Position numbers and translations under genes: made by a program. Positions 1 to 64,000 of a stretch of DNA of 64,000 bases are shown here, piece after piece. Source of the DNA: Nitrospirales bacterium (GTDB lineage Bacteria; Nitrospirota; Nitrospiria; Nitrospirales; UBA8639); contig CBDCWC010000003.1 in assembly GCA_965223295.1 (NCBI GenBank), forward strand, positions 1,472,001 through 1,536,000. Reading direction: 5' to 3'. The notes under the pieces were generated by a model. That model did not search any database. It saw only the letters and a program-made list of their open reading frames with translations, and was not told the DNA's origin. Numbering within the stretch: position 1 is the stretch's first letter; every line of letters starts with the position of its first letter.

Positions 1-47
1 CCAGTTTTTACAACTTAATTTATGAAGGACAAGCCTTTGCTTCTACG

Positions 48-341
48 ATGGGCAGGATTGACCTTACCGAACAGGAACGGTATTTAGGGCGTGTCGAAGG
101 TCTTAATTGGGTATTAGATCGATGTCAAGAGTTAGAAGACGTAGATATGAATCTCACAACAGCTTCCTTGCAAAAACTTCTGGGAGATGTGAAATCTGAT
201 TTAGAGCACGAACTCTCTATTCAACGGCGAGAGAAGGGGCGACGAGCCGATGGGCGTGAAGAGGCCTTGTTATTTGTTGGGGACTATCTTGCCAGCCTCA
301 TGACAGCGACTGAAATCGAGTCAGCCAAAAGCCCGGTCTAA
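48..341 (+). CDS. hypothetical helical protein
   Basis: 97-aa ORF with protein-like composition; no family recognised. Confidence 0.7.
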   Translation: MGRIDLTEQERYLGRVEGLNWVLDRCQELEDVDMNLTTASLQKLLGDVKSDLEHELSIQRREKGRRADGREEALLFVGDYLASLMTATEIESAKSPV

Positions 342-406
342 ATATCTATGTATTTATCTGGACTATGCCTTGGTCCAGAGCTTTCCCGTGTTTCTTCCTT
401 TCCAAC

Positions 407-628
407 ATGGAGTTTACGAGAAAAATCATCATACGTGAATGGATTGTGCTTGCACTTTGTCTTGGATTAGGGGCCCACGTTGCTCTTGGCGTACTCTTGC
501 ATGGAAGCTTAGGTTGGCCGACGGAATCTTTTGGCTTCTATGGAATTTTTTTTGGTGTACTAATTTATATTTTCGTGCAGGTGGGTCGGGGGCTTTGGCG
601 AGTTACGAGGGGAAAGTCAAAGACTTGA
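407..628 (+). CDS. small 2-TM membrane protein
   Basis: two hydrophobic segments and a basic C-terminus; start at 407 or 365 uncertain. Confidence 0.6.
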   Translation: MEFTRKIIIREWIVLALCLGLGAHVALGVLLHGSLGWPTESFGFYGIFFGVLIYIFVQVGRGLWRVTRGKSKT

Positions 629-633
629 TTAAT

Positions 634-774
634 GAGCACCTCTAAAAACTGGGGGTTTTTTTCGAGGCTAAGGAAACAGCGCGCGGAAAACCGTAGTGTA
701 TGGGCCAATACATGAGGGTTTGAGCACGCGGCTGAGGCCGCCATCGGGAAAAAGGACGGTTTATAGAAGTGCCC
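634..774. mobile_element. MITE family A, copy 1 (degenerate)
   Basis: imperfect TIRs GAGCACCTCTAAAAACTG / CGGTTTATAGAAGTGCCC; closely similar to 58757-58898. Confidence 0.8.
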
Positions 775-843
775 TAGAAAGTGTGTCTAGAATTCCTGCT
801 TTTTGTGTGTTCTGCAGTTTGAACGAATAAGAATATTAGAGAT

Positions 844-1140
844 TTAGGAAAGATCAGATTTCTTGACGAGTATACCTTCTTCAATCAGCATGATAGGGAT
901 TTGGTCTCTTATTGGATAAACCACGGTCTCATCTTTTCTCAGAAGGCCACCATCAATAGGTTCCGAGACAGGTTGCCCTCCTTTTGTTGTCAGCTCCCCT
1001 TTTGTAATCCGTTGATTCAGTTGTTCTACGACACTAGGTTCTAACAACCGAATCTCTTGTTTGGTTTCAGGACAGCAGAGAATAGCAAGCAAGTCGTCGG
1101 AAATTACACCTTTGTTTTGTGATGCTGTATTAGTTTCCAC
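844..1140 (-). CDS. Trm112-family protein
   Basis: LLAILCCPETK...YPIRDQIPIMLIEE signature; GGAG RBS before GTG. Confidence 0.85.
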   Translation of the reverse strand: METNTASQNKGVISDDLLAILCCPETKQEIRLLEPSVVEQLNQRITKGELTTKGGQPVSEPIDGGLLRKDETVVYPIRDQIPIMLIEEGILVKKSDLS

Positions 1141-1321
1141 CGAAACACTCCTTTTTATAAGAGATGGCTTATATCACAGGATGTAAAAGTAGCACTATCT
1201 CTGGATTGAGGCAAGAAGAGAAAAGGCAATAAGGCGACGCTAAAAGCTGGATTAGTTCTCGTTGTAATGCGCAAAAAGTATGGCTTTGGTACACTAAGGA
1301 GTCGGTACAATTGGTCATCGT

Positions 1322-1957
1322 ATGAGTTCTTTTTCTTTCCATAGTCTTCATCGATACTTTCTGACAGGGCTCTTTATCATTGTTCCAGCTTGGGGAACGG
1401 TGCTCATTCTTTATACGCTCTTTGAAGCCCTCGAGCATATGACAGTTGGTCTCGTTCAGACATTATATGGAATCACCATTCCTGGCTCTGGGATTACGTT
1501 TTTCTGCCTATTGGTCCTTTGGGTGGGAATGGGGACAACGTATCTCGTGGGGCAACGAATTCATCAAAAATTTGAATCATCCCTGGAACAGATACCCTTT
1601 GTGCGAAGTATTTATCATACGTTGAAAAGCATGGCCGATGTTCTCAAATTTGGTGAGCGATTTGGACAAAGCAAGGTCGTGGCCTTTCCCTTTCCTCGTG
1701 ATGGATTATGGGCACTTGGATTTGATATGGGTCTTCCTCCATCCAGATTGCAGGTTTCTCCAGGGACCACATTGATCATGGTTTTTGTCCCCACTGCGAT
1801 TCATCCGTTTACAGGGTATTTGGCATTTGTTCCTGAGGATAAGGTTAACCGCATTCAACTACGTCCTGAAGAAGCCATGAAAATGGAATTTTCAGCCGGT
1901 TTGTACCGTCCGCCTTCTGGATGGCTAACACCGGCAAGATTGCCCCGAACCTCCTAG
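1322..1957 (+). CDS. DUF502 family membrane protein
   Basis: FLTGLFIIVP, IPFVRSIY and VFVPTAIHPFTGY motifs. Confidence 0.85.
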   Translation: MSSFSFHSLHRYFLTGLFIIVPAWGTVLILYTLFEALEHMTVGLVQTLYGITIPGSGITFFCLLVLWVGMGTTYLVGQRIHQKFESSLEQIPFVRSIYHTLKSMADVLKFGERFGQSKVVAFPFPRDGLWALGFDMGLPPSRLQVSPGTTLIMVFVPTAIHPFTGYLAFVPEDKVNRIQLRPEEAMKMEFSAGLYRPPSGWLTPARLPRTS

Positions 1958-1967
1958 TGAATGCGAA

Positions 1968-2486
1968 ATGATTGAAAGCGGTACATTGCGGATTAGGCGG
2001 GCAACTATAGCCGACAAAGAAACTATTCGTGTCTTTAATGCGGCCTTAGCAAGAGAAACGGAGGCGCGAAATCTCGACATACAAGTCTTACAGGCTGGAG
2101 TAGAGGCGATACTGGCAGATCCTCTTAAAGGTTGGTATGTCCTAGCCGAATGCGTTCCTGATTCAGGTCAACCGACAGTTATTGGTCAGATTCTCATTAC
2201 CTTTGAGTGGAGTGATTGGCGGAATGGCTATTTTTGGTGGCTGCAAAGTCTTTATGTAGACCAACATTATAGGCAGCAAGGTGTGTTCCGTCAGTTGTAT
2301 GAGTATGTTTGTGGCGAAGCGCGACACAGTTTGGAGAATGTCTGCGGGTTTCGCTTATATGTAGAAGGATCAAATCATACTGCACAAGAGATCTATGCCT
2401 ATATCGGACTTCAGAGGACTCCTTATCAAATGTATGAAATTGACTTTTCTGAGAACCAGTCAGTTTCAGCTCCTCCTATTCAATGA
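1968..2486 (+). CDS. GNAT N-acetyltransferase
   Basis: FEWSDWRNG..WLQSLYV...YRQQGVFRQL; RLYVE..N..A. Confidence 0.9.
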   Translation: MIESGTLRIRRATIADKETIRVFNAALARETEARNLDIQVLQAGVEAILADPLKGWYVLAECVPDSGQPTVIGQILITFEWSDWRNGYFWWLQSLYVDQHYRQQGVFRQLYEYVCGEARHSLENVCGFRLYVEGSNHTAQEIYAYIGLQRTPYQMYEIDFSENQSVSAPPIQ

Positions 2487-3811
2487 CTGAAATGATCTTG
2501 GAAATGTATTCCTTACCTGCCAAAACCCTGGTTGAGTCTCTGTCTGTAAAGTTCCCTTGGTTACGAGTCTGTGGATTCAGTGTCTTGGTCTGGATTTTTT
2601 GTGGATACTCCGCAGATTCGGCGGAGGCTTTGAAGCATCCACCCATCACGGAGCCACGTCCACATGTTCAAGATCTTGGAATAACAATTGGTGAATACGA
2701 CTCAGGTGAATGGAATAGCATTACTGATGTCCCGGGAGTGAAAGTGGGACATGTCACAATTATTGAAGGGCAGGGAGAGCTTCATCCTGGACATGGGCCG
2801 GTTCGAACCGGAGCCACGGTGATTATTCCTCGGGACGATGTGTGGCATCACAAAGTTCCAGCTGGTGCCTTTGTCTTAAACGGGACAGGGGAAATGACGG
2901 GGTTAGCCTGGATCATGGAGTCCGGCTTTCTGGAATATCCTATTGCCTTAACGAATACGTTAAATGTCCCTCGAGTTGCTGATGGCGTCATGAGCTGGAT
3001 GATCCAGCAGTATCCGGATATTGGCATCCGTGATGATACGCTGACTCCAGTGGTCGCCGAATGTGATGATAGTCGGCTAAATGATAGCCAAGGCCGGCAC
3101 GTTTCGCCGGAACAGGTGGTGCAAGCATTGGAAACGGCGGCGAGCGGGCCAATTCAAGAGGGGGCTGTTGGCGCAGGAACGGGGATGGTGTCCTACCAAT
3201 TCAAAGGTGGAATTGGCAGCGCTTCACGGGTTCTTCCGATGGAAAAAGGCGGTTACCGAGTAGGGGTGCTCGTTAATGCCAATCATGGGCGTCGCCATGA
3301 ATTCACTCTCGCAGGAGTTCCTGTTGGTCGACTTTATAGGAACGAGGATGAAACTGTAGCCAAGCAACAAAACCTGCCTGATTCTTCGATCTCCTTAAAA
3401 GTCATTCATCCTCAAAAGCGACAAGATAGCGGTTCTATTATTATAATCATCGCGACTGATGCCCCTCTAGATGCTCGACAACTTTCTCGTTTGTCAAGAC
3501 GAGCAACGATTGGTTTGGCCCGGACGGGATCGATTTCTCATCATGGAAGCGGTGATTTTGTGTTGGCTTTTTCCACAGGAAATATTATTCCACATTATCC
3601 TAAGAAACAAACCTTTGTCATGACACATGTAGCTGATACTCATCTCAATCCTCTCTTTCAGGCTACGGTAGAGGCGACGGAGGAGGCGATTCTGAATGCG
3701 CTCTTACAAGCCACAACTATGACTGGGAGAGATGATCGACAATTTGAGGCCATTTCCATCAAGCAACTCCGTTCAATTCTGGCATCGTATCCATCAATGA
3801 ATCACCAGTGA
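2483..3811 (+). CDS. P1/S58 family peptidase (DmpA-like), probably exported
   Basis: NSITDVPGVKVGH, VVAECDD, GAGTGM..FKGGIG, GSIIIIIATDAP, GSGD. Confidence 0.9.
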   Translation: MTEMILEMYSLPAKTLVESLSVKFPWLRVCGFSVLVWIFCGYSADSAEALKHPPITEPRPHVQDLGITIGEYDSGEWNSITDVPGVKVGHVTIIEGQGELHPGHGPVRTGATVIIPRDDVWHHKVPAGAFVLNGTGEMTGLAWIMESGFLEYPIALTNTLNVPRVADGVMSWMIQQYPDIGIRDDTLTPVVAECDDSRLNDSQGRHVSPEQVVQALETAASGPIQEGAVGAGTGMVSYQFKGGIGSASRVLPMEKGGYRVGVLVNANHGRRHEFTLAGVPVGRLYRNEDETVAKQQNLPDSSISLKVIHPQKRQDSGSIIIIIATDAPLDARQLSRLSRRATIGLARTGSISHHGSGDFVLAFSTGNIIPHYPKKQTFVMTHVADTHLNPLFQATVEATEEAILNALLQATTMTGRDDRQFEAISIKQLRSILASYPSMNHQ

Positions 3812-5016
3812 GACCATGTCTGATGCAATGTCATGTGGCAATTTCTCAAGACTCGAATGCGCAACAGGCAGCTCAAGTTGTTTCTCGATCGCTTCAAGAC
3901 GCATTTGGTGAAAAAGCCTGTGATCTTGCTTGTGTCTTTTTCTCTCCCCATTTTGCACATGATGGACAATCTTTACTAGCGATCATTCGTAAAAATCTTT
4001 GCCCCCAAATAGTAGTTGGTTGTATGGGCGCAGGTGTGATTGGCGGAGCACAAGAAATTGAGGAACATCCCGGGCTTGTATTGTGGGGCCTGAGGCACTC
4101 CCATATGCAGATCACACCATTTCATTTAATACCGACGAAAAATGGAGAGACGTTCACCTTCGAAGGCTGGCCAGGCATGCTGAAGGAGAAGGTCTCGCCT
4201 CAAACATTTCTTCTTTTTGTGGACCCATTTTCGACACCAATCGACGAATTATTTGCACTTCTAGAGCGGCACACTCTTGGTGCAACTGCCATTGGGGGAA
4301 TCGCAAGTGGAGGAATGAACGAGAGAAAATCTCAATTGATCTTACAAGATAAAATAGTCGAAACAGGAGTCGTGGGTGTGGCGATCCAGGGAAATGTAAA
4401 AATACGCACGGTCGTGTCGCAAGGGAGTCAACCGATTGGAGAACGGTATGTCGTCACAAAGGTAGACCAGAACGTCATTCAAGAGCTTGGAGGTCTTCCT
4501 CCTTTAGAGCGACTAGAAACAACCCTGAAAGCTTTGGGTGAAACCGAACGAGAACAAGCCGCAAATGGATTGCAAGTAGGGATTGCCATGGACGAGCATC
4601 GTGCAGAGTTTGGGCCAGGAGATTTTTTGATTCGTGACTTGTTGGGAGCTGACCGGCCATCAGGTCATCTTGCCATCGCCGATTTTGTTCAGGAAGGTCA
4701 AACGGTTCAGTTTCATATTCGCAACCCCCAAGCCGCAGGCGAAGATTTAGTCGAGTTGCTCACCTGGGAGCGACAACAATGTCCACAAGAGGAACCTAAA
4801 GGGGCGTTACTCTTTAGCTGTAATGGCCGTGGACAGCGATTTTTTCAAAAGCCGCATCATGATATTGCGGCCGTACAACAATCTATGGGCAGGATGCCCA
4901 TTGCTGGATTTTTTGCAGGTGGAGAAATTGGGCCGGTTGCTGGAAAGAATTATTTACATGGCTATACGGCGAGTCTTGCCCTGTTCTATGATGAGATATC
5001 TTTCCCGGTCGAATAG
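3808..5016 (+). CDS. FIST domain protein
   Basis: VSQG..PIG, LLFSCNGRG, GFFAGGEIGP...LHGYT. Confidence 0.9.
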   Translation: MRPCLMQCHVAISQDSNAQQAAQVVSRSLQDAFGEKACDLACVFFSPHFAHDGQSLLAIIRKNLCPQIVVGCMGAGVIGGAQEIEEHPGLVLWGLRHSHMQITPFHLIPTKNGETFTFEGWPGMLKEKVSPQTFLLFVDPFSTPIDELFALLERHTLGATAIGGIASGGMNERKSQLILQDKIVETGVVGVAIQGNVKIRTVVSQGSQPIGERYVVTKVDQNVIQELGGLPPLERLETTLKALGETEREQAANGLQVGIAMDEHRAEFGPGDFLIRDLLGADRPSGHLAIADFVQEGQTVQFHIRNPQAAGEDLVELLTWERQQCPQEEPKGALLFSCNGRGQRFFQKPHHDIAAVQQSMGRMPIAGFFAGGEIGPVAGKNYLHGYTASLALFYDEISFPVE

Positions 5017-5067
5017 ACTCATGATCACCAGTATTCATCACAAACTATTGCTATTGGGGATTTCACT

Positions 5068-5529
5068 ATGAAAATTAGGATTGCGAGGTCGTCACGAGCA
5101 TATTCATTTTCACCCGGTAAGGCTTGGGCATTGTTTGCAATGTGCGGGCTACTTCTGCTGCCTCTTGTAAGCCTAGCTGCTGAAGAGGGCATGGTCGAAA
5201 CTTCTTCGGGCTTGCAATATGTTGATCTTGTTGTAGGGGAAGGGCGGGTAGCTCATGCAGGGGAAACGGCAACGGTTCATTATACTGGCACATTAGTAGA
5301 GGGAACGAAGTTTGATAGTTCCAAGGACCGCGATCAGCCATTTTCATTTCGACTTGGAGCGGGCCAAGTGATTAAAGGTTGGGATGAAGGAGTTGAAGGC
5401 ATGAAAATCGGCGGGACTCGAAAATTGATCATTCCTCCACGGTTGGGATATGGAGCCCGTGGAGCAGGAAGGGTCATTCCTCCCAACGCCACGCTGATTT
5501 TTGAAGTGGAACTCCTTGATTTGCGTTAA
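5068..5529 (+). CDS. FKBP-type peptidyl-prolyl isomerase, exported
   Basis: [30 protein letters not shown]; signal peptide. Confidence 0.95.
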
Positions 5530-6626
5530 TGAAAGAAACCCCGCTTACACAGATGCATTGTGCGCAAGGAGCCAAATTAGTGGACTTTGCTGGCTGGCTT
5601 ATGCCTATGCAATACACAGGGGTTATCGATGAATACCAGGCTGTGCGTCATGGGGTTGGGTTGTTTGATGTCAGTCATATGGGGCGGATCAAGATCTCAG
5701 GACCTCAGGCCGTAGCTTTTTTACAATGGGTGACGACGAACGATGTTGAACGTCTGGCTGTTGGTCGGGCTCAGTACAGTATGGTGTGCCAAGAGTCTGG
5801 TGGAATCTTAGATGATATTTTCGTCTATAAAATTGCTGAAACCGAATTCCTTGTGTGTGTTAATGCCTCGAACCGAATCAAAATTCTAGAATGGTTTCAG
5901 AAACAACAACACGCAAAGTTCCTACAAGCAACTATTTGTGACCAATCAGAAAAACTCGCGCAAATAGCCATTCAAGGACCTGCATCAAAGCATCTGTTAA
6001 CAAACATATTAGGCTCAATCGTCGAGACATTGCAGCCTCGTCAGTGTCTTCCATTGGAAACGAATGGGTTCTCTGGGCTGTTAAGTCGAACGGGTTACAC
6101 GGGAGAGATAGGCTATGAATGGTATCTTCCTGCTGACCAAGCTGAATCGGCATGGGAACAGCTGCTCAAGGCTGGGAAACCCAACCAGGTCAAACCGGCA
6201 GGGCTTGGTGCGCGGGATCTGCTTCGGCTGGACGTGGGGTATTTGCTCTATGGCAACGATATCAATGAACAGACTACTCCGTTAGAGGCCGGAGCGGGAT
6301 GGGTAGTGTCATGGAAGAAAGGGCCATTTGAAGGTTCCCAGGCACTGCTAAAACAAAAAGAGCAGGGAATATCTCGAAGGCTTATTGGATTTGAAATGAC
6401 GGAACGTGGAGTTCCTCGACACGACATGGAAATTTTCAAAGATGGGATGGCCGTCGGAACCGTCACGAGCGGGAATTTTTCTCCTATCTTACAAAAGGGC
6501 ATTGGCTTAGGGGCGCTTCCCCCAAACCTCTCTAAGGAAGGGATTGTGCTCACCATTAACATTCGAGGAAAACAGGTAGAGGCTCACGTCGTAAAACTAC
6601 CATTCTACAAACGCCATAAATCGTAA
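5529..6626 (+). CDS. gcvT: glycine cleavage system aminomethyltransferase T
   Basis: DFAGWLMPMQY, LFDVSHMG, SRTGYTGE, GLGARD.LRL. Confidence 0.95.
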   Translation: MKETPLTQMHCAQGAKLVDFAGWLMPMQYTGVIDEYQAVRHGVGLFDVSHMGRIKISGPQAVAFLQWVTTNDVERLAVGRAQYSMVCQESGGILDDIFVYKIAETEFLVCVNASNRIKILEWFQKQQHAKFLQATICDQSEKLAQIAIQGPASKHLLTNILGSIVETLQPRQCLPLETNGFSGLLSRTGYTGEIGYEWYLPADQAESAWEQLLKAGKPNQVKPAGLGARDLLRLDVGYLLYGNDINEQTTPLEAGAGWVVSWKKGPFEGSQALLKQKEQGISRRLIGFEMTERGVPRHDMEIFKDGMAVGTVTSGNFSPILQKGIGLGALPPNLSKEGIVLTINIRGKQVEAHVVKLPFYKRHKS

Positions 6627-6647
6627 AGCCTGTCCTTCAAGTCGACG

Positions 6648-7184
6648 ATGCCCAGCTCTGAAAAAAATCTCTTGTCCTCTCAGCAAGTCTACGCAGGAAA
6701 ATTTTTACGACTGAATGTCGATACGGTTGCTCTGCCAAATGGCCGTACGACGGCGTTAGAAATACTTCGGCATCCTGGGGCCTCGGCGGTTGTGCCACTC
6801 AAGGAGGATGGCACTGTGATCTTGATTCGTCAGTTACGTTATGCGGCGGGTGGATTTATCTACGAAATCCCTGCTGGCAAATTAGATCCGAAGGAGGATC
6901 CCCGAGACTGTGCTGCACGGGAATTAGAGGAAGAGATTGGGTTTCGGGCAGGCAAGCTAGAGTTACTGACTAGCATCTGGACGGCGCCAGGATTTACAGA
7001 CGAAGTGATCCATATCTATCAAGGAACAAATTTAGAGAACGGTCAGCAAAGCTTAGATCAGGATGAAGTTTTGGAAATCGTTGAGTGGCCCCTAGAAGAA
7101 GCCATCGCCAAAATTCAGGATAAAACGATTCGAGATGCCAAAACCATCATCGGCCTACAAATGGTCTATGCACGAGCCAAATAA
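6648..7184 (+). CDS. NUDIX hydrolase (ADP-ribose pyrophosphatase-like)
   Basis: EIPAGK...CAARELEEEIG Nudix box; DAKT. Confidence 0.9.
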   Translation: MPSSEKNLLSSQQVYAGKFLRLNVDTVALPNGRTTALEILRHPGASAVVPLKEDGTVILIRQLRYAAGGFIYEIPAGKLDPKEDPRDCAARELEEEIGFRAGKLELLTSIWTAPGFTDEVIHIYQGTNLENGQQSLDQDEVLEIVEWPLEEAIAKIQDKTIRDAKTIIGLQMVYARAK

Positions 7185-7228
7185 ATTCATACTGCTAGAA
7201 CTTCAGATTTCTAGAAATAGCTTTTGAA

Positions 7229-7284
7229 TCCCCTCGCTCTTTCAGGGCTTGGCCTCGAAAGAGGACAAGGCTAGGGTGAGGGTA
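7229..7284. repeat. REP-like intergenic element
   Basis: CCCTCGCTCT...AGGCTAGGGTGAGGGT between convergent genes. Confidence 0.4.
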
Positions 7285-7323
7285 AAGGCTCAGTAGTAAG
7301 AGGTAGGACAGTATAGCAGTCAC

Positions 7324-8187
7324 TTACGCAACCTCTCCTAAAAGTGCAGTCTCTTCGCCGTCAAGTACAGATGGCAATGGCTGAGAAAGTTCATCTTCAT
7401 ACGTTGTGGTGAGTTCGACATGTCCCAAATGAGGGGTACCCTGTTGGTGGCGACTTTCAGAACGAAAGTCGGAATGAAGACTTAATTGTTTCAGAAGGTA
7501 CACGGCTAACTCGATTCTGGAAATAGCTTGTGTGGCGGTAATATGTCGAACACCCGTTTCCTTGCTGTTGACTAATGCCATCACTCTCTTAGCTAAATCC
7601 TTCGCCCATACCGTGGAACGATATTCGTCCTGAACAATCGTAATAGGAAGTTGGTGTTGCGTCCGGTATCGGAGCCAGTCTAAATGTCCAGTACGTCCAT
7701 TTGGTGATGGCCCAATCGCCAATCCTGTCCGTATGACCAAAGATTGCGGTCTCTGCAAGACCAGTTTTTCTGCTTCCAAACGAGTTCTTCCATAGATACT
7801 GATTGGGCAAGGTGAGGAATATTCGTCGTACGTACCATCTCCGCCAAACACATGATCTGAGGAAATATACACCATACGTAGGGTGGGAGGTAGAACCTTT
7901 AGTGTGTGGTGAAGGTACTCCACGTTGACTTCATAGGCCCATTCCGGGTCTGCTTCACATTTTGGTACATCACATACGGCATGGGCATACACTAGGACTT
8001 TTGGTTGGTATTTTGTCATGATGGTTTTTACCCATCTTGAATCTTCCAAGTTGAGTGCCGCCCAGTTCTGTGCTGCGGGTGATCGATGTCCTGGCGAAGT
8101 GAACGGCAGAATTGTCTCGGGAAACAATCTGGCCAGATTAAACCCAAAAATAGACGTAGCCCCAAAGAGCAGTGTTGAAGGATTCAT
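7324..8187 (-). CDS. RmlD-like sugar-nucleotide-binding SDR
   Basis: CDVPKCEADP...VNV, YISSDHVFGG, PISIYGRTR. Confidence 0.85.
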   Translation of the reverse strand: MNPSTLLFGATSIFGFNLARLFPETILPFTSPGHRSPAAQNWAALNLEDSRWVKTIMTKYQPKVLVYAHAVCDVPKCEADPEWAYEVNVEYLHHTLKVLPPTLRMVYISSDHVFGGDGTYDEYSSPCPISIYGRTRLEAEKLVLQRPQSLVIRTGLAIGPSPNGRTGHLDWLRYRTQHQLPITIVQDEYRSTVWAKDLAKRVMALVNSKETGVRHITATQAISRIELAVYLLKQLSLHSDFRSESRHQQGTPHLGHVELTTTYEDELSQPLPSVLDGEETALLGEVA

Positions 8188-8210
8188 GTTGGGTGATCGG
8201 TAAAATTTTT

Positions 8211-8861
8211 CTAATGTTCAGTCATGAACCAGCCCGCGATGGACAAGCGTTTATGATCTCCAGCTAGCGTATCGACTCGGCAGACACGGTGTTGCCGCGG
8301 GACAGCAAAGATTGCAAGTGATCCTGGTGTAGGTGAAATACAATGAGTCACCTGTAGAGATAGCTTATTAGAGGGATCGGTAGGGGGGCCATATATGATG
8401 AGCTCTCCGCCCCAGTCTGGGTGCCATTCTTCATGGAAATATGTGGCCAATGCTAAGCGTCGCGTGGGAGGGATTTTGCCCTCTGCATAGGCATAAGCCT
8501 CGTCTGTATCGTCATGGGTGCTCAGGCAATCGCCCACACCATAAGAGTAATAATTAAAATTGATATGCCGACCGATGATGTTGGGAAACGACTCAATATA
8601 TTCAGCTATGCATGGCAGACCCACTCTTTCGAGGAAACGACTTCCCTCAAGAGAAGCAATTTCGGCTTTTAACCAATTTCCGCAATTCTGAAATGCTTGG
8701 GCAACTGGAGGCATATCCGAAAGAGTTTTCCATGTGACTTGTTCCATCGCTTCGCGAAAGAATTTTCTTTCGCTGGCAGTCCAAAAATCTTCTAAGATTA
8801 AGACAGGGTCGTTAGCAAATGAGAATTCTTCAGGACGAAAGTTAGAAAAATTTATTTGCAT
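8211..8861 (-). CDS. 2OG-Fe(II) oxygenase (prolyl-hydroxylase-like)
   Basis: HxD (THDD), W..DWGGEL, H.V, KRLSIAGWF. Confidence 0.9.
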   Translation of the reverse strand: MQINFSNFRPEEFSFANDPVLILEDFWTASERKFFREAMEQVTWKTLSDMPPVAQAFQNCGNWLKAEIASLEGSRFLERVGLPCIAEYIESFPNIIGRHINFNYYSYGVGDCLSTHDDTDEAYAYAEGKIPPTRRLALATYFHEEWHPDWGGELIIYGPPTDPSNKLSLQVTHCISPTPGSLAIFAVPRQHRVCRVDTLAGDHKRLSIAGWFMTEH

Positions 8862-8975
8862 GTTTTACTCGCACTATTCCGATAACAAAATCTCTAGTCT
8901 CTTTGTAGCAAGATCCTTCTGGCGGAGCAATAACAAACGCACAGAGGCAATGGTACAATCGATGTATCTTTTGGC

Positions 8976-9162
8976 GGGTCCGTGAAAAAAGCCGCCAGCA
9001 GCGTTCTCGCCCTTTTCCCGTACTCACGTCATACCAGTACGCTCCGCGCGCAAAAATGGCGGGGCTTGCTGGACGGAATTTTTTGACCATTCCCGTCGCA
9101 TTGAAGTCTCCATGGCACTGAAAGCGTTTTCGTAAATTGAAATTGAATTATTCAACAGTCCC
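8976..9162 (+). mobile_element. MITE family B, copy 1
   Basis: GGGTCCGTGAAAAAAGCCGCCAGCAGCGTTCTCGCC core, ending TTATTCAACAGTCCC; no clear TSD. Confidence 0.85.
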
Positions 9163-9713
9163 TATAATAAAGACAAGTGATCGATAGATCGATCAATCAA
9201 TATGAAATGAGGATTGGGTTATTGGAAACGAGGGAAGTCTCATTCAGTCGTAGGTAGAAGGAAGCCACCTTATAATTGGATGATGATCAAGCTGGCGGCT
9301 AGGTGTTGTGGCTTTGTGGAGGGCGCTTTGAAAGGACCGAGGGTGGTGAAGAAGCACTTCTCGACTAAATATGGGTCTTTTTGATGAAGTGATTCTAACT
9401 AATTGCAAAATGTCTATGATGAGCTAGCTGAATCGCCTCTAAGCCGTGGCTCATGGTGAGACGAGTCCAGTAGGTACCTGTGATTCTGTTATAATATGAC
9501 GTAATAAATAGAACAAAACATCGAAGTCAGGTAGAGCATTTGAGGGGGTTTCCAGCCTTACCAAGATTAATAAAGATGTTCGAGAATTGTTGGCGAAGAT
9601 GCTGTGCTACATTTGACTGATGGGAGAGGGATGAAAAGTCAAAGCGTTCAGATTTCTCACTCCAATATATGTTTCTGGAAAGGAAATAGTCTTGAATTGG
9701 GAAAGGTATGTAA

Positions 9714-10103
9714 ATGCAGCAAACAATTTTAGTGGTTGATGATGAGGCCGATGTTACCTCATCTCTGCAAGAACGATTGAGAATAGAAGGGTGCAATGTC
9801 TGTACAGCTTCGGATGGCCGAAAGGGTTTGAATTTGTATCATACGCAACACATTGACTTAGTTATTACAGATGTCTTGATGCCGGAACTGGATGGTCTGG
9901 AAGTTTTACGCTCCCTGCGCCGTCTCAGTACGACACTTCCAATCATTGCCATGTCTGGTGGTGGTGATCGTGATTTAGATTTTCTCGTGGAGGCCGAGGA
10001 GTTCGGAGCTACCCGGACGATTGCCAAGCCATTTAGGCTTGGCGAGCTTGTTGTTATGGTTAATGATTTGCTTAATAATCCCTCAAGGCATGATTCTGCT
10101 TGA
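9714..10103 (+). CDS. single-domain response regulator
   Basis: LVVDD, TDVLMP..DG, MSGG, AKPF. Confidence 0.92.
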   Translation: MQQTILVVDDEADVTSSLQERLRIEGCNVCTASDGRKGLNLYHTQHIDLVITDVLMPELDGLEVLRSLRRLSTTLPIIAMSGGGDRDLDFLVEAEEFGATRTIAKPFRLGELVVMVNDLLNNPSRHDSA

Positions 10104-10321
10104 AAGCCATTTCCCTCGATGCTTGCAGGCGTAATTTTCAACGTTTAACGATTTAATATTATGGACAAGTTTCAATAGAGAAAGGGTGTGGGTTTCTGTC
10201 TGTCTCGTCTATCAATTTTTGAGTGGAAAAATCCGAAAAGACTAGAAGAAAGACATTCGCTGGCCACTATCAATAGCAGGAACTGAGTCGCCAGTATTCA
10301 AATGAGAAATGTATAGACTAG

Positions 10322-10768
10322 ATGAGTGCCGACATTGCGAAAAAGGTAAAAACCGTGAGTGCCATCATGTCGTCTAAAGTCGTGACGATTGAAATGGATG
10401 ATTCTCTTGGTACGATTCAAGAGATATTTAAAAAAGTAAAATTTCATCATCTTATGGTCGTAGACGGTAGCAAGATTGTCGGTGTCATTTCCGATCGGGA
10501 TTTTTTTGAAGCGATCAGTCCCTATGTCGGGACCATGTCTGAAACCGACCGGGATCGAGCCACGTTAGCCAAGCGGGCTCATCAAATCATGTCTCATACT
10601 CCCATTACCGTTGAAAAATCGTGCTCAATTCAGAAAGCTGCGCGACTTATGCTAGAGAAACGAGTTTCCTGTCTCCCCATTGCCTCAAACAGTGGAGTGT
10701 TAGAAGGGGTCGTGACATGGAAGGATATGTTTAAGGTGTTTTTAGATAATCTTGTCCAAACGGATTGA
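10322..10768 (+). CDS. CBS-pair protein
   Basis: HHLMVV..VGVISDRD; SCLPI..GVVTWKD. Confidence 0.9.
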   Translation: MSADIAKKVKTVSAIMSSKVVTIEMDDSLGTIQEIFKKVKFHHLMVVDGSKIVGVISDRDFFEAISPYVGTMSETDRDRATLAKRAHQIMSHTPITVEKSCSIQKAARLMLEKRVSCLPIASNSGVLEGVVTWKDMFKVFLDNLVQTD

Positions 10769-10856
10769 AAAAAACACCCAAAAATTATTCTGACTCCCTC
10801 TTTACGGTTGGTGCAGCTAGGGTACGAGTTTCGTGCTATGAAAGGCTCATGAACGC

Positions 10857-11783
10857 ATGACAGACAAAAGCTTTATTCTGGAGTTAGGAAAATTATTGAT
10901 CGCGGCGGCGTGGGCGGATGGCAAACTGTCCACAACTGAAATTAATGGGTTAAAAGAGCTTCTGTTTCAATTGCCAGATATCTCTGGAGATGAATGGATG
11001 GAGCTGGAATTATATATGGCGGCTCCTGTGGGAGAGGCAGAACGTCAACGTCTCTTAGATCGGGTATTAGGACGCATGGGATCTGCGGCAGACAAATCTC
11101 TTGCGTTGGAAACGATTGACAAACTGTTGCCTAGGGGAGCGACTGAAGATGTTCACCAAACAGAGGTGGTTCAACAGCTTCGAAACGATCTTGAACAAGG
11201 CAGTGGGGGATTTCTGGACCATCTTCGGCGACCGTTTCGTCGGATACTCAATTTTCGAGGGCAACAATATTCTGACGAACATGATCGTGAAAGTCGGCTG
11301 GAAGATTTTATTAAGAATACGATTTACTTTCAGGTCACGATGGAAATGCGTGATCGAGGCATCATCATTGATCTTCCCGATATGGACATTCGTAAGCTAT
11401 GTCTCGCCGCAGGGTTGATGGCACGAGTGGCGGGGATCGATCATGTTGTGTCTGCAGAAGAAACCAAAGTCATGGGTGAGGTGATCCGGCGTCATTGGAC
11501 TTTAACGGAAGAACAAGCACAAATTGTCGCGGAAATTAGTCATCACCGGATTTTTCGAGGGCTAGATGCCGTTCGACTTGTGAAACGCTTTAAAGATTTG
11601 ACGACGAGGACGGAGCGAAAGGAGTTTCTCCATTGTTTATTTGAAGTCGCAAATGCGGCCGATCAGACGTCATTTGAGGAAATAGAAGAAATTCGTAGTA
11701 TTGTGAGGGGTATGGATCTCAGCCATCAAGATTTTCTTGATGCCAAGCTGGCGATTCCCCGAGAAGATCGAAAAGGCCTCTAG
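10857..11783 (+). CDS. TerB-family protein with two TerB-like domains
   Basis: AAAWADGKL...E; RVAGID..VS.EE; FEVANAAD...EE. Confidence 0.8.
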   Translation: MTDKSFILELGKLLIAAAWADGKLSTTEINGLKELLFQLPDISGDEWMELELYMAAPVGEAERQRLLDRVLGRMGSAADKSLALETIDKLLPRGATEDVHQTEVVQQLRNDLEQGSGGFLDHLRRPFRRILNFRGQQYSDEHDRESRLEDFIKNTIYFQVTMEMRDRGIIIDLPDMDIRKLCLAAGLMARVAGIDHVVSAEETKVMGEVIRRHWTLTEEQAQIVAEISHHRIFRGLDAVRLVKRFKDLTTRTERKEFLHCLFEVANAADQTSFEEIEEIRSIVRGMDLSHQDFLDAKLAIPREDRKGL

Positions 11784-11926
11784 AACCTTTCGATCAGAGT
11801 AAAGAAACCGATAGATGTTCAAGCAATTCTGCAACTATTCTGTTTATTCATAGTGTCGGACAAAAAAACATTCCGTCTCTGTCGCAATAATGAAGAATGC
11901 GATGCAGACGTTGTAGGATGTGACAT

Positions 11927-12790
11927 TCACTGGGCTCTTAGGCTATGAGATATACTTGGAGCCCAACCAGACATGACACAGCGTTGTGCGATCAAAGGAG
12001 TAAAGCTTGCCGTATCTTCGGCGATGCTCTGCATAAATGATTTTGCTAATTCTTCATCGGTGAAGCATTCATAGACATCATCTAGAAAGCCGCCGCGTAG
12101 TAGCGGATGATAAAGAAATTCCTCTCCTGCCTCGGTTACAACTTCCAACTGGTATTCGGCCACTTGGATGCGATGTAGCCCACCCGATCGTAACCACTTA
12201 CGCGCTTCAGTTGCTGAAGGCCGTTCCTCTCTATATTCCTTAAATTTCTGCCGTTCTGCACTCAACTCTCTTGCTCGCATCTCTTGATCAATCCGCTGCC
12301 ATAAAGAATCAAATGTCCCAAGCGAGGGGAAGGTGAGGACAAGTTGACCTCCAGGCTTAAGAAAGTTGATCAATTGATGTAAGACAGTTTCTCGATCAGG
12401 TCGAAAAAACATGAAAGAGAGATTGCCGGTTATGCGATCGAATGCACCGAGATCTTCCGGTAAACGTTTAACGTCTTCTCTGCGAAACTTTAGCCAAGGA
12501 AAGAAAGGCCCTTGAACACCTCGAGCTCTCATCAGTTGTAACTCATTGATATCGATGGCCAGCACCTGGCCCGTTGAACCTGTTTGATGAGCAAGAAAGA
12601 AGGCTGGAATACCATCTCCACAATTCACATCAAGAATCGTTAATCCAGTTTGAAGATCAAGATGTCTCAGAAGGCTTTCGGCAAATGGTCGAGACCACGG
12701 ATCTTTTTTGGGTAGATCGCAAAGCCACGATGGCGGTGTTGGGTAAGAAAAGGGAGTGGGCATCATCATTGTTTGTTGAGCTATCGACAA
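11927..12790 (-). CDS. class I SAM-dependent methyltransferase
   Basis: ILDVNCGDG, VLAID, FD, LKPGG. Confidence 0.88.
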   Translation of the reverse strand: MSIAQQTMMMPTPFSYPTPPSWLCDLPKKDPWSRPFAESLLRHLDLQTGLTILDVNCGDGIPAFFLAHQTGSTGQVLAIDINELQLMRARGVQGPFFPWLKFRREDVKRLPEDLGAFDRITGNLSFMFFRPDRETVLHQLINFLKPGGQLVLTFPSLGTFDSLWQRIDQEMRARELSAERQKFKEYREERPSATEARKWLRSGGLHRIQVAEYQLEVVTEAGEEFLYHPLLRGGFLDDVYECFTDEELAKSFMQSIAEDTASFTPLIAQRCVMSGWAPSISHSLRAQ

Positions 12791-13036
12791 CGTTCAACAT
12801 ATCGAATGCGGCGAACAATAGTGGAGAGCTATTTTTCAGAAAGGCTAGCCCGTGAGCATGAATTTACCAACCATTTGCCTGCTTCCCATTTTTTATGGGC
12901 AGTTCGTAGGCTTCCGCATTGGCTGGCAGAAACGCTTCCCGCTATGTGGATTGGATCTTCTGTTCATCAATCCATTGGGCACAATGTCGGTCAGAGGGGT
13001 AGAAGGCCAAGTTATCACTGTCGTCATCGCTCTTCT

Positions 13037-14335
13037 TTACTCAGGAATATAGGCGTAGTGGTCTTGACCTTCAACCGTTACCTGATGGAGCAGGGTATTG
13101 GTCTCGTCCAACCATTCAATCTGAACGGATGGATTCGGACCTTCTGGTTGAACCGTGATCTTACCATAATTCCGGGAAGCTTCATGAAAAAACTCAAACC
13201 GTGGTTCCCGACTACTTATTTGATAGTTCATGGGAGCTGCTAAGGGGCCAAAGATAAATTCCCGGGCACCAGAATTATGAGGCATTCGGCTGACTGAGGC
13301 ATGGTGTACATCGCCTGCAAGAAAAATAACACCAGGAATGTGTTTTTCTTCAATGAATCCTAAAATTTCATCACGCTCGTCTGGAAATTCTCCCCATTTA
13401 TCTTCCCGAGGATCGGAAAAAGGCACGGATGACACGATAAACTTAAAGGTCGCGGATGAAGAGCCTAATTGCTGAATCAGCCATTCTTTTTGCTCTCGAC
13501 CCAACATTGTTCCAGTTTTTCTATCTCGGTACTGGCGGCCATCTAACAAAAACAATTCTACGCCTTTTCCCCATCGGACAGAGCGATATAAGCGATGAGA
13601 ATTCAGTTCTGTTTGACGAACCGGCCAATAATCCAAAAAGGCCTGCCGCCCCACGGACAAATGTTGATGATCCATGGTGAAATTGCTGTCAACTTCATGA
13701 TCGTCCCACATCACAAAGAGGCTAGTAGTGGCAAATAGTTGCTTAGCAAACCCGTCTCGGTTTTCGGCATACTTTCGCCAATAATCCGGCAAGGTCCGAG
13801 CAGGCTGTCCTTTATCGGCATAGATCGTATCACCCATATACACAAAGAAATCAGGTTGCGCGGCACGCATAAAATCCATAATGGAAAATGGTCGAAAACT
13901 ATTGCGCGTATCTCCTCCAATGACAAACGTAACCGGGGCAGGACTATCTGAGTGAGGAGCGGTTTTAAATTGGCAAACTGGCCCTCGTTTTTTTCCGGGA
14001 ACCACCATACGATAGAGATACTGAGTCTGTGGAGTCAGATCTGTGAGAGGAATCCGAGCGGTAAAGTCTCTTTCAGCACTGGTGGAGACTAATAATGTTT
14101 CTTGAGAATTCTTCCATGCCTGATCAGTCCCATACAGAATTTTGACGTCTTGTGCCCCTTGAGTTTTCACCCAGACCAACGCTTCGTTCGACGTGACTTC
14201 TCCAACGGCACAGCCCATTTCCAAACCATTTGATTTAAAGACATTCATTTCTTCAATAGAAACACATCCTCCGAGTACAAGAATAAATCCTAGTCCACAT
14301 AAGCTCCGAATCCAGCTATCACATAAGTTCTTCAT
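13037..14335 (-). CDS. phoD: PhoD-family alkaline phosphatase, lipoprotein
   Basis: lipobox LGGC; GDTIYAD, WDDHE, LDGRQYR, GDVH. Confidence 0.88.
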   Translation of the reverse strand: MKNLCDSWIRSLCGLGFILVLGGCVSIEEMNVFKSNGLEMGCAVGEVTSNEALVWVKTQGAQDVKILYGTDQAWKNSQETLLVSTSAERDFTARIPLTDLTPQTQYLYRMVVPGKKRGPVCQFKTAPHSDSPAPVTFVIGGDTRNSFRPFSIMDFMRAAQPDFFVYMGDTIYADKGQPARTLPDYWRKYAENRDGFAKQLFATTSLFVMWDDHEVDSNFTMDHQHLSVGRQAFLDYWPVRQTELNSHRLYRSVRWGKGVELFLLDGRQYRDRKTGTMLGREQKEWLIQQLGSSSATFKFIVSSVPFSDPREDKWGEFPDERDEILGFIEEKHIPGVIFLAGDVHHASVSRMPHNSGAREFIFGPLAAPMNYQISSREPRFEFFHEASRNYGKITVQPEGPNPSVQIEWLDETNTLLHQVTVEGQDHYAYIPE

Positions 14336-14538
14336 TGATTCGACCCCTTTTGAAAGACAAAAAATTGTTCTGATCTATTCAAGCTTGGACTATCATTGTC
14401 ACGGCTGTATGTCTCTGACAATCCGTCTTTCGAGTGAGGCTATGATTTCCGCAGGTGACCATCCCATTGGGCATTGGGATCTTTTGCTTTTTTGTTTTTC
14501 ATTGGTGTTGATCTTTCCCTAATCGTGACCATTCAATT

Positions 14539-15102
14539 ATGATTAACGGTATGAAGATTTATTTTGGTCTGCTCAATCATTGGTGGCGATCATGCAGTTT
14601 TTTATGCACGATAGCTTTTCTCGGGTTTGTTCTTGAGGAGACTGCTTTGGGAAAATCATACGAACAACAAGAAATCAGCACTTGGACATTCCTCGTGGCT
14701 ATGAATTCCACACCGTTTTCCTCAATGCAGTCCAGGCCAAAACTCCCTGTTGAGCCGGACGAATTCGATCCTCGGGAGATCAAAGCGTACTATGATTGGC
14801 GTAGTGATATGTTTTTTAGAGAGTTTGATTTAAACGGCTCAGGGTCAACCAATTTTATGACGGCCCGTCGCACGTACGAAGTGTGGATCGATGAATTTGG
14901 AACACCTGTTGTCATAACGATGGGTGACCCGGTGTTCTATTGGATAGATCTGAATGGGAACGGTAAGTTTGAACAGGAACAGGGAGAAATGTTTAAAGAT
15001 TCTTATGAAGACGGCGTGACGGGAAACGAAGAACCTTATGACAATAGTGATATTCAAGAGCCGGCCGGACCAGGCCCCCTTTGGACTCCACCTCAACGTT
15101 AA
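14539..15102 (+). CDS. hypothetical exported protein with Dx[DN]xxG loops
   Basis: signal-like N-terminus; FDLNGSG and IDLNGNG motifs; acidic. Confidence 0.7.
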   Translation: MINGMKIYFGLLNHWWRSCSFLCTIAFLGFVLEETALGKSYEQQEISTWTFLVAMNSTPFSSMQSRPKLPVEPDEFDPREIKAYYDWRSDMFFREFDLNGSGSTNFMTARRTYEVWIDEFGTPVVITMGDPVFYWIDLNGNGKFEQEQGEMFKDSYEDGVTGNEEPYDNSDIQEPAGPGPLWTPPQR

Positions 15103-15210
15103 GATGCTAGGCAATCTTTCGAGAGCTGCCCATAAGTAAAATACGACTGACTCTAAAGAAAACCGTCTTCTCTGATGAGAAAACGGTTTACAAAACTTCC
15201 TGTTTTTCTT

Positions 15211-16014
15211 CTATTCAGAAAAAGTAATTTCAGTTTGTAATGTTTCATCAGGCCCGACCTGGACTTTCTGTTCTTGAATTCCAAGCGTAGGATGCCATAC
15301 ACGAAGAATATATTGTCCTGAGGGAATCTCTTCAATGGCAAATTGTCCATTAGAATCCGAAATAGCAAAATAAGGATTATTCACCACATACAGCCAATTC
15401 TGCATAAAATCATGCCGATTACAAATAACTCGCACCAGCCGACTTTCCTTGAGTTTTTCAGAATCAAACGTACGGTTGAAGGCCTTACCTGGTTGAATAT
15501 CTCGATTATGCAGAGTGCGTAAGACACTTCCTCTGCTGTCCATCGACACAAATGTATGAAGCACATGCTTAACCGAGTCCCCGTTACTAAACCGCACGGA
15601 CTCGTCAGCGGTGATCACTCCTGTCAGGGGCCCGAAATTGCAATTCTCCGTATTCACTTCTAATCCCAATATTTCTCCACCTCTATGCTTAAACGTTCCT
15701 CGTCCGGGCGCACTTCCGCGAAACATCTGCTCCGCGAAAGGCTTCCCAGACTTTATTCCCTCTAGAATGATCACAGCCCCTTTGAGCAAGCCATTCTCGG
15801 TCTCAACCTTTACCAAACTTCTTTGCTGACCACAGACCTCTGGATTCTTTTCCACCTCAATCTGTAAGGGACTTGGAGGATTTCCTAAAAACATAACCTT
15901 GCCACTTATTGTCGCCCCTTCTTTCACTTCCATGACTTCATAGGCTTGAGTCATGGTAGGCCAGTTCATGAAAACAATGGTGGCAATGAGTAAGTATTTT
16001 AAAGTGTTATTCAT
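15211..16014 (-). CDS. exported carboxypeptidase-regulatory-like / cupredoxin-like domain protein
   Basis: signal peptide; ISGKV, C.F.P, N.D...H..H, CNRHDFM, NPYFAISD..G.F.I..IP.G.Y...WHP.LG. Confidence 0.8.
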   Translation of the reverse strand: MNNTLKYLLIATIVFMNWPTMTQAYEVMEVKEGATISGKVMFLGNPPSPLQIEVEKNPEVCGQQRSLVKVETENGLLKGAVIILEGIKSGKPFAEQMFRGSAPGRGTFKHRGGEILGLEVNTENCNFGPLTGVITADESVRFSNGDSVKHVLHTFVSMDSRGSVLRTLHNRDIQPGKAFNRTFDSEKLKESRLVRVICNRHDFMQNWLYVVNNPYFAISDSNGQFAIEEIPSGQYILRVWHPTLGIQEQKVQVGPDETLQTEITFSE

Positions 16015-16052
16015 AGGAGTCGTCCTCCATCCATCCTCAGCCAGAGATTCCC

Positions 16053-17210
16053 TTAGTTGATGATCTGCCAGCCGACAAAAAAGGTATAGTCGGATTCTAA
16101 CTGTGGGCCATCAAGTTTTTGATAAATAGGTACACCAAATTCAAAACCCAAGTGGTTTTCATAACCCAGTACTTCAGGGAAAAGAACATTGAACCCACCA
16201 AAAATATCTAGTCGTTCTCCGGCTCGACGATTGGGGTCAGCCGTATGGACGATTCGAACACCTGCGGGATTTCTTTGTGCAATATTGGGATCTTCTCCTT
16301 CATAATTCGACCAATCTTTCCATTTGAAGCGAAACGACGTACTGAGCCATTCAATCCATCGATAGGCTCCCCAGGCGTTTATCTCATACTCGTCTCCCAT
16401 TGCATAGCCTTGATTGTTGTCCCCGAGGCGGATAGTGCCAATAGCCTGCAATCCCCAACTGGCATTATTCAAATTACCGCCATAGGTTAACCCGGGAAAT
16501 AAGTCCACGGTTCCGGACCCTAACTGCATGGGATAAGGAAGCCGGACCACACCTAACGGCGTGGCGCCTTGAGCTTTGATGTCTCCCGTAGGCAATCCGA
16601 CTGCGGCATTTAAATGAAAGCGATGCGATCCAATACTTGGGGTTTCAAATGCATAGAGGCGAATGAGTGAGCCTAACCGAATATCTCCAAACCCACTTGA
16701 TTTGGTCGTGAATTTCCCACCTGCTCTCGTGACATGGTCCATAGATTTGAGGACATAGGGAATCATGGCCGTGAGTGTTACGGTTTGATTCAAGCCATAC
16801 ATAAATCCAAACATATGCATTTGGGTCGTCATTTCGGTTGGTGTGACAATAAAATCGTCCAAGACATCCGATTTTGATAGATTTTTGGTCCCGTCACGAT
16901 TGCCTTCCATGAACATGCGCATGAATCTGTAGGAGAACATGAATTCCCCTTCATTATGCGTATGATCACCCATAGCTCCAATTGGGCCATGAGAGTCAGG
17001 ACGTTCAGCCGGATAAAAATTCCCAATAACCAGCTGTTCCCCTTTGGCCTGAGCCCGTTTTCCCATACTTTCCTCAAAGCCACCCATGACTTCATCAAGC
17101 AGCGCAGCCTCCACGACTGTTCCACTGCCTCCCATAACCAATGTCCCGACTAAGAAGCCAAAACCAACTGTTCGAATACCAGATAATAATTTAGAAGTTC
17201 TGAAATCCAT
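16053..17210 (-). CDS. outer-membrane beta-barrel 'transporter' family, His/Met-rich N-terminus
   Basis: RPDSHGPIGAMGDHTH, MHMFGFMYG, GFGD, LPYPMQLGSGT, DGPQ. Confidence 0.85.
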   Translation of the reverse strand: MDFRTSKLLSGIRTVGFGFLVGTLVMGGSGTVVEAALLDEVMGGFEESMGKRAQAKGEQLVIGNFYPAERPDSHGPIGAMGDHTHNEGEFMFSYRFMRMFMEGNRDGTKNLSKSDVLDDFIVTPTEMTTQMHMFGFMYGLNQTVTLTAMIPYVLKSMDHVTRAGGKFTTKSSGFGDIRLGSLIRLYAFETPSIGSHRFHLNAAVGLPTGDIKAQGATPLGVVRLPYPMQLGSGTVDLFPGLTYGGNLNNASWGLQAIGTIRLGDNNQGYAMGDEYEINAWGAYRWIEWLSTSFRFKWKDWSNYEGEDPNIAQRNPAGVRIVHTADPNRRAGERLDIFGGFNVLFPEVLGYENHLGFEFGVPIYQKLDGPQLESDYTFFVGWQIIN

Positions 17211-17393
17211 CCTACAACTTCTCCTTACCTAATAAATAAAGCCAATAAAAATACTCAAATCTATAGCAACTGATACTACCGACAGATCCAGTCTTTCTCG
17301 CATACATAAAAAATTGCTTCGACACCAAGCAACATGTGGCGACGAAGAAAACGCTGAATTCAGACTTGTGAGAGAAAAAGGGAATGCTTGGGA

Positions 17394-17696
17394 CTAGACA
17401 GATGGGGGCGCACGAGAAGAGGAGTGGATAACGATTGAGGATGTATGGGCTACAGGCTCCTCAATTTGCATCCCAAGAAACGAGACGATTGGAGAAGCCA
17501 CAACGACCAGTTCCGCACTATGAACTTGACCGGCTGCGCAATACCAGCTACACAGTGTCGTCGCATGGGTGGCAGAGGTATGATGATGTGTATGTTGAGA
17601 GATATGCCCAACAGTTTGCGCAGACAGAATGCCCCCAACCACGAGAAGCAGGGCAACGAAACTGAGGACAAGAAATGGAGATCGTAAGTTTCGCAT
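17394..17696 (-). CDS. DUF2946-like His/Cys-rich leader protein with C-terminal RAPP motif
   Basis: signal peptide, HTHHHTSATH, CSWYC, ends SSRAPPSV. Confidence 0.78.
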   Translation of the reverse strand: MRNLRSPFLVLSFVALLLVVGGILSAQTVGHISQHTHHHTSATHATTLCSWYCAAGQVHSAELVVVASPIVSFLGMQIEEPVAHTSSIVIHSSSRAPPSV

Positions 17697-18089
17697 AACA
17701 GGTCGAAAATTTAGGGAAGATATATTAGTGCATCACTGTACTCATTTCAAGCTTTAGTCTTATCCTACCATTCTACGCAGAACCTATGGAACAATTCTCC
17801 CTTCTATGTCCCCACTATCAAATGTGAAGGCAATAGCTTTAGAATAAGGACACAAGATCTAAAAGAAACTTATTCATCATGACGCAAGCTGATCTACCCC
17901 AAAGATCCGATGAAACACCAAGGCTGGCTAAGCCGCGTATTCAGACGCAGATTCACCGTCGGCAAAAGGCAAAAGCCGTCCCGCCAATGGCCGATGAATG
18001 GGATGACCAATCGAAAGTCCCTCCCAAACTTCGCACTCTCTCCTCAAAAATGAAAAAGTCTTGAATGATCCTCCAGCTGGCTTGGACAC

Positions 18090-18123
18090 AAAAAAACCCG
18101 TGAGGGTCAAGTCCCCACGGGTT
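18090..18123 (-). terminator. intrinsic terminator
   Basis: minus strand AACCCGTGGGG-loop-CCTCACGGGTT followed by a T-run, about 50 bp after the stop at 18172. Confidence 0.75.
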
Positions 18124-18171
18124 AAAGAAATGCTACGAGAGTCTCCGAGACGAAGAAGACCCTTAGACCTG

Positions 18172-18639
18172 TTATCGGCGACTGCCTCCACGATGGCTAC
18201 GACCTCCTCGACCCTCTATTCTTCCTCGGAAATTTCCTCTACCTCGATCGTTTTTCCATCTATGGCCACGGTTAAACCGTCGTGGGGGAGCAAAATGGCG
18301 ACGATGTCCATAATATCTTGGGGGTTTCCTAAAGTGTCGAGGCCCATGCCGACCATAATATCTAGGTGGATATCCATAGACAGGGCCATAGCTGTAGTAT
18401 GGAACCCCAAGACCTAACCGGAAGCCTCCAGGACCTATGTGAATCGACAGGCCAGTGAAATGAATGGATCCTGACGAGACTTTGGCATGAGGCACTCTCT
18501 CAGCCCAAGCCGGAGAAAACGCCAAAAAAGAAAGAGCCAGCATACTTGCAGCCAGAACCATCTTTCTCCCTTCTAAAAAAGGATATTTGGTTGAGTGATA
18601 TTTTTTCCCATTCTGTGAGGTCAATTTCATAATGTTCAT
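18172..18639 (-). CDS. exported Gly/Arg/His/Tyr-rich low-complexity protein
   Basis: AGGAG RBS before ATG 18639; signal-like segment ending PAWA; followed by a terminator. Confidence 0.7.
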   Translation of the reverse strand: MNIMKLTSQNGKKYHSTKYPFLEGRKMVLAASMLALSFLAFSPAWAERVPHAKVSSGSIHFTGLSIHIGPGGFRLGLGVPYYSYGPVYGYPPRYYGRHGPRHFRKPPRYYGHRRHFAPPRRFNRGHRWKNDRGRGNFRGRIEGRGGRSHRGGSRR

Positions 18640-18916
18640 GGGGTATCTCCTACAAATAAAAAAAAATGAATATGTTCCCCTGAGATTTCGTTCTCCATCA
18701 TTTCTGACTAGAAAGAGCCAACGATCTATCATAATAACACTTATCATTATAATAGTCAATATGACTATTAAAACAAGTTCTTAATGTTATCCAAAAAGAT
18801 TTCTAATTCAATAGAAACAATGCATTGCATTAGAATTAACTAAGTAGTAAGCTTTATGCGAATCAAGCGTGTAAACCTTGAGTTAAACAGCACAATCAAT
18901 AGAAAAAAGGACATGT

Positions 18917-19291
18917 ATGAAACATTTTTCTGACAAGGAAGTCGGGCGTTATATCGAGGCTATCAATAAAGAAGCGGCCCAAGTGTGGATTAATGCCTTT
19001 GCCAGGGAGCCCAAACTGCAACAAAGTTACTATTGGACGTTGTTTTCAGAATTGTTCTTAAAACAGCTCAATAACATTCCAGTCAGTATGAGCGACGCAG
19101 AAAAAATGATCCCTCAACTGTCCGCCTCTCAGGCAAGACGGGCGATTCACAATGCTAAAGCCTCGAAATACCTGGAAATTTCAGCCACCGGTGAGCGTAC
19201 AAAATATGTCCGGCTGTCTCCCAAAACAGAAGAGCTCATCCGAATGACGAGTTCCAAAGCCCTCCAAAGTTTGAACGGGATCTTCGGGTAG
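18917..19291 (+). CDS. winged-helix DNA-binding protein (MarR-like)
   Basis: AAGGA RBS; SASQARRAI...YLEI..GERTKYVRLSPK wing. Confidence 0.7.
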   Translation: MKHFSDKEVGRYIEAINKEAAQVWINAFAREPKLQQSYYWTLFSELFLKQLNNIPVSMSDAEKMIPQLSASQARRAIHNAKASKYLEISATGERTKYVRLSPKTEELIRMTSSKALQSLNGIFG

Positions 19292-19607
19292 AAATATCGT
19301 GGTTATGCTTTTTTAAGGCATGGGGTCCAAGAAAACCGGTTCTCTAGGGCTCTTCTGTACAAGTGGATACACACAAGATAACTTCCAAAACACTTACTGC
19401 CAGAAGGGCCATACCCTGAATCACTCCCTAACCACTCTCTAGCAATTCTCTTGTATTTCCACATTTTTCAGCTTGACTAGACCCAGAGGTGTTTAGGTCT
19501 TTTGTTGCATTGATTCACAAAAAATTTGGGTGCTACTATGCTCGGTCCTAGTGTCTCTAGCACAACTTTGGTGCGGAACGTTCAATTTTGTTTTGGAGGG
19601 TCACCAG

Positions 19608-19991
19608 GTGTCCGGGTCGGACCTTCTTCTTGACTACTTAACAAAGTTCTTTCCCATTGTACTCTTCATGATCCTGGCATTGGGATTTGGACTGGTGACG
19701 CTCGTCCTCTCTTACCTAGCGCAACCCAAGTATCCCGAAGAAGAAAAGCTTTCAACATATGAATGCGGATCGGAACCCTTTTCGGATTCTCGAATGCCCT
19801 TTCCAGTACGGTATTATGTGATCGCGATGCTGTTTGTGATTTTTGATATCGAAGTCATCTTCCTCTATCCTTGGGCCATTACATTCAAGGATTTGGGAGT
19901 CATCGGATTTATCGAAATGATGATTTTTATTGGGCTGTTTGTCGTGGCCTATGTCTATGCCTGGCGGAAAGGGGCCCTGGAATGGGATTAG
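19608..19991 (+). CDS. nuoA: NADH-quinone oxidoreductase subunit A
   Basis: [37 protein letters not shown] before GTG 19608. Confidence 0.95.
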
Positions 19992-20497
19992 TTCAAATTG
20001 GGCCTCCAACCAAAGATGGAGACTTGGGCGTCATGACGCTCTCGCTGGAAAAAGCTGTCAATTGGGCGCGGAAAGGCTCATTGTGGCCCATGACCTTCGG
20101 TTTAGCCTGTTGCGCGATTGAAATGATTGCAGCGGTCTCGTCCCGCTATGACATCGATCGGTATGGCGCGGGGGTGTTTCGCGCATCCCCTCGCCAATCT
20201 GATCTGATGATTGTGGCCGGAACTGTCTGTCGGCGCATGGCTCCCGTTATTCGTAAAATATACGATCAAATGCCCGAACCCAAATATGTGATTTCCATGG
20301 GGTCCTGCGCGACTTCTGGGAATATTTATGACAGCTATAGCGTCGTCCAGGGCGTCGACCGGTTTGTTCCAGTAGACATTTACGTCCCTGGTTGTCCTCC
20401 AACTCCAGAAGCATTATTTGATGGAATCTTCAAACTGCAAGATCGGATCATGGAAAAACGCGTGTTCACGAAACAACCCGACCAGGTGAAAGTGTAA
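19982..20497 (+). CDS. nuoB: NADH-quinone oxidoreductase subunit B
   Basis: [24 protein letters not shown]; overlaps the nuoA stop. Confidence 0.96.
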
Positions 20498-20535
20498 GCA
20501 TGAGAAGAGCCACATCATTAACGAGGAGGCTCACC

Positions 20536-21066
20536 ATGAGTTCCTTTCTGACATTGGTTTTATCGTGTCTCGTTTTCATATTCCCGACAGTTACTTTTGC
20601 AGAAAAATCACAGGAAATGCCCCCGCCTTATGAAGGCAGTGATGCTCTCAAAGCCATAAAATCGTTAGCGGGAACCTGGGAAGGTACACATGTGATGCAC
20701 GGAAAAGAGGTCCCTGGAAAAATTGAATATAAAGTGTCCTCAAATGGGAGTACTGTTGTAGAAACCATGTTTCCTGGCAGTCCACATGAGATGGTGAACG
20801 TCTACCACGACAAAAGCGGAACGCTGGCGATGACGCATTATTGTTCCGTTGGCAATCAACCTCACTTGGATCTCACGGCCATGAAAGAGAATCGCCTTTC
20901 GTTTTCACTCTCATCGAAGGACAACGAGGATCTTGGGAATGAGGGGCATATGCATGACCTCACAATCACCATGATTGATGGCAATCATATCAAGCAGGAA
21001 TGGTCTTATTTTGAGAAGGGTGGAAATGCTGGAGGCACCACCTTTACATTGGCGCGTACGAATTAG
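20536..21066 (+). CDS. exported hypothetical beta-rich protein inside the nuo operon
   Basis: GAGGAGG RBS before ATG 20536; signal peptide; LAGTWEG, THYCSVGNQP, GHMH. Confidence 0.85.
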   Translation: MSSFLTLVLSCLVFIFPTVTFAEKSQEMPPPYEGSDALKAIKSLAGTWEGTHVMHGKEVPGKIEYKVSSNGSTVVETMFPGSPHEMVNVYHDKSGTLAMTHYCSVGNQPHLDLTAMKENRLSFSLSSKDNEDLGNEGHMHDLTITMIDGNHIKQEWSYFEKGGNAGGTTFTLARTN

Positions 21067-21609
21067 ATGGCGGCAGTATTAGGAATTGTGCCACTCTCCA
21101 TGGATTCAACAGATATGCATCCTATTGCTGAAAAAATTCAAAGCCGATTTCCCGAAGGGTTTCTTAGTTCCCAAGAATGGCGTGGCGACCTAGCGGTTTC
21201 CGTCAAGCGGGAAGCCTTGCATGATGTCTGTTCCTATATTCGCAAAGACCCGGAATTGGATTGTGATTATATGGTGCATGTGAGTTCCGTGGACTGGCTT
21301 GATGAAGCCGAACGATTTGAAGTGGTCTACGAAGTCTATTCAATACGAAAGCGTCATCGTATCCGCATCAAAACTCGCGTCCCTGAACATGATTGCCAGG
21401 TAGATTCGATGGTGGATCTATGGATGGGCGCAGAATATATGGAGCGGGAAGTGTTCGATATGATGGGGATTCGATTCAATCATCATCCCGACCTCCGTCG
21501 TATTCTCATGCCTGATGATTACAACGAAGGCTATCCTCTGCGAAAAGATTTTCCAGTTCAGGGCAAGGGCTGGCGTGATACCTTTGATTTTCTCAACGAC
21601 CCGAATTAG
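21067..21609 (+). CDS. nuoC: NADH-quinone oxidoreductase subunit C
   Basis: EREVFDMMGIRF..HPDLRRIL...YPLRKDFP; start may be at 21100 or 21115. Confidence 0.95.
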   Translation: MAAVLGIVPLSMDSTDMHPIAEKIQSRFPEGFLSSQEWRGDLAVSVKREALHDVCSYIRKDPELDCDYMVHVSSVDWLDEAERFEVVYEVYSIRKRHRIRIKTRVPEHDCQVDSMVDLWMGAEYMEREVFDMMGIRFNHHPDLRRILMPDDYNEGYPLRKDFPVQGKGWRDTFDFLNDPN

Positions 21610-21629
21610 TTATTCATTTTTTAACGATC

Positions 21630-22874
21630 ATGAAACTCGACGATCAACGCACGACTATCTATAAAGTCGATCCCAATCATCCGGAGACCGCTGATCTCCC
21701 AACGCTTCGGACGGAAGAGCTGCTTCTAAACATGGGGCCTCAACACCCCGCCACACATGGGGTGTTAAAGGTCATCATGGAACTGGAAGGCGAACGATTG
21801 GTTAAGTCTACACCGGTTTTAGGCTATCTACATCGCGGTGTCGAAAAACTGGCTGAAGGCGGCACTTACCATCAGTTTATCCCACATACTGATCGGTTAG
21901 ATTACGTCTGCGCGATGTATAACAACTTTGCCTATTGTCGGGCTGTTGAAAAACTCATGAATATCGAGATCCCTGAACGGGCTGAATATCTCCGCACCAT
22001 TGTGGCTGAGGTCCAGCGGATTATTGGCCATCTGTTTTGGCTAGGCACGCAGGCGTTAGACATTGGCGCCATGACCGTTTTCTTTTATACCTTTAGAGAC
22101 CGGGAAATTTTGCTGGATTGGTTTGATGAGCTTTGTGGCGCGCGCCTCACCACAAGTTGGTATCGCATAGGGGGTGTGGAGCGGGATTTTGATGATTCTC
22201 TCATAGACAAAGTCAAAAGGTTTTTAGAATACTTTCCTCCTAAAATTGACGAATATGTCGTGTTTCTGGAAAAGAATCGTGTCTGGCTTGCACGGACCTG
22301 CGGCGTGGCCGTGATTTCAGCCGAAGACGCTTTAAGCTTTGGATTAAGCGGGCCCACATTGCGTGGTTCCGGCGTCGATTATGATCTGCGGAAATACGAA
22401 CCGTATAGCGCATACCCATGGTGCGAATTCAGTGTTCCCGTTGGGAAAAACGGCGATACCTATGATCGGTATTGGATCCGCATTGAAGAGTTTCGGGAAA
22501 GCATTAAGATCATCAAGCAATGCCTGGAGCAAATACAACCTGGACCCATTATGGCAGATGTGCCTAGCGTCACGTTGCCACCGAAAGATCGCGTCTTCAC
22601 CAATCTGGAATCGATGATTCAACAGTTTAAATTATTTTCCCAAGGCTTTGATGCTCCTGCTGGAGAAATCTATTGCGGGACTGAAGCCCATAAAGGCGAG
22701 CTGGGATTCTATATTGTGAGCACCGGAGGCGGGAATCCGTATCGTCTCAAGATACGGTCCCCATCCTTTATCCACATGGGTGCCTTTGATCACATGTCGA
22801 AAGGCTATATGATCGCCGATGCCGTCACCATTTTTGGGTCGTACGATATTGTCATGGGAGAATGCGATCGCTAA
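21630..22874 (+). CDS. nuoD: NADH-quinone oxidoreductase subunit D
   Basis: NMGPQHPATHGVL, GYLHRG.EK, DRLDY, GECDR. Confidence 0.97.
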   Translation: MKLDDQRTTIYKVDPNHPETADLPTLRTEELLLNMGPQHPATHGVLKVIMELEGERLVKSTPVLGYLHRGVEKLAEGGTYHQFIPHTDRLDYVCAMYNNFAYCRAVEKLMNIEIPERAEYLRTIVAEVQRIIGHLFWLGTQALDIGAMTVFFYTFRDREILLDWFDELCGARLTTSWYRIGGVERDFDDSLIDKVKRFLEYFPPKIDEYVVFLEKNRVWLARTCGVAVISAEDALSFGLSGPTLRGSGVDYDLRKYEPYSAYPWCEFSVPVGKNGDTYDRYWIRIEEFRESIKIIKQCLEQIQPGPIMADVPSVTLPPKDRVFTNLESMIQQFKLFSQGFDAPAGEIYCGTEAHKGELGFYIVSTGGGNPYRLKIRSPSFIHMGAFDHMSKGYMIADAVTIFGSYDIVMGECDR

Positions 22875-22880
22875 GTTCTT

Positions 22881-22941
22881 TCCTTCCCTTTGTAAGGGGC
22901 CTGGTTCCGAAGAAGAACCAAGTAATATCGGCGAGGTAGAA
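22881..22941. repeat. REP-like element in the nuoD-nuoG spacer
   Basis: TCCTTCCCTTTGTAAGGGG...GAGGTAGAAA, similar to 32326-32365. Confidence 0.55.
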
Positions 22942-23013
22942 ATAGCAAGTACTTAGTCCTTTGAAGTAGGAATATATTTCATACAGCATTGTACATACGG
23001 GAATAGAATAGAC

Positions 23014-25704
23014 ATGGGTTTAAAGCCAGTTACATCACCAGAAGTTGAAGCCGAGACCATTGAATTGACCATGGATGGGAAAACCGTCCAGGCCAAAGCC
23101 GGCGTCTCGCTCTATGATGTTGTGGCGAGTACGGGCAAGATTGTTCCGGCGATGTGCTACCACTACACCTTCGATCCCTTCGGATCGTGTGGGATGTGCT
23201 TGGTTGCACAAGAAGGGAAAAAAGCTCCTGTCCGTTCCTGCACGGCCAAAGCCGCAGCCGGGATGGTCATCCGAACCGACGGTGAAGATTTATTTTTGGC
23301 CCGAAAAAAAGCAGTGACGAAACATTTATCGGTCCACCCCTTAGACTGCCCAGTCTGCGATGCCGACGGTCATTGCGAGTTACAAGATATGGCCTTTCAT
23401 CATGGCGTGACCAATCTAGACAACGCGAAGCAAAAAAATATCCCCGAAGACACTCGTAGCCTCGTACTGGACTTCAATATGAACCGCTGTATCGCCTGCG
23501 GCGAATGCATCAATATCTGCAAGGATGTGCAACGAATTGATGCCCTGCAGTTTATGAAAAAAGGCGGATTCACGCAGGTGGTGGCGAAGGGCGATCAGCC
23601 TTTGGACTGCGAATTCTGTGGTGATTGTTTAGCGGTCTGTCCTGTGGGTGCCATAACCAATAAGTTTTCCAAGTATGCCTACAAGCCGTGGCAGCTCAAG
23701 AAGACCACGACTACCTGCAATTATTGTGGAGACGGCTGCCAGATCTATGTAGAGACCAAAGATACAGAAGTGGTTCGCGTCACTTCACCACTGTCCTGGA
23801 AAAATAAATGGGGAGATCGCGGTGATACGGTCAATGGGCATGACGGAATCTGTGTGCGAGGTCGATTTGGTTTTCAATTTATTGATAGTCCGTCGCGACT
23901 GAACACGCCCTTGGTCCGGACTGATGCAGGGCTCCAGCCGACTCCCTGGATTGATGCTCTTGAAACAGCAGCGAATCGATTGGGGGCCATTAGATCCCAG
24001 CATGGACCTCAAGCCATCGCTGGACTGATTACTGCACGATGCACGAACGAAGATTTGTACGTCTTCCAAAAGTTTATGCGCACGGTGATTGGGAGCAATC
24101 AACTTGATAGCAGCGCGCGATACGGACATCTTAATTTTGTCCATGCCATGAATGATGCGTTGGGTGTTCCTCGTATGATGAACACGTCTGAGGAAATTAA
24201 TAAAGCCAAAGCGTTCTTGATCGTGGGAGCCAATATTACAGAAACCAATCCTGTGGCTAGTCTTCGGGTTAAATCGGCCATCAGCTTGTATAAGGCTCAA
24301 ACTATTGTTGTTGATTCCTCACAAACCAACATGGCCAAGCTCAGTTCTCACCCCACGATGGTGAATCCAGGAACAGAAGGGCTGTATGTTCAAGGCTTAG
24401 TCAAATCAGTCGTTCATCAGGATTTGATTGATGAAGAAGCGACCCAAAACCACCCTGACGCGTTGTCGGCCTTGAAACGGGCGACGGAAGCCTTTTCTTT
24501 CGAAGAAGTGGCACAACAAACCGGTGCTGATATTGAGCAAATACATGAAGCCGCCAGAATTTTTGCAGAAGCCCCTCGTTCAATCATTATTTGTGGGGAA
24601 GGCATACTTCGGCAGGCCAACGGCTATCAGCACATGTTGCACCTGATTGATTTAGCGTGGCTGACGGGAAAATTAGGGAAAAAAGGGTGTGGGATTAACA
24701 CGTTTACGGAAGAAGCTAATGAACAGGGTGCAATTGATATGGGCGTGGCGCCAGAAATTCTGCCTGGAGTTGTCCCCTACGGAGATAGCCAGGCTCAGGA
24801 ACGATTTACACAAACCTGGAATAGCAATCTCCCAGAAGCCCAGCAGAGCGCCAATCTTATTGATATTATCGACCGCTGCCAAAAAGGTGACATTAAGGCG
24901 CTCTATGTGGTTGGCGAAAACCCGCTGGAAACGTTACCAGCATCATTTGGAGCCAAGGAAGCTCTTGAGAAGTTGGAAGTCCTGGTTTGTCAGGATCCGT
25001 TTCTCACAGAGACTGCCAAGCTCGCACATGTGGTGTTTCCAGTCTCAACCTTTGCGGAAAAAGATGGCACGGTGACGAATCAAGAAGGGAAGGTTCAGTT
25101 CCTTCGCCCTGCTTTGGATTCTCTTGGCGACAGCACCTTAGATTGGCATGTGATCGTAGGGCTTGCCAATGCTCTTGGAACATCAATGGAGTACGAAACC
25201 ACGCAAGATATTCAACAAGAAATTCGAAAGCTGCTCCCTGGTTACTACAACCTTGGGCAAGCTCCGAAGGCACAACCAAATTCTTCGAATTATTTTTCAA
25301 ATGGCTATGTCCAGCAAGTGGAAAAGCGTTATTCCCTCAATGGCAATGGGCAAACGCGTCGACCTTTTGGGCTTCGCATGACACAACTGATTTATCATTC
25401 TGGCAAATTATCGACTCAGGCTTCAGGCCTTATGGAGATATCTTCCAACAAGAAGAGTCTGTTTATGGGACCAGAAGATCTAAAAAATCTTGGTATCACC
25501 TCTGGGGAACGTATTCGTTTGACTTCAGATCAGGGTGCATTGGAAATGACCGTGACGGAAGATACCTCATTAATGCCAGGAACCTGTACGGTGCCTGAAC
25601 ATTTCAATGATCCGCCAGTGAAGGATCTGATGCCCATGCGGGTTGATTCCACGACGGGAGTCCCGTATTTCAAATTGACCTACGTGACTGTTGAAAAAGC
25701 TTAA
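23014..25704 (+). CDS. nuoG: NADH-quinone oxidoreductase subunit G (long, FDH-alpha-like)
   Basis: 2Fe-2S Cys set, HPLDCPVC, CIACGECINIC, CEFCGDCLAVCP, CNYCGDGC; molybdopterin-oxidoreductase fold. Confidence 0.9.
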   Translation: MGLKPVTSPEVEAETIELTMDGKTVQAKAGVSLYDVVASTGKIVPAMCYHYTFDPFGSCGMCLVAQEGKKAPVRSCTAKAAAGMVIRTDGEDLFLARKKAVTKHLSVHPLDCPVCDADGHCELQDMAFHHGVTNLDNAKQKNIPEDTRSLVLDFNMNRCIACGECINICKDVQRIDALQFMKKGGFTQVVAKGDQPLDCEFCGDCLAVCPVGAITNKFSKYAYKPWQLKKTTTTCNYCGDGCQIYVETKDTEVVRVTSPLSWKNKWGDRGDTVNGHDGICVRGRFGFQFIDSPSRLNTPLVRTDAGLQPTPWIDALETAANRLGAIRSQHGPQAIAGLITARCTNEDLYVFQKFMRTVIGSNQLDSSARYGHLNFVHAMNDALGVPRMMNTSEEINKAKAFLIVGANITETNPVASLRVKSAISLYKAQTIVVDSSQTNMAKLSSHPTMVNPGTEGLYVQGLVKSVVHQDLIDEEATQNHPDALSALKRATEAFSFEEVAQQTGADIEQIHEAARIFAEAPRSIIICGEGILRQANGYQHMLHLIDLAWLTGKLGKKGCGINTFTEEANEQGAIDMGVAPEILPGVVPYGDSQAQERFTQTWNSNLPEAQQSANLIDIIDRCQKGDIKALYVVGENPLETLPASFGAKEALEKLEVLVCQDPFLTETAKLAHVVFPVSTFAEKDGTVTNQEGKVQFLRPALDSLGDSTLDWHVIVGLANALGTSMEYETTQDIQQEIRKLLPGYYNLGQAPKAQPNSSNYFSNGYVQQVEKRYSLNGNGQTRRPFGLRMTQLIYHSGKLSTQASGLMEISSNKKSLFMGPEDLKNLGITSGERIRLTSDQGALEMTVTEDTSLMPGTCTVPEHFNDPPVKDLMPMRVDSTTGVPYFKLTYVTVEKA

Positions 25705-25727
25705 CCGGAAAAATTGAACACGTCATT

Positions 25728-26297
25728 ATGACCAACGAAATTACCACGAAAAAGTTTTTTGATGCCGTCTTATTCCGGGAAATTTGGAATGCCGCCAAGG
25801 TCACGCTGAAACATATGTTTCACAAACCCATGACGTTCCAATATCCTCGGGAGAAACGGACGATCCCTGATGCTCATCGTGGAGCGTTGAGCCTCCTGCG
25901 CTACGATGACGGGAAGGAACGATGCGTTGGGTGTGACCTCTGTGAGGCCGCCTGTCCCTCTCGATGTATTAAAGTGATCAGCGAGGAAGATAAATCTCTT
26001 CCGCTCCAACGGTATGCGAAAGAATTTTATATCGATATTACGAAATGCGTGTTTTGCGGCTATTGCGTGGAAGCATGCCCAGTCAATGCCTTAGCAATGA
26101 CGAAGGTGTATGAATTTTCCACCCATGATAAACGCACCCTCATGTTTGATAAAAAACGCTTGTATGAAATTGGCGAACGACATTTAGATGATGCCAAGAA
26201 GTATTTATATGCTCATAACCAAGAGAAGGAAGGTGAGGAAAGTCAGGCGTATCGCTACCATTTTCCCGTCTCCATTCAAAACGCGCAGGATCCATAA
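25728..26297 (+). CDS. nuoI: NADH-quinone oxidoreductase subunit I
   Basis: CVGCDLCEAACP and CVFCGYCVEACP. Confidence 0.96.
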   Translation: MTNEITTKKFFDAVLFREIWNAAKVTLKHMFHKPMTFQYPREKRTIPDAHRGALSLLRYDDGKERCVGCDLCEAACPSRCIKVISEEDKSLPLQRYAKEFYIDITKCVFCGYCVEACPVNALAMTKVYEFSTHDKRTLMFDKKRLYEIGERHLDDAKKYLYAHNQEKEGEESQAYRYHFPVSIQNAQDP

Positions 26298-26306
26298 GAC
26301 CAATCT

Positions 26307-26846
26307 ATGATGTGGCTTCTTTTCATATACTTTGCTGCGGTGAGTGTCGCGGCAGGGGTGTTAACCGTGTCTCTGCGGAATGCGGTGCATTCCGCCTTGG
26401 CCTTACTCACGCTCCTCCTTCATATGGCGGGGCTCTTTGTCATGCTCAATGCCGAGTTCTTGGCCATGGTACAAATCATCGTCTACGCCGGAGCGATTTT
26501 GATTTTGTATTTGTTCGTTTTGATGTTGATGAACTTAAAAACTGAAGAACAGCATCTCCATAAGAAACATTCTTATGTATTGTTCGCAAGCATGGGTCTT
26601 CTCGGCGAACTGCTCATTCTCTTGCTGCTCTCCCCATATGGGGGCATTGTTGGAACAGCCACGCCGGAAGTGCTTTTAGAAACTGGGCCCAGCCATGCTG
26701 TGGGAATCACGATGTTCAGCGACTATTTATTGCTGTTTGAGATTGTAGGAATTTTCTTGTTGGGCGCCGTCATCGGAGCCATTGTCTTAGCCAAGACTCC
26801 ATCCAAACCAGATACGCAAGAACCCGTTCAATCCCCCATATCCTAA
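26307..26846 (+). CDS. nuoJ: NADH-quinone oxidoreductase subunit J
   Basis: AEFLAMVQIIVYAGAILILYLFVLML. Confidence 0.95.
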   Translation: MMWLLFIYFAAVSVAAGVLTVSLRNAVHSALALLTLLLHMAGLFVMLNAEFLAMVQIIVYAGAILILYLFVLMLMNLKTEEQHLHKKHSYVLFASMGLLGELLILLLLSPYGGIVGTATPEVLLETGPSHAVGITMFSDYLLLFEIVGIFLLGAVIGAIVLAKTPSKPDTQEPVQSPIS

Positions 26847-26851
26847 ACCCG

Positions 26852-27154
26852 ATGATTCCCCTCTCTGCCTATGTTGCCGTCAGTGCTATCTTGTTCATGA
26901 CGGGATTGGTAGGGGTTCTCATTCGGCGTAACTTTATCATCGTCCTCATGAGCGTGGAGATTATGTTGAATGCCGCCAATATTAATTTAGTGGCGTTTTC
27001 CCATTATTTACATTCTATGGCTGGACAAATGACCGCTCTTTTTATCATTGCCGTTGCGGCGGCTGAAGCTGCTGTGGGGCTCGCTATTATTATTGTGATC
27101 TTCCGCGGGAAGATGGCCACTAATGTGGACCAAATCAATATTCTGAAGTGGTAA
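26852..27154 (+). CDS. nuoK: NADH-quinone oxidoreductase subunit K
   Basis: RRN..VLMSVEIMLNA, AVAAAEAAVGLA. Confidence 0.96.
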   Translation: MIPLSAYVAVSAILFMTGLVGVLIRRNFIIVLMSVEIMLNAANINLVAFSHYLHSMAGQMTALFIIAVAAAEAAVGLAIIIVIFRGKMATNVDQINILKW

Positions 27155-27155
27155 C

Positions 27156-29153
27156 GTGTTTGATTTACTGGTTCTGCTGATCCCTCTTTTTCCGCTTCTG
27201 GCTGTTTTAGCCAATGGGTTCTATGGCTCACGATATTCGCATGAGTGGGCGGGACGGCTGGCGTTTGGGTCAGTGGGCTTATCCTTTCTCTGTACCCTCG
27301 GGGTCTTTTCATCTGTCCTAGCCAACCCCGACCCCCGTGAAGTGATTGCCTGGTCCTGGATTTTCGGAGGCAATCTTTCTGTCAACCTGGCTTTTTTAAT
27401 TGATCCTCTCACCACCATTATGCTGTTGGTGGTCACCGGCGTCGGTTTCCTCATCCATGTCTATTCTGTGGGCTATATGCATGGAGAAGAAGGATTCACG
27501 CGGTTCTTCACCTACATGAACCTCTTCATGGTTTCCATGCTCTTGCTAGTGATGGGGGGGAACTACGTGGTGTTATTCATTGGCTGGGAAGGTGTAGGGC
27601 TCTGTTCCTATTTGCTCATTGGGTATTACTACGAGAAAGTTTCCGCGGGAAAAGCGGCCACTAAAGCCTTTGTGGTGAACAGAATTGGTGATGCTGGATT
27701 TTTGTTAGCGGTATTCTTGATCTTTTCCCACTTCGGATCACTGGACTACACCACGGTCTTGTCTCAAGCCTCAACGCTGTCGATTGAAATGGCTACGGCT
27801 ATCACGATCTGTCTCCTCATTGGAGCATTTGGAAAATCGGCGCAACTACCTTTGTATACCTGGTTGCCTGATGCGATGGAGGGACCAACGCCAGTTAGTG
27901 CCCTCATCCATGCCGCAACGATGGTAACGGCCGGCGTCTATATGGTAGTTCGCAATCATGTGTTATTTGATATGGCTCCCATCGCGTTAACGACCGTGGG
28001 CATTATTGGGGGAGTCACGGCTTTATTCGCCGCCACAATCGGCTTGGTACAAAATGACATTAAGCGCGTCTTAGCCTATTCAACGGTTAGCCAATTAGGC
28101 TACATGTTCCTGGCCTGCGGAGTTGGGGCCTATACGGCGGCAATCTTTCATTTGGTGACGCACGCCTTTTTTAAAGCCCTGCTCTTTTTATCTGCCGGCG
28201 CGGTAATTCACTCACTTCATCACGAACAAGATATTCGAAAAATGGGGGGGCTCTACAAGAAAATTCCCATTACTCACATCGTCTTTCTAATTGGCACACT
28301 TGCCATTGCGGGTATTCCCCCATTAGCGGGGTTTTGGAGTAAAGATGAAATCATGGCTCATGCCTTTGTGCATGGCTATTACCATTTATATCTTCTCGCG
28401 GCTATCGGTGCATTTCTGACCAGTTTTTATATGTTTCGCCTGACCTATCTGACGTTCTACGGGGAATCTCGTGTGGAGCCTCATGTCGCTAAGCATATTC
28501 ATGAATCCCCCCCCATTATGATCGTGCCACTCATGATCCTTGCTGGGTTGGCTGTGGTCGGAGGTTTTTTAGGGGTTCCTCCAGAGCATGGTTGGTTCCA
28601 CGGGTTTTTACATGATGTAGCTACGCCAACGGGTGCCGAACCTCATGCCGTGGAAATGGGCACACTCCTGGGATTAATGGGTGTGGCTATTGCTATTGCC
28701 TTAGGTGGGTGGGGACTGGCCCATTACATGTATGCCATTCGTCCACAGATGGCCAACGAATGGGCTCAGACCTACTCACAAGCTTATACCACCTTGCTTA
28801 ACAAATATTATGTCGACGAGTTCTATGACCGGATCATTGTCGAACCGTTTAAAAAACTCGGAATGATCTGGGACTGGTTTGATGAACAGATACTCGACCG
28901 TTTCGTGAATGGCATTGGGAAGGGAACAGATATCAGTGCTGCCGCGATTACGTGGACAGAAAAGCATGTCATCTATGCTGGGTTGAATATCGTGGGCTAT
29001 GCCAATCATGTGCTGGCTTGGTCATGGCGGAAATTGCAAAGCGGCATGGTTCATCATTATGCCGCCGTTCTGTTCATTGGGCTCGCAATCTTAATTCATC
29101 TCGTGGCGCTGTGGTTTGTCGGATCAACTTCTTTTGGCTCCAGTAGTTACTGA
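27156..29153 (+). CDS. nuoL: NADH-quinone oxidoreductase subunit L
   Basis: GKSAQLPLYTWLPDAMEGPTPVSALIHAATMV, HAFFKALLF. Confidence 0.97.
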   Translation: MFDLLVLLIPLFPLLAVLANGFYGSRYSHEWAGRLAFGSVGLSFLCTLGVFSSVLANPDPREVIAWSWIFGGNLSVNLAFLIDPLTTIMLLVVTGVGFLIHVYSVGYMHGEEGFTRFFTYMNLFMVSMLLLVMGGNYVVLFIGWEGVGLCSYLLIGYYYEKVSAGKAATKAFVVNRIGDAGFLLAVFLIFSHFGSLDYTTVLSQASTLSIEMATAITICLLIGAFGKSAQLPLYTWLPDAMEGPTPVSALIHAATMVTAGVYMVVRNHVLFDMAPIALTTVGIIGGVTALFAATIGLVQNDIKRVLAYSTVSQLGYMFLACGVGAYTAAIFHLVTHAFFKALLFLSAGAVIHSLHHEQDIRKMGGLYKKIPITHIVFLIGTLAIAGIPPLAGFWSKDEIMAHAFVHGYYHLYLLAAIGAFLTSFYMFRLTYLTFYGESRVEPHVAKHIHESPPIMIVPLMILAGLAVVGGFLGVPPEHGWFHGFLHDVATPTGAEPHAVEMGTLLGLMGVAIAIALGGWGLAHYMYAIRPQMANEWAQTYSQAYTTLLNKYYVDEFYDRIIVEPFKKLGMIWDWFDEQILDRFVNGIGKGTDISAAAITWTEKHVIYAGLNIVGYANHVLAWSWRKLQSGMVHHYAAVLFIGLAILIHLVALWFVGSTSFGSSSY

Positions 29154-29162
29154 TTCATTCCT

Positions 29163-30716
29163 ATGCAAGAAGAACTGACATTTGGCTTCCCCTTTTTGAC
29201 CTTTCTCACCTTCTTCCCATTACTGGGTGCATTGTTGGTGTGGGGGTTGAAGGATCATGCTCAAGTTCGCTTGGCCACGCTTGGCATTGCCAGCCTTGAA
29301 ATGGTTGTCGCCGCAATCATGTTAATGCTCTTTGTCCCAGACACGGCCGCCATGCAATTTGTGGAACGGGCTGAATGGATTCCATTCCTGGGTATTAGCT
29401 ATCACCTCGCCGTAGATGGTATCAGTGTGCTCTTTCTTGGACTCACGGCTTTTTTGACTGTGCTGTTAGTGTTGTATTCCTGGGATTCCGTCACGCTGAA
29501 ACCCAAAGCCTTTTATATGAGTATTTTGGCTTTGGAAACCACCTTCATGGGTATTTTTGCTTCGATCGACTTGATTGTCTTCTTTGTCTTTTGGGAACTC
29601 ATGCTCATTCCCAGTTACTTCCTGATTAAAATATGGGGACCTGGGGAAGATTGCCACTATGCCGCATTGAAATATGTGCTCTATACCCTCTTAGGCAGCG
29701 TCTTTATGTTGGTGGGATTTTGCCTTCTGAGCTTGAATTATTTTGAGGCTAAGCAGGTCTACAGCTTTGACTTTATTGATCTGCTGTCTGTGCAAATCCA
29801 ACTCAGTCAACAGCTGCTAATATTCTGGTTAATTTTCCTCGGGCTCGCATTCAAGGCGCCGGTATTTCCATTTCACTCCTGGTTTCCCGACGCTCTTGTC
29901 CAGGGGCCTATTCCGATGTCCGTCATGTTTGCCGGAATCAAAATGGGCACGTATGGTTTCTTGCGATTTTCCATGCCTTTGCTTCCAGATGCCTCCCGCA
30001 ATGAGACCGTTGTGGTCATCCTCATGATGTTAGGGTTGGCTGCAGTGGTGTATGGGGCTATCGTAGCCATTATCCAACCCGACTTTCGACGTCTGCTGGT
30101 CTTCAGCAGTATTAGTCACTTGGGATTTGTTGTGATTGGGTTATTTGCGTTGAACTTCCAAGGCATCCAGGGCAGCTTGCTCACGATGATTAACCTGGGC
30201 TTTAGCACGGCAGGGTTATTTTTTCTAGCTGGATTTATGTACGAACGGTTAGGTCATACAGATGTTCGGCAGTGTACCGGCCTCGCGAAGAAAATGCCCT
30301 TGTTGGCCATCTTCATGCTTATTATTGGCATGGCCTCAATTGGTCTCCCGGGAACAAATGGGTTTGTTGGGGAATTTCTCATTTTGCTGGGTGTCTTTCA
30401 AGCGGGATGGCTGTATGGAGCCATTGCCGTCACGGGAGTCATCTTTGCCGCCGCCTATTTTCTATGGTTTTACGAGCGCGCGATCTTTGGGCCTCTGAAA
30501 GAAAGTTTGCCTGCGGTAATCCCTGACCTCAATACTCGGGAATGGGCAATTGGTGTCTCACTCTCGGTGATGATCTTTTGGATTGGTCTGTACCCCTCTC
30601 CATTTTTGCGAATGATTAATGGGTCAGTGCAGGCTGTTGTGGAACGCTTAGATCCAGCCATGACCACTGCTCAATATGATGTCCCATCACATTCTCAAGA
30701 TATGCTGCGAAATTAA
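29163..30716 (+). CDS. nuoM: NADH-quinone oxidoreductase subunit M (copy 1)
   Basis: FWELMLIP, FKAPVFPFHSW.PDA, GLPGTNGFVGEF. Confidence 0.93.
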   Translation: MQEELTFGFPFLTFLTFFPLLGALLVWGLKDHAQVRLATLGIASLEMVVAAIMLMLFVPDTAAMQFVERAEWIPFLGISYHLAVDGISVLFLGLTAFLTVLLVLYSWDSVTLKPKAFYMSILALETTFMGIFASIDLIVFFVFWELMLIPSYFLIKIWGPGEDCHYAALKYVLYTLLGSVFMLVGFCLLSLNYFEAKQVYSFDFIDLLSVQIQLSQQLLIFWLIFLGLAFKAPVFPFHSWFPDALVQGPIPMSVMFAGIKMGTYGFLRFSMPLLPDASRNETVVVILMMLGLAAVVYGAIVAIIQPDFRRLLVFSSISHLGFVVIGLFALNFQGIQGSLLTMINLGFSTAGLFFLAGFMYERLGHTDVRQCTGLAKKMPLLAIFMLIIGMASIGLPGTNGFVGEFLILLGVFQAGWLYGAIAVTGVIFAAAYFLWFYERAIFGPLKESLPAVIPDLNTREWAIGVSLSVMIFWIGLYPSPFLRMINGSVQAVVERLDPAMTTAQYDVPSHSQDMLRN

Positions 30717-30721
30717 GTGCA

Positions 30722-32317
30722 ATGGGTGAATATTCCTTATTAATTATTCTCTTTGCTCCATTTCTGGGATCAATCGCCCTCATCTTCATTCCTCGACAAG
30801 AGGAATTGATGGTGCGAATGACGGCGGCTGTTTCTGCCGGTATCAGTCTCTTAGCATCATTTTATATCTTCTTTGCCTATGACACCGCCAAAGGTGGTTT
30901 CCAGTTTGTCCAGCGATTTGCTTGGTCGGAGGAACTTGGCATTGCCTTTTATGTTGGCGTTGATGGCATTGGCGGGCCACTCGTGTTTGCTTCGGCCATC
31001 CTATTGTTTGCTGGAGTATTTGTATCTTGGCATATCAAAGACCGGACCAAAGAATTTTATATTTTTCTCCTGATCCTCGCGGCTGCCACCATCGGTGTCT
31101 TTATGTCCCTGGATCTATTCTTCTTGTATTTCTTCTATGAAATGTCTGTACTGCCCATGTATTTATTGTTGGGCGTATGGGGGAGCCATACTAAGGGCTA
31201 CCTCTCTATGACCGACCCCGAGGGGCTGAAGCTTCGTGATTCCGTGAACTTCATTTTCAATTTTGGGTCCAACAGCAAAGAATATGCTGCTATGAAGCTG
31301 ACGCTCTTCTTGTCAGCCGGCGCCGTCATGGCGCTGATGGGCATTTTACTAATCTATCATATGTCGGGATTGCATACCTTTGATATTCTCGTTCTCCGCG
31401 AACAAGCTAAGTTTTCCGATACGATGTCAACAGTTATCTGGATTCTGATCTTTTTTGGGTTTGCTTCGATTGCGCCGATATGGCCGTTGCATTCCTGGTC
31501 GCCCGTTGGTCATGCAGCTGCCCCTGCTGCCACCAGCATGTTGCATGCTGGCGTTCTGATGAAACTGGGGCATTTTTCGATTATTCGTGTGGGCTTTGAA
31601 ATTTTGCCTGAAACTACACGTGATCTCATGTGGATTGCAGCTGTCCTGTGTGTTGGTTCAATTATTTATGGTGGGTTGGTGTCGTATTTTGCTAAGGACA
31701 CGAAATATGTCATTGGTTATTCCAGTTCCAGTCACATGGGCTATATCTTTTTAGGTATGGCGGCCTTGAGTTATATCAGTCTTTCAGGAGCCGTGATTTA
31801 TATGTTTGCCCATGCTTTGGCCACGAGTATGTTGTTTGCCATGGCTGGGTGGGTCTATGACCAAACCCACACCCGAGATATCCCCTCTTTGGGTGGCCTC
31901 GTGGACAAGATGCCTTTTATTGCGGGCGCATTTATTGTGGCCTGTATGGCCTCCATTGGGATGCCGGGCACGATTAATTTCGTTGCCGAAGTCATGATCA
32001 TCGTAGGTAGCTGGGATCGATATCCTTTCCAGGTGATGGTGGCTATTCTTGGGATCGTCCTCACGATGGCCTATATGTTTAAAATGATGCGTGGTCTCTT
32101 CTATGGAAAAATGGATCCAGAGTATGCCCATACGGCAGATGCCCGGAATTGGGTGGATCGAATGCCACTTCTCTTGCTCATCGCCTGCAGCATCATTTTA
32201 GGTCTGTTCCCGGGGCATTTTTATGATGTCGTGCAATCGACAGTGGAACCCATGGTTGATCGAATCACACAAGGCGCTCCGTTAGTCACACACAATACAC
32301 AAGGTTCGTTGCCTTAA
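30722..32317 (+). CDS. nuoM: NADH-quinone oxidoreductase subunit M (copy 2)
   Basis: FFYEMSVLP, WPLHSWSP.GH, GVLMKLG, SSSSHMG. Confidence 0.92.
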   Translation: MGEYSLLIILFAPFLGSIALIFIPRQEELMVRMTAAVSAGISLLASFYIFFAYDTAKGGFQFVQRFAWSEELGIAFYVGVDGIGGPLVFASAILLFAGVFVSWHIKDRTKEFYIFLLILAAATIGVFMSLDLFFLYFFYEMSVLPMYLLLGVWGSHTKGYLSMTDPEGLKLRDSVNFIFNFGSNSKEYAAMKLTLFLSAGAVMALMGILLIYHMSGLHTFDILVLREQAKFSDTMSTVIWILIFFGFASIAPIWPLHSWSPVGHAAAPAATSMLHAGVLMKLGHFSIIRVGFEILPETTRDLMWIAAVLCVGSIIYGGLVSYFAKDTKYVIGYSSSSHMGYIFLGMAALSYISLSGAVIYMFAHALATSMLFAMAGWVYDQTHTRDIPSLGGLVDKMPFIAGAFIVACMASIGMPGTINFVAEVMIIVGSWDRYPFQVMVAILGIVLTMAYMFKMMRGLFYGKMDPEYAHTADARNWVDRMPLLLLIACSIILGLFPGHFYDVVQSTVEPMVDRITQGAPLVTHNTQGSLP

Positions 32318-32325
32318 TGAGTTAC

Positions 32326-32365
32326 TCCTCTCCTTTGTAAGGGGAGGACCAAGGTGGGGTAGAAA
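32326..32365. repeat. REP-like hairpin in the nuoM-nuoN spacer
   Basis: TCCTCTCCTT-TGT-AAGGGGAGGA stem followed by GGTGGGGTAGAAA. Confidence 0.6.
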
Positions 32366-32390
32366 CTCTAACACTGATTAAACAAGTTCC

Positions 32391-33878
32391 ATGACTTTTA
32401 ACCTCACATTATCCGGCGCTGATCTTCTTTTACTGCTTCCGGAGATTTTTCTCACACTCTGGCTTTGCGTTGTTCTTGCGCTAGATTTCTCTCTGAAACG
32501 TATCACGCATCAACAACTTGCCCATTTGAGTATAGGTGGCTTAGTCGTCACCGGACTCATGCTCTTTGTCTTTGACCAAAACGGCACGACAGGCGCGCTC
32601 TTTAAGAATATGTATGTGCTGGACCATATGGCACTCTTTTTCAAAATCATGATCGTTGGCGCCTCCGCTCTGGTTTTATTCATCTCCATTGATTACGTAC
32701 GCGCCTTTAGGTTTTTCCGCGGGGAATATTATTTCATGGTCCTCATGTCGGCGATTGGCATGATGTTCATGGCTTCCTCAAATGATTTGTTATCCGTCTT
32801 TGTCACCTTAGAGTTTTCAACATTTGGCTTTTACGTCTTGGTTGCCTATCTCCGAGATGATCAACGGTCCTCGGAAGCTGGCTTGAAATTTTTCATCCTT
32901 GGGGTATTTGCCGCAGGCCTCTTAGCTTACGGGATTAGTTTGGTCTATGGAGAAACAGGAACCCTGGTATTTTCAGAAATGGCTGGCACCCCAGGGAGCT
33001 ATGGCCTCGCGATTGGATTTATTTTGATTTTTGCAGCGCTTGGATTCAAAATCGGGGCTGTTCCATTCCATGCCTGGATTCCCGATACCTATCAAGGGGC
33101 TCCCACTCCTGTCACGGCCTTTTTGTCTATTGCGCCCAAAGCCGCGGCCTTGGCTATTTTGCTTCGCATGTTTTTAGTGGCCTTAGCCTCATTTAAGCCT
33201 ATGTGGGTTCTCCTCTTTGTCGTGGCCTCTATTGTTTCGATGACCTACGGCAACATTGTGGCCATTGCTCAAAAGAATATTAAGCGTTTGTTGGCCTATT
33301 CGGGGATTGCACAAATTGGAAACATTATGATCGGGCTAGCGGCAGGAACGAAGCAAGGCAGTGACGCGATTATGTTTTACCTGTTGACCTATCTGTTCGC
33401 CAACCTCGGGGCTTTTGCCGTCGTCATCGCTGTGAGCCAAGTCATCAAGAGTGATGAAATTGAAGATTACAACGGCCTGAACCGACGCTCTCCATTCTTA
33501 GCAGCCTCGATGCTTCTCTTTCTGTTGTCACTAGCTGGAGTGCCACCGCTGGCAGGCTTTATTGGCAAGATTTATTTATTCATCGCCGCCATGAACCAGG
33601 AACTCTATACTCTGCTAATTGTTGGACTCATTAATATCGTCATTTCCATGTATTACTATCTGATTGTAGTGAAGAAGATGTATATTAATGAACCCACCGA
33701 CTCATCACCCATCCCCACATCACTTCCCATCAAGGTCGCTGTCTATGTTGGTGTGGCCGGCACCCTGTTGTTAGGCATCTACCCTGGTCCCTTCATCGAT
33801 TGGGCGGTTGATGCCACCCTCATGTTCTCCAACATTGCCAGTCCCACAGCTTCTCTTCCCGTCTTACCTGACGGCTAA
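32391..33878 (+). CDS. nuoN: NADH-quinone oxidoreductase subunit N
   Basis: EAGLKFF, FKIGAVPFHAW.PD.YQGAPTP, KRLLAYS. Confidence 0.96.
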   Translation: MTFNLTLSGADLLLLLPEIFLTLWLCVVLALDFSLKRITHQQLAHLSIGGLVVTGLMLFVFDQNGTTGALFKNMYVLDHMALFFKIMIVGASALVLFISIDYVRAFRFFRGEYYFMVLMSAIGMMFMASSNDLLSVFVTLEFSTFGFYVLVAYLRDDQRSSEAGLKFFILGVFAAGLLAYGISLVYGETGTLVFSEMAGTPGSYGLAIGFILIFAALGFKIGAVPFHAWIPDTYQGAPTPVTAFLSIAPKAAALAILLRMFLVALASFKPMWVLLFVVASIVSMTYGNIVAIAQKNIKRLLAYSGIAQIGNIMIGLAAGTKQGSDAIMFYLLTYLFANLGAFAVVIAVSQVIKSDEIEDYNGLNRRSPFLAASMLLFLLSLAGVPPLAGFIGKIYLFIAAMNQELYTLLIVGLINIVISMYYYLIVVKKMYINEPTDSSPIPTSLPIKVAVYVGVAGTLLLGIYPGPFIDWAVDATLMFSNIASPTASLPVLPDG

Positions 33879-33912
33879 TTTCTTTTTTCGTATCCACGGC
33901 ATTTTTGTCCAT

Positions 33913-35469
33913 TCACGCCTTAATCCCACTGGCTGTCTTTTCGTGAAACTTGAGCCCTAGGCCAAACTTTTGTTCCCAAACAACTCGACTGTCATAGGTC
34001 CCCTGGTACTCACCTTCCTGAAGTTTAAGGATGACGTTCTGTCCTTTCAATTGAAGCGGTTGGTCACAATGAAGCCTCACTCCACCTCCAACTGAAAAAT
34101 CCATGACATCACAGTCAACCCGATTTTCATTCAGTTCAAGGATCCCGCGCACATGCAATGGCAGACGAACGGAACGACGTTTCTGATAGTAGTCTTCGCG
34201 GAATACAGGAAGCCGATGTATCAGTTCTTGAGATAAGTTTTTCGGTGTATACCGGGTATACTGTTGGTTTTCTCCTTCATGCAGGAATTTTTGAAATCCA
34301 CTTTCATGGATCATTTCATTCCTCGTCCTTCCAGCTTTTTTTGAAGTGTCTGCTTTGAGAACTTCAGCATCGGAAGATTGTTGCTTCATCCTCTGCTTCC
34401 AGATTTGAGACGTTCTGGGAATTTTCAACGCCATTTTGTTAAACGCTGGACCTTCACCTCCTATCACCCGGGTGTGAGGCAATACACCTAAAGCCATCAA
34501 CCCCTTGTATATCCATCGAAACGAATTTTCAGGGTGGCTTTTCTGTCGATCCACATTGGCCTGAATTTTTTGAATCTCTGAATCTTTGAAATCCAGCCCG
34601 ACATTCTGTGCACGATGGACCATCCACAAGAGAGCTTCGTCGGACAGTTTCGTATCCAATGCTCCTCCACCAATATCTGAATGACTGCCAGGAAACCACA
34701 CCTGGCAAATGTCCTTTGTATGAGAAGTTTTCGTCTTCGATTCGGCTGATTTGGTCCAAAGATCAGGCTTAAACGGTCCACGCCGTTCATCAATGGCTAC
34801 GGCATGGTAGGCGTATTCCACATGGCCTCCCAATTCGGTATCAAAGAATCCCACCCACTTTCTCGTCAACGGCTTGATATATGGAATAGGTACTCCCAAC
34901 GCCCCAACGGTATCCCACACGCCTATCATCTTAATTAATGCACGTCGGGTTTTACTGTGATCTTCGGTGATTTTTCGAAACGGATGTGCCCCGCGTTTCA
35001 GGGGATGTGTATTGTAATAATGAAAAGCGGCAGGGAGTAAATGAAGGTGTTCTGGAAGTAAGAGTCCTACACATCCAAGCATTCCCCCAAGGGCGCGCAC
35101 AGTGTAGGCTCCGCGACTAAAACCAAAAAAATAGAGTTCATCTCCATCGACATAATTGTGACATAAGAAGCGATAGGCCTTTTTTAAATGTGCAGAAAGC
35201 CCCAGTCCGGTCAGGCCTCCCACATATCGATCAAATAAACTGCGGTCAGTTCCCACCCCTGGATCATAGTAAATGACTTGATGCCGCCCTTCTCCATCAC
35301 AGGGCTGAAGCAAACGGGAGATTTTGACAACATTGGTTGCACGGTATCGTTTGTCATCCCCATTTTTTTCGTCCTGATTCCACTCTTTTTCGGGACGATT
35401 CCATGTTCCATCACAACAGACTATAAGCTTTTTGTGTAGATGCAGAGGAGGCATCTGATGCGTCTCCAA
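33913..35469 (-). CDS. DUF2235 (Tle1-like alpha/beta hydrolase) fused to a C-terminal PilZ domain
   Basis: CCDGTWN, TNV, GFSRGA, GVWDTV, WFPGSHSDIGGG; C-terminal KRRSVR...DFSVGG. Confidence 0.9.
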   Translation of the reverse strand: METHQMPPLHLHKKLIVCCDGTWNRPEKEWNQDEKNGDDKRYRATNVVKISRLLQPCDGEGRHQVIYYDPGVGTDRSLFDRYVGGLTGLGLSAHLKKAYRFLCHNYVDGDELYFFGFSRGAYTVRALGGMLGCVGLLLPEHLHLLPAAFHYYNTHPLKRGAHPFRKITEDHSKTRRALIKMIGVWDTVGALGVPIPYIKPLTRKWVGFFDTELGGHVEYAYHAVAIDERRGPFKPDLWTKSAESKTKTSHTKDICQVWFPGSHSDIGGGALDTKLSDEALLWMVHRAQNVGLDFKDSEIQKIQANVDRQKSHPENSFRWIYKGLMALGVLPHTRVIGGEGPAFNKMALKIPRTSQIWKQRMKQQSSDAEVLKADTSKKAGRTRNEMIHESGFQKFLHEGENQQYTRYTPKNLSQELIHRLPVFREDYYQKRRSVRLPLHVRGILELNENRVDCDVMDFSVGGGVRLHCDQPLQLKGQNVILKLQEGEYQGTYDSRVVWEQKFGLGLKFHEKTASGIKA

Positions 35470-35692
35470 AAAATTGATCGACTAAGAATTGAAAATCTGC
35501 CAAAATTTTTTAATAGAATCAACATTAAAAAACGAACAAGTCCTGACCGAAGAAGGGAACATCTGCAGCAAGATACCTGTTATCCACCGGGGCCTATCGA
35601 GTTAGGAGGACGAAACCTGCAAAAGGAATCCGAATTGTTCTTCTAGAAGTTGGATTCGAAAATGAATGGAACGTTGAAAGGGTGTGGAACTG

Positions 35693-36358
35693 TTAATAGC
35701 GTGGAAAAGTCTCAGAAATAGGTATACCTAAATCACTTAATATGTCCAGAGGGGAAATCCCTTCAAAATGCCAAAGAGCTCCTAGACTCCCAGCGACGGC
35801 CACTACAATGAGCAGCAAAATAAGGAGAATGACTGATGTTTTTTTCTTGCCAGGAAACTGAGGTGGAGAGAAATCAACTTCTTTCTCCATTGATGAATCC
35901 TGCCACAGTGGAGAACGGCTGCGAAGGGGAAGAAGGCTTTCTTGCTCGGGTGGATGAAAGTCAAGTTCATTCAATATTTGTGAATGGGACGATTCCGTAT
36001 TGGTTTTGATTGAAGGTGGAACTTCTTGAGAAACTAATTTGGTCTCTCCGTCTTTAATTTTTACTTTTCGAGTGTAGGGTGTTCCGCAATGTGGACATAA
36101 CCAGTTTTCTTCTTTTAAGCTCTCATGGGGGGTGACCTGAGGTTGTTGCTCCTCTATCTTGTTCACTCCACAATTCGGACATGAGCGTGCTTGTTTGGAG
36201 ATAAGAAAGCCACAATCTGGGCAAGGATACAATTTGTCAGACTGCACTGAATTTTCAGAAACCCCTTGTTTTCCTGGGAAAGGTAAGGCGCATTGAGGGC
36301 AGGCCAGTGCCTGGGTCGAAACTTCTTTTTGGCATTCAGGACATGGGACAAGAGCCAT
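35693..36358 (-). CDS. multi-zinc-ribbon protein with C-terminal TM
   Basis: five CPxC motifs; hydrophobic segment near the C-terminus. Confidence 0.8.
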   Translation of the reverse strand: MALVPCPECQKEVSTQALACPQCALPFPGKQGVSENSVQSDKLYPCPDCGFLISKQARSCPNCGVNKIEEQQPQVTPHESLKEENWLCPHCGTPYTRKVKIKDGETKLVSQEVPPSIKTNTESSHSQILNELDFHPPEQESLLPLRSRSPLWQDSSMEKEVDFSPPQFPGKKKTSVILLILLLIVVAVAGSLGALWHFEGISPLDILSDLGIPISETFPRY

Positions 36359-36674
36359 TTTAATGGATTCCGATCATTTACTATTCAGTAAAAAGGATGA
36401 AAGAATTGACAGATTGATTCTCTTCCATTTGATTTTCTCTAACTATTTTCTCTGATCTGTTTGACAAATCTCAAGCCTATTTTCTCTCTCTATCACCGGC
36501 AATTGCGAGTCTGAAAACTCAGTATCTCTTGCTGCTCAATTTTTTAATGTAACATTTCTACATCTTCAAAGACCTCCTGTATAGAGATGAGTTGACCTCT
36601 TTTGCGAAATGTGTTTATAAATTAAAGGCTTAGGAAGAAAGACTGGTATTATCCTAGAATGAAATGAGGGTGCA

Positions 36675-37880
36675 ATGGCCAATAACGTCGTAGGGGATCG
36701 CAACAGTTCTATCACTCAATCTGTTAGTCAACGCTATGCCAAAGCTGTCACGAATGGCGAAGAAATGTGCTGCCCAACCGGCTACAATCATGAAGATCTG
36801 GGAAAATTTATTCCTGAGGCTGTGTTAAAGGTCTCGTATGGCTGTGGAACACCAGTTGGCTTGTCCACTGTGCAGCCCGGAGAAGTTGTTCTGGATATCG
36901 GTTCCGGTGGAGGCATCGACTGTTTTGAGGCATCGCGTAAGGTTGGAGCAACCGGAAAAGTGATTGGAATCGACATGACGGATGAAATGTTGACTCTGGC
37001 ACGAACCCACGCTCCAACAGTCGCCCACAATCTCGGATATTCCTCATCAAATGTGGATTTTCGCAAAGGATATGCCGACGCCATGCCGGTAGAAGATAAT
37101 CAGATTGATCTCATTATTTCTAATTGCGTCATTAATCTTGCTCCAGATAAGAAAAAAGTATTCCAAGAAATGTATCGCGTGCTTCAACCGGGTGGGAGGT
37201 TTACGATCTCCGATATCGTGGCCGATCAACCTATTCCTCAATATATGATTCACGATAGTGCGAAATGGGGAGACTGTTTATCTGGAGCGCTAACCATCAA
37301 AGATTATTGGGGAGGGCTTCGAGACGCCGGCTTTCGTGGGTTACACCAAATAACAGTCATTCCCTGGAGGGTCATCGATGGTATTCATTTCGTTTCTGTC
37401 ACACTGACAGGTTATAAAGTCCCAGTTGCGGCGGCCACCACATCCGCCTTCGCAACATTGAGGGGCCCATTTTCCCAAGTCAGAACTGAATCAGGGGTCA
37501 CCTTTCACCGTGGGGCTCCTCAACAAATTGATGACCAGGCTGCCTGCTTGTTAGCTTTGCCATCTTATAAAGATCATTTTATTCTGACTGATCGTCCGAT
37601 TGCTCTGACTGATCAAGATCCCCAACTGTATGCTGTGCGTCCCGAGGACACTCCATGTATCTGGGAAGGCCAGTTTGCCGTTCTCACAGGCCCTTTTTTA
37701 GAGGTGAGTGATGATGATGGGCATACTTATCATTGCGGAGAACCATTAGAAATCTGTTCAAAAACATTCAGGGTCCTTCAACATCCTCAATATCAATCAT
37801 CCTTTGGAATCATTGATCGAGCACGAGAAGCAGGCACAGCCGAACCAGTCATTTGTGGCACGTCCACCGAATGTTGTTAG
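36675..37880 (+). CDS. arsM: arsenite methyltransferase-like protein
   Basis: MCCP, SYGCG.P, VLDIGSGGGID, ISNCVINL, WGDCLSGA; adjacent to arsS. Confidence 0.82.
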   Translation: MANNVVGDRNSSITQSVSQRYAKAVTNGEEMCCPTGYNHEDLGKFIPEAVLKVSYGCGTPVGLSTVQPGEVVLDIGSGGGIDCFEASRKVGATGKVIGIDMTDEMLTLARTHAPTVAHNLGYSSSNVDFRKGYADAMPVEDNQIDLIISNCVINLAPDKKKVFQEMYRVLQPGGRFTISDIVADQPIPQYMIHDSAKWGDCLSGALTIKDYWGGLRDAGFRGLHQITVIPWRVIDGIHFVSVTLTGYKVPVAAATTSAFATLRGPFSQVRTESGVTFHRGAPQQIDDQAACLLALPSYKDHFILTDRPIALTDQDPQLYAVRPEDTPCIWEGQFAVLTGPFLEVSDDDGHTYHCGEPLEICSKTFRVLQHPQYQSSFGIIDRAREAGTAEPVICGTSTECC

Positions 37881-37958
37881 GGCATCATCAATCCACCACA
37901 TGAGCGTATTCCTAATCAAAGTCCTCTCGTTGCGAATTTTCCCGCCTGAGTTCTGACT

Positions 37959-38969
37959 ATGCTTCATTCACCACTCCCCTTGGCATCATCCCTTCTTTCG
38001 CCTTTCACGGCACCTTCATTTGAAGAAATTTTGGTCTCACATGGACAACGTCCGCTACACTCCAAATCCGTCTCGACTCTGCAGGTCAATGTCGGAAAAG
38101 TTTGTAATCAAACTTGTCATCATTGCCATGTCGATGCCGGACCTCAGCGAACCGAAAGTATGACCAAGGCGACCATTGATCAAATCATTCAAGTTCTGGA
38201 TCAAACACCGCAGATCTCGACAATAGATATTACTGGCGGAGCGCCGGAAATGAACCCGCATTTTGAGTATTTGGTTCAACAATGTAGGGTTCGCAATCGA
38301 ACTGTCATTGATCGATGCAATCTTACCGTATTTTATGTGAAGGGGAAGTCGCACCTCCCGGAGTTTTTGGCGAAACATCACGTCGAAATTATTGCCTCAC
38401 TCCCTTGTTATGAAGAAGCGAATGTTGATCAACAGCGCGGGAAAGGCGTCTTTGATCGAAGTATCAGCGCCTTGCACACGTTAAATGCTCTTGGTTATGG
38501 GAAGGAGGGAACAAATCTTCGCCTACATCTTGTTTACAACCCGCTTGGCCCGTCTCTTCCTCCATCTCAAATTGAACTGGAACAAGATTATAAACACGAG
38601 CTCATGAGCCGATATGGGATACAGTTCAATAGATTGCTGACCATTACCAATATGCCCATCAGCAGATTTTTAGAAGACCTCGGAAGTCAAGAACATGTGG
38701 AAGCCTACTACGAGCTGTTGGAATCCAACTTTAATACCACAACTGTGAACGAAGTCATGTGCCGTTCGCTCATCAGTGTAGGATGGGACGGGCGTTTATT
38801 CGACTGTGATTTCAATCAAATGCTTGATCTGCCGTTACAGGAGGGGAAACCTCAAAGGATTGCCGATTTTAATCTTGCCAGCTTAGAAAGTCGGCGCATC
38901 ATGGTAGGTTCGCATTGTCTGGGCTGTACAGCGGGCGCAGGGTCATCCTGCGGTGGCTCTCTGTCCTAA
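37959..38969 (+). CDS. arsS: arsenosugar-biosynthesis-type radical SAM protein (DUF3641)
   Basis: CNQTCHHCHVDAGP, DITGGAPE, DCDFNQML, HCLGCTAGAGSSCGG. Confidence 0.9.
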   Translation: MLHSPLPLASSLLSPFTAPSFEEILVSHGQRPLHSKSVSTLQVNVGKVCNQTCHHCHVDAGPQRTESMTKATIDQIIQVLDQTPQISTIDITGGAPEMNPHFEYLVQQCRVRNRTVIDRCNLTVFYVKGKSHLPEFLAKHHVEIIASLPCYEEANVDQQRGKGVFDRSISALHTLNALGYGKEGTNLRLHLVYNPLGPSLPPSQIELEQDYKHELMSRYGIQFNRLLTITNMPISRFLEDLGSQEHVEAYYELLESNFNTTTVNEVMCRSLISVGWDGRLFDCDFNQMLDLPLQEGKPQRIADFNLASLESRRIMVGSHCLGCTAGAGSSCGGSLS

Positions 38970-39055
38970 GTAATCTTCTCAGGTTCCCTCTCAAGCGCCG
39001 TACTTCTTGCACTCTTATTTTCTTGTATTTGAATGACCGGCAACTCTTGCTTCTT

Positions 39056-39274
39056 GGGAGTGTTGAATAATGAAGATATCAAAAGTCATATTTCGCCAGG
39101 AAGCTCTTGGCGATCAATAGCGTCGGGTCGGAAAGTCCGTTCGCCTGCGCGAAGCTGCTCCGGCGAAGCCAGGTCCAGCAAGGCTCCAGCCATTTTTACG
39201 CGCGGAGCGTACTGGTCCTACGTGAGCACGGAACAATGGCGAGAACGCTGCTGGCGGATTTTTTCAACAGTCCC
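39056..39274 (-). mobile_element. MITE family B, copy 2
   Basis: TIRs GGGAGTGTTGAATAA / TTTTTCAACAGTCCC; 5-bp TSD TTCTT. Confidence 0.9.
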
Positions 39275-39296
39275 TTCTTGTCCAATCAAGGTGCCG

Positions 39297-41375
39297 TCAG
39301 GGTTCTTGAAAGGAAATCGCTAATGTCGGGCCATTCTCTTTGTCTTGTGTTTCATTAAAACTGGCACTCGCCATAAATTGATGACATTTATCCAGAACGT
39401 TTTCTTCGGATAATTTAAAACGGCAGCCGATGACAAATTCTCTTTCCACACGTTCACCGTCTACTGAAAGAAGTACTTCTGCTTTCCCTGCTATGACGTT
39501 TTGGATTTCTTGGTAACTATTGTTGGTCACAATTTTGGCGGAAAAGTCTCCAGACCGGCTTGTGAGGTCGTCCCACTGAGCTTTGTATTCATCGGAACTA
39601 AATGTGCTTGGTGAGAAAAACTTTTGAATGCGATAATGCGCATTCACGCCTTTCTGTGGAAAGAATTCAAACAATAAAAGTTCTTCCTCAAGTAGCTGTT
39701 TATTGGAATACCCGAAATGAAAATGAAGACTGGACTTTCTACTGATATCATTGCTCTGCAGGTCAAGACGAAAATCATTCATTTCAAGCTCTAGAGACTT
39801 ATCACGAAAATGTAGTCTGCCTTCAGCAAAAGCTACAGGAAGATATTTTTTACCCAGGGAAAAATATTCTAACCAATCCGTGATCTCTCCTTCATACCCG
39901 ACGACCACTTCGTTTAAATCCTCTTTCATCAGGTGCAAATAGCCTGTTGTGAGATGCCAGGCTTCTTTGATATCAACATTGCATATAACCCCTTTGGGGT
40001 AGGCCAGACAATGGCTGTATGCAAAACGATCCTTATGCGGCGAGTACCATAACGAAGAAATCCATTTCCTTCCCAGCTTATCTTCCCAAATTTCTGTCGT
40101 TTCTGGCTCCCCCAGACTGACGAGCCGAATCTTTTCAACTCCAACAGTGCGTGTCAGGTGTATCCCTTTCAACAAATTATCCATCACTAGCTTTGGACTT
40201 AAGAGAAAATCCGTCATTGCAACATTTGTGGGTTTTTCAATTATCGCATGGAGAGTGGAAAGATCACTTTTGCTAACCGTGACCTTTTGGTTTTCAGATA
40301 TAGCAACGGATTGATTGGCATAGCTGTTCAACGTCCATAAATTAAAATTCGCGTCAGACTTTAAAACTCCAAATTGCCTAATACTTCTTTGGTTTCTCAG
40401 GTATGCCCGAAACCTTTTTCCTTTCGGAAAGTAGTCAGCCTCGTATTTCTCGTCGACTCCTTCCGCAATTTTTTCGTAAAACGCATGTAAGGATTTTTGT
40501 GCCTTGGTTGATAATATTTGGATATTTTCCGGCAAGGCCATTTTAGCGGACCAATCTTCGGAATAGAGATTTTGTGGAGCATTTAAACTCATTGAGACAT
40601 TTCTGATAGAGAATTCTGCCTGATCTTGTAGATTTTCCTTTTCTGTTATTGGGACGGCGACATTATAGTTTTCACTCGAATTTTTCTGGATAATTAAGCC
40701 CACCACGTTACCTGTCACATTGAGAAGCGGGCCTCCGCTATTACCCGGTGAGGCCGGAGAAGTAAATCGTATATCTTTCCACATTCCATACTCTGGTTCA
40801 GGTGTAAAAGAAGCCACTTGACCAGCTCGAAACGAGATACCTTCCCCCTGAGCGTTCCCAACCGAAAAAACCGTGTCTCCTATTTCGACGTCTCCTGAAA
40901 CCTTCAGCGGTAAGATCTGTTCTGGATAGGTCTCAAGTTCAAAAATAACCATATCGCGAGGTGAAGAGAGTTTGTTGATTTGCCCAATTTTATGGGTATG
41001 GCCATTAGAATCTCGGATATGAAAATCTTTTAAAAGAGAAAAGTATTCAAGGTTGAGCACATGAGCGGCGGTCATTAATTCCTTGTCATTGAGAAAAAAA
41101 GCTGTTCCAATACTAAAATATTGTTCATTTCGTTCTTTATAGCGTAGTTTATGGAACGGCAGTTCCTTCGCGTATTGTATTTTTGTACTTTCCACCTTAG
41201 GCACGACAACTTCCACAACGCTAAATCGCAAACTTTTAATAATTTTCTTGTCTAGAAATGTCATATTATTGTTAGCGTCAACAATTGACGGATCCCATAA
41301 AACAATCCATGCCCACATGATTGATACGATCAGTCGAATAACAAAAGAATGGTGAGGTTGTAGATCAATACGCAT
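39297..41375 (-). CDS. exported trypsin-like serine protease with large unknown C-terminal region
   Basis: GTAF, TAAHV, D, SPGNSGGPL triad motifs. Confidence 0.85.
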   Translation of the reverse strand: MRIDLQPHHSFVIRLIVSIMWAWIVLWDPSIVDANNNMTFLDKKIIKSLRFSVVEVVVPKVESTKIQYAKELPFHKLRYKERNEQYFSIGTAFFLNDKELMTAAHVLNLEYFSLLKDFHIRDSNGHTHKIGQINKLSSPRDMVIFELETYPEQILPLKVSGDVEIGDTVFSVGNAQGEGISFRAGQVASFTPEPEYGMWKDIRFTSPASPGNSGGPLLNVTGNVVGLIIQKNSSENYNVAVPITEKENLQDQAEFSIRNVSMSLNAPQNLYSEDWSAKMALPENIQILSTKAQKSLHAFYEKIAEGVDEKYEADYFPKGKRFRAYLRNQRSIRQFGVLKSDANFNLWTLNSYANQSVAISENQKVTVSKSDLSTLHAIIEKPTNVAMTDFLLSPKLVMDNLLKGIHLTRTVGVEKIRLVSLGEPETTEIWEDKLGRKWISSLWYSPHKDRFAYSHCLAYPKGVICNVDIKEAWHLTTGYLHLMKEDLNEVVVGYEGEITDWLEYFSLGKKYLPVAFAEGRLHFRDKSLELEMNDFRLDLQSNDISRKSSLHFHFGYSNKQLLEEELLLFEFFPQKGVNAHYRIQKFFSPSTFSSDEYKAQWDDLTSRSGDFSAKIVTNNSYQEIQNVIAGKAEVLLSVDGERVEREFVIGCRFKLSEENVLDKCHQFMASASFNETQDKENGPTLAISFQEP

Positions 41376-41471
41376 ATGAGGAATTGACAGACGAATGTCC
41401 CGATACTTTCTTCCTAGTTATTCATCGGTAATATCGAGCCTGACCTAAGCGGGGAAGCTAAGAGCTAGACA

Positions 41472-41685
41472 GGGGCTATTGAAAAAATCCGCCAGCAGCG
41501 TTCTCGCCATTGTTCCGTGCTCACGTAGGACCAGTACGCTCCGTGCGCGAAAATGGCTGTGGTCTTCCCTTCGAGAAGCCTCAGGACAAGACAGGATGCA
41601 CTTTTTGAACCGCCCCGAAGCTGTTTATATCCGATGTGATCATGAGCAAATTTGCCTCTGGTGTTTTGTACTATTCAACACTTCC
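41472..41685 (+). mobile_element. MITE family B, copy 3
   Basis: TIRs GGGGCTATTGAAAAA / CTATTCAACACTTCC; 5-bp TSD AGACA. Confidence 0.9.
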
Positions 41686-41944
41686 AGACATCCAAATGTG
41701 GCCATTCTTGAAACGGATGTTGGAAGAATTGTGAGTTCTTGGATGAAAATGAGGAATGTGGGAACAAAGGAAGGTGGATATTTTTGCTTGCGGTAATTTC
41801 TAGTCCCTCGCAGATAAAATATGGCGGTAACACAAGTAACGAAGGGACAAAAGAGCGCTTTTCACGCAAAAATGTATAGTCTTTTCAATGGGTTGATGGT
41901 GATTTCCCATAATTTTCAAATTCTGTAAAGTTGTCTTTCTCGCC

Positions 41945-42193
41945 CTAGACCTTCTTTTCACGCAGGAAATGCTTCGCGCAGTCCTGGCTACAGAAATAGT
42001 GCCGCTGGCCGCTCACTTCTTCGACAATAGCGGTTCCGGCAGCCACATAGGTCTTGCACACTGGATCTTGAATCATCACATCCTTCCCTGGTGTTGCATC
42101 CTCCGGCTTGGTTTCTATCCAGGCACGGGCTGCACGCCGAACCATATAAAACAAAATAATCAGAAGAATTAATATGATCATAATTTTATACAT
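41945..42193 (-). CDS. YHS/TRASH domain membrane-anchored protein
   Basis: N-terminal TM; QDPVCKTYV...YFCSQDC. Confidence 0.85.
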   Translation of the reverse strand: MYKIMIILILLIILFYMVRRAARAWIETKPEDATPGKDVMIQDPVCKTYVAAGTAIVEEVSGQRHYFCSQDCAKHFLREKKV

Positions 42194-42447
42194 GCAGCTG
42201 CCCCACAATAGATTCGTATTCGAACGGCCAATAATTTTGTACCACTTTTCATTAGCGGATTCCAATGAAAGTCGCCGTGTGCCTCGTCTTTCCTCAAGGA
42301 TGTGCTTGTTCCCAAAGGCAATTCGGTTGCTGGCCGTTTTCCCCTCCTGCTAGGATTCTCCTACTACTGATCTCCATGTGTTGACAGAGGAATTTGCACC
42401 TCTTTTCAGCATGTCACACAGACTTTTAGCCCTGCGAGGCAGAAAAC

Positions 42448-42723
42448 ATGGTCACAATAACGTTAATGGGGGATTTGCAAACCAGCGATGGTGAACGCGC
42501 ATTAGGATGCGAAGTTCAAGATTCGATCACTGTGAAACAACTGATCCGCAAGCAAGGCAAACCTTTACGAGAGATTTTTCAGTTGTTCAAGGAAAAAAAG
42601 GTTATGGTCACTGTCAACAAACGCATTGCCAGTGAAACCACAAATATTTACGACGGCGATGAAGTCAGCCTTGTCGCCCACAATGGCATGGGTCGAAGCG
42701 GACTCACTCCGAGAATATACTGA
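42448..42723 (+). CDS. MoaD/ThiS-family ubiquitin-like protein
   Basis: beta-grasp pattern, VTVN...IYDGDEVSL; no terminal GG. Confidence 0.7.
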   Translation: MVTITLMGDLQTSDGERALGCEVQDSITVKQLIRKQGKPLREIFQLFKEKKVMVTVNKRIASETTNIYDGDEVSLVAHNGMGRSGLTPRIY

Positions 42724-42725
42724 AA

Positions 42726-42915
42726 GGGACTGTTGAAAAAAGCTGCCAGCGGCGAGCTCGCCAGTTTCCCGTGCTCAGGTACGGTGCGTGCGTTTCGTGC
42801 GCGAAAAGGGCTGCGGCCTTGCTGGTCGGACTTGTTTGAACAGTCCCGTCGGATTGAAGGCGCAACCCACCTTAGAGCAGGTTCGGGACCTGATATTGAA
42901 TTATTCAACAGTGCC
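42726..42915 (+). mobile_element. MITE family B, copy 4
   Basis: GGGACTGTTGAAAAAA / TTATTCAACAGTGCC; flanks TGAAA/TGAAG (4 of 5 match). Confidence 0.88.
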
Positions 42916-43050
42916 TGAAGGACTAGGGGAAGGGAGTTTTCACAAAAGCAGGACCAGATAAGCTGGCCCTGCTTGTTCACTGTCTTGTACTGAGGATCTG
43001 AATGGGAATGATACCGCTTACGGCACAGACCACAAACGACGATCGCCCTG

Positions 43051-43341
43051 TTATTTTTTGACGCCCAAAATCGCGTCTTTTGCGGCCTTTGCAACCCTAA
43101 ACTTAACGACCTTTTTCGCTGGAATTTTAATGGCTGCACCCGTTTGTGGGTTGCGACCCATACGAGCTTTCCGGTGTGCCAGGACGAGCTTCCCAATTCC
43201 TGGAACCACAAAAGCGTTCTTGGCTTCTTTGTAGGCCAAGGCCGAAAAATCATCAAGAATTTGCGTGGCGGTTTTCTTGGTGACATCCGCCTTTTTGGCC
43301 AGGTGATCGGCAATCTGCGACTTCGTCATGGCTTTTCCCAT
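43051..43341 (-). CDS. hup: HU family DNA-binding protein
   Basis: MTKSQI, PGIGK, RKARMGRNPQTG..IKIPAK; GGAGGAGG RBS. Confidence 0.95.
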   Translation of the reverse strand: MGKAMTKSQIADHLAKKADVTKKTATQILDDFSALAYKEAKNAFVVPGIGKLVLAHRKARMGRNPQTGAAIKIPAKKVVKFRVAKAAKDAILGVKK

Positions 43342-43673
43342 ACGGACCTCCTCCTCACATTAGAAATGATTAGTAACACAGCCCATTTGGTTTGTCAGAT
43401 TTTCAAGGAAGGGACGCCTTGTTTTGACCTTCTGCTAAGGTACCACAGGAACAAGTGTTCCTCTTTCAACAACGGCGCCAGAGTCTACCGAATGAGGCAA
43501 ATACTGTCAACAAAAAAACAAGCCCAGCGCGAGGAAAATCAATTTAATGATGCAGATCACAGAAATTCTACCTTGCTGCCCTAGCTTTTCCCCAGGTAAA
43601 GTGATGAGAAAAATTTTTTTAATACGATCATTATTTCCTTTCTAATTTTACCTGAGCGAGTGAGGCACGAACT

Positions 43674-44270
43674 ATGGGAAAAGAATTGCCAGTTTTTCCA
43701 TCACCCCAGCAATCTGAGACCGAAGAAAGAGAAGAACTTCTTTATTCTCGCGTTTTTTGTGTTCGAGAAGACTGCCCACCCTTACGCCTACTGTTAGATT
43801 TTCTGAAGTCTAAAAACCAAATCCCTCTGATTCCGAAGATGGAACAGGAAGCCTTAGAAGATTGGGACTGGGTTCACATATCCTTGGGATATCACAGAGA
43901 GCGAAAACCTATTCGTCTTTTTTGTATCAGGGACCGTGGCACATATAAAGATGTTTTTGAGACTGAACAGACAGGATTTACGAATCGACTCTCTGCCTTT
44001 GACGATGTTGAAGCGCAAATTGCTCGAGAGTGCCTTGCCAAATCTCGTTTTATTGCTACGACCCAAATGGTGAAAGACGATATTTCTGACGATGGATATG
44101 ATTTTAATGGCTGGATCTTGGAATTTTTCCAGGATAATTGCAATGGAATTGTGCAAATTGATGGACAGGGGTTTTATTCTCCCAAAGGGGAACTGGTCGT
44201 TGATATGGAAGAAGGGGTTGAATCGGGTGAGGATATTGGTCCAACGCCCAAAACCGAGGTAGAGTCGTAG
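43674..44270 (+). CDS. hypothetical acidic protein
   Basis: 198-aa ORF with GAGG RBS; no family recognised. Confidence 0.75.
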   Translation: MGKELPVFPSPQQSETEEREELLYSRVFCVREDCPPLRLLLDFLKSKNQIPLIPKMEQEALEDWDWVHISLGYHRERKPIRLFCIRDRGTYKDVFETEQTGFTNRLSAFDDVEAQIARECLAKSRFIATTQMVKDDISDDGYDFNGWILEFFQDNCNGIVQIDGQGFYSPKGELVVDMEEGVESGEDIGPTPKTEVES

Positions 44271-44322
44271 AATGTGTTTTTTTAGGTTCTCTCGCAACGT
44301 GGTACCAGTTCTTCACTGTTGT

Positions 44323-45627
44323 TCAGAGGCTCAGAGCATCAATCATGGCTTGGCCATAGGTTTGTTGTGGCACGGTCGGAAGTCCATTTCGGTACCCACA
44401 TCCATCTTTTAACACTTCGACGAGGGCTCCCTTATCTAAATGAGATGGCTCATCAATGACATCTACATCTTTCTGACACACCAAAAGATCTGCCCGACGT
44501 CCTTCCACAAGCATTCCCGTATCCATAAGCCCCAACTGCTCCGCGGCCAACCCTGTTGCCCCGAACCAAGCGGCTAAAGGAGGCATGCCTTCCTGAATTA
44601 AGGCCACTAATTCCATATAATTTCGCCCGTGCATATCCGGCAGAACCGGATCAGTTCCGGCCAATAATTTCAGGCCACTAGTATGCGCCGTTTTGACGGC
44701 TCGGGCATGACTTTCCGCCACGGTTTGAATCTTCGAGGTAATAAATTCGTTAAACTCGCCTGATTGCAACAGTCGCTGTCCAACCCAGGCTGTTGGCGTG
44801 ACTCTGCAGTCTTTGGCATAGGCTAATTCGGCTAATTCCTCATCCATAAACGAAATGTGTTGAATGTCCTTGACGCCGGATTCAATGGCTAATCGAATGC
44901 CGGCACGACTATGCGCATGTGCGGCCACGTACATGCCCCGCCCCGCCGCTTCGTCGCAAATGGCGTTCATCTCTTCCAACGTAAAATCACGATGTTCTAA
45001 ATGGTCGGTGGGAGATACCACACCCGGGCTGGCACAAATTTTCACGAGATCTCCACCACAGGCTGCAATTTCTCTGACGCGCTTTCGGCATTCCCATGGT
45101 CCATCCACAATACTGGATGGGCGTCCTGGACCCGCGGGCCAGAGACGAGACAGCTCTCCACAACAACGGTCAGGGCCTCGAAAGTCAGCATGTCCTCCTG
45201 TAGTGGACAGCATGCAAATGGCCAGCTTCAATCGAGGCCCAAGGAGCATGCCTTGGTTTACCAATCGCTTAAGAACTTGCGTGGCCCCTCCGACATCCCT
45301 GAGCGTTGTCACTCCACCATGGGCCAACGTTTTGTAAAGAATGCGTTCTGCCCAAAATGGCGCCTCGGGAGAATTCATGCGATCCAGGTTTTCATGACCA
45401 ACGCCCCATAAGGTCACGTGGCCATGGCAATCAATCAAGCCCGGGGTGACTGTGTAGGCAGAACAATCAACCTGTTGAACCTCAGAGCCTTGAGGGTGGG
45501 TGGATTTGTGAGGATGGATTGCCGTAACAATCCCTTGATCAATCCAAATATCCATACGTTCGTGTATGGCTTCAGTCGTGTCCGATGTTCCGTCATACAA
45601 CTTGTGAATATTCGATAAAATAATCAT
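44323..45627 (-). CDS. metal-dependent amidohydrolase (Xaa-Pro dipeptidase-like)
   Basis: PGLIDCHGH, GVTTLRDVGG, TGGHAD, AAHAH, AGTD. Confidence 0.9.
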   Translation of the reverse strand: MIILSNIHKLYDGTSDTTEAIHERMDIWIDQGIVTAIHPHKSTHPQGSEVQQVDCSAYTVTPGLIDCHGHVTLWGVGHENLDRMNSPEAPFWAERILYKTLAHGGVTTLRDVGGATQVLKRLVNQGMLLGPRLKLAICMLSTTGGHADFRGPDRCCGELSRLWPAGPGRPSSIVDGPWECRKRVREIAACGGDLVKICASPGVVSPTDHLEHRDFTLEEMNAICDEAAGRGMYVAAHAHSRAGIRLAIESGVKDIQHISFMDEELAELAYAKDCRVTPTAWVGQRLLQSGEFNEFITSKIQTVAESHARAVKTAHTSGLKLLAGTDPVLPDMHGRNYMELVALIQEGMPPLAAWFGATGLAAEQLGLMDTGMLVEGRRADLLVCQKDVDVIDEPSHLDKGALVEVLKDGCGYRNGLPTVPQQTYGQAMIDALSL

Positions 45628-46001
45628 GATAGTCCTTATCAGGCCTCAATGATCGTGTTGAGTATGGTAAGAGAAACTTATCAGGACTGGAGATGAAAAT
45701 CATCAAAATGTCTAGTTTTAATCAAGAGTTTGAATATCTTCAAAAGGCTTGTTCTACGGGCCTAAGAGATTTTGCAGAACTCCTAGAATCATGCTAGTGT
45801 GAAGAGGGTGAATTCCACGATTCGTAGGTGATTGTTGAACAGCCTAAATTGGTTTCGATTTTACCCCTCAGATTCTACAACAAACTACAGTGTGGCCAGT
45901 AGCATTTAGGGTGCCCGACATCTTTTTCCACACATTTACATCGATCTTTTTTTTGCAGGAATCTCATTGCCCTCTGTTTTCAGGTGAGAAGATAGTCAAA
46001 C

Positions 46002-48854
46002 ATGACCACGTTTGCTGATCGTCATATTGGTCCATCCGATGGTCCAATTCAAGAAATGCTAGGTACGTTAGGGCTGCCTTCGTTAGATGCCCTTGTCCAG
46101 GCCAGTGTGCCTGAGGGGATCCGCATCACTCATCCCTTGAATCTTCCGTCCGCTCAATCTGAGGAAGAGATGTTGACGCAGTTGCGTCGCATGAGTGCGA
46201 AGAACCAGCTCTTCCGATCTTTCATCGGGATGGGATATTACGATTGTCTCACTCCGCCTGTCATTGCCAGGAATATTCTGGAAAACCCTGCCTGGTATAC
46301 GCAATACACGCCTTACCAAGCAGAAATTGCTCAAGGTCGGTTGGAAGCCTTACTTAACTTCCAAACCATGGTGGCTGATCTAACGGGTCTTCCTTTAGCC
46401 AATGCCTCTTTGTTAGACGAGGCCACTGCGGCAGCAGAAGCCATGAGCATGTGCCGGGCTATCAGCAAAGTTCAGGGACAAACATTTTTTGTAGCTGAAG
46501 ACTGTCACCCGCAGACGCTGGCGGTGTTGCTGACGAGAGCGCAACCACTAAATATCGACATTCAAGTCGGCGATCCAGATATTCTGGACTTCAGACCAGA
46601 CGTCATTTTCGGACTATTCCTTTCCTATCCATCAACCAATGGCTCCCTACGATCCTACAAGGGAATTATAGAAAAAGCTCACGAAGCCGGAGCCCGAGTT
46701 GTTGTCAGTACCGATCTCTTGGCTCTCACCTTGGTGGTGCCTCCGGGGGAATGGGGTGCTGATATTGCGATCGGGTCATCACAGCGGTTTGGCGTCCCCA
46801 TGGGCTATGGTGGGCCTCATGCCGCGTTCATGTCTGTACAAGAACAATTTAAACGCCAGATTCCTGGGAGAGTAGTCGGAGTTTCAAAAGATACAGAAGG
46901 ACGGAAAGCCTATCGACTGGCCTTGCAGACACGCGAACAACATATTCGCCGAGACCGAGCCACGAGCAACATTTGTACGGCTCAGGTCCTACTTGCCAAT
47001 ATGGCCGGGATGTATGCCGTCTATCATGGTCCTGAAGGATTAAAAGCGATGGCTACACGTATTCACCATCTTACCAATGCAGCGGCTGAAGGCCTGCGTC
47101 GTCTGAGATGCGAAGTGTCACCACAAGCTTTCTTCGATACCATTCGTGTGAAAAGTTCCTTGCTTCCTGCTGACACAATCGAACACAACACCCAACAGGC
47201 TCACATCAATCTTCGACGATATGAGGATGATTCGTTTGGGATTTCTTTGGATGAAACCGCAACCATTCAAGATGTGCGCGATATTCTCACCGTGTTCTCA
47301 AGCGCTGAATTATTACCCTGTTCGGCGGATCAATTACATGAGAAGCACAGTAGTGCGATTCCAACCGAACTGCAGCGGCAATCCCCCTATCTGACTCATT
47401 CAGTATTTCATGAGTATCATTCTGAACATGAGCTTCTTCGCTATATGCATCGGTTGCAATCCAAAGATCTTTCGCTGGTTCATTCGATGATTCCTTTAGG
47501 GTCTTGTACGATGAAACTGAATGCGACAGCCGAAATGATTCCGGTGACTTGGCCCGAGTTCAGTCGGCTACATCCGTTTGTCCCTGCTGAACAAGCCAAA
47601 GGGTACCATCAGTTGATCCAGCAACTGGAAACCTGGTTAGCGGAAATTTCTGGGTTTGCTGCTGTGTCCTTGCAACCCAATGCTGGTTCACAAGGCGAAT
47701 ATGCGGGCTTAATGGTCATTCGAGCCTATCACGAACAACGGGGCCACATGCAAAGAAATGTGTGCCTCATCCCAGTTTCGGCCCATGGCACCAATCCAGC
47801 CAGCGCCGTCATTGCAGGAATGCAGGTGGTGCCTGTGGATTGTGATCTCCAAGGCAACATCGATTTGCAGGATTTACAGGGCAAGTGTGAGAAATATCAG
47901 GAGAGTCTTGGCGCCTTAATGGTGACCTATCCATCCACTCATGGCGTGTTCGAGGAAACCATTCGTGACGTTTGCAAAATTGTGCATGCTCACGGCGGTC
48001 AGGTGTATATGGATGGCGCGAATATGAATGCGATGGTCGGGCTGGTTCAACCAGGCCAAGTTGGTGCTGATGTGTGCCATCTTAATCTTCATAAAACCTT
48101 TTGTATCCCCCACGGTGGGGGGGGGCCAGGAATGGGACCCATTGGCGTGGCTGAACATCTCAAGCCGTTTTTGCCTAATCATCCTTTAGTTTCAACTGGG
48201 GGCCCCCAAAGCTTTGGCGCTATTGCCGCCGCACCTTTCGGAAGCCCGAATATCCTGCCAATTTCGTGGGCATTTATCAGTCTGATGGGTGGCGATGGTC
48301 TTATCAAAGCCACACAAGTTGCCATTTTGAATGCGAACTATATGGCCAAACGGCTCCATAAATATTTCTCCGTGCTGTTTACGGGAAAGAATGGTATGGC
48401 GGCACACGAGTTTATCCTTGATCTTCGTCCCTTTAAAAAATCCGCTGGCGTTGAAGTCGAAGATGTGGCCAAACGCCTCATGGATTATGGCTTCCACGCT
48501 CCTACGATTTCGTGGCCGGTCCCTGGCACGATGATGGTCGAGCCCACTGAAAGCGAATCGAAAGCCGAATTAGATCGCTATTGCGACGCGCTTATTCACA
48601 TTCGTCAAGAAATTGCTGATATTGAAGAAGGCCGCTTGTCGCGAGAAGATAACCCTCTGAAACATGCCCCACATACCATCGAAGCGATTGCGCAATCGGA
48701 ATGGAATCATCCGTATTCACGAGAACAAGCCGCTTTCCCTGTACCGTGGTTAAGGGAACACAAATTTTGGCCGGCTGTCTCACGTATTGATAGTGCTTAT
48801 GGGGATCGAAACCTAGTTTGTACATGCCCTCCGATGGACGCCTATTCTTCTTAG
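46002..48854 (+). CDS. gcvP: glycine dehydrogenase (aminomethyl-transferring)
   Basis: [41 protein letters not shown]. Confidence 0.98.
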
Positions 48855-48907
48855 GGTGTTCAGAGCCTCGTGAAAAATTTGAATAGTCTGTACTCATTTC
48901 TCTCATA

Positions 48908-49098
48908 GAGAGTATTGAACAATAAAGTTATCAAAGGCCATATTTTGCCATGAAGCCCTTGGCGATCAACAGCATCGGGTCGGTTCAAAAAAGTCCGTCC
49001 AACAAGGCCGCAGGCATTTTTGCGCGCGGAGCGTACTGGCACGACGTGAGCACAGAACAATGGCGAGAACGCTGTTGGCGGCTTTTTTCAAGAGACCC
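48908..49098 (-). mobile_element. MITE family B, copy 5
   Basis: same core (GCGCGGAGCGTACTGG...GGCGAGAACGCTG), ending TTTTCAAGAGACCC; no TSD seen. Confidence 0.85.
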
Positions 49099-49119
49099 AT
49101 GTAGAATGAGAATGATTCT

Positions 49120-50379
49120 ATGAAAGCTTCTAGCCCTCATCACTTACTCATTGGCATGCTCTTAGGCATTGTCTTGGGTATCCTCCTGGGCGGGTTTGTG
49201 CCTTCTATCGGGTTGAGCATCGCCTTTATTGGCGATTTGTTTTTGCAAGCTCTTTTTGCCCTGGTTGTCCCTTTGGTGATGAGTTCGATGATTGTGGGGA
49301 TTGCTAGCCTGGGAGATGTGCGGCAACTAGGATCGATTGGATTACGCACGATACTTTTCTTTATGACCACGACCGGCTTGGCTGTATTAATTGGTCTCAT
49401 CTTGGTCGTGACCATTCACCCAGGAACGCCGACAGATCAATCCACAGTGAAGACCTCTGACTCCCACATTTCAGAAATTTCTGAACGCATGGAAGATAGA
49501 CCGACCACGCTCAGTGATTTGTTTAAATCCATTCTCACGAGTTTAGTCCCCGAGAACTTGTTTGCGGCAATGGCCGAAACACAAATCTTGCCATTGATTG
49601 TGTTTGCCTTGGTGTTCGGCGGCGTCCTCACGACCATCGGTGAAAAAGGCGCGTTAGTGATCAAGGTTTTTGAAGGCATCAATGAAGCCATGATGGCCAT
49701 CGTGCATCTGCTCATGTGGATTGCCCCAGTGGGTATTGGGGCGTTGCTAGCCGGACGGTTAGGGGAAGCCGGCGGGTTTTCAGGTTTTTGGCCGCAACTA
49801 GCCAGTCTCGGAAGTTATGTGGGCACCGTGCTCTTAGCTCTTGTCATTCATGGGTTCGTGATCCTGCCAATAGCCTTACAATTTTTAGGCAAACAATCTG
49901 TTCCTGCCTATTTGAAAGCGATGACTACGCCACTCATGACCGCGTTCTCGACTAGCTCCAGTTCAGCGACGTTGCCACTCACGATGGAAAGTCTGATTGA
50001 AGAGGCCAAAATTTCACGGCGGGTCACCAGTTTTGTGATCCCGTTAGGAGCGACAATCAACATGAATGGCACAGCCCTCTATGAGGCGGTGGCTGCCATG
50101 TTCATTGCTCAAACCTATGGTATTGAAATGGGGTTGGGGGAAACCATAATTGTGCTGCTTACCGCGACGCTCTCAGCGGTTGGTGCTGCCGGTATTCCGG
50201 AGGCCGGACTCGTCACGATGGTCATCGTGCTCAAAGCCGTCGATCTTCCAATTGAGGGTATTTCGTTAATCTTAGTGGTGGATTGGTTTTTAGACCGCTG
50301 CCGCACCACGATCAATGTCTGGAGTGATGCCATCGGCGCTGCTGTGATTGACCGATGGGAATCTGGAGCTCAGACCTAA
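49120..50379 (+). CDS. dicarboxylate/amino acid:cation symporter (DAACS)
   Basis: AFSTSSSSATLP, PLGATINMNGTALY, DWFLDRCRT. Confidence 0.95.
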   Translation: MKASSPHHLLIGMLLGIVLGILLGGFVPSIGLSIAFIGDLFLQALFALVVPLVMSSMIVGIASLGDVRQLGSIGLRTILFFMTTTGLAVLIGLILVVTIHPGTPTDQSTVKTSDSHISEISERMEDRPTTLSDLFKSILTSLVPENLFAAMAETQILPLIVFALVFGGVLTTIGEKGALVIKVFEGINEAMMAIVHLLMWIAPVGIGALLAGRLGEAGGFSGFWPQLASLGSYVGTVLLALVIHGFVILPIALQFLGKQSVPAYLKAMTTPLMTAFSTSSSSATLPLTMESLIEEAKISRRVTSFVIPLGATINMNGTALYEAVAAMFIAQTYGIEMGLGETIIVLLTATLSAVGAAGIPEAGLVTMVIVLKAVDLPIEGISLILVVDWFLDRCRTTINVWSDAIGAAVIDRWESGAQT

Positions 50380-50458
50380 ATTAAAGTAGATCTTCGCTGG
50401 TCCTCCACAACGGTGGGGTAGATTATGCTCGGATACTCCATCAGCGTTGTCATTTATG

Positions 50459-51364
50459 CTAGATGGCCTTGTGGCGACGCCAGGCGTTGAAAAAGGCGTG
50501 CCCCCACATTGTGCTAATGAAAATAATCCCTAAAACCGTGCTGGCATTTCGAAGCCCCCAGGGATGTTGATGGATTCGAATAAAGGTCACTTCGTTTGGA
50601 GCGGAAATTGTGCCGCGTCCCGAAATAGTTGTGGAGTGCTCAAAAAGGGGAACGGCAACTTTGAATTCTTTCTCATCAAATGGTCGTACAACGTCTCCTG
50701 AGGAATGATGAATATATGAAATTCTGTCAAATTCAATTGGTTGTCCAACTCGTGAGTGTCTTTCCTTGAGCGTTTTCACGAAATGATTGTCGGCATTGTA
50801 TGGGCCATCAATCAAGACGATGGGAAGTGCAAAATATAATAGGAACAATGTCAGGGATAAACCGATATTGAAGATGGACCATTGCGGAAAAGAAAAAGGC
50901 CGATATACTGCACTTTCCCAATGCCATATGAGATAAAGGACACCGCATCCTGTCAGAATATATGTGGGGAGACTTTCTGGCCAAAACCATCCCACATTCC
51001 ATAAATTCCATGAAATGGGTGCCAAGAAATGGACTCCGTTGGCTAATTTTGTTTGCAAGGCATCCAGGAGCAAATGTAAGGATGAGTTCACGCTCAGAAT
51101 GAGAAAGACTGCTCTTGGTGCTTGTGAAAGAAATGCCAGGGCTCCGCATAAACATAACGTGACCAATAAAGAGGCTTGCGCAATACAGTACAGACGGATG
51201 GAATAGGGGTCGCTACTCAAGCCAGTTGCGGTGATCACACGTTGAAAGATCCAGGGCATGTCTGGCAGTAGGCAACCCAAGGCAACAAGTTTCGGATCGA
51301 TTCCAGGTTTGACCAGATGGTTCAATACCCCCTGGGCGCCTAAGTGCGCTAACGTGTTTGGCAT
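50459..51364 (-). CDS. membrane-bound metal-dependent hydrolase-like protein
   Basis: MPNTLAH, LLPD, HLLLD motifs; multiple TMs. Confidence 0.75.
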   Translation of the reverse strand: MPNTLAHLGAQGVLNHLVKPGIDPKLVALGCLLPDMPWIFQRVITATGLSSDPYSIRLYCIAQASLLVTLCLCGALAFLSQAPRAVFLILSVNSSLHLLLDALQTKLANGVHFLAPISWNLWNVGWFWPESLPTYILTGCGVLYLIWHWESAVYRPFSFPQWSIFNIGLSLTLFLLYFALPIVLIDGPYNADNHFVKTLKERHSRVGQPIEFDRISYIHHSSGDVVRPFDEKEFKVAVPLFEHSTTISGRGTISAPNEVTFIRIHQHPWGLRNASTVLGIIFISTMWGHAFFNAWRRHKAI

Positions 51365-51587
51365 ATTATTCTCGTGGGCTCATATTTGGCACATTTTTGG
51401 GGTAGGTATGGAAAGGGTTTAGTGACCACTTTTTTCATACGTAGAGACTAACAGATCGCTCTTCGTATACTGAGTGGGAACTCAATTTTTTACATTGGAC
51501 AAGGTAAGCATCTCTAGGTATGAATCCCATCATCTTAAATGCCCAACTTTGTTCCATTATAGGTCGCAAGAAAGGAGAATTCATCAG

Positions 51588-52859
51588 ATGCTTCTCTCTT
51601 TGAAAAATGTACTTACCTGGTTACGTCCCTGTTCTCGGATCCTTGTTTTAGTGGGGAGTAGCCTGTGTGTAGGCTGTAACATGGTAGGAGGGGCGTTTGA
51701 GCATGAACCCAAGGATTTGCAAAAGAATGTGAGCATTGAGGCTCGGGAACTCATGAGGCAGGCTTTTGATGGGATTGAATCATCAGCCCGTCGGGATTAT
51801 CACACTCACATCTTGGGGATGAATACTGAACTGAATGGTACGTTTGTGAATGAAGGCTGGCAATCGCCCTGGAGTGGGTTGATTCATTACATTCAATTCG
51901 AGGTGTATAAGAGTTCGGCAGCAATCACTGATGTCGAGCAGGCTGACGCGCAATACCTGGCGCGTCTGAAAGACCTCATCCAACACATGCCTAATCATGG
52001 CAAGTTTGGGATTATGGCCTTTGATTATTTTCATGACGAACAAGGGAAACGCGATCCTTTATTGACGACATTTCATGTGCCGAATGACTATGTCATGAAA
52101 ATTGTCGCAGAGAATCCCGACCTCTTTTTCCCAATCATTTCTATCCATCCCTATCGAAAAGATGCGGTCAGGGTTCTGCGGGACTATGCGGAACAAGGCG
52201 TGCGGTTTGTGAAGTGGCTGCCCAATGCAATGGGGATTCATCCCGATTCAGAAACTATGAGAGAAAAGCTAGAAGCCTATTATGAAATTATGCATGAATA
52301 TGACATGGTGTTGATCTCCCATACTGGTGATGAAAAGGCCACCGAAGCCGAAGAATTTCAAAATTTGGGAAATCCGCTATTCTTGCGGAAACCCTTGGAC
52401 ATGGGAGTGAAAGTGGTGATGGCTCACGTCGCTAGTCTAGGTGACTGTAAAGAAGAAGATGCCAAAATCTGTACACCAGGGACTCCGTATATTGATCTGG
52501 CCATTGAGATGTTGAAAGAGCCGCGGTACCAGCAAGTGTTATTTGCCGACATCTCGGCTTTGACACAAGATAATCGAAAACACAACCTCGATAAAGTGCT
52601 GGCGGCTCCTGCGATCCATTCACAACTCATCAATGGAAGCGATTATCCATTACCGGCTGTCAATATTGTGATTCAAACCCGGAGCCTAGAGTCTTCCGGA
52701 TACATTACGGCCCAAGAACGCGACGCACTCAACGAAATCTATGATTACAATCCCTTACTGTTTGATTTCGTTTTGAAACGTACGCTACGTCACACCCAAA
52801 CCGGTGTACAATTTCCCGCCTCAGTCTTCATTGAACATCCGCTGGTGCCTACGGATTGA
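51588..52859 (+). CDS. amidohydrolase_2 family protein, probable lipoprotein
   Basis: DYHTH, SIHPYR, KWLP, HTG.E, AH, ADISA, NGSDYP; AAGGAG RBS and LCVGC lipobox-like segment. Confidence 0.88.
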   Translation: MLLSLKNVLTWLRPCSRILVLVGSSLCVGCNMVGGAFEHEPKDLQKNVSIEARELMRQAFDGIESSARRDYHTHILGMNTELNGTFVNEGWQSPWSGLIHYIQFEVYKSSAAITDVEQADAQYLARLKDLIQHMPNHGKFGIMAFDYFHDEQGKRDPLLTTFHVPNDYVMKIVAENPDLFFPIISIHPYRKDAVRVLRDYAEQGVRFVKWLPNAMGIHPDSETMREKLEAYYEIMHEYDMVLISHTGDEKATEAEEFQNLGNPLFLRKPLDMGVKVVMAHVASLGDCKEEDAKICTPGTPYIDLAIEMLKEPRYQQVLFADISALTQDNRKHNLDKVLAAPAIHSQLINGSDYPLPAVNIVIQTRSLESSGYITAQERDALNEIYDYNPLLFDFVLKRTLRHTQTGVQFPASVFIEHPLVPTD

Positions 52860-52968
52860 AATCAGTTCTCTTCCCAAAAATTACTTTTGCTAAGCCTCAT
52901 GTGTCTCATTCTCCCATTGTAGGTGTATGAACAAAGTTCATCTGTCTTGTCGTGAGGGTTGGGCTCTA

Positions 52969-53042
52969 GTCATTCCCGTGAAAACGGGAATCCAGGATCC
53001 AGGCAGGGCTTCTGGATGCCCGCCTACAACTGCGGGCATGAC
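52969..53042. repeat. palindromic GTCATTCCCG-type REP element
   Basis: GTCATTCCCGTGAAAACGGGAATCCAG...CTGGATGCCCGCC...GCGGGCATGAC between convergent genes. Confidence 0.75.
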
Positions 53043-53108
53043 GCACCGAGGCCTCACCCCCGAACACAGGTCTCAATGAGAGATAGCTTTTTTTAACGGC
53101 CTCAAAAA

Positions 53109-53963
53109 TCAGGAATGATGCCAGAGGGACAGGACGGCAGGTTGGGATCGGGGACGGAGCGGTTTGTCGTGTATGTCGTGACCCCGGCAAACGAGGCCGG
53201 TGGATTCCGCGATGCTATGCGCAATCTTGGCTTCAGCAGGGCTGTGATTGATCATGACAAACGTGCCACCTATGACGAGGTTCTTGGCTATTTGTGCAAA
53301 CAGGGCCGATGGATCGAATAAACTAAGCGGAAGACGCCAGGCCAGGAGGGGCTTTGGTGTGACGAATGGGTACCAGGCTGTGATGATGTCTGCCGCCTTG
53401 TCATAGTGGCGGTAATCCTCAACCACATACCTCGTTTGCGGAACATCTTGAATGTGCCCCTGGGCATAGTCAAAGCGGCTGCGTCCATTACAATACACAC
53501 GATAGCCATCGACTTCCGTTCCGACTAATCCTGATGGCTGAAAAAAAGCGTGTAAGGCGGCAGCATACGCAAAATTGGAACTTCCCACATCGCAGACCTG
53601 CTGGTGTTGATAGATCGTCCAATTCAATGTGTTCCGCGCATGATGCAAGACATCAAGATATCCATAATTGAGCAGGCTGGTCTCCGGAGAATATCGCGAT
53701 TCAAAGCGCGTGTCGTACACCCGGTTTAATTCCTCGATGCGATCACATTGCCATGAAGAAAGATCACGATGCATCCCATTGGGTATTTCCCGATAGGTGC
53801 CTCGGGACCATCGTAAGGCCTGTGTAGCCTCGTACCATATGCGATGGTACCCTGACCGCAAACGGTCAGTCATAGTGATGGGAAGAGGTGTCATTGCCTG
53901 AGAATAGGCCAGATAAGATTCGTTTGTTTCCTGTATGTCGCCCTGATTGAATTGCGTGTCCAT
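53109..53963 (-). CDS. putative SAM-dependent methyltransferase-like protein
   Basis: VCDVGSSNF.YA, GTEVD, NLVIGG; start uncertain. Confidence 0.65.
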   Translation of the reverse strand: MDTQFNQGDIQETNESYLAYSQAMTPLPITMTDRLRSGYHRIWYEATQALRWSRGTYREIPNGMHRDLSSWQCDRIEELNRVYDTRFESRYSPETSLLNYGYLDVLHHARNTLNWTIYQHQQVCDVGSSNFAYAAALHAFFQPSGLVGTEVDGYRVYCNGRSRFDYAQGHIQDVPQTRYVVEDYRHYDKAADIITAWYPFVTPKPLLAWRLPLSLFDPSALFAQIAKNLVIGGTFVMINHSPAEAKIAHSIAESTGLVCRGHDIHDKPLRPRSQPAVLSLWHHS

Positions 53964-54150
53964 TGCTGGTTTTTCCCCCTGTTTTATATCGGTTTCCCTC
54001 GATCTACTCTTAATGGTCTCGTTGACCTGTTGAGAAAAGCTGAGTAATCGATTGTCAGTGGGTAGGTGTTGATTTGGCGCCAAAGTATCGTCTTTTGGCG
54101 TGGGATTTTATGACAGAGCCAGAAAGGGTGGGTTGAAGGGAAAAGAAGGG

Positions 54151-54726
54151 CTATTCGAGGGGGATTAAGATTTCCAGTCCACCCATGATGTCATTGAGCT
54201 TAAAGTCACGTTTAGGGCTTTGTTCATGGGCATTATGACAGTTGACACAGGCACGGCTCACTGCTCGATCAGGGAAAATAGCCTGAAAATACTTCCGCTT
54301 GTCTAACTCAATTTCTTGTTCTGAGACTTCTCCGTAAGTCATCACTCTCTCCAGCACTTCACGTTCCTTTTCCGATTCCGGGGCATTTTCCTGGTTGATT
54401 GGCCATAAACTGACTAGCCGGTATCGAAACGGTTTACCGCTCACCTGCAACCCCCGAGAGGATTCTTTGAAAAACTGTGCTGGGAGTGGCAACGTGCGAT
54501 CTTCACGCCAATTTTCTGTGGCATTGACGATTAACATGGCTTCCATACGCTCTACCACGTGTTGGGTGTAAAAGGTGCGATCGGCTTGGAGAACGGCATG
54601 GAGATAATCCGCGACGACACGAATGGGAAAGCCTTGGCCTGGTGAGAGTTTCACGCCGATCCCAATCCCAAGGATGATGGACAGGATAATGGAAACAATA
54701 AGGATGAGAATATGTTGGCGAGCCAT
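54151..54726 (-). CDS. DUF3365 (Tll0287-like) membrane-anchored c-type heme protein
   Basis: N-terminal TM; LPLPAQF, SLWPIN..N.P, ACVNCHN, GGL.I.IP. Confidence 0.88.
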   Translation of the reverse strand: MARQHILILIVSIILSIILGIGIGVKLSPGQGFPIRVVADYLHAVLQADRTFYTQHVVERMEAMLIVNATENWREDRTLPLPAQFFKESSRGLQVSGKPFRYRLVSLWPINQENAPESEKEREVLERVMTYGEVSEQEIELDKRKYFQAIFPDRAVSRACVNCHNAHEQSPKRDFKLNDIMGGLEILIPLE

Positions 54727-55032
54727 CGATTGACAGGTTCCCTTCCTGGGTCACTGCGTGGACCTTGTCGATCCAAAACCTTTCCTTCATGACCAGTGAG
54801 ATCAATATAGCAAGAGACGCTTTGGGAGGCCTACTCTTTTTTGATGGAAAAGCGAATGAGACCTTTGGCAACGAACTCTAAAGAAAACGGGTATGTTGTT
54901 ATATTTTTTAGAAAGTGAAGTGGGAAGGGGTGAAAAAGAATTGGCGGAAACAGCCTCTTTCTGGCAGTCCGCTAAAACATCTTGGAAGGCAATGGAGTCA
55001 TGATGAAGATGATGAAATAGATGTTGTCGAAG

Positions 55033-55089
55033 TTAAAATCTCGAAAGAACGGCCCATGTCACGAGTAAAATAAGTGTAAATGCTTCCAT
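55033..55089 (-). CDS. candidate 18-aa hydrophobic small protein MEAFTLILLVTWAVLSRF
   Basis: AGGAGGA RBS a few nt before the ATG; directly downstream of a consensus sigma54 promoter; absent from the ORF track. Confidence 0.5.
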   Translation of the reverse strand: MEAFTLILLVTWAVLSRF

Positions 55090-55144
55090 TGCAACAATCC
55101 TCCTAATTGTGAGGTCATTTGAGATTTACTAATCCTCGACATAA

Positions 55145-55160
55145 TGCAATGAAAGTGCCA
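55145..55160 (-). promoter_or_regulatory. sigma54 -24/-12 promoter
   Basis: TGGCAC-TTTCA-TTGCA on the minus strand. Confidence 0.85.
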
Positions 55161-55252
55161 AAGTCATTAGTTTTTAAATTAGATATTTTTTCAATGTTAT
55201 CGATTATTTATATGTGTAGTATCCTTTTCCCCAAGGTCTTATTCCCATGAGT

Positions 55253-55290
55253 GTGCGAGTAGCAAAATAACATGTGGTGCGAATCCGCTC
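55253..55290. promoter_or_regulatory. tandem upstream activator-like sites
   Basis: GTGCGAGTAGCAAA (55253) and GTGCGAATCCGCTC (55277), 24 bp apart. Confidence 0.65.
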
Positions 55291-55292
55291 AG

Positions 55293-55489
55293 GAGAATGT
55301 TGAATAATGAAGATATCAAAAGCCATATTTCGCCATGAAGCTCTGGGCCATCAACAACCCCGGGTCTGTTCAAAAAAGTCCGCTCGCCTGCGCGAAGCCG
55401 CTACGGCGAAGGCAGGGAACGCTGCTCCGGCCTTCGTAGCCTACTGAGTTATTTCGGCGGAGTAAGCGGTGGCTATTTTCAACTGACTC
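55293..55489 (-). mobile_element. MITE family B, copy 6 (core deleted, two nested inserts)
   Basis: ends GAGAATGTTGAATAA / TTTTCAACTGACTC; 5-bp TSD CTCAG. Confidence 0.85.
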
Positions 55490-55627
55490 CTCAGGGAAAT
55501 GAGCCAATCAGAAAGAGCAATACAGATGAAAGAAAGAGCTGGATGAGGGACAGAACGAAGGAGAAAAGGGCAGACAATGAATTGGTTATATTATTTTGAA
55601 GGCTTCTCTGAATACCTCTGGTATGTG

Positions 55628-56419
55628 CTAAAAAACTAAGGATTTCTTCACGCCGTCACTCACGACATAAGAGGTCTCAACCCAAATCCAGTCTTTGTTG
55701 GCTGGGCCGTGAATTTGTACACCAGTCAAGACTGCATAGTCTGTTGTTTTGATATCCACGGTGAGTTGAATCATCCGCTCCAGATCTTCTTTGATAATGT
55801 GTTGAGTGACTTTGGTCAGTGTGACTAAGTCTGGAGTTTCTGCAAATCCACTTTTCTCAAACAACCGTTGTTGGAGAAGGCTTTGCTCAAGATCATCCTG
55901 ATCTAGCTCCAGGTTCACGTTTCCTTCTGAAATGTTTTCCTGAATCTTCAGTAAAGCGCCACAGGCGTGGGACATGGCGTGACGTCCTAAGCGGTGGCAA
56001 TTCCCTGGGTTGCCATGTTCATCGATGGCGATGTGGGGGAAGGCAAAATACACATACCGTTCCTTGCCATCAATATTGGGAGCGTGATGATGGGCGGCTT
56101 GAAACCCTGTGACGCCCAAATACAACATTCCAGCCAGACTGGAAAAGTCAAACGCCCCATTCCAGGCATTATGGAGTCTGTTCATGAATGCCGTGGTGAT
56201 TTCATCACGGCAGACGCTCACACAGGCAATGGAATTCTTCTGTTCTATCCCGAAGGGATGTAACCGGAATTGCGAGTAGTCCACGAATGCATCACAGGGA
56301 TAGGTACCAGGAAAGTGCCAATCTAAGGCTGTTCTGAAATCCGAAGGGCCAGGAGAAATTTCAGAAGTTGTTTCATATGAAGAAGAACTGGGTGAGAGCA
56401 GAGTCGGCATGAGCGTCAT
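55628..56419 (-). CDS. LCIB/LCIC-type beta-carbonic anhydrase
   Basis: SVCRDE, LAG...GVTG..AA.HHAP, ERYV...FPHI.I, R.GR...S.ACGAL (Cys/His/Cys Zn ligands). Confidence 0.85.
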   Translation of the reverse strand: MTLMPTLLSPSSSSYETTSEISPGPSDFRTALDWHFPGTYPCDAFVDYSQFRLHPFGIEQKNSIACVSVCRDEITTAFMNRLHNAWNGAFDFSSLAGMLYLGVTGFQAAHHHAPNIDGKERYVYFAFPHIAIDEHGNPGNCHRLGRHAMSHACGALLKIQENISEGNVNLELDQDDLEQSLLQQRLFEKSGFAETPDLVTLTKVTQHIIKEDLERMIQLTVDIKTTDYAVLTGVQIHGPANKDWIWVETSYVVSDGVKKSLVF

Positions 56420-56474
56420 TTCCTTAGTCAGAGCGTTTCAAAAGTGAATCATTGCCTCATAGACTTCTGATTAA

Positions 56475-56490
56475 AGCAAGGACAGTGCCA
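56475..56490 (-). promoter_or_regulatory. sigma54 -24/-12 promoter of the LCIB-type CA gene
   Basis: TGGCAC-TGTCC-TTGCT on the minus strand, about 55 bp upstream of the ATG. Confidence 0.85.
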
Positions 56491-56584
56491 GCGATCTTTT
56501 GCGCAGGCATTCAGAAGAATATCCGGGATTCCTTGTGGTTTTTGGTATTTCCTGTTCCGAGAACTGCTGTATGGAAAGTAGAAG

Positions 56585-56622
56585 GTGCGGGTTCGCACTA
56601 GGTGGACTGTGCGTAAAAAGTT
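56585..56622. promoter_or_regulatory. tandem upstream activator-like sites
   Basis: perfect GTGCG-GGTT-CGCAC (56585) and a half-site GTGCG at 56609, 24 bp apart. Confidence 0.7.
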
Positions 56623-56630
56623 TACCTTCG

Positions 56631-56855
56631 GGGTCTGTTGAAAAAAGCCGCCAGCAGCGTTCTCGCCATTGTTCCGTGCTCACGTACTGCCAGTACGCTC
56701 CGCGCGCAACAATGGCTGCGGCCTTGCTGGACCTGGCTTCGCCGAAGCGGCTTCGCACAGGCGAGCGGACTTTTTTGAACAGCCCCAATGCTGCTGATCG
56801 CGAATAGCTTCCTGACGAAATATGGCTCTTGATCTCTTCATTATTCAACACTCAC
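56631..56855 (+). mobile_element. MITE family B, copy 7
   Basis: GGGTCTGTTGAAAAAA / TTATTCAACACTCAC; 5-bp TSD CTTCG. Confidence 0.9.
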
Positions 56856-56924
56856 CTTCGTGATATGGGTTGTGTAGGCGTCGTCAAGAATGATTTGCAG
56901 CTGCGGAACAGATTTTCACAACCG

Positions 56925-58268
56925 TCAGATCTGTTCGGTGAGGGCTTCCGGGGAAATATGGAGATGCCGAGCGGCTAGCTCTTTGTCCTGATTAGATAAT
57001 CGTAAAACTTCTTGAACAACCATGCGCTGGATTTCAGCTAGGGAGTGTTCTCCAAGTTCAAAGTGAATGCGTACGGTATTGGGTGAGAGTTGTTCGCTAT
57101 GGGATGCTGCCGGTTGAGAGGAAAAATCTAGAGCTGTGAGAACGGTGCCTTGAGAACAGAGGACAGCCCTTTTGGTCAATGCCTCCAATTCTCGAATATT
57201 CCCTGGAAATTGAAAATTCAGCAGAAGCGGAGGAACGGAAGGATCAATATCGAGTTTTTCCCGTCCAATTTCTTCGCCATAGGTTTGAAGAATTTTGAGG
57301 GTCAGAGGAATAATATCTTCCTGGCGTTCTCGAAGCGAAGGAATCGCAATGTGATTGTCTCGAAGGCGAGGAATCAATTTCGAATGAAAGACCTGGTCTT
57401 GCTCCGCTGATTGTGTACTGGCAGTCACAATACGCGCTTGAAGCGAGAGACGGTCATGTCCTCCCATTCGACAATAGGACCCGGATTCAATAGCCATGGC
57501 TAAGGATTCTTGGACGTCCAGAGGAATATGATCAAGCCCATCAATAAATAAGGTGCCGGCATGGGCGCGTTCCAAGGCGCCAGGCATAGCTTGATTGGCA
57601 CCGCTAAAGGCACCTCGTTCATAGCCAAAGAGTTGGGCTTCAAGGAGAAGCGCGTTTTGTTCTGTGCTATTAACAAAAATAAACGGGCCGATGTGCTTGG
57701 GACTGTTGTAATGAAGCACTCGTGCTAAAAATTCTTTTCCTGTTCCCACTTCACCTTGAAGAAACATCAGGGCCGTGTCTCCGTCTGCCAGCTTCTTCAG
57801 TTCTTCAACAACCTTCGCCATCGAGGCACTAGTGGCAATGACATGCTCCCACGCGTAGTGCCGTTGGTTTTCTAACGCGCTGTATTCGACCCGGCGTCGT
57901 AGTTCTAAGAAATTAAGAGCTCGGTCTAATGCAGGATCCACCGTTGAAAAATCAACGGATTTGATCACAAAGTCGTAGGCGCCTAGGCGTATCGCTTCGA
58001 CGGCATCTTCAACGCTGCCATATGCCGTTAACATCACGACCAATGGCTTGGAAGACGACTGCCGTACTTTTCCCAAAGTTTCCATCCCATCCATTTCAGG
58101 CATCTTGAGGTCGAGGAACATCAGGTCAGGAATTTCGTAGGTCAAGGCTTCCAGGAGTGCGTTTCCCGAGTTGAAGCTTCTGACGAGATGTCCCTTCCTG
58201 GCCAATCGTCGACTTAATGCGGAACAGACGTTCTGCTCATCATCGGTCACATAAATTGTTGCGCGCAT
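56925..58268 (-). CDS. NtrC-family receiver-AAA+-HTH regulator with degenerate ATPase motifs
   Basis: TDDE, DLKMP, LTAYG; GEVGTGKE, GAFSGA, TLFIDGL, FPGNIREL; C-terminal AARHLHIS. Confidence 0.9.
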   Translation of the reverse strand: MRATIYVTDDEQNVCSALSRRLARKGHLVRSFNSGNALLEALTYEIPDLMFLDLKMPEMDGMETLGKVRQSSSKPLVVMLTAYGSVEDAVEAIRLGAYDFVIKSVDFSTVDPALDRALNFLELRRRVEYSALENQRHYAWEHVIATSASMAKVVEELKKLADGDTALMFLQGEVGTGKEFLARVLHYNSPKHIGPFIFVNSTEQNALLLEAQLFGYERGAFSGANQAMPGALERAHAGTLFIDGLDHIPLDVQESLAMAIESGSYCRMGGHDRLSLQARIVTASTQSAEQDQVFHSKLIPRLRDNHIAIPSLRERQEDIIPLTLKILQTYGEEIGREKLDIDPSVPPLLLNFQFPGNIRELEALTKRAVLCSQGTVLTALDFSSQPAASHSEQLSPNTVRIHFELGEHSLAEIQRMVVQEVLRLSNQDKELAARHLHISPEALTEQI

Positions 58269-58583
58269 AGGGTTCCTTATTTTGAGAGAGCATTACAAAA
58301 CAATCGAGCCTAAAATTTTTCAGTCCAAAAAATAAAGAGGTCCCCAAAAACCGCCCCGTTTTGAGAGGGCATGAGACGAGTCATAGGACGGTTTGAGGAA
58401 ACCACCCCCGTTTTTGTCGGGGAAACAGGAAAAGTCTGTCTAGACAAGACTGCAAAGTCCATACTCAAACGGTTTTGTAGGTTTTAAGAGAGAATATAAA
58501 GAACGTATTCCGTATTTCAGCAATAAACTAGAAATGTTTCCTGTGTTGTCCTGTTCCCCAATTATCATATAACGCAAACGAGT

Positions 58584-58621
58584 GTGCGATGTTGCACGGG
58601 GCTGCCTGTGTGAAATGGCAC
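58584..58621. promoter_or_regulatory. tandem upstream activator-like sites
   Basis: GTGCGATGTTGCAC (58584) and GTGTGAAATGGCAC (58608), 24 bp apart. Confidence 0.7.
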
Positions 58622-58687
58622 CTTTGAGGAAGGGTTAAACACTCCCATTCACGAAAATCTCATATCCATTTCGTAGTGAGGGAAGCT

Positions 58688-58702
58688 TGGTATTGGTTTT
58701 GC
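58688..58702 (+). promoter_or_regulatory. sigma54 -24/-12 promoter of the porin gene
   Basis: TGGTAT-TGGTT-TTGC (GG-N10-GC). Confidence 0.65.
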
Positions 58703-58756
58703 GTTAAGAAAAGCTGAGACGGTTAACTCTGTGAGAAAACCAACTATTCATCTTAT

Positions 58757-58898
58757 GGGCACCTCTACAAACTGATGATTTTTTCTGAGGGCGGCGTTAG
58801 CGGCGCGCGGAAAACCGCAGTGTATGGGCCAATACATGAGGATTTGAGCGCGCTGCTAACGCCGCCATCGGGAAAAAGGACAGTTTTTAGAGGTGCCC
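58757..58898. mobile_element. MITE family A, copy 2
   Basis: TIR GGGCACCTCTACAAACTG / CAGTTTTTAGAGGTGCCC; TTAT on both flanks; strong internal hairpin. Confidence 0.88.
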
Positions 58899-58920
58899 TT
58901 ATGTACTGAAAGAATGTCTG

Positions 58921-60300
58921 ATGACCTATTATATGATTTTCAGGATGCTTCTTGTTTTGAGTGTTTTTTCGGGAGGAGAAATCGTATTCGGAGCAGGAAA
59001 TCATAGCAAAGAATTCCCCAGTGACTTTGATCGATTGAAGACAATTTTACAGCAACCTAATTCCCTTTCCGCTGCGACCCCTAAATGGTTGGATGTGGGA
59101 GTGGAACATCGCACTCGTTATGGAACGTTTAATCATAGCTTTACCAGAGGGACGGCTGGAAGTAATCAACAAATTCATCAGCGCACAAGAATTCTCATGG
59201 GTATTAAGGATATCTGGGATCCTATGCGGTTTACACTGGAAGCCGCTGATTTTCGCACCCCTGTGGCAGATCGAGGACAAGATCGTAACCCAATTTTTGT
59301 TAATCATCTAGATATTTTTCAGCTCCATATAGATTTGGTGTCTCAGAATTTTTTGGGGTTGGGGCATTCGGGAAAACTTGAGATTGGTCGTATCATCATG
59401 GATTTTGGGAAGGGGCGTTTGGTCGCAGGCCACCGGTTTGGGACGTTTACCCCAACGTTCGATGGTGTGCAATTGACCTTTGGGTCTGATCCCAGCTCTT
59501 TGTGGAATGTTCGGGCCTTTGTCGCGAGACCGGTTCACCGACATTCGGTTAGTCCAGATTGGACCACGCCGATTAGCTACTTTTCAGGTGCGGCGATTTC
59601 AAGCCGGCATGTTCCATGGGCCAATGGAGAGCTGTATCTCTTTCAACTCAATGAAGGAAATAATCTTCAACGGCGCGATCTTTCCACAATGGGATTTCGG
59701 GTCTTTGCTCAGCCAAAGACACAGCAGTGGGATTATGAAATAGAGTCGATCTATCAAGTTGGGAAGGTAGACAAGACAGATCATTTCGCACATCGTCATC
59801 ATGGGGAGGTAGGGTATAGTTTTGGAACGGCGTGGCCGCTTCAGTTTGTGTATCTTTTCGACTATGCATCTGGAGATCCTAATCCAAAAAAGAACTTTGA
59901 TTTTTTGTTTGCCAAACGCCGCGCAGAATATGGGCCAACGGGAATCCTAGGTATTATTTTTCCTTCCAATATTCTTTCCCCTGTGGGTTTCCGTTCAACC
60001 ATCAAGCCCATCCCCACAGTCCAATGGATGATCTCTCATCGCACCTTCTGGCTGGCAGATAGCCGTGGTCCTTTTGTGGGTAGTGGGTTACAGGATTCTA
60101 CAGGTCGAGCAGGCACATTCCTGGGAAATTTGTTCGATACCTCGGTCAATTGGGCTCCGCAAGCAGGCTATTTGCGCCATGCGTCATTCGAAGTGGGATT
60201 TTCTCGTTTTTTCAAAGGCTCCTACTTTAATCGAGTCCCTCAAAGTCCAGGTACTGCGGATGTCAACTATGTGTATACGATGGCGACTCTTTCCTTCTAG
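58921..60300 (+). CDS. alginate-export (AlgE) family outer-membrane porin
   Basis: EHRTRY, GR....G.GRLV, FDG, YASGD, SN, amphipathic strands, terminal Phe. Confidence 0.8.
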   Translation: MTYYMIFRMLLVLSVFSGGEIVFGAGNHSKEFPSDFDRLKTILQQPNSLSAATPKWLDVGVEHRTRYGTFNHSFTRGTAGSNQQIHQRTRILMGIKDIWDPMRFTLEAADFRTPVADRGQDRNPIFVNHLDIFQLHIDLVSQNFLGLGHSGKLEIGRIIMDFGKGRLVAGHRFGTFTPTFDGVQLTFGSDPSSLWNVRAFVARPVHRHSVSPDWTTPISYFSGAAISSRHVPWANGELYLFQLNEGNNLQRRDLSTMGFRVFAQPKTQQWDYEIESIYQVGKVDKTDHFAHRHHGEVGYSFGTAWPLQFVYLFDYASGDPNPKKNFDFLFAKRRAEYGPTGILGIIFPSNILSPVGFRSTIKPIPTVQWMISHRTFWLADSRGPFVGSGLQDSTGRAGTFLGNLFDTSVNWAPQAGYLRHASFEVGFSRFFKGSYFNRVPQSPGTADVNYVYTMATLSF

Positions 60301-60393
60301 CTCCATAACCTGACCTTTCTTTTTTTCAAAGACATTCATGTATCGTGGAGTCAGTGATTCATCATTTAGCACAATTTTTTACTTTTCCTTACC

Positions 60394-60431
60394 GGCTATT
60401 TTCGCACAGTGCATACCGTACGAATTCGCAC
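60394..60431. promoter_or_regulatory. tandem upstream activator-like sites
   Basis: GGCTATTTTCGCAC (60394) and GTACGAATTCGCAC (60418), 24 bp apart. Confidence 0.7.
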
Positions 60432-60557
60432 AGGACACGAGTTTCGTTGAAAAAGGAGAAGGCTTTTCTTCGTTGCTTCGTGTGATGGTTCCGGATTTTA
60501 GTGAGAAATAAGGGGAAAAGACTCTGAATTGCCAATGACCATTTTCCTCATGTTTCA

Positions 60558-60572
60558 TGGCATGTGATTTGC
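60558..60572 (+). promoter_or_regulatory. sigma54 -24/-12 promoter of the SulP gene
   Basis: TGGCAT-GTGAT-TTGC, about 75 bp upstream of ATG 60647. Confidence 0.78.
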
Positions 60573-60646
60573 CCATTATCAAGAAGATTCAGCATTTTTC
60601 ATTCAATTCAAGACAGGCAATAGACTTCATAAAGGACGAATCGGCG

Positions 60647-62446
60647 ATGGATCAGATGATGAAAAGTTTTCGTGAGTATCTCAATACGTTTAACTTCAAA
60701 GAAAATTTTGAGGGATTGACCAGCAATGTGCGTGGGGACATGTTGGCGGGGATCACGGTGGCGATGGTAATCCTCCCGATGGCCTTGGCGTTTGGAGTCG
60801 CTTCAGGTCTTGGAGCTGTCGCGGGGATGTGGTCTGCCGTGGCAGCCGGTCTTGTTGCTGGCCCGTTAAGTGGATCGGCATGGTCGGTTGGCGGACCGAC
60901 GGGGCCAATGACGATTCAAATCCTGACCATTGCGCAGACACATCAAATATCTGATGGTTCTCCTGATTTAGTTTTTATTGCGACGATGATTGCTTTGGCG
61001 GGTTTGATCTTAATTACTCTTGGATTCTTGAAGCTTGGGCAATTTATTAAGTTCACTCCTTATTCTGTTATTTCTGGATTTATGACTGGGCTGGGTTTCC
61101 TGTATATGCTGCTTCAGCTCAATCCGTTTATCGGGTTACCTGGTGCGAAGAGCATTACGGCCGCCATCACAGAATTGCCCTCAACGATTGCACAGGCCTC
61201 CTTGCCGGCATTAGCAATTGGTCTTCTGACCTTAGTGATTGTGGTGATTTGGCCGAAAATTTCACCGGTGACGTGGCTGCCAGGACCGCTAATCGGTTTG
61301 TTTGTTGGGACGGTGGTGGCGACGACGTTGGGGTTAGACATTCCAAAAATTGGAGAGGTGCCAACCGGTTTACCTAAACTCTATTTACCCGATTTTACCG
61401 TTTTTCATGAAGCCTTTGTTCCGGCTGCCGCTCTCGCCGGTCTGTGTATCTTTGATAGTCTGCTCACCTGCCTCATCGTGGATAATATGACCGGAACTCA
61501 TCACAACAGTGACCGGGAACTCGTGGCTCAAGGATCGGCCAACTTATTTTCAGGAATGGTCGGCGGCTTAGGTGGGGCCACTAATACGATGCCTTGTGTG
61601 GTCGGGATTCAGAGTGGAGCAAAGACGCGATTGTGCTCGATCACCATGGGACTGGTTCTCCTTTCATTTATTCTTGGTTTAGGATCTCTGGCGGCTGCAA
61701 TTCCACTTTCTGCTTTGGCGGGGATTCTTCTGAAAGCCGGATATGACATTCTGGATATGCGTGTGCTTCCGGTGGTGCGAAGATTGCCAACCTCTGATCT
61801 CATGGTGTTTGCCCTCGTGGTGCTGATGACGGTTTTTTGGAATTTATTGTCGGCGATGGCGATGGGATTGGCTGTGGCGTTTTTCCGTTTTGTGAAGGAC
61901 CAATCAGATCGTTATAAGGCTGATCTCAATGTACGCAATGAAGACGTGAAGCAGGAAGAGGAAGATCTTATTTTCGCGTTTGGCCGAGATTATGCCCAAC
62001 GGATCAGTCTAAATGGGGCGAATATGGGAGAAATTAGCGGCCGCTTTGAACATCTGGTTCGAGATCGCATTATTATCGTTCGCCCCCATGGTCCCTTATT
62101 TTTCGGGGCCATTGATTGGTTAAATGAAACCGTAGAGGATCTCGAAAACAAAGACGTCCTCATCATTCGTTGTAAGTGGTTGGACGAGCTGGATTTGTCG
62201 GGTGCTTACGCGTTAGGTGACCTCATCGAGGCCGCGAATAGTCGCAATGTTGCAGTATTGACAGCTGGTATGTCGCCTAGGACGAAACAGGTTCTTGAAG
62301 ATTTGCACGAATTGGACAGGCTGGATCCAGATAATATCTGCACACATTTTAATGAGACCCTTGATAAAGCCATGCAAATCGTGGAGAAGAAAGCCCTTCA
62401 GGCCAAATCGAAATCTCAAGCAGAACCAACTCTGTCTTCGGGGTAA
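60647..62446 (+). CDS. SulP/SLC26 anion transporter with STAS domain (BicA-like)
   Basis: GD..AGITVA...LPMALAFG..SG, GPTGPM, DSLLT, DRELVAQG; STAS GPLFFG...DLSG. Confidence 0.92.
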   Translation: MDQMMKSFREYLNTFNFKENFEGLTSNVRGDMLAGITVAMVILPMALAFGVASGLGAVAGMWSAVAAGLVAGPLSGSAWSVGGPTGPMTIQILTIAQTHQISDGSPDLVFIATMIALAGLILITLGFLKLGQFIKFTPYSVISGFMTGLGFLYMLLQLNPFIGLPGAKSITAAITELPSTIAQASLPALAIGLLTLVIVVIWPKISPVTWLPGPLIGLFVGTVVATTLGLDIPKIGEVPTGLPKLYLPDFTVFHEAFVPAAALAGLCIFDSLLTCLIVDNMTGTHHNSDRELVAQGSANLFSGMVGGLGGATNTMPCVVGIQSGAKTRLCSITMGLVLLSFILGLGSLAAAIPLSALAGILLKAGYDILDMRVLPVVRRLPTSDLMVFALVVLMTVFWNLLSAMAMGLAVAFFRFVKDQSDRYKADLNVRNEDVKQEEEDLIFAFGRDYAQRISLNGANMGEISGRFEHLVRDRIIIVRPHGPLFFGAIDWLNETVEDLENKDVLIIRCKWLDELDLSGAYALGDLIEAANSRNVAVLTAGMSPRTKQVLEDLHELDRLDPDNICTHFNETLDKAMQIVEKKALQAKSKSQAEPTLSSG

Positions 62447-62535
62447 GAGTTACCCCGCTTTTTTGGAGAAATATTTTTCACATTGCTTTTTCAATCCCCT
62501 GACTATCAATTTCTGTCTCCAAGGAAAGGGCTCTC

Positions 62536-62720
62536 GTGCCGAAACGTCATAGCATCGCGCATGAACTGGCGCAGAACTTTCTCAATCACATCCCTGTCTG
62601 GCACAAGCTGACCATCCTGGGCTTTCTGTTCGTCGATCCCATCTTGCTGCTTTTGGCTGGCCTATTTGTGACCGGTGGGTGCTTATCTTGGAGTTTATCT
62701 TCACCCCCGCCATGGTCTAC
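62536..62720 (+). pseudogene. nhaB: 5' remnant of Na+/H+ antiporter nhaB, frameshifted
   Basis: NFLNHIPVWHKLTILGFLFVDP; after a frameshift near 62675 continues WVLILEFIFTPAM, matching the NhaB N-terminus, then similarity ends. Confidence 0.75.
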
Positions 62721-62941
62721 TATTCGGAGTATGGAAATGAGTGGGTTGATCTGAAACTCGGGAAAAAACTAGCCATTATATGAAAACTGAGACACTTGGA
62801 AAATAACTCAATTGAAGTCATGGACAAGAACGAAGTCAATATCTTACCTTCACAGTGCTGCAGTTGCTCAAATGATCGGACCTGTATCTTCATGATGTCC
62901 TATCCATTTCTTCAGTGGCATGTGAGGAACTTTTACAGGGT

Positions 62942-64000
62942 ATGAGTAAATTTTTCTTCAATCTTCCTATTGCCAAAAAACTTCTTTTTGTCTCGGCCGT
63001 TCCTATTCTGGCAGTGTTGATATTAAGTCTGGTGACCTATAAAAGTGTGGAGACGTTTTCTCTTGATGAAGATCATCTCAATGAGGTCTATCATATTCAA
63101 AGTGCCTCAGCAGAATATATGCGATTGGTTGTAGATCTTGAAACTGGATTTCGAGGGTATGTGCTTACCGAGCAAGTTCAGTTTTTGCAGCCATATCAAG
63201 CGGCCAAACAACGGGTGTTAGCTTTGGGAAATTCTCTCCGACAAATGGTCGCGTCTGATCCTGTGCAACATAAATTGATTAAATCTGTTCAAAATAATAT
63301 TCATCTGTTGATGACGGACAAGGATCGTCTTATTGAACGGGTAAAAGTGGGACATCCTGAGGAAGCTCGAGAATATATTGAAGCAGAAAAAGGGCGGTTG
63401 CTCATGTTGGCCATTCGTGAAGAGATGGCCAGATTTGATCGTAATGAGATTGAGCAGTTACAACATGCATTAGACAATAGTGCTCAGGATCGTTCAGTGC
63501 TCATGAGCGTTGTGGTAGGTGGGGGTGCGTTGGCCTTGATTTTGATGCTTCTCCCTTTACAACTCATAGCACGATCAATTACGGGACCCTTAACGACCTT
63601 GGTGAAGACGGTAGAAAATTTTTCCGGTGGCCGGATGCCGTCAGTTCCTATTCTGAACAGAAGCGATGAAATTGGAGAGTTGACTCGCGTGATGAATACG
63701 ATGGGCACTCAGATTGATCAGCATATCCAACAAATCCAGAAGTCAGAACAGGAGCTGCGTATCCTGAATCAGGACATTACCTCGTCCGAGGCAAAGTATC
63801 GCGGTATTGTTGATCATGCACCAATTGGGATATTTACCGTCGAGCAGGGTCGTGTGATTTTTAGTAATCGCCAGAATTGGATACTGGCTGGACGAGACCC
63901 CGACCATGTTTTAGACCCGGAACACATATGGGATGCCGTACATCCTGATGATCGGGGAGATGTTCAACGTGTCTTTCATGATGCGCGAAAAGAAGGAGAG
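62942..64000 (+). CDS. membrane sensor (CHASE3-HAMP-PAS), probably a histidine kinase; runs off the window
   Basis: manual translation: MSKFFFNLPIAKKL, TM, DLETGFRGYVLT..FLQPY (CHASE3), TM, SITGPL...DEIGEL (HAMP), SEAKYR..VDHAP...VHPDDR (PAS). Confidence 0.88.
   Translation, partial: MSKFFFNLPIAKKLLFVSAVPILAVLILSLVTYKSVETFSLDEDHLNEVYHIQSASAEYMRLVVDLETGFRGYVLTEQVQFLQPYQAAKQRVLALGNSLRQMVASDPVQHKLIKSVQNNIHLLMTDKDRLIERVKVGHPEEAREYIEAEKGRLLMLAIREEMARFDRNEIEQLQHALDNSAQDRSVLMSVVVGGGALALILMLLPLQLIARSITGPLTTLVKTVENFSGGRMPSVPILNRSDEIGELTRVMNTMGTQIDQHIQQIQKSEQELRILNQDITSSEAKYRGIVDHAPIGIFTVEQGRVIFSNRQNWILAGRDPDHVLDPEHIWDAVHPDDRGDVQRVFHDARKEGE

What the first reader, a model, noticed from the sequence alone, without database searches (positions are those of the whole stretch)
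55033..64000. Candidate sigma54-controlled inorganic-carbon acquisition regulon: LCIB-type CA, porin, SulP/BicA, nhaB remnant, sensor and regulator
Seen: these genes are clustered. Four transcription units (small peptide, CA, porin, SulP) each have a -24/-12 motif plus the same paired upstream sites. Established: LCIB proteins are beta-CAs of the algal CO2-concentrating mechanism, and BicA-type SulPs are Na+-dependent bicarbonate transporters that depend on Na+ cycling. Inference: an outer-membrane pore, an inner-membrane HCO3- importer and a cytoplasmic CA form an inducible carboxysome-free carbon-supply system in a probable rTCA-cycle autotroph, controlled by a CHASE3 two-component system. 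I do not know of this being described as a regulon.
Basis: partly seen in the sequence, partly recalled or inferred. Interest (0 to 1): 0.9.

Follow-up and report, generated by a model that had tools for sequence, protein, structure and literature searches.

The report
Sigma-54 inorganic-carbon uptake regulon in Nitrospira
A nitrite-oxidiser-type bacterium that fixes carbon without RuBisCO carries a conserved gene set (carbonic anhydrase, outer-membrane pore, bicarbonate-type transporters, CO2-hydrating pump) that appears to be switched on together by one sensor system, which makes the unexplained wealth of carbon-uptake genes in this group testable.

Summary
Window 54.1-64.0 kb encodes a Tll0287-like haem protein, an 18-aa peptide, an LCIB/theta-type carbonic anhydrase, an NtrC-type response regulator, an AlgE-family porin, a BicA-like SulP, a 75-aa nhaB remnant and a CHASE3 histidine kinase. 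Four -24/-12 elements, each with a pair of 14-bp palindromes (GTGCGA-N2-TCGCAC type, 24 bp apart) upstream, are conserved in position in 18 Nitrospirales species genomes. The same architecture precedes peptide-SulP-DabA-Mrp, 9.6 kb past the window end, and peptide-SulP(BicA-like), 450 kb away. The genome has rpoN and ATP-citrate lyase, and no RuBisCO was found. The kinase and a second, canonical NtrC-type regulator just outside the window co-occur with the operator in five genomes where no ortholog of the in-window regulator was found. The in-window regulator has a degenerate ATPase site. The best reading is an inducible, carboxysome-free inorganic-carbon acquisition regulon. Its function and its signal are inferred, not shown. 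BicA-NhaB/Mrp linkage in Nitrospira is already published. The LCIB member, the porin, the peptides, the operator and the sigma-54/CHASE3 control were not found in print. This is a new variant of a known kind.

The parts
54151..54726 (-). Tll0287-like (DUF3365) protein, 191 aa, with an N-terminal membrane anchor and a CVNCH haem-c motif at residue 160. It is the last gene of the peptide unit.
   Evidence: Pfam PF11845 E 6e-20. CxxCH motif located. Follows LCIB in 16 of 18 orthologous loci.
55033..55089 (-). 18-aa hydrophobic peptide MEAFTLILLVTWAVLSRF with an AGGAGG ribosome-binding site. It is the first ORF after the promoter P_pep.
   Evidence: Sequence read. Peptide ME[AG]FTLILL[VI]TWA[VI]L[SA]RF present in 17 of 17 sequences. 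Coordinates.
55146..55160 (-). P_pep, a -24/-12 element TGGCACTTTCATTGC.
   Evidence: Exact consensus match. A -24/-12 element at the same relative place in 16 of 16 loci that hold the Tll0287 gene.
55253..55290 (-). Paired upstream sites of P_pep: GAGCGGATTCGCAC (55277-55290) and a weaker second site (55253-55266).
   Evidence: The palindrome sits at about -131 in 16 of 17 sequences.
55291..55500 (.). Copy of a dispersed genomic repeat (MITE/REP-like). It forms a 126-nt inverted repeat with 56732-56857 around the CA gene.
   Evidence: the repeat finder I1, 85% complementary. blastn finds 209 and 339 hits for the two copies in the genome.
55628..56419 (-). LCIB/theta-type carbonic anhydrase homolog, 263 aa, with no signal peptide. 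Putative Zn ligands are C70, H129 and C153. It carries the CRDE motif, as in Chlamydomonas LCIB/LCIC.
   Evidence: Pfam PF18599 E 1e-55. PDB 5K5W CrLCIB E 3e-38 and 5B5X CrLCIC E 8e-37. H129 and C153 are invariant in alignment A1 and C70 is present wherever covered. Residue positions.
56476..56490 (-). P_CA, a -24/-12 element TGGCACTGTCCTTGC, 57 nt upstream of the CA start codon.
   Evidence: Exact match. Conserved in 16 of 18 loci. It was not found in L041 and L042. L041 is the genome whose LCIB carries an in-frame TGA.
56585..56619 (-). Paired upstream sites of P_CA: GTGCGAACCCGCAC on the transcribed strand (56585-56598), the only exact GTGCG-N4-CGCAC in the genome, plus TACGCACAG (56606-56619).
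   Evidence: The palindrome sits at about -105 in 17 of 17 sequences at <=2 mismatches.
56621..56857 (.). Second copy of the dispersed repeat, in inverted orientation.
56925..58268 (-). RR54-A, an NtrC-family response regulator (REC, AAA+, short Fis-like HTH), 447 aa, with a degenerate ATPase site. Walker B reads DG instead of DE. There is no arginine finger (FHSKL instead of FREDL). Sensor I reads ASTQS. The GAFSGA loop is kept.
   Evidence: Pfam. Alignment to Aquifex NtrC1 4L4U. Alignment of 15 RR54-A sequences (window plus 14 orthologs) and 3 RR54-B sequences.
58584..58621 (+). Paired upstream sites of P_por: GTGCGATGTTGCAC and GTGTGAAATGGCAC, start to start 24 nt.
   Evidence: The same pair is present in 14 of 14 porin-regulator intergenic regions of relatives.
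58688..58702 (+). P_por, a -24/-12 element TGGTATTGGTTTTGC.
   Evidence: 2 mismatches. TGGTA[TC]T-N-GTTTTGC conserved in 13 of 15 loci.
58754..58901 (.). Palindromic dispersed repeat inserted in the porin 5' leader.
   Evidence: the repeat finder I2 and I8. 89 blastn hits in the genome.
58921..60300 (+). Outer-membrane beta-barrel of the AlgE/Alginate_exp family, 459 aa, with an N-terminal signal-like hydrophobic segment.
   Evidence: Pfam PF13372 E 9e-41. Orthologs of >=73% identity in 10 of 24 same-genus relatives; 3 of these are interrupted by stop codons and 1 more is fragmented with stops.
60396..60431 (+). Paired upstream sites of P_SulP: TTTCGCACAG (60396-60409) and GTACGAATTCGCAC (60418-60431).
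   Evidence: The palindrome lies at -129 to -142 in 15 of 16 sequences.
60558..60572 (+). P_SulP, a -24/-12 element TGGCATGTGATTTGC. It overlaps the first ATG of the long ORF.
   Evidence: 1 mismatch. Conserved in 15 of 15 loci.
60647..62446 (+). BicA-like SulP transporter with a STAS domain. The probable start is ATG 60647 (599 aa), because the ORF's first ATG at 60557 lies under the promoter.
   Evidence: Pfam. PDB 6KI1 E 3e-75, against 6e-33 for the next hit. NCBIfam BicA is the best family at 338 bits, below its cut-off of 880. D300, T304 and T344 align with BicA Asp258, Thr262 and Thr302.
62506..62726 (+). nhaB remnant: about 75 N-terminal codons with a frameshift.
   Evidence: tblastn with the genome's intact NhaB, 72% over 57 aa, E 1e-21. 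Intact nhaB sits at this place in 8 orthologous loci.
62915..64000 (+). CHASE3-HAMP-PAS-HisKA-HATPase sensor kinase. It is 648 aa in full and runs 861 nt past the window end. It is followed by the canonical NtrC-type regulator RR54-B.
   Evidence: Pfam on the window part and on the full gene L110:915-2861 and RR54-B L110:2819-4252.

Best explanation
This is the accessory half of a sigma-54-dependent inorganic-carbon (DIC) acquisition regulon of a Nitrospira-type autotroph that uses the reductive TCA cycle.

Proposed mechanism:
- A membrane kinase with a periplasmic CHASE3 domain phosphorylates an NtrC-type activator, RR54-B, which is encoded directly after the kinase.
- RR54-B binds paired 14-bp palindromes (GTGCGA-N2-TCGCAC type, 24 bp apart) about 100-250 bp upstream of -24/-12 promoters and opens them.

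The units switched on are:
1. an AlgE-family outer-membrane pore;
2. a BicA-like Na+/HCO3- symporter, ancestrally followed by the Na+/H+ antiporter NhaB, which is decayed here;
3. a cytoplasmic LCIB/theta-type carbonic anhydrase that interconverts imported HCO3- and CO2 for the CO2-using and HCO3--using carboxylases;
4. a small membrane peptide plus a periplasmic haem-c Tll0287-like protein of unknown role;
5. outside the window, peptide-SulP-DabA-Mrp (energised CO2 hydration plus Na+ extrusion);
6. outside the window, peptide plus a further BicA-like SulP.

RR54-A, the regulator inside the window, is a paralog with a degenerate ATPase site. It probably modulates the response, through mixed oligomers or competition at the paired sites, rather than activating on its own.

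Shown here: the genes, motifs, conservation and co-occurrence. Inferred: the substrates, the signal (low DIC and/or high pH) and which regulator binds.
For: - Gene identities.
- The four promoters and the paired sites are conserved in position across 18 species genomes.
- The palindrome is rare. There are 52 sites at <=1 mismatch in 3.78 Mb, and five of them lie in one 19-kb stretch.
- Pairs of sites 23-25 nt apart number 6 in the genome, against 0-2 in five Markov-1 simulated genomes.
- Two of those pairs lie outside the window's gene cluster and mark further carbon-uptake units. One is peptide-SulP-DabA (PF10070, E 2e-260)-Mrp. Its UAS pair and peptide are found in 6 of 6 genomes, and a -24/-12 element scoring >=8 the usual ~145 nt downstream in 4 of the 6. 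The other is peptide-SulP584 (BicA 6KI1 E 5e-86). Its site pair is conserved in 6 of 10 relative genomes.
- Intact nhaB lies between SulP and the kinase in 8 loci.
- The genome has rpoN and ATP-citrate lyase, and no RuBisCO was found.
- In 5 of 5 genomes that keep the operator upstream of DabA but lack the LCIB/porin cluster, kinase orthologs (74-87%) and RR54-B orthologs (82-93%) are present and adjacent. No RR54-A ortholog was found there; its best hit is the RR54-B ortholog at 43-46%.
- BicA's Na+ ligands are conserved.
- The published functional analogue is the CcmR regulon of Synechococcus 7002, which combines bicA, Mrp/NapA antiporters, the porB porin and ndhD3/cupA (PMC5062996, passages).
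Against: - There are no expression data. No RNA run holds the stretch.
- No substrate is shown for any transporter.
- All three SulPs score below NCBIfam's BicA cut-off: 338, 409 and 105 bits against 880. The DabA-linked SulP545 scores best with the generic sulP model.
- The closest LCIB relatives with structures, CrLCIB and CrLCIC, lack confirmed CA activity (PMC10096703).
- With loose thresholds, a palindrome followed by a sigma-54-like site is not rare. From the counts I estimate about 4-5 chance pairs per genome, against 7 observed. The case therefore rests on clustering, on the 24-nt pairing and on conservation.
- The CHASE3 ligand is unknown.
- The cluster decays in some relatives. LCIB carries in-frame TGA in two genomes, and porins are interrupted by stops in three. 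It is therefore dispensable in some habitats.
- The Tll0287-like haem protein and the peptides have no place in known DIC uptake.
- Na+/H+ antiporters together with a CA fit alkaline pH homeostasis equally well.
Confidence: 0.65

Rival explanations
1. An alkaline-pH/Na+ homeostasis regulon. The sensor would respond to high external pH or Na+. The antiporters (NhaB, Mrp) and the CA serve cytoplasmic acidification, and HCO3- import is a means of importing acid equivalents rather than carbon.
For: - NhaB and a full Mrp set are part of the ancestral or extended regulon.
- Daebeler et al. discuss the BicA-Mrp-NhaB locus of Ca. N. alkalitolerans under pH and ion homeostasis (10.1101/2020.03.05.977850, passages).
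- nhaB has decayed here although a second intact copy exists elsewhere in the genome.
Against: - DabA is a CO2-hydrating DIC pump family (Pfam name; PMC13147460, passages).
- Two BicA-like SulPs, a further more divergent SulP and an anion-type porin are hard to explain by pH control alone.
- At high pH CO2 is scarce, so this reading and the carbon reading overlap and may share one signal.
Confidence: 0.17
2. A regulon for another anion (sulfate, or a C4-dicarboxylate or other organic acid). SulP carriers and the porin take up that anion, and the CA supplies a counter-ion or is only a neighbour.
For: - SulP family members carry many anions.
- All three SulPs are below the BicA equivalog cut-off. 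DauA and the generic sulP model also match. For SulP545 the generic sulP and DauA models outscore BicA.
Against: - BicA is the best-scoring structure and family for two of the three SulPs, by more than 40 orders of magnitude over SLC26Dg.
- The Na+ ligands of BicA are kept.
- The SulPs are linked to the LCIB CA, DabA and Na+/H+ antiporters.
- No sulfate-assimilation or dicarboxylate-catabolism gene was seen in the units.
Confidence: 0.08
3. There are two separate circuits rather than one regulon. RR54-A would control the four in-window units, and RR54-B would control only the DabA and SulP584 units. The shared operator would reflect the paralogy of their HTH domains.
For: - RR54-A is found only where the LCIB/porin cluster is found.
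- The palindromes differ slightly between units (GTGCG/GAGCG/GTACG half-sites).
- The two HTH regions are similar but not identical.
Against: - All 15 RR54-A sequences aligned lack the arginine finger. In the window's clade they also lack the Walker B glutamate, so unaided activation is unlikely.
- The receiver domains of A and B are close paralogs, and there is one kinase.
Confidence: 0.1

Closest known systems
CcmR (LysR-type) low-carbon regulon of Synechococcus sp. PCC 7002
   Same: One regulator with repeated operator sites controls a BicA-type SulP with Mrp/NapA Na+/H+ antiporters, an outer-membrane porin (porB), and an energised CO2-hydration complex (ndhD3/cupA). These are induced when inorganic carbon limits growth (PMC5062996, passages read).
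   Different: Here control would be positive, through sigma-54 and an NtrC-type two-component system with a periplasmic CHASE3 sensor. It is not a cytoplasmic LysR repressor that senses metabolites. No RuBisCO was found, and with it no carboxysome pathway. The CO2-hydration module is DabA-Mrp rather than NDH-1/CupA. An LCIB-type CA, small peptides and a haem protein are added.
BicA-NhaB and BicA-Mrp-NuoL/M-NhaB loci described in Ca. Nitrospira alkalitolerans and Nitrospira marina
   Same: BicA-like SulP genes are co-located with NhaB or Mrp antiporters in Nitrospira, and a Na+-cycling model for HCO3- uptake was proposed (10.1101/2020.03.05.977850 and PMC8115632, passages read).
   Different: In the passages I read, those papers mention no LCIB/theta CA, porin, peptides, sigma-54 promoters, operator or dedicated kinase and regulators. 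Their supplementary gene tables could not be opened and may list some of these genes.
DAB/DAC (DabA-DabB) vectorial CO2-hydration pumps
   Same: DabA (PF10070, E 2e-260) lies in an apparent operon with PF00361 membrane subunits. This meets the co-location criterion used in PMC13147460 (methods table, passage read).
   Different: Here DabA is followed by a complete Mrp-like set (MnhE, G, MbhD/E, B, C and three PF00361 proteins) and is preceded by a SulP and a 23-aa peptide. The whole unit stands behind a sigma-54 promoter.
Chlamydomonas LCIB/LCIC (theta-class CA-like proteins of the algal CCM)
   Same: Same Pfam domain. E 3e-38 and 8e-37 to the two solved structures. Same CRDE, FPHIA and ACGAL motifs. 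The algal genes are induced by low CO2.
   Different: This is a bacterial, single-gene, cytoplasmic protein with no pyrenoid and no RuBisCO. The catalytic activity of the algal proteins is itself unconfirmed (PMC10096703), while the diatom homologs are reported active (PMC9614477).
NtrC-family two-component systems (NtrBC, ZraSR, AtoSC)
   Same: RR54-B has REC, an AAA+ domain with GAFTGA, Walker B DE and an arginine finger, and a Fis-type HTH. The upstream sites are palindromic pairs at enhancer distance.
   Different: The kinase has a CHASE3 periplasmic domain. A second, ATPase-degenerate paralog (RR54-A) is encoded divergently from the porin. No NCBIfam equivalog cut-off is reached.

Membership tests
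LCIB / theta-class carbonic anhydrase (PF18599) | Match to the family profile above the curated cut-off | tested here: met
   189 bits against a cut-off of 25, covering model positions 3-222 of 223.
LCIB / theta-class carbonic anhydrase (PF18599) | Cys-His-Cys zinc ligands (C61, H117, C141 of PDB 5B5Y, as listed in PMC13147460) | tested here: met
   C70, H129 and C153 lie in the CRDE, FPHIA and ACGAL motifs aligned to CrLCIB/LCIC and are conserved in A1. The spacing is 59 and 24 residues, against 56 and 24 in 5B5Y. The protein was not aligned to 5B5Y residue by residue.
LCIB / theta-class carbonic anhydrase (PF18599) | Measured CO2 hydration activity | not testable with these tools
   Needs a recombinant enzyme assay. 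The nearest solved relatives (CrLCIB/LCIC) lack confirmed activity (PMC10096703).
BicA bicarbonate transporter (NCBIfam NF050096, equivalog) | Score at or above the curated equivalog cut-off (880 bits) | tested here: not met
   338.5 bits for the window SulP, 409.4 for SulP584 and 105.1 for SulP545. BicA is still the best family for the first two.
BicA bicarbonate transporter (NCBIfam NF050096, equivalog) | Na+-coordinating Asp258, Thr262 and Thr302 | tested here: met
   D300, T304 and T344 align with them (alignment; residues named in 10.1101/2022.06.08.495363; positions). This assumes a one-residue offset between chain and paper numbering.
BicA bicarbonate transporter (NCBIfam NF050096, equivalog) | SLC26 transmembrane domain plus a C-terminal STAS domain | tested here: met
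   PF00916 E 8e-68 and PF01740 E 2e-11.
Sigma-54-dependent promoter | GG and GC dinucleotides 10 nt apart within TGGCAC-N5-TTGC, upstream of a gene on the same strand | tested here: met
   Four sites with 0, 0, 1 and 2 mismatches, conserved in position in 13-16 relatives each.
Sigma-54-dependent promoter | rpoN present in the genome | tested here: met
   PF04552 at 198 bits, C3:1901322-1901804.
Sigma-54-dependent promoter | Transcription start about 12 nt downstream of the GC, dependent on an activator | not testable with these tools
   No RNA run holds the stretch.
Bacterial enhancer-binding protein (active AAA+ activator): RR54-A, in the window | Walker B Asp-Glu, arginine finger and GAFTGA loop | tested here: not met
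   Walker B is DG instead of DE here. It is DE in 9, DG in 5 and DA in 1 of the 15 RR54-A sequences aligned. The first arginine of FREDL is H in 14 of 15 and absent in the other. The loop is GAFSGA.
Bacterial enhancer-binding protein (active AAA+ activator): RR54-B, just outside the window | Walker B Asp-Glu, arginine finger, GAFTGA loop and Fis-type HTH | tested here: met
   LFLDEIGDL, FREDLFFRL and GAFTGA. PF00158 at 231 bits and HTH_8 E 2e-10.
DAB/DAC CO2-hydrating complex | DabA (PF10070) co-located with a PF00361 membrane subunit in an apparent operon | tested here: met
   DabA at 866 bits. Three PF00361 genes lie downstream on the same strand. The zinc residues of DabA were not checked.
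AlgE alginate-export porin | Alginate_exp barrel encoded within an alginate biosynthesis cluster | tested here: not met
   The domain is present, but the neighbours are a regulator and a SulP, with no alginate genes. It is therefore a family member by fold and not an alginate exporter by context.
Cyanobacterial-type CCM | RuBisCO in carboxysomes as the sink for accumulated HCO3- | tested here: not met
   No PF00016 match in a genome rated 100% complete. ATP-citrate lyase is present. Shell proteins were not searched.

The most novel reading that the evidence does not exclude
Nitrospira-type nitrite oxidisers run a true, inducible CO2-concentrating system without RuBisCO or carboxysomes. Its master switch would be a periplasmic CHASE3 sensor of bicarbonate, CO2 or pH that acts through a pair of paralogous enhancer-binding proteins, one an active motor and one a pseudo-ATPase tuner. 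Bacterial LCIB proteins would not be free carbonic anhydrases. They would be the soluble catalytic heads of Mrp/DAB-like membrane machines. In other Nitrospirota LCIB occupies the operon position that DabA holds here (L097). That would also explain why algal LCIB shows no activity on its own.
Probability: 0.15. Interest if true: 0.85.

Novelty: new variant of a known kind. Interest (0 to 1): 0.68.

Why it matters
Nitrospira are the most widespread nitrite oxidisers. Two recent genome surveys call their large arsenal of carbon-uptake genes puzzling, and ask whether such genes are expressed in rTCA autotrophs as they are in CBB autotrophs (PMC10880623 and PMC13147460, passages and one full section read).

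A defined operator, four to six promoters, a sensor kinase and two regulators turn that question into concrete experiments. These include one kinase or regulator knock-out or a heterologous reporter, one DIC or pH shift, and one binding assay.

The locus also offers a bacterial, single-gene LCIB homolog for settling whether this protein class is a carbonic anhydrase. It is a natural case of an ATPase-degenerate enhancer-binding paralog. It adds candidate parts (porin, peptides, DabA-Mrp) for engineering bicarbonate uptake.

Tried and rejected
- **Rfam, window 54000-64000, E <= 1:** no match, so no known riboswitch or leader.
- **Public sequencing runs:** no RNA holder listed.
- **PDB sequence searches:** nothing at E <= 1 for the porin or for the Tll0287-like protein. 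Nothing at E <= 1e-20 for SulP545.
- **Jin et al. 2016 (PMC5187666):** not held. The role of the residue next to the first Cys (Arg here, Ser in the active diatom enzyme) is recalled, not checked.
- **Mobile cassette idea, rejected.** The 126-nt inverted repeat around the CA gene might have marked a mobile cassette. Both arms are copies of a repeat with hundreds of genomic hits, and the CA sits at the same place in relatives.
- **Selenocysteine idea, set aside.** In-frame TGA codons in the LCIB genes of two relatives might encode selenocysteine, and one of them replaces a Cys codon. I did not pursue this. P_CA was not found in L041, the genome of one of the two, and neighbouring nhaB is also decayed. 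No SECIS search was made.
- **Palindrome plus sigma-54-like site as a genome-wide predictor.** At loose thresholds it is not specific (with my estimate of 4-5 chance pairs). The 24-nt pair search replaced it.
- **Other hits of the pair search.** C3:115794, C3:402338 and C3:1517277 (inside the window, at about 45277) showed no convincing promoter or were not followed up. They are treated as chance.
- **orf324 (53109-54083):** a methyltransferase-like lead only. It is not placed in the regulon.

Full report
**What is there**

The stretch holds eight coding features (Pfam; ORFs).
- On the minus strand: a Tll0287-like protein (54151-54726) with a CVNCH haem-c motif; an 18-aa hydrophobic peptide (55033-55089); an LCIB_C_CA protein (55628-56419, E 1e-55); and an NtrC-type response regulator, called RR54-A here (56925-58268).
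- On the plus strand: an Alginate_exp-family barrel (58921-60300); a SulP with STAS (ORF 60557-62446); and a CHASE3-HAMP-PAS kinase that runs off the window (62915->).
- Between SulP and the kinase, 62506-62726 is a frameshifted remnant of about 75 N-terminal codons of nhaB. It is 72% identical to the intact copy that the genome keeps 26 kb further on.

**The promoters and paired sites are real**

TGGCAC-N5-TTGC occurs exactly twice in the 64-kb window. Both copies are here, upstream of the peptide and of the CA. One-mismatch and two-mismatch versions precede SulP and the porin. At two mismatches the motif is no commoner than in shuffles (66 against 60 +/- 8), so the weight lies elsewhere.

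I fetched 80 loci encoding LCIB relatives from species-representative genomes. Eighteen of them, all labelled Nitrospirales, Nitrospiraceae, Nitrospirota or Nitrospira, keep the arrangement kinase<-(nhaB)<-SulP<-porin | RR54-A->LCIB->peptide->Tll0287. In these loci a -24/-12 element stands at the equivalent place:
- in 16 of 18 for the CA;
- in 16 of 16 for the peptide;
- in 13 of 15 for the porin;
- in 15 of 15 for SulP.

The CA promoter was not found in L041 and L042. L041 is the genome in which LCIB carries an in-frame stop.

Alignments of the upstream regions show one conserved block each. The block is a 14-bp palindrome of the type GTGCGA-N2-TCGCAC with a second, weaker site 24 nt away. 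For the porin the pair GTGCGATGNTGCAC plus GTGTGAANTNGCAC is present in 14 of 14 intergenic regions. It usually lies about 240 nt upstream of the promoter, and 104 nt upstream in the window.

The 18-aa peptide is conserved in 17 of 17 sequences. Eleven loci add a second, 24-aa peptide that the window lacks.

**Statistics in the genome**
- The palindrome occurs 52 times at one mismatch or less in 3.78 Mb. It occurs once exactly, upstream of the CA. Five of the 52 lie within 19 kb.
- Coupling it to any sigma-54-like site scoring 8 or more gave 7 pairs. From the site counts I estimate 4-5 by chance, so that test alone is weak.
- A stricter search looked for two degenerate palindromes 23-25 nt apart. 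It gave 6 pairs, against 0-2 in five Markov-1 simulated genomes.

**The regulon is larger than the window**

Two of those pairs lie outside the window's gene cluster and mark new units.

*Unit at C3:1545459, 9.6 kb past the window end.* The pair GAGCGAAATCGCAC/GAGCGAAAACGCTC is followed after 145 nt by TGGAATATAATTTGC. Then come:
- a 23-aa peptide;
- a dispersed repeat;
- a 545-aa SulP;
- DabA (PF10070, E 2e-260);
- MnhE, MnhG, MbhD/E, MnhB and MnhC;
- three PF00361 proteins.

The site pair and the peptide recur in six of six genomes examined. Five of these have no ortholog of this LCIB; G012 gave only a 27.5-bit partial PF18599 match. A -24/-12 element scoring 8 or more stands the usual ~145 nt downstream in four of the six.

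*Unit at C3:1081116.* A pair precedes TGGAATGCCCTTTGC. It is followed by a 61-aa peptide whose start resembles the 23-aa one, a 584-aa SulP that matches BicA best (6KI1, E 5e-86), and a GAF membrane protein. The pair is conserved upstream of the SulP584 ortholog in 6 of 10 relative genomes examined.

*DabA in the relatives.* DabA is present in 35 of 41 genomes of the order sample. The LCIB domain is present in 10 of 41.

**What the parts are**

*SulP.* The window SulP is far closer to the solved BicA transmembrane domain (E 3e-75) than to the next structure (6e-33).
- It keeps the residues aligned with BicA's Na+ ligands Asp258, Thr262 and Thr302.
- It scores best with NCBIfam's BicA model, at 338 bits against a cut-off of 880. 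It is BicA-like and not a certified equivalog.
- Its first ATG lies under the promoter, so the real start is probably 60647.

*LCIB homolog.* It has no signal peptide and keeps the Cys-His-Cys positions. It resembles the Chlamydomonas proteins most. Their activity is unconfirmed (PMC10096703), whereas the diatom homologs are reported active (PMC9614477).

*Genome background.* The genome has rpoN, ATP-citrate lyase and several beta-CA genes, and no RuBisCO was found.

**Who regulates**

The kinase is 648 aa (CHASE3-HAMP-PAS-HisKA-HATPase). It is followed by a second NtrC-type regulator, RR54-B, which has every canonical motif and a Fis-type HTH.

RR54-A is its paralog, and the two have very similar receiver domains. 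All 15 RR54-A sequences aligned lack the arginine finger and the sensor-I asparagine. The window's clade also has Gly in place of the Walker B glutamate.

Five genomes keep the operator upstream of the DabA operon but lack the LCIB/porin cluster. In all five:
- kinase orthologs (74-87%) and RR54-B orthologs (82-93%) are present and adjacent; in three genomes they lie 6-8 kb from the DabA operon;
- no RR54-A ortholog is found.

I therefore take kinase plus RR54-B as the core switch and RR54-A as an accessory. This rests on co-occurrence and is not a demonstration.

**Interpretation**

Known carbon-uptake parts stand together behind one operator type in an rTCA autotroph: a BicA-like SulP with a Na+/H+ antiporter, DabA with Mrp, a CA-class protein and an anion-family porin. 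This is best read as an inducible inorganic-carbon acquisition regulon.

The nearest functional precedent is the CcmR regulon of Synechococcus 7002, with bicA, Mrp/NapA, porB and ndhD3/cupA (PMC5062996). The logic is the same, but the regulator class and the carbon-fixation pathway differ. An alkaline-pH/Na+ homeostasis role cannot be separated from this reading by sequence. The haem protein and the peptides remain unexplained.

**Novelty**

Co-location of BicA-like genes with NhaB or Mrp in Nitrospira, and the Na+-cycling model, are in print (10.1101/2020.03.05.977850; PMC8115632). Genome surveys note theta CAs, SulP and DAC among rTCA autotrophs, call the Nitrospirota arsenal mysterious, and raise the open question of its expression (PMC10880623; PMC13147460, section 13 read in full).

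Three searches found no paper on this regulation:
- LCIB plus Nitrospira: one unrelated paper;
- LCIB, bacterial, SulP and carbonic anhydrase: none of the 15 listed titles concerns such a regulon;
- sigma-54, bicarbonate transporter, carbonic anhydrase and enhancer-binding protein: none of the six papers listed is relevant.

Noticed in passing
window 55291-55500, 56621-56857, 58754-58901; L110:12130-12330: The intergenic spaces of the cluster are peppered with palindromic dispersed repeats (MITE/REP-like). blastn finds 89 to 339 hits per element in the genome. They sit between operator and neighbouring gene, or in 5' leaders, and never inside an operator or promoter.
   Followed up: partly
L097:8416-18533 (also L086, L087; L075:3438-13728): In another Nitrospiraceae genome an LCIB gene lies in one same-strand gene string with GntR, CBS, a Na_sulph_symp-type carrier, MnhE/F/G/B/C/D and two more PF00361 proteins. 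LCIB there takes the position that DabA holds in this genome. In a Nitrospinota contig LCIB lies 2.6 kb from DabA-Mrp. This suggests that LCIB may work with Mrp-like membrane complexes.
   Followed up: partly
L023:9471-10187 and L024:9669-10376 (relatives G018, G020): The syntenic LCIB genes of two relatives carry in-frame TGA codons. One is shared by both genomes. One replaces a Cys codon. The remainder of each gene is well conserved. Neighbouring nhaB is reduced to C-terminal pieces there, whereas the window keeps an N-terminal piece, which suggests independent decay.
   Followed up: partly
window 56925-58268 and 14 orthologs: RR54-A is an enhancer-binding-protein paralog that has lost the arginine finger in all 15 sequences aligned (window plus 14 orthologs) and the Walker B glutamate in 6 of them (Gly in 5, Ala in 1). 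It still keeps a GAFSGA-type loop (GAF[ST]GA in 14 of 15), the receiver domain and the HTH. It is a candidate pseudo-ATPase regulator.
   Followed up: partly
window 58300-58470 and the equivalent part of 14 porin-regulator intergenic regions: Two further conserved blocks lie between RR54-A and the porin operator. One is GCAAAGTCCATACTCA-like. The other is a G/C-rich stretch around GGAGGATCTCCAC. They could be the RR54-A promoter or leader, or another binding site. Rfam gave no match.
   Followed up: no
L025 / L047 (relative G003, contig C33 about 54-58 kb): LCIB and the Tll0287-like gene appear twice, head to head, as a perfect-looking inverted duplication with truncated LCIB copies. This is either a real palindromic rearrangement or an assembly artefact.
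   Followed up: no
L042:5645-8046: In the genome titled Nitrospira sp. isolate DJ, the porin-regulator intergenic region is 2.4 kb instead of 0.6-0.9 kb. It holds a long G+C-rich insert upstream of the intact operator pair. This is probably an insertion element. It was not annotated.
   Followed up: no
L184:10990-12495 (own genome C3:1082990-1084495): A second Alginate_exp porin (38% identical to the window porin) lies 2.5 kb from the SulP584 unit. A paralog of this type is present in most relatives searched.
   Followed up: no
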